Below the pieces are notes generated by a model. It was not told where the DNA came from, did no database searches, and saw nothing but the letters and a program-made list of their open reading frames with translations. From assembly GCA_009103225.1 (NCBI GenBank), contig RHPI01003603.1:1-19327 (forward strand): a DNA stretch of 19,327 bases, given 5' to 3'. This document shows, in pieces, positions 1-19,327 of the stretch; positions within the stretch are counted from its first letter, which is position 1; every line of letters starts with the position of its first letter. A program made the position numbers and the translations under genes. The DNA comes from Chlorokybus atmophyticus (Eukaryota; Plantae; Mesostigma and Chlorokybus algae).

Positions 1-756
1 ACTGCTCGCAGAACTCGAAGGCAGGTGCCGCTGACGGCACAACTGGCTTGTGCCGAGAACGGATTCTGCTGCAGGCGCCGTGTGACCCACGTGCTTGAAG
101 ACTATAACCAATGCTGCAACCCGAAATATTTGCCACGTTGGCAAAGATAAGTTCCAATTGCCAATGCAGAAGACGCCGAAAACAATTAGTAAGAAATGTG
201 TACCTGCGTGAATTAAGTATTGCTTTGTAGCACAAAAATATATGCATAGAACACAATGCTGCACAGATGCTACTATCCAATCAAGGACGTTCTTTTTATG
301 TTGATTCGCTCACACCGATGGAGTCACCCACTTCAGTGGAGTGACTTTTGTGGTCAAGGCCGACAAAAGTTATCCTGATTACGATCCTGCAGTGCACGGA
401 GGAGTTAAAGCAAGGCGGTGACTCTGCACAAGGGTGCATGTGAACAAAGCGTCAAAACAAAAACGTTTTACATCACTAAAGCGAACTATTAGCGGGCAGA
501 TGTGTCCATAGTCTCAAAAAAGAAGTTTGCAAGAAGATTCATATGCTTCCTGCCACCGCAAGCGCACAAAGCCGCTTGAATCATTGCAGAACTACGGCGT
601 TGAGTTGCTAGCTTTCTTGTGAAGAGAGAACATAGAGGAGCGAACAATCGTTAGCACCTTAAAAAGGTCAACTTGGAAGCGGATTGAGAAATGTTTATTT
701 TTCATCCTCGTGAGATATTATAAAACGAATTTCATTTACTGGGTTCCTATCTTATG

Positions 757-822
757 ATCAAGTTAAGGCATATCCTCTCAAAGCACAATATTGTGCTTTC
801 AGAGGATATGCCTTAGCTTGAT
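757..822. repeat. 66-bp loopless palindrome
   Basis: ATCAAGTTAAGGCATATCCTCTCAAAGCACAAT|ATTGTGCTTTCAGAGGATATGCCTTAGCTTGAT; 31 of 33 pairs. Confidence 0.95.
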
Positions 823-1398
823 GCAATTGTATGTTGACATAAGGTAATGCATCATGCCTTTTGTAGACCATTGCTATTGAAAAGGCCTGCCAACACAATA
901 GCCCGGAAAAAGCTTTCTTGCGGTCATCCCTGTGTGAAGTGTTGAATTGTGTTGAAAAATAATTCAGAATGTTAGGCTAACATAATGCCAATCAGTAGCT
1001 TGTAACAAACAGCTAAAAGTTTTAAGTCGTATTCAGTAATTGCAACCGGGTGTAATTTGATAGTATTTTTAAGAGGTCGATGTAATTAGCTCAAATGTTT
1101 AGTAGATTGATGTGTATCTGACACAATAGCCACCTTCAAATGACCCATCTAGTTTTTGGAAAGCTTTTGCAACATAATCAGACCAGAATGGCTTACCAAC
1201 ATTATCAGGCTAATGTTTTCAAATTTGATACAATTATGTAGTCAACTGACAACGCAGTCTTGTCAGCAAATTGTATCCTCGGAACTTGCAACACTTGTAA
1301 GTAAAAACAGTCGCATAATCACATATAATGCAATGTTACAAGCATCACTCATACAGAACTGTTATAAACATTCTGTTGATTACACGCACGATAGTACT

Positions 1399-1403
<5 letters not shown>

Positions 1404-1442
<39 letters not shown>

Positions 1443-1459
1443 NTCTCTCTCTCTCTCTC
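1404..1459. repeat. (CT)n microsatellite
   Basis: Direct reading; one N at 1443. Confidence 0.97.
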
Positions 1460-1896
1460 CATTCTACAATCTACCATGAGCTATAATAGAGCCATAATAC
1501 AAAACTTGTCGTACGCAACTTATTAAGGTGATGATACCACCAGTGAATTTACTTGTCGGTTGACAGTTTATGTAATACTATCAGGAAGTAGCAGGTGTGA
1601 AAGATGTTAAAGTCAACATTTCCTAGTACAGTCAGATAATGTTGTGTGCACTGTATGTGTATATGTGTGTTTGAGACATCTTGTATATACTTCATGAAAG
1701 GGGGTGAAGGCATAGGGGAGTTTGTACACACACGTAAACAATACTTATGCATACTTCTGCATGCATATTTCTTTTGTAAAATATGTCCACTTTTGACACC
1801 TTCTCAGGTTGAAAACTTAGGAGTATTTTGTGCGAAATTTATACGATTGCAACCATGTGAAATGCTCACAGCATGGCGGAGAGTTGTATATTTTTT

Positions 1897-1904
1897 GGGG
1901 GGGN

Positions 1905-1977
<73 letters not shown>
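1897..1977. repeat. Poly-G tract, ~81 nt
   Basis: Direct reading; preceded by T6; N at 1904. Confidence 0.9.
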
Positions 1978-1980
<3 letters not shown>

Positions 1981-3059
1981 TAGTAAATTATTATATGTAG
2001 CATGCATTCTGCAGAATTTCTCAAAGATAAACGCCAGTTGATGAAGTAGAAAGTGGCCACTACTTAAAGATGCACGGGTTCCATGCTTCATAGCAAAGGC
2101 TTTGCTATGTCACTTTATACGATCGATATATGGAATATCGATTGTATAGATTATGGCCTGCAGTTCGTAGTGTGTTCAACCACAACAAAGACAGATTTCA
2201 TTTTTGTCATGACACTTGAAAGCCAGCATGCTTGATAATGTGCATTCAATGGCTGCCGACAATCATGTTGATAATTTGTACCAAAGTATTATATAATATA
2301 ATACGAAATTCAATCTCTCATGCAAATCTCGCATTTGTGGTATGCGGCCGCTTTCAAAGATCCTTGGACAAACGTGATCTGTACGTGTATATTGTAACCA
2401 CATGTTTATGATGGCGATGACAATTGCAACAAGTTGCAAAATGCACATGCGTACAAAGGGTCGATAGCAATGCTTGCATTGCGTCATCCTCCTCTCTACC
2501 CATGTCACTTGCAACATATCATAAACATCTTATGTGATTGATGGTTGCATATCATGTGATGATGCAAGATGCGTTAAGTGTCTGCTTAGCACACGACATA
2601 AGTGATTCGCGTCCTGTTCAATTGACGTCATCCCAGGAATTGTATTATTTACCACGACATAAAAGGAATTAATTTGGTAAAATTGCGGATTGCGTCATGA
2701 GCAACACATAGAAAGCACTTCAAATTTAATGGTCAATGTGAATTACCACGTGCCACTTTATGGTTGTTATTGCCTGCAGCTCAAATTGATGAATCTTTTG
2801 TGACAACCAGGAACGCTCATTGCGGATAGCAACCATGTAGCGTCATCTGGTGGTTGGCAAGCAAGTTGTGACAAACCTTGCGACTGAGACCAATGATTAG
2901 ACATTAATGACTAACTTGTACACTTAAGACTGCGTATTGTCCAAAATACCCATGCTTTGCAAGTCTTTTATCTAAACCAACCCATATCAAGGAGCAATGT
3001 GGTGGCTCATCAGACTTATAAATAGAAAATACTGCCGGAATTGGTAGACTTAAACCAAT

Positions 3060-3102
3060 GCTTACAGGAGAGACAACATCACGCTTACAGGAGAGACAAC
3101 AT
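3060..3102. repeat. 23-bp-period direct duplication at the gene's stop codon
   Basis: GCTTACAGGAGAGACAACAT at 3060 and 3083. Confidence 0.9.
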
Positions 3103-3795
3103 TAATTGAAGGACAAGTTTGCGAAAGCTGCTTGGGTGATGGTATTTACCTCCCGAGCGGCGACCCTGACCCAGCAACACACGTCCCCATGCCGCAGCCG
3201 AGCGGTACCGGCGTCGGGTCTGCATTGTTGCCCCACTTGATCCATGTCTTCCCTCTATCAACACTATACCTTGCCGCCACGGTCCCCGATGTGTACTTCA
3301 GCCCCACCCATACAGGGAAAGGCACCGTGGTGGGTGTCTCTTTTGCTGTCCCCGCAACAGACTGCCTCACCACAAAACCGAGCTTTTGCGTGCTTGCAAC
3401 ATATACTTGCAACGTATATATAGTGTGGCGCTGATGGCTTGAGGGTTGAGTCCGCCGGCGCGGATGGACACACCAGCCATGGCGCCTATGACATTGCTAA
3501 CCGATGCCAACACGTCCACCACACCGACGTAGGCCATGTTTCTGTGAACGGGTGACCCACTCAGCATGCGAGTGAACCAGCTGATGCACTGTATGGACAT
3601 AACTGATTCTTCATGGCATCGTAAGACCCCAACTTACTTGTATACCAGGTAGAAAGAGCCTGAGTTCCCCGTGTATTTGAACCCCGACCCGTGACGGTGA
3701 GGATACAACTCTCGATGTCCCACCACGCGCTGCCCCAAGTGAGAAACCCTGCAGGGGATGCACCAATGTAGGCGGGGACGAGGCCGATGGGAAGG
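3102..3795 (-). pseudogene. ConA-like beta-sandwich (DUF1349-like carbohydrate-binding-type) domain
   Basis: LPIGLVPAYIG..GSAWWD..LTVTGRGSN..AMAGVSIRAG..LGFVVRQ..PFPVWVGLKYTSGTVAARYSVDRGKTW..TITQAAFANLSFN*. The stop is at 3104-3102. A 17-nt insertion lies at 3393-3422 and a 1-nt shift at ~3153. Confidence 0.7.
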
Positions 3796-3799
3796 GACC

Positions 3800-4663
3800 T
3801 GGTGGCTTTTGGTGGAGGTGTGTTGATGGCGTACATCGCCACGTATGTCATGTACTGCGTGGGCGTCGCCGGCACCACCACGTCATAAGACTGCATCAAG
3901 CCATTGGACCACCCCGCAAACACGTACCGGATGCCCGCGTTGACAGTCTACATCACAACACCGTGTCACACACAACTCCGTTCAGCCCTGAGACACAACA
4001 CAACATGATGTTCTTACAGTTGGGGAAGCGGAGATGTAGCATGCGGAGCCGACCACAGCGGGTCGTGTGAGCGTGCCGCCAGTGGGTGGCGTTCGGAAGA
4101 AGATGTTGGCGACGCCGGCACCGACGGGGCCGAAGGTGGTAAGGTGACAGTGGTGAGGCGAGGCAGCAGCGTGCGCGTCGTGCTCGCGGTGAACCCGGCT
4201 GCTGTGGTCACCGTTAGCTGCACCACCAAAGCAGGGTAGAACTCATGGTCTGGCGTCACCAGAGAGAACAAAGCTGCCCCCTTCTGATCATGGTTATGCA
4301 AGCATTCCACCCATAGTCAGTGACAACCATCACATGCACGCATGCGCACGCACACACTCACTTACTGCACGCAGATGTGCACATGCCACGCACACACACA
4401 ACGGCAGGCTCAGTCACAACTACCCTTTCCTTTGAGCTGCTTTTTCACACTCACACTCATGTATTTCTGGGGTTAGTGCACGCATGCCCTGCCACATAGT
4501 CGTGCGAGTGGCAGATGTCAATTGCGGGGCTGGCGCAGTGTAGTACGGTGATGTTACAGAAGAGAGTGTCCATTTGCGGGTGGGATCCAGTGCCCGCCGT
4601 CAACACCTGCCCCACCGCCCACGTCGTCCCCGCCGCCGGAGAGGTAATCATGAGGGCCGGCAA
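3800..4663 (-). pseudogene. Ig-like linker modules (ITSPAAGTTWAVG..HC..CHSH..PDHEFYP..; YVFAGWSNG)
   Basis: Three exons. From recollection, these motifs follow the PKD domain in bacterial PQQ sugar dehydrogenase/PKD proteins. There is a 1-nt frameshift at ~4141. Confidence 0.65.
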
Positions 4664-4744
4664 CTACGCCGCATTGCCACCTGCACACAGTAAGCAAGTG
4701 AGTAGGTGGGTGACTGACTTTAGTAAAAGACACTGGCTCATCAC

Positions 4745-5010
4745 CTGTATCACTTTAGTGTCCGTGCGTTTGAACCCTCCTGGCCCCATGATTGTGAGCG
4801 TCACGGTGTCTGTCCCCAGCGTGCCGTACATGGCCGAGGCCACGACAGCATTCTGGTTGGGGCTGAAGTTTTTTGTCTTGAAGTCCCATGCGCGCGTAAC
4901 AATGATGCCAGGACTGAGGAACGAGCTCGATGAGTCCAACATTACCGTCAACGGGGCCACACCGAGCACGGCCCCGTCCATGATGATGGCGTTGGGTGAG
5001 TTTGATGTGG
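4745..5010 (-). pseudogene. PKD-like domain
   Basis: PNAII..GVAPLTVMLDSSSS..RAWDF..YGTLGTDTVTLTIMGPGG..TKVIQ matches the PKD pattern (APLTV.FD.S.S, WDF, Y...G.YTV.LTV). Confidence 0.75.
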
Positions 5011-5834
5011 CGACGATCCTCGCGTCAAAGTACTTCTCGCTCGCGTGAAGGAGGCAGTAAATTGCTCCCGGAACAGTGGGGCTGTAGTCGACGGCGTACA
5101 TGCCCACACCGTCGGACTTGATGTCCACCGCGCCGATGTCGTCTACCAAAATGAATGCCTTGGATGGGTTCGGTAGACCCACCGTCAACGGTAATAGCCA
5201 TATGCACCTGATGCTAAAGGCACATAGAGTAGATGTGAGTGGAAAGGTTACAGCAAGCCAGCTTGAAGTTAGAGGTTGAAGCAAAACTGTAGTCTCCCAT
5301 GAGCAGAGCGCCTTGATACTATTTAAACCACATTCACTATCAGAAGCTGACTGGTTTGCTCAAGCAGCCAATGAAGCTTGCTTACTTGGCTTGGCCATGA
5401 GGGGACATTGACAAAGTGCAGAGCGGTGATCAACCCCGAGTTCACAGACTGGCTCGCCTTCGTGCACCCATTCCTGTACACACACGTGCATCAGTGCTCT
5501 ATGCAAAGCCCACAAGATCACAGCTCACGCTCATACTGAAGTTGTCCGGCATGTTGCCGTGCTGGTACTGGAAGAAAGGCCTTGTATGAAAGAGGCGGTT
5601 GCGTCTGGTGGCAATGTCGTTGCAGGGCACTGCGTTGATGGACTGGTAACCCGCGAGTGCAAGCGTACTAGAGATGATTGGGATAACAGCGACACACACA
5701 CCCCAATTGCAACACGACTGTTCCAAAGTTGGTAGGCCCGCCGGTTGCAACTCTGTTTACTGTCGGGTATGTCAACCTGAAGCAGATCAACACAGACATC
5801 ACGCAGTCCCCAGTATTAGCAACAGCATCTTTCA

Positions 5835-5870
5835 CATCATTCACATCATCATCATCATCATCACCATCAC
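5835..5870. repeat. (CAT)n intronic microsatellite
   Basis: Direct reading. Confidence 0.85.
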
Positions 5871-6627
5871 TAGTCATGCCTCACCCATTGAGTTCTTCCC
5901 ATGTGTTATAGCCGATGTCTGCAATCCACACCTCGACGGTGTCGTCGTTGGGGTGTTTGCGCCATGCTGTCGTGAACGGGTTGCGCAGTCCATACGCCAC
6001 CACCGCCTTCTTTGCCTCTGTCCACTGCCCATCCACCAACCCGAGGACGTCCGTGTAGTAAAAGTTACCCGGATGAGGCCTGCACGCACGCATGACAACA
6101 ATCACTCTTGCAGCGTGTGTGCATGTATGTGTTGCAGAGCACGCCATGCACAAACTGGCACACATATTAGCGAGCAGTTACAGTAGACATTGCAAACGCC
6201 ACAGTCAGTGTGTCTCTAACAACACAAGGCTACTTGTCCGTGAGTGGTTGTCGCCAGCGGTAGTTAGCACGCAACCAAGACACCATCATTGCAATATCAA
6301 CAGGCGTACTTTGCGTTAAGATCAAGACGCATGAGCGTGCCACCAAACAGAGGTTTCCAGGGTCCCTGCACGCAGGAAAGGTATCTATATGACATGAGCT
6401 CCTGCACATGCGTGTTCATTCTCCGCGACAACATTAATTGTCACACGTACAGGGTCTCGTGTCATCCAATGGAGTGAGCGGAAGGAGCCGCCCTCTGCCG
6501 TGGGCGGCGTGAGGGCTATGCCCGGCACTCCCGGGTAGTCCCCGCACGCATTGCCTCGCCCGCCATAGTCAACCGTCTCAGGATACGCACCTGAGAAAGC
6601 ATGTGCGTGTGAATGTGGGTGCGCTTG

Positions 6628-6648
6628 ACAACAACAACAACAACAACA
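6628..6648. repeat. (CAA)n intronic microsatellite
   Basis: Direct reading. Confidence 0.85.
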
Positions 6649-7299
6649 TGCAGGTAGTGGTGGCTGGCACCTTCTCCCGCGGCTATGTAGAGGGCTCCTT
6701 CGGTGGTTTCGTAGAAGACGTTGCCGACCTGGTGTGTGGAGGACTCATAGCAGGTGTCAAGGGATAGGACCGTTGTGCGCTCGAGGATTGCTGCGGTTGC
6801 TGCGGTCGATGCGTGCGCGAATCACACGCCGGTTTGCCAGACACCACGTCGACAGGCACGTCGCGTTGGCCACCACGTATGGCGTCGTGTACTGCAGGAA
6901 CATGTACACGTCGGTCTCCGACCCGGGCACAGGCGTCACTGTGCATGACGTGCACGTGTAAGTACCACACGCACACAAACGCACACGCTCGTGAACAAGC
7001 ACTTCCACCCGTGCACGCGAGCGCACCCACACCCACACCCACACATAAACCCACCCACCCGCCCACACACGCACCAGCCATGCCGAGTAGTCCTCGGTCC
7101 TGTCCGCTGCTTATATCCTGAAACACGTCTAGTAGTACCATCTTTTTCTCCGGCGTGTACACGCTGTCGAAGACGACCACGCTGCCGAGCTTCTCCGCCA
7201 CAAACACGCGCGTGTCGGTGGCCGGGTTGGGTGCGAAGGCCACACGTATCGGACGCTGCAGGTCACGCACCATCGGCGCCAACAGGAAAGAAGACGAGG

Positions 7300-7410
7300 A
7301 CGCCGTGGGACCGCCAACGTGAAGGAAGAGGAGAGCAGCGATGTGCATAGGGTGATGAGAGAGATCTGGACCAGGTGAAGCAGAAGGCTGCTTGAGGAAG
7401 AGTGAGCCAT
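7300..7410 (-). other. Predicted signal-peptide segment MAHSSSSSLLLHLVQISLITLCTSLLSSSFTLA-VP
   Basis: ATG at 7410, a hydrophobic core and a TLA|VP cleavage-like site. It joins the dehydrogenase frame only if one C is added to the run at 7307-7309. Confidence 0.55.
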
Positions 7411-7922
7411 TGCCCCAGTGCAGGGGCGATGCTGTTGTTGGTGCACAACTTCTCCCTTCGTCATCAACTCGCCTGCGCTTGGAAGTATCAAGGACGTTGG
7501 CCATCTGTAAGCCTACCCCGCAGCAGATTGCGAGGACTTCCCTCCTTTGACCAAACAAACCGCAGCAGAGCAGAGTGTTGCTCTCCGAGGGCGTGCACAC
7601 CCTTTTCCGTCAAGCCCAAGATACTAACCGGAACCGTTCCCGGTCTCCTGCTGTGGGACGTGACGCATGCTGTCAGACAAGTCGTGTCACACCCAGCCAG
7701 TGCATGTCATGTCTCATGTCAGCAAGGTGCTGGCGTGCAGGCGTCCATCCTAGTGGTGATGGTGCAGACATCCGCTGTGCTGGCATTGGCAGAGAGACGC
7801 ATCCACTTCAACATGAACAAGCAGGTTTCTGCGGCTAGAGGTTAGTAGTCATGCCCTGCTGGCCAGCAGCAATAGGAGGAAGTTTGGTGCAGTGAGACGG
7901 TGATTGGGCGGGCTTTTGCTAC

Positions 7923-8609
7923 CTGGTGACATGTGGGGGGGGATTGGCCTCCAAACATGGGTATGCCCGAGTTGGTTGTAAGGTGAAACGGCCCACCATC
8001 ACCAAACTTTAGTGATGGTGGGTTCAAGCTCTTCACATAGTACTCGAGTACTGTGTGAAACAGTATTCGCGCAGCCTGCACACACCTGCGTACACGCGGG
8101 TGCGCGTGGGTGTCAGTGCATGTGTGTCAACACGTGCAATGGACCAAGGACCTGTCATAATCACGCAATGGCAATGCGATTGCCACAAACAGAGTCTGCC
8201 GTGTGCGATAATTGGAGGGACCCAACTCTGTGACAGTGTCAACAGCCAATGAACAGTCAGATTTCTCTACCAAGCTGCAGTGTGACTGGATATAAGGGAC
8301 TTTGGGAAATGTTGACAGCACCCAAAGACTGATGCAATTAAGTACAATTAGGCCACTGAGTACGTGTGCACATGAACTTCTCTGGGCGCTGTCAGGCTTA
8401 GCGCGCAACTCATCTCATCACTTAGTTCATGTGTGCGAACTCTTACTTTGTTCTCGTCACTCAGATACAGATGTGTCCTGCAGTTGTGCAACCACTCAGC
8501 AGCGTGATGCAGCGCACCAGCATGTTTGTGGAGAGGCCCTGTGACGTGCCTTAGCACTAGCATTAGCAACGACAGCCTGACGACAACCTTCAGTCATTGA
8601 CCCAAAAAT
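7923..8609 (-). pseudogene. Unidentified spliced gene remnant (putative exons 8609-8447, 8285-8152, 8075-7923)
   Basis: CAG acceptors and GT donors (GTAAGA, GTCCTT, GTAGCA), with GT-rich intron-like spacers nearby. Phases are compatible: ..HAAEWLHNCRTHLYLSDENK|SHCSLVEK..LPLRDYD|RLREYCFTQYSSTM*. There is an in-frame stop in the first exon and no recognised family. Confidence 0.35.
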
Positions 8610-9196
8610 CTGTGAACTCATGTGTACAAGACCGCACCAAAACAGGGCACACAAGCACAAGAGCATGCACACAAATGCGCCGACATGCACAGACGGAGAC
8701 ATTGCGCAAGCACTCATCCTCCTCCCCCCCCCCCGCCACATGCGCACACTTCACGCACCTACACAAATCTTGTGCACACAACACCCAACAGAAAATACAA
8801 GCCATCACGCAGCAAAACACAGGCATGCATGCACTCCTGCCTCGTAATGCGCCTAACATTGGCGATCCTGCCCATGTGAGTTGCCTAGATCTAAGCACGC
8901 ACATGATACTTTCTTGAGCTGCTGCATCTGTTGAGGGCGGGCGTCCCACCACACCAGGCTCTGGTCACCCTCCACCTGCCTCCACCTCCGCCTACGCCTC
9001 AAGGGTTTGGGCTGGCGGGGCTCTGTCTTCCCGTTTGTAAGCTTGACATTCACCTCGAAGGCTCCGCCTCCACTGGAATGACTTCCTTGGGGGTGACGGC
9101 GGGGGAGTGGGCGTGAGGGTGGGGCGCTGTGTGGTAATCCACTGGGCTGGGGCGATGGTGGTGGTGGGCATGGCGTGGAGAGCTTGCAGCGGTTAA

Positions 9197-9250
9197 GCGG
9201 AGGAGCAGCTGCCCAGCACCAGGCCTGGTGCTGGGCAGCTCCTCCTCCGC
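9197..9250. repeat. 54-bp GC-rich loopless palindrome
   Basis: GCGGAGGAGCAGCTGCCCAGCACCAGG|CCTGGTGCTGGGCAGCTCCTCCTCCGC; 26 of 27 pairs. Confidence 0.95.
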
Positions 9251-9358
9251 AGGCTGGCCTATGCATGCAGTCGGACAACGCAAGCGACGTGCAAGGCAAG
9301 TGTCGCTGCATGCTCCTTGCCATGGCATGTTGTCGACTTGTTGCCGTTGCCTTGCGTC

Positions 9359-9600
9359 GCTGCTGAATATGCTTCTCTATATCTGTGGTGTTGATCAAGG
9401 CTTACTAGTCATACTAGCGTTTACTTGCTGTTGCCGTGCGTTGCTTCGCTGCTGAGCATGCTGCTCTTAACTTGTGGTTTCAACTAAATCTCCTTAGCTA
9501 GCTACCGTGTCATTGCCATTGCCGTTGTGTGGCTGCTGTGAGTGCTGCTCTTCACCTGTGGTTTGAAGCAAATCTTACTAGCGTGTTATGGCTATTGCAT
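9359..9600. repeat. Degenerate tandem repeat, ~3 x 84-89 bp
   Basis: GCTGCTG..TGCTKCTCT..YTGTGGT..A..CT..YTAG core recurs at 9359, 9448 and 9532. Confidence 0.7.
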
Positions 9601-9638
9601 GATCCTTGGCAAATGTCTATATAAGCCTGCAATTGTAG

Positions 9639-9896
9639 CGACCAACGCGCAGGCACGCCACAGCTGAGCGTCTACAAGAGCTCGTCCTCGAGGACGTGAA
9701 GGGAGCCAGCAAGTCGCCAGGGCTTGGGGAGCAGATCCTGCAGCTGATGCAAGAATATGGGAGGAGTCGGGAAGATCTTCTGCAACAGTTGCGACCGCTG
9801 GTAGCAGCACTAGAGGCTCTTGTTCAACAGCTGGGGGGGCAGCGCCGCGAGCCACGTCCCAGCGGCGGCGACGCTGGAGGTGGACCAGACGCCTAG
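9639..9896 (+). CDS. Putative terminal exon or short ORF encoding a Leu/Gln/Glu-rich helical peptide
   Basis: GC-rich open frame after a TGTAG| acceptor: RPTRRHATAERLQELVLEDVKG..EQILQLMQEYGRSREDLLQQLRPLVAALEALVQQLGG..PDA*. It is followed by GT-rich UTR/intron-like sequence. A TATATAA at 9618 could alternatively be a promoter. Confidence 0.4.
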   Translation, partial: RPTRRHATAERLQELVLEDVKGASKSPGLGEQILQLMQEYGRSREDLLQQLRPLVAALEALVQQLGGQRREPRPSGGDAGGGPDA

Positions 9897-10105
9897 GGCC
9901 CTTGTGTAAGTGAATGCTTGTGTACACATGCTTATGTACACAAAAGTTGATTGTGTGTGGGCGTGAGGTGAGCGTGTAGAGAGAGAGAGAGAATGCAAGA
10001 GGGGTATGCCCATATGTGTATGCATTTGTGCATGTCACGCTTGGGTGCAACATGATGATTTGTGCAAAGCACTCAGTGCATGCTGCATCGACCTTGGTTT
10101 TTTTT

Positions 10106-10556
10106 GGGGGGGGGGGGGGGGGGGGGGGNNNNNNNNNNNNNNNNNNNNNNNNNNNNNNNNNNNNNNNNNNNNNNNNNNNNNNNNNNNNNNNNNNNNNNNN
10201 NNNNNNNNNNNNNNNNNNNNNNNNNNNNNNNNNNNNNNNNNNNNNNNNNNNNNNNNNNNNNNNNNNNNNNNNNNNNNNNNNNNNNNNNNNNNNNNNNNNN
10301 NNNNNNNNNNNNNNNNNNNNNNNNNNNNNNNNNNNNNNNNNNNNNNNNNNNNNNNNNNNNNNNNNNNNNNNNNNNNNNNNNNNNNNNNNNNNNNNNNNNN
10401 NNNNNNNNNNNNNNNNNNNNNNNNNNNNNNNNNNNNNNNNNNNNNNNNNNNNNNNNNNNNNNNNNNNNNNNNNNNNNNNNNNNNNNNNNNNNNNNNNNNN
10501 NNNNNNNNNNNNNNNNNNNNNNNTGTGGGGTGGGGGGGGGGGGGGGGGGGGGGGGG
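10106..10556. other. Assembly gap (N 10129-10523) flanked by poly-G
   Basis: Direct reading. Confidence 0.98.
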
Positions 10557-10738
10557 CACGCAAATCAGTGTATTAAGCATGACACAAGAGTCCAAGATTC
10601 CTAGCTGCATGTAGCTAATTGTATAGTGTATACAAGTGTATACAACGAACAACTTGGTGTACGTATAAAAAAAAATGAGAGGACAGTCTACTAGGCTAGC
10701 CAGGATGGAAGACGGGGATAGGTAGAAGTATCATAGGG

Positions 10739-11340
10739 CTATTGTTGGGTGGGGAGGTGGAGGGAGATGATGGTAGGAGAAGGTAGCTTCCATGTGGGGG
10801 AGCAGATCAGATCACTGCTGCCCCATGTGGACTTGAGGGCATTGAGTCTGTCGTTTATGTTGACTGTAGCCAGCACTTTAGACCAGTCTCCTTTTGCCAT
10901 CTCTAGGATGGCTGAAGAGATGGCCAGAATGCATTGCTCTGCAGAGGTGAGTAAGGTATCAAAGTGGAGGCGATTGCATTCTAACCATATGTGCAAAAAC
11001 ACGGGTGGGAGCAGTTTTTGACAAAGCGTTTTCAAGGGTGTATTGGGAGAGGGGGAGTCGAAGAAAAGATTGTGGAGAAATGGGATGAATGAGAGGCCGC
11101 CTGTGACTTACCACCAAGTGCAGAACCACGTCCACACCAGGGCGCTATACTCACCGGCTATAAAGAGATGGGAGGGAGTTTCATGTTGAAGCGTTGGAAG
11201 CGGCCTCCAATGAAGAGTGCGTGGTGGAGGAGAAGCCACATAAAAGAGCGGATTGCTCCTTTGTGTGGAGAGGAGTGGACCAGCTTCCATGCGGACGTCC
11301 ACTGTTCTTCTGCTGTTAAAGGGTGAGGCCATCTACTCGG
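10739..11340 (-). pseudogene. LINE ORF2 zf-RVT and C-terminus
   Basis: WTSAWKLVHSSPHKGAIRSFMWLLLHHALFIGGRF, then VFLHIWLECNRLHF, ending at the stop at 10739. Confidence 0.8.
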
Positions 11341-11395
11341 CGCCTGAGCGAGATGGGCATGTCGGGCTGCTAGGATGTGATAGTGTTGAGATGGA

Positions 11396-11896
11396 CGATG
11401 ACAAGCATACACATGCACAAGTGCACGTCACAACACCAGCGTCAGGAGAACATACAAGACCATCTATTACCATCATGTCCACGGGTTCTATACCCGCCAG
11501 CTACACATGCTTTTACTCTAGAAGGTACTGCATCTAGCACACTCAACCATAACTTGCGTTTTAAGTGCATCCAGGTAGCTAGCGCTAAGAGCTTTCCAAC
11601 AAGCTATGGTACACGCCAAATAGTCAAGTAGCCACTGAGATACAAGTATTCTTCTACAGCGCCGAGAAGTCTCCAGACTCCGGACTCGCCGACGTGCCTA
11701 AGACTTTCTCGTTCCTGGATCTCTCGACTTGAGTCGCCTGGAACCTTCTAGCGGCTATTCCTATATGCAGAGGGCAAGCTGACCGGCTGACCTAGATGTA
11801 AGAATATTCTTAGATAGCGCAGCTTAGCGCGATACTCCCAATGTGAGCTAGATTCAGAGGTAGCGCTAGCTGTGCCTGGAACCCACTCTACTATCA
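11396..11896. mobile_element. Probable solo LTR, 501 bp
   Basis: Ends are CGATGA...CTATCA (TG..CA with the first base changed). Flanks are ATGGA (11391-11395) / ATGGG (11897-11901). Excision joins LINE ORF2 in frame (LHVDP-SQHYH). It shares a TGGAACCTT motif with the 666-bp LTR. Confidence 0.55.
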
Positions 11897-12363
11897 ATGG
11901 GTCCACATGCAGTGAGCGGAGAGGGGCCGAGCCTACCACGCGCCAGTCTTTATATCGTTGAGATGGGGGTAGGGCCAGCCATGGATCGCTGCCCACAGGG
12001 GAGATGGAGAGGAGGGGGGAGCGCCAGCGTTGAGGGGGGCAGATGTTGTATCCGGACAAGCTGATGGCATCCGTGTGAGGAGGAGGAGGAGGATGTGAGA
12101 GTGTCCTGCTGTGGGCCTTTAAGAGCGAATGCCGTGCCCGCGCAGCGGTTACCGGTAGAAATGGCCCCCCAACAGTTCGGCCTTGCCCTCAACTTACATG
12201 CAGATCTAGCCATAACTTAATTAGGGATCCGCATATAAGCAACGTATCGGGTTTTGCATTTTTACCTGCTGCAGCAACAACTTAGTTTGGTATTTGGCTG
12301 TCATTACGGTCAAGTAGTTGGTGTGCAATAAGTTCGGTATCCGTCTTTTCTTGAACTCAATGA

Positions 12364-12588
12364 TGTCCACATCCTGTACTTATTTTTGGTTACATCATGT
12401 ATCAAGGGGATCAAACTTAATGCGAGATCTAACCCCAAAATGTTATGGCTGCAGTTTGCGGCAAAAACCCAAAAAGTGTCCACATCCTGTACTATTTTTT
12501 TGGTTACATCATGTATCAAGGGGATCAAACTTAATGCGTGACCTAACCCCAAAACGTTAGGGTCGCAGTTTGCGGCAAAAACCTAAAA
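12364..12588. repeat. Tandem repeat, 2 copies of ~113 bp
   Basis: TGTCCACATCCTGTACT..GGTTACATCATGTATCAAGGGGATCAAACTTAATGCG..GCAGTTTGCGGCAAAAACC starts at 12364 and again at 12477. Confidence 0.95.
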
Positions 12589-12805
12589 TTTTGCAATGCA
12601 GGATTTGCGACCACGTCGCCGGGTTTCGAAGCTGTGCGGATGCGCCTATCGGGTTGGCAAGCAATGAACTATGACCTCAACCCTGATCGACTAGACTACA
12701 ACAACACAAAACACGACGCCTGGCAAGTGCAATTACACATACCATTTTAAGCTGCCTCAATTGTCTCACGTGCCGCAAGAATTGTTGAAGGGATTGCATG
12801 CATGA

Positions 12806-12927
12806 ATATAGTAGTTATATTATATATATATAATATAACTATATATATACATATACGTATGTATATGCAATATATACATATATATGCAATATATATATAT
12901 ATATATATATGTATGTATACATCTATA
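12806..12927. repeat. (TA)n-rich low-complexity tract
   Basis: Direct reading; lies inside the CACTA element. Confidence 0.9.
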
Positions 12928-14289
12928 AGCCGGTAGCCGTTTATGTATATACGGCTACCGGTACCTGTGTTTTTAATACATAATCGTGAAGGAAATTACA
13001 GGGGTGTAGGTGACTTGAGGATGCAGAATGTGTTAGACCTGTAGTCGCGTCCAAATGCAGCGCTTTATAACTGGCAGATGTTTGCATTGAGTTCCCTGTG
13101 TACTTTTTTTGGCAAGGTTGTTTACGGTGAGGTGGGGAAGTCATTAACTCATGTGCTAGTACCAATTATAACACATGCAAGTAGCAGCCTTCTACATGTA
13201 CTTGCTTGCCCCGCGGCCTGCTACTAGCTAATAAATAGGCCGCGGGGTTGATCTTTGCAATGATGAGGTCATAAAAGCATTAGGGTTTGTACCAGTGCAA
13301 AATAATGATCGTAACACACTCCTTGTTGAGTATACATTAGTATACTATTATTAATGGATGAATTGATCAAAACGTACATGATGATGTGTATAGCATTAGC
13401 ATGTAGCGTCAATGCATTTTTATACTGTCGCCGTGTTCTTAATTGCGTTTGGGAGTATAGTTGCATTGTTAATGATTTGGTTACAACTGTAATCACAATT
13501 TACACATGCCTTTCTCATGACCTAAACCTTTGATTACATCAACGCCGAATCCTCAACATTGTTGAGGATTCGGTGCTTACGATTGTCACCGGCGGAGTGC
13601 CGTTTGTGACAGGTTGTAACAATATTTCGGCTACAGTCATAAAATATATACGAATCCGCCGTAAAGTTTACAAAATCCGCAATTTATGTCCGGCTCCGTC
13701 CATTACAAAGTTGCGGATATAGCTTGACTTGCCGAAACCCATTTCTACCGGTGGGTTGTGGGGTATCTCCTCTATGTGTATGGCTGTAGTGATAGAGTAG
13801 GATGGTGTAGGCAAGCCCCACCATTCTCTGCATGACGGCCTGCATACCCCAGAGTAAAGAATAGCCCGCCGGTCTTTGAGAAGAGACTGTGGCAGAAGAG
13901 AGAGTTGAGCTTGTGTGGAAGAGAGTGAGAGGGGGAGCCAGGTCACAAGTGTTTCTGCTGGGTAGAAGGACCTGGCCATCGTGCTCAATCGGTCATGTAC
14001 CACAAGGAAGCCAGCAGAGCCCAGCGTCTCCAGTGTCGGCGAGAGATGTTGCTGCAGCCGAGAGGCTTATTGTTGTTATCGAGGAAGGGTTTAAGGAAAA
14101 TAAGTTGTCTCAGCACCTCATTATATGTGCTGGGTTGTGGAGGGGATGGGGGGCGCACTAGCTGTGATGATTCAAATATACCTCTAGTGGGTGGGGAGAT
14201 GTTTCATTGGGAGACCCCCTGCTGCATAAGGTGCTGCTTCGCTTGGAAGCTAGCGTATCACTCTGGCGGGGATGTTGGCTTTGGGGGGA

Positions 14290-14725
14290 AGTTGCTCACA
14301 GGCCCACAAGTCCAATGAGAGATGCCCTAAGACTTTCCAGGTAGCCTATGTAAGGTCTATTGATCTCGCAGCCCACTTTGAGAGAAGTGCTGTGGTCTGC
14401 CAGCGTGGGTCATGAACTTCAATTACACTATGTGTACGTGCTTGACACACAGTCGACCAATTGACCAAGCCTCGTGCAGCGGTCGAGGAGCGCTTCCATT
14501 GCAATGCTCTTACGCTAAAGGTAATGGCTTTGGGTGTTGTTGGTGGCAGAGATACCACTGCTGCTAGATGCCACATACATGACAGTATGGCGTGTGAAGA
14601 GATGAGTGCCCGTGCTACCAAGTGGTGTTGCTGCTCCCATCCATGTAGTTTGTGCTAGATACCCGCAGCAACCTGTTTCAATAGTTGTTCCTGATGGAGG
14701 GACAGTTCTAGAGGGACTCAGGATC
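14290..14725 (-). pseudogene. LINE ORF2 thumb/post-RT region
   Basis: KIL(G)VPL, LHGWEQQHHLVARALISSHAILSCMWHL, ALQWK..LVNWSTVC..DPRWQTTALLSKW. Confidence 0.8.
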
Positions 14726-14730
14726 TTCAT

Positions 14731-15396
14731 TGTGACGGTACTCGTGCCTTGTCACCCATGAGTTGGTCCAATCCACAACCCTTTCACCAAGACACGGTAA
14801 TCACACCGGAACCTTGCCCCCTCTGCCAAGCGCACACGCGCGCCCCGCCACTCGCGTACGCACGCGCATGCGCTCCAATCTACACACCGACTTGTGTAGC
14901 GCCTTGGATCGTCACACAAGCAAGCACACACCAGTGGACACACGCTAGCAACCCCTGCTAACCACCATCAAGCTTGCACACAAGAAAATAGGGAGCTAAA
15001 GGTTGTATTGCACACAGTGAAATGTCCTTTGTATACCTACCAGTCTGCAGATGCTGCTGTCCAGACATTTCTCGAGCTAGATAGAATTAGAAGCTAAGTT
15101 ATTCTTATGGAACCTTGCAGAACACTTCTAGACGTTTCCTACACACCAAGGAACTTCTTAAAAGATGCCCACATTGCAAAGTTATACTATTTGGCGCCAG
15201 GCCCTTCCAGAAATCTGGTCGAGTCCTTCTCGACTGGCCCTCCGTTTTCTAGCGTCTTTCAGGCCTGTTCTGGGGCCCGTCGATATCTGCGGCAGGCTCA
15301 CAACTTGCCGATATCCGCCGCAAGTCATGAACGTGGTGCTCAATAAATGGGCTAAGAAAGGTCCTAAGATCATGAAATTTGGCCTCGACTGATACA
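14731..15396. mobile_element. Solo LTR, 666 bp
   Basis: Ends are TGTGAC...GATACA. The 5-bp TSD is TTCAT (14726-14730) / TTCAC (15397-15401). Excision rejoins LINE ORF2 as WLPPTEVV-KIL(G)VPL. AATAAA at 15342-15347. Confidence 0.8.
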
Positions 15397-15401
15397 TTCA
15401 C

Positions 15402-16260
15402 AACCTCCGTGGGAGGAAGCCATCGTACTCCCCAATCTTGCACTGCAGAGGTTACCGGCCCCAGCTACCCCCACGGACTTGTTCATGTTCAGTTGTGAGT
15501 CCGATGCTATGCAGTATGTAAACAAGCACTCTTGCAGTCCCGCAAATGCTGACTCGGTGCGTACCATATAAACCTTGGTATCGTCCGCAAACCCTGTATA
15601 GCGGACTTTGGCATCATCACCAGATTCTTTTACGGGGTTGAGAAGTTAAATGCCTTTCATTGTGGGGGAAGTGCGGAGGAGAGCACCCAATGTCTCTGTG
15701 GCAAGGATGAACAGGGAAGGGGCGAGGGGGCAGCCTTGTCATACACTTTGCTCGAGAGGAAAGGATGCAAAAAGATAGCCATTGATGTTTACGCAGCTGC
15801 GGCCTCCCGTTGATTGTCTGTACCCAATTCAGCCAAGTCTCCGGGAACGCAAGACGTTAAGTACGCGGGTGATGAATGCCCATTGAGTCTGTCAAAGGTC
15901 TTTTCAAAGTCCAGCAAATCGAGTGCGCCTTCCTGACCTGTGGCTTCGGCATGCAATATGACGTCAAGGGCCACTAGGATGTTGTCCAAGATGTATCGGT
16001 GAGGGACAAATCCTACTTGCGCTGGATGTATGTACTCTGGGAGCAGAGGGCGTCGGCGGGTGGAGAGAGTTATAATAAGAAGTTTGTAGTGGACCGTGAG
16101 CAAAGTGATGGGTCTCCGGTTTTTAAGATGGCCCCTATCTCCCTTCTTATAAATAAGGATAATCACGCCTTGCACTGTGTATCCCAGGCGTTGACGCTCA
16201 AGAACATGGAGGCAATATTGGTGGTATTCCTCTTTAAGAAGTGCCAGAAGTGACACCAAA
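15402..16260 (-). pseudogene. LINE reverse transcriptase domain
   Basis: ILIYKKGD..KNRRPITLLTVHYKL, IHPAQVGFVPHRYILDN, LLDFEKTFDR, SV*QGCPLAPSLF (15741-15706), FADDT (15591-15577), ASDSQLNMNKS. Confidence 0.95.
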
Positions 16261-16979
16261 AGGCTATTGTGAAGCCAACCTCACTAGGTGCTTTATGTGG
16301 TGACATGAATGTCAATGCAGCGTGTCAATTCCTCTTTTTTAATGGGGAGCACAAGGTTCTCCGCTTCTTGTGCTTTTTATCGAGGGGAAAGGGCGTCAAG
16401 GCACTTCACCATTGCTTCCTCTATTGCTGCAGGTGATCTATGTGAAAACGTGAACATGTCCTCGTAGAACTTTGCCGCTTCTTCACACATCTTCTATGAG
16501 TTCGTAATAAGGGTGCCGTAAGCATGTCAACTCCATGGTTGATGTAGTGCATGTGATTGACTTGGCGGGGGGGAGTGCCAGCCTAAAAACAATCAGATGT
16601 CATTGTTTCCCTTTTAGCCGCCATCTCGCTGCTCTTTTGTTCAATTGTTTTAAGAGGATTGTGTGTGTGAGGCTGATAGTTCTGGATTTGCAAGGGACTT
16701 TGTAAGCAGTGTATCTATGGTTTGTAGCTCTTAGGAGAGTGTGTCCACCTGTGATATTCGCTGCCTTGCCCGTCTGCGCATGTGTTGTTGTGCTACGCAA
16801 GGCGCTCTATACAGCATTTTTTTTAAACCACACTATATGCTCGCCACCAGCAAGAGTAGATGGGGGTGCGCCACAGTTGCAGAGATCTTCTATCCCTGTG
16901 GTGAAGAGGCAATCGTTCAGCAGGAGGGGATCAAGTTTCCACAACCCTTTTCCAAGTGTGGAGTGCTGCGCAGCTTGAG

Positions 16980-17776
16980 CCTCCACGTAGATAGGTTTGT
17001 GGTCGGATGCCCACTCTGAGGTGATGATGTGACTTGTTAAACAGGAGAAAATAGGTCTCTGGACGCATAGAACCTACAAAGCCAAGCAAGCCTGCGCGCG
17101 TTGCCTGTCCGCATGTTGTCCCAGTTGTATGCGTTGACATCAGGGTGAGAGCATCGCTAGGCATCTTCCACATCTAGCTTATGAAGAAGTATTGCTACAA
17201 GGGAGAAGCCTTCCATGCTGGCGAGGGAGCCATGATGGGAGCGGTCCAATTAAGGGGAGTCCACACACTTTTAGTTTTCGCTCGATACCAATTAGCCGGC
17301 GGCAGGGTTGTGTGAAGGGTACTGATGAAGGTTTCTCGAGACTTGGGACTGATTGATGGGGCATAGATGTTGGCCAGCAAGAGCACTCCACCGTTCCATG
17401 TACCCAGCAGCAGCGATGCGGGTGTGCACTGCGGCAATGCCTGCATGGAAAGACAAAGTCATTGTATTAATAACTTTGCCTTTCCATGATTTCTGGGTAT
17501 AATACTGCAACTCCTCCTCTTGTCTCATCTGCATCTGCCCATACTGATCCACCTTTTTTAGGAGTGTTGTGCGCTCCACAATGCAGTTAAGGTAGCGTCG
17601 AGTTTTGTTTCTTGAAGAAAAAACACTCCTTCTTTGCGACGGAGGAGGGAGTTATTTTTAAAATAGTTTTTGTACGCAATGAGCCATTAAGTTGTGTGGT
17701 CCGAGTTCAAGCCTTCGACATTTCATGACCATATTGGGATGTTTAGCTCTGGTGCATCGTTTGTGTATGAACTCAT
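16980..17776 (-). pseudogene. LINE ORF2 apurinic-like endonuclease (APE) domain
   Basis: MSSYT..IWS*NVEGLN (the W codon has become TGA at 17725-17723), FLQETKL (~17620-17600), LLLANIYAP, SDHKPIYVE (17007-16981). Confidence 0.85.
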
Positions 17777-17799
17777 TTCATTCCTAGCACTCTGCTCCA

Positions 17800-19327
17800 G
17801 GAGTAGCTGCCTGGCTGTAGGGAAGCTTCTTGTTGGAAGGGCCTCGTGGTGCAAGGGTGAGGGGGCGGTGTGTTGATTGAATCGGAGGCGCCCTTGGCTT
17901 GAGCTAGGAAGTCTATGGTGAATGTGTTGAGGCATTTTGTGCACCCTCTTGCACCCCGAGCATCAGACAGAGCTCAAGCGAGACCACATCTGCAGAGTCT
18001 GTATGGTTGGGAGGAGAATCAGGTCCTTCGCTATCTCCTTCCATTAGGATCCTGATTCAAGCTGATATCGAAATAATACCTCTTGTGGTGGTGTGGTGCG
18101 TGAAGCTTAAGGATTGTGAGTTGAAAACGTGTGCGTTTGGTGAAAGCCCCAAGCGTTACGACGATGGTTTGTGAAGTTGGGGGAGGGCATGGGCAGGGGG
18201 GGTTATTGAAGTCACGTGATGTGCTTAGTATAAGGGGGATTGATAGAAGAGGTGAGGAGCGTGAAACGCCAACCCACCACGTTTGTTGACTCCACCTCAG
18301 CACCAACAGCGAGGTGCGTGCACTTGTTCGGAAATTTTCGTCTGCTGTTGAGTGGGATGTGTTGGTGTTGGGCTTTGGGTTGCGTGGGGGTGACATGGTC
18401 AACCTTCGTGCGCTTCCTCTCGTGCTGCACGGAGAAGGTGGGGAGGGTGGGAGGGTGGGAGGGTCTTGCATTTCTGTTTCTTGGGAAGGGGTGGTGGTTT
18501 TGTGTGTTGACGGGGGGGCGGGGGGGGGGGGGGGGNNNNNNNNNNCGGGGGGGCGGGGGGGGGGGGGGTCTTTGTCCCAATGGTCCTCCATCCAGGAGTG
18601 AACTGCTGAGGCGAGGCTGAAGAGGGAGATTCTTCCCACCATCAATTTGCTGGGTTTAACTGGTGCACTGGCTGTCCACTCCATTAGGTCCGCCCATGCT
18701 TGTTTTGGTTGAAGGATGTGGGTGTCACGTAAGGGGAGGAGTATTGGACGAACCAGAAAGAGGGTGGAGTGGTCTTTCCTCCTATCACCCGGATTGCTGA
18801 GAAGAGAGAGGACTCTAACTTCATCTCTAGCTCATCTTCGACTTCCACTCCTGCCTGTTGAAGTGTGAAGTGCAGGATTGAGGAAGCGTGATGTGGGGGT
18901 GTGGTAGTGAGGGTGGTAGCAAAGGTCAGATCGCCCTTGTTCTTAATTTGCTTCTGTCTGTAAGAAGGAGTGAGGGATTGGGAGTGGTGGAAGAGGTGAG
19001 TGGCTTGTCTAGCGCAAGTACTATTGGGATCAGTTGTGCCGAGGCCCACGGGGTTTGTCCCGGTAGATGTCCAAGCGCTGCTGTGATCATCACAATGATT
19101 GCAGCTAGGTCTTGTTCTTGAGAGTTGCGGGGTGATGGGGCTGGGTTGGGAGGGGAGGTTTGTGCTGCTCCAGTGTGTGGTGGTTGTGTGAAGGGGAGGC
19201 ATAGAGTTTATCTTCTGGCACCTCCATCCAGGCAGCGTGCTTATCTTCTTTCGCTTCATGCTCCTCCATCATGTCGCACCAGCGGGAGGGAGAAGAAAGC
19301 ATGGGGTGAGGGGCACTTTGCGCGCGG
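17800..19327 (-). pseudogene. LINE ORF1 remnant
   Basis: Long broken ORFs (18684-19259, 18031-18684) sit directly upstream of the APE start. They are Pro/Thr/Ser-rich, with a degenerate CxxC (GCTKC) near 17940. The call rests mainly on position. Confidence 0.55.
18512..18568. repeat. G-rich tract with a 10-N gap, inside LINE ORF1
   Basis: Direct reading; N at 18536-18545. Confidence 0.9.

Follow-up and report, generated by a model that had tools for sequence, protein, structure and literature searches.

The window, i.e. the whole stretch of DNA that was analysed, comprises 19,327 nucleotides of contig RHPI01003603.1 of Chlorokybus atmophyticus. On its minus strand we found 13 coding pieces, which run from an ATG at 7348 to a TAA at 3104-3102 and are collinear with bacterial "glucose/arabinose dehydrogenase/PKD" proteins of ~850 residues (Table 1). 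The modules are arranged in the order GSDH-type propeller, PKD domain, Ig-like module with PDHE(Y/F) and DUF1349-type (ConA-like) end. The original prediction had placed a gene at 3102-7410, and the coding pieces are indeed real. It had also counted ~13 introns. The presence of introns was correct but we infer only 12 positions, as 5776-5538 is one exon. Its spliced translation contained the right modules, though it can be read continuously only if at least six frameshifts and two damaged splice donors are ignored.

Table 1. Coding pieces and 3' untranslated stretch of the locus. HMM positions refer to the profile of the bacterial family.
Feature	Position	Strand	Content	Matches and remarks
exon 1	7075..7348	-	start codon, short hydrophobic N-terminus (possible signal peptide), first propeller blade	HMM 50-109, E 7.6e-8; 40% identity to P0152 residues 55-111; donor GTGCGT at 7074
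exon 2	6671..6938	-	propeller, catalytic-type His motif THQVGN; frameshift ~6816-6820	HMM 170-217 match frame 2, upstream half in frame 1; an intron would not fit between
exon 3	6451..6590	-	propeller, PPTAEGG..RS motif	HMM 211-266, E 6.3e-9; 55% identity to P0152 residues 214-255
exon 4	6310..6365	-	short propeller piece	placed by collinearity only; frame-compatible GT..AG sites on both sides
exon 5	5885..6079	-	propeller, GLRNPF motif	HMM 294-330, E 6.1e-10; Pfam GSDH E 0.044
exon 6	5538..5776	-	propeller; frameshift and in-frame TAG near 5670; donor damaged	reading switches from frame 1 to frame 2 (compared with P0004)
exon 7	5386..5473	-	propeller	53% identity to P0004 residues 5-47; donor GTAAGC at 5385
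exon 8	5286..5318	-	conserved YQGALLMGDYS piece	donor after 5286 not GT
exon 9	4745..5213	-	last propeller blade and PKD domain	HMM 427-576, E 4.8e-11; PKD_4 E 0.012; 58% identity to P0004
exon 10	4496..4663	-	first half of Ig-like module, ITSPAAGTTW .. CHSHDY	HMM 581-636, E 3.7e-5; TAG at 4666-4664 is acceptor or nonsense codon
exon 11	4018..4283	-	PDHEF part of Ig-like module; frameshift ~4140-4150	HMM 639-706, E 2.3e-8
exon 12	3638..3947	-	end of Ig-like module (YVFAGWS) and DUF1349-like start; frameshift ~3690-3700	HMM 729-770
exon 13	3102..3541	-	DUF1349-like (ConA-type) domain; frameshifts ~3421-3427 and ~3165-3185; ancestral stop TAA 3104-3102	three frames required to track P0004 residues 480-641
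3' untranslated stretch	2915..3101	-		present in RNA contig

The family profile was built from 27 bacterial GSDH-PKD proteins. It matched eight collinear pieces on the minus strand (E 6e-10 to 2e-4) and had no further match in the window. The tblastn alignment with the bacterial protein P0152 was collinear across residues 55-773 of that protein, and the Chlorokybus paralog Chlat1 6984 (Chrsp56S06676; P0004) matched the window at E ~1e-80. Single exons stayed below the Pfam cut-offs: in an exon-by-exon search the best exon reached 13.5 bits for GSDH (PF07995; cut-off 25) and exon 4742-5182 reached 16.1 bits for PKD_4 (cut-off 27), the same columns aligning to the strong PKD domains of P0152 and P0177. 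The bacterial relatives that are collinear with the window score 82-105 bits for Pfam GSDH (E 1e-23 to 1e-30). For DUF1349 (PF07081) there was no Pfam match in the window exons or in residues 430-643 of P0004; the C-terminus of P0004 aligns to the DUF1349 region of the acidobacterial relative L057 (E 3e-4), and tblastn alignments extend through this region. A single-sequence AlphaFold model of P0004 had a pLDDT of 32. The propeller keeps the catalytic-type His motif (H.xG...DG.LY) as THQVGN..EGALYI in exon 2 and the RNP motif as GLRNPF in exon 5, and both align through P0152 to the same motifs of 2ISM. In sGDH the H.xG His and the RNP motif contact the substrate and PQQ. The profile, the tblastn alignment and the paralog match recover the predicted propeller, PKD domain and PDHE(F)Y Ig-like module and a DUF1349-like end; of the predicted signal peptide only a short hydrophobic N-terminus is seen.

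The full-length module order is common to the window and the bacterial family annotated as 'PQQ-dependent sugar dehydrogenase / PKD domain-containing protein'. Examples are P0152, P0151 (~855 aa, metagenomic), Longispora sp. K20-0274 (P0195), Actinoplanes sp. ATCC 53533 (P0185) and the Acidobacteriota L029 and L057; the latter two carry GSDH, PKD and DUF1349, with the DUF1349 domain also placed after the Ig-like module. The motifs PPxAEGG, GLRNPF, AAGTTW, CH.H, PDHE(Y/F)P and WS(D/N)GG occur on both sides. Identity between the window and this family is 25-55% per piece, whereas only the window copy is interrupted by introns, lies between eukaryotic flanks and has a disrupted frame. We know of no member of the bacterial GSDH-PKD subfamily that has been characterised biochemically. 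The characterised GSDH enzymes (Acinetobacter sGDH, E. coli YliI/Asd and Thermus 2ISM) lack the PKD, Ig-like and DUF1349 modules. They are also very distant: P0152 aligns to 2ISM at E 1e-14 and to sGDH at 2.5e-6, and the window exons have no PDB match.

Word-seeded searches over the proteomes examined identified Chlat1 6984 as the sole eukaryotic relative. The other 70 matches in the P0004 search were all bacterial or metagenomic and the named ones belong to the Actinomycetota. The nearest Atlas clusters consist to 100% of Bacteria, and the family counts at least 387 bacterial species loci, mostly in Actinomycetota. A large representative search started from the PKD exon was overrun by multi-PKD proteins, and P0004 was its only yield; a word search with exon 4742-5218 returned no fragmentary relatives of 87-278 residues. 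Outside Chlorokybus the searches run here found the PKD, Ig-like and DUF1349 layout only in bacteria, and no other eukaryote came up in them. The architecture is bacterial, as had been claimed. Could the gene nevertheless have come down vertically within the eukaryotes, as a GSDH-fold gene akin to plant HIPL1 or animal HHIP that has no more than a resemblance to the bacterial proteins? Proteins with this fold do occur in plants, animals and fungi (fungal AA12: PMC4133262) and nesting cannot be proven from the tree. However, HHIP, HIPL1 and AA12 share the propeller superfamily and differ in their domain layouts. The window exons showed no similarity to the solved HHIP, sGDH, YliI and AA12 structures, and the propeller exons matched no HHIP, AA12 or sGDH chain at E 10, with HHIP and AA12 chains standing for the eukaryotic types in this comparison. 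The propeller exons are on the other hand 40-55% identical to the bacterial GSDH-PKD family. Given also the bacterial layout and the searches that turned up no other eukaryote, we regard vertical inheritance as very unlikely. The predicted distinctness from the HHIP and AA12 types is supported.

In the trees the window exon groups with P0004 at 100/100, and this clade sits on a stem of 2.3-2.5 changes per site. A supported nesting of this algal clade inside the bacteria was not recovered. The sister grouping with the Anaerolineales sequence L027 scored 14/21, which is no support, and we dropped L027 as sister or donor. With so long a stem below the algal clade, the trees do not point to a donor. 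The suggested affinity to soil bacteria, in particular actinobacteria, holds for the named nearest relatives but not for the placement of a donor in the tree. As the relatives outside Chlorokybus are all bacterial and similarity to the HHIP, sGDH, YliI and AA12 structures is absent, a bacterial transfer is well supported: judging from the sequences, Chlorokybus apparently took the family from bacteria.

The locus is transcribed and its RNA is spliced. An RNA contig of 1354 bases (depth ~12) is 100% identical to the window and spliced at CT..AC, which is GT..AG on the minus strand, with three introns removed. The pieces 2915-3541, 3638-3947 and 4018-4217 are identical to the window and gap-free. 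Exact confirmation by RNA is limited to two introns, 3637-3542 and 4017-3948. The third was spliced at unexpected sites: after exon 10 the RNA continues through a TGA at 4459-4457 to 4455, from where it joins 4217, an internal acceptor within exon 11. This splice retains the TGA and skips the PDHEF piece. We rejected the idea that it compensates for the frameshift near 4140, as the TGA sits in the homologous frame. RNA also covers 5562-5725 of exon 6 without gaps, and the contig 4818-5331 retains intron 5285-5214 after exon 8. Another RNA joint, 4641 -> 4818, is not GT..AG on the gene strand.

The gene carries spliceosomal introns, as proposed, and is transcribed and spliced in the alga. The proposed acquisition from bacteria has good support, the nesting in the tree being unsupported, and the intronisation would have followed it. 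Bacterial contamination of the assembly might be suspected from the best non-algal matches, which are soil bacteria. It is already contradicted by the introns removed in RNA, the identity to any bacterium is only 30-38%, and the flanks hold remnants of LINE and other eukaryotic repeats. We consider its probability to be negligible. Introns, identical spliced RNA and the repeat flanks all place the gene in the host.

This copy is a transcribed pseudogene from which no full-length protein can be produced: the frameshifts (at least six, Table 1), the splice-site damage and the early stops in the RNA do not allow it. Two splice donors are short of one base, the one at 5538/5537 (AG/GT, now AGT) and the one after 5286. 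No single open frame runs through correctly spliced exons, the reading being disrupted by frameshifts, by damage to two donors, by an intron that stays in the RNA and by aberrant splicing. The working secreted carbohydrate-oxidising enzyme that was predicted for this locus was not borne out, with at least six frameshifts, damaged donors and splicing into a stop. In-frame nonsense substitutions are few compared to the indels. Could the gene be intact and the frameshifts be assembly errors, e.g. homopolymer miscounts in a long-read assembly? Most lesions are indels of one base, a part of them in short G runs, and N gaps give the window a draft-like look. Yet RNA contigs are identical and gap-free across four frameshifts (the last four, from 4140-4150 to 3165-3185) and one damaged donor, and the observed splicing itself makes stops, so that an intact gene is already contradicted for the 3' half. 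RNA coverage is absent over 5726-6981 and the lesion at ~6816-6820 in exon 2 is known from the assembly alone. RNA contigs drop rare isoforms, but a minor productive 3' isoform would still meet the frameshifts. We give very little credence to an intact working gene here.

The broken enzyme gene might have been kept for another role, as a regulatory RNA or to encode a short protein in the frames that are still open. The locus is still transcribed at the depth given above and three introns are removed, but transcription of young pseudogenes is common, and we judge such a role to be improbable, if somewhat less so than an intact gene. A paralog that looks intact is Chlat1 6984. It is 58-61% identical to the window over the last blades, the PKD domain, the Ig-like module and the C-terminal domain. 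Its C-terminal part is open throughout, whereas the window copy needs four frameshifts there; its model has no N-terminal propeller and seems to include, as if it were coding, an intron at the position of the window intron 5385-5319.

We hold it to be probable that this transcribed pseudogene belongs to a small Chlorokybus family descended by horizontal transfer from a bacterial secreted multi-domain protein. The ancestor would have combined a GSDH-type six-bladed propeller with a PKD domain, an Ig-like module and a DUF1349/ConA-like domain, probably with enzyme activity. Its gene would have reached the nuclear genome of the alga horizontally, gained spliceosomal introns and been duplicated, and this copy would later have collected single-base indels and splice-site damage. 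Its RNA is still made and partly spliced, with early stops precluding a full-length protein.

That soil bacteria have passed genes to streptophyte algae is a familiar part of the account of the move of plants onto land. We searched the literature for a description of the Chlorokybus family and found none; the list of transfers would gain a family of secreted, carbohydrate-directed and possibly PQQ-using enzymes. It would have resided in the alga long enough for intron gain, duplication and loss of a copy. Decayed members have to be told apart from intact ones when genes of the family are counted, and the targets for enzyme work are the intact paralogs rather than the locus 7348-3102.

Some members of the family may still be working secreted enzymes and scavenge their PQQ from soil bacteria, although we regard this as a rather slim chance. 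The fungal AA12 PQQ pyranose dehydrogenase (PMC4133262) shows that PQQ from other producers is usable for a eukaryote. If such enzymes exist, the green lineage would have its first PQQ-type sugar oxidoreductase system, an early land alga would depend on its bacterial neighbours for a cofactor, and the locus would record turnover of a PQQ-enzyme family. We raise it because there are paralogs, Chlat1 6984 among them, that look intact, and because sister samples are rich in RNA contigs whose only stretch in common with the locus is the conserved 33-base exon 5288-5320.

On the minus strand of the window we observed stop-free stretches in three frames, and the encoded pieces are collinear with a bacterial protein. 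When we searched with a profile of 27 bacterial relatives, it matched eight pieces, all collinear, from 7270 to 3801 (E 6e-10 to 2e-4) and gave no further match on either strand of the 19 kb window. With tblastn, P0152 (a metagenomic bacterial GSDH-PKD protein of 855 aa) aligned collinearly over residues 55 to 773. The window and the bacterial proteins have the motifs PPxAEGG, GLRNPF, AAGTTW, CH.H, PDHE(Y/F)P and WS(D/N)GG in common. As queries we used single window exons or proteins from databases: against Pfam the single exons stayed below threshold (GSDH E 0.044, PKD_4 E 0.012) and the bacterial relatives scored strongly for GSDH and PKD.

Combining frame-compatible GT..AG pairs with the homologs resulted in a gene model of 13 exons and 12 intron positions. 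A 1354-base RNA contig from the public run X1, with 100% identity to the window, joins 2915-3541, 3638-3947, 4018-4217 and 4455-4641. The junctions read CT..AC on the plus strand, which shows minus-strand transcription of the locus and splicing of its RNA. The contig confirms two introns exactly as predicted. For the third we found a splice from 4455 to 4217, compared to the predicted 4496 to 4283, which retains the TGA at 4459-4457 and loses the PDHEF piece. Other X1 contigs cover 5562-5725 gap-free; none lies over 5726-6981. One X1 joint, from 4641 to 4818, leaves out 176 bases with GT..AG boundaries on the plus strand, the wrong strand for this gene; unusual splicing, antisense RNA or an artefact of the library could account for it. 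The introns also hold simple repeats (CACC-rich, CAA and CAT runs at 7000-7060, 6620-6645 and 5840-5870), and very deep, unrelated RNA contigs match at 7024-7056.

Introns and frame changes of the window copy
Feature	Position	Strand	Basis
Intron 1	7074-6939	minus	GT..AG pair, homologs
Intron 2	6670-6591	minus	GT..AG pair, homologs
Intron 3	6450-6366	minus	GT..AG pair, homologs
Intron 4	6309-6080	minus	GT..AG pair, homologs
Intron 5	5884-5777	minus	GT..AG pair, homologs
Intron 6	5537-5474	minus	homologs; donor damaged
Intron 7	5385-5319	minus	GT..AG pair, homologs
Intron 8	5285-5214	minus	homologs; donor damaged, retained in RNA
Intron 9	4744-4664	minus	GT..AG pair, homologs
Intron 10	4495-4284	minus	predicted; RNA uses 4455 to 4217
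Intron 11	4017-3948	minus	exact RNA match
Intron 12	3637-3542	minus	exact RNA match
Frame change	about 6816-6820	minus	homolog tracking
Frame change with TAG	about 5670	minus	homolog tracking
Frame change	about 4140-4150	minus	homolog tracking; in gap-free RNA match
Frame change	about 3690-3700	minus	homolog tracking; in gap-free RNA match
Frame change	about 3421-3427	minus	homolog tracking; in gap-free RNA match
Frame change	about 3165-3185	minus	homolog tracking; in gap-free RNA match

Six frame changes are needed for the window copy to track the bacterial homologs and P0004, a Chlorokybus paralog. Assembly errors are ruled out as the source of the four 3' changes, as the RNA pieces spanning them match the window without gaps. 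At 5538/5537 and 5286/5285 we found AGT where AG|GT is expected, so no frame-compatible donor remains, and other X1 contigs retain the intron behind the second site. The TAG at 4666-4664 is either an acceptor or a nonsense codon; P0004 has Glu there. Frame changes, damaged donors and stops together identify the locus as a transcribed pseudogene.

P0004 (jgi/Chlat1/6984, Chlorokybus atmophyticus) was the sole close relative among 1.8 billion representatives searched. Over the stretch that starts with the last propeller blades and runs to the C-terminus, its identity with the window copy is 58-61%. The public gene model is without the N-terminal propeller and therefore probably incomplete. At residues about 38-69 it seems to translate an intron whose first codons give Val-Ser (GTxAGx) and which sits where the window copy has intron 5385-5319.

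P0004 has 70 other matches; every one is a protein of 750-1100 aa from bacteria or metagenomes that combines GSDH with PKD, and the named organisms are Actinomycetota. The closest clusters in the ESM Atlas are bacterial throughout (100%). Scanning one genome per prokaryotic species, we counted at least 387 relatives, mostly in Actinomycetota but also in Chloroflexota, Acidobacteriota, Myxococcota and Nitrospirota; no short fragmentary relatives turned up when we looked for them. The window propeller exons gave no match at E 10 to solved HHIP, sGDH, YliI or AA12 chains, and even for the bacterial relatives the kinship with those structures is remote. In the trees a window exon and P0004 form a clade (support 100/100) with a stem length of 2.3-2.5 changes per site; the position of this clade among the bacterial sequences is without support. 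The transfer from bacteria put forward in the original prediction is the best reading, given the distribution, the architecture and the residence in the host. An old event is favoured by the long stem, by the introns and by a divergence of 40% between the paralogs. We found no paper on the GSDH-PKD family in Chlorokybus.

Alignments of two acidobacterial proteins (L029 and L057) with P0004 reach the end of P0004, and in both a Pfam DUF1349 domain follows the Ig-like module; the P0004 C-terminal end matched the DUF1349 region of L057 at E 3e-4. The predicted ConA-like/DUF1349 end is thus upheld through this chain of homology, though not by direct support. The window copy retains the His and RNP motifs; through P0152 they align with their counterparts in the Thermus structure 2ISM, and in sGDH these motifs are in contact with substrate and with PQQ. 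A secreted propeller enzyme with carbohydrate-directed modules is the probable ancestral protein. PQQ use is moot for the window copy; the fungal AA12 PQQ enzyme is the known eukaryotic precedent (PMC4133262).

For the 33-base exon 5288-5320 (YQGALLMGDYS) we observed RNA contigs with 3 mismatches in all three runs, at depths of 918 (X1), 6.6 (X2) and 2.2 (X3), which suggests high expression of a family paralog in X1 at least. An X2 contig (1069 bases, depth 90) matches 4944-4980, 5289-5312 and 5536-5579 at 90-95% with different spacing and is probably a paralog's spliced mRNA, or that of the ortholog in a sister strain. N runs at about 1900-1990, 9600-10560 and 18400-18450, bordered by long G or C runs, are assembly gaps and hence mark a draft region. 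An open stretch at 15792-16280 (minus strand) resembles a LINE-type reverse transcriptase fragment.
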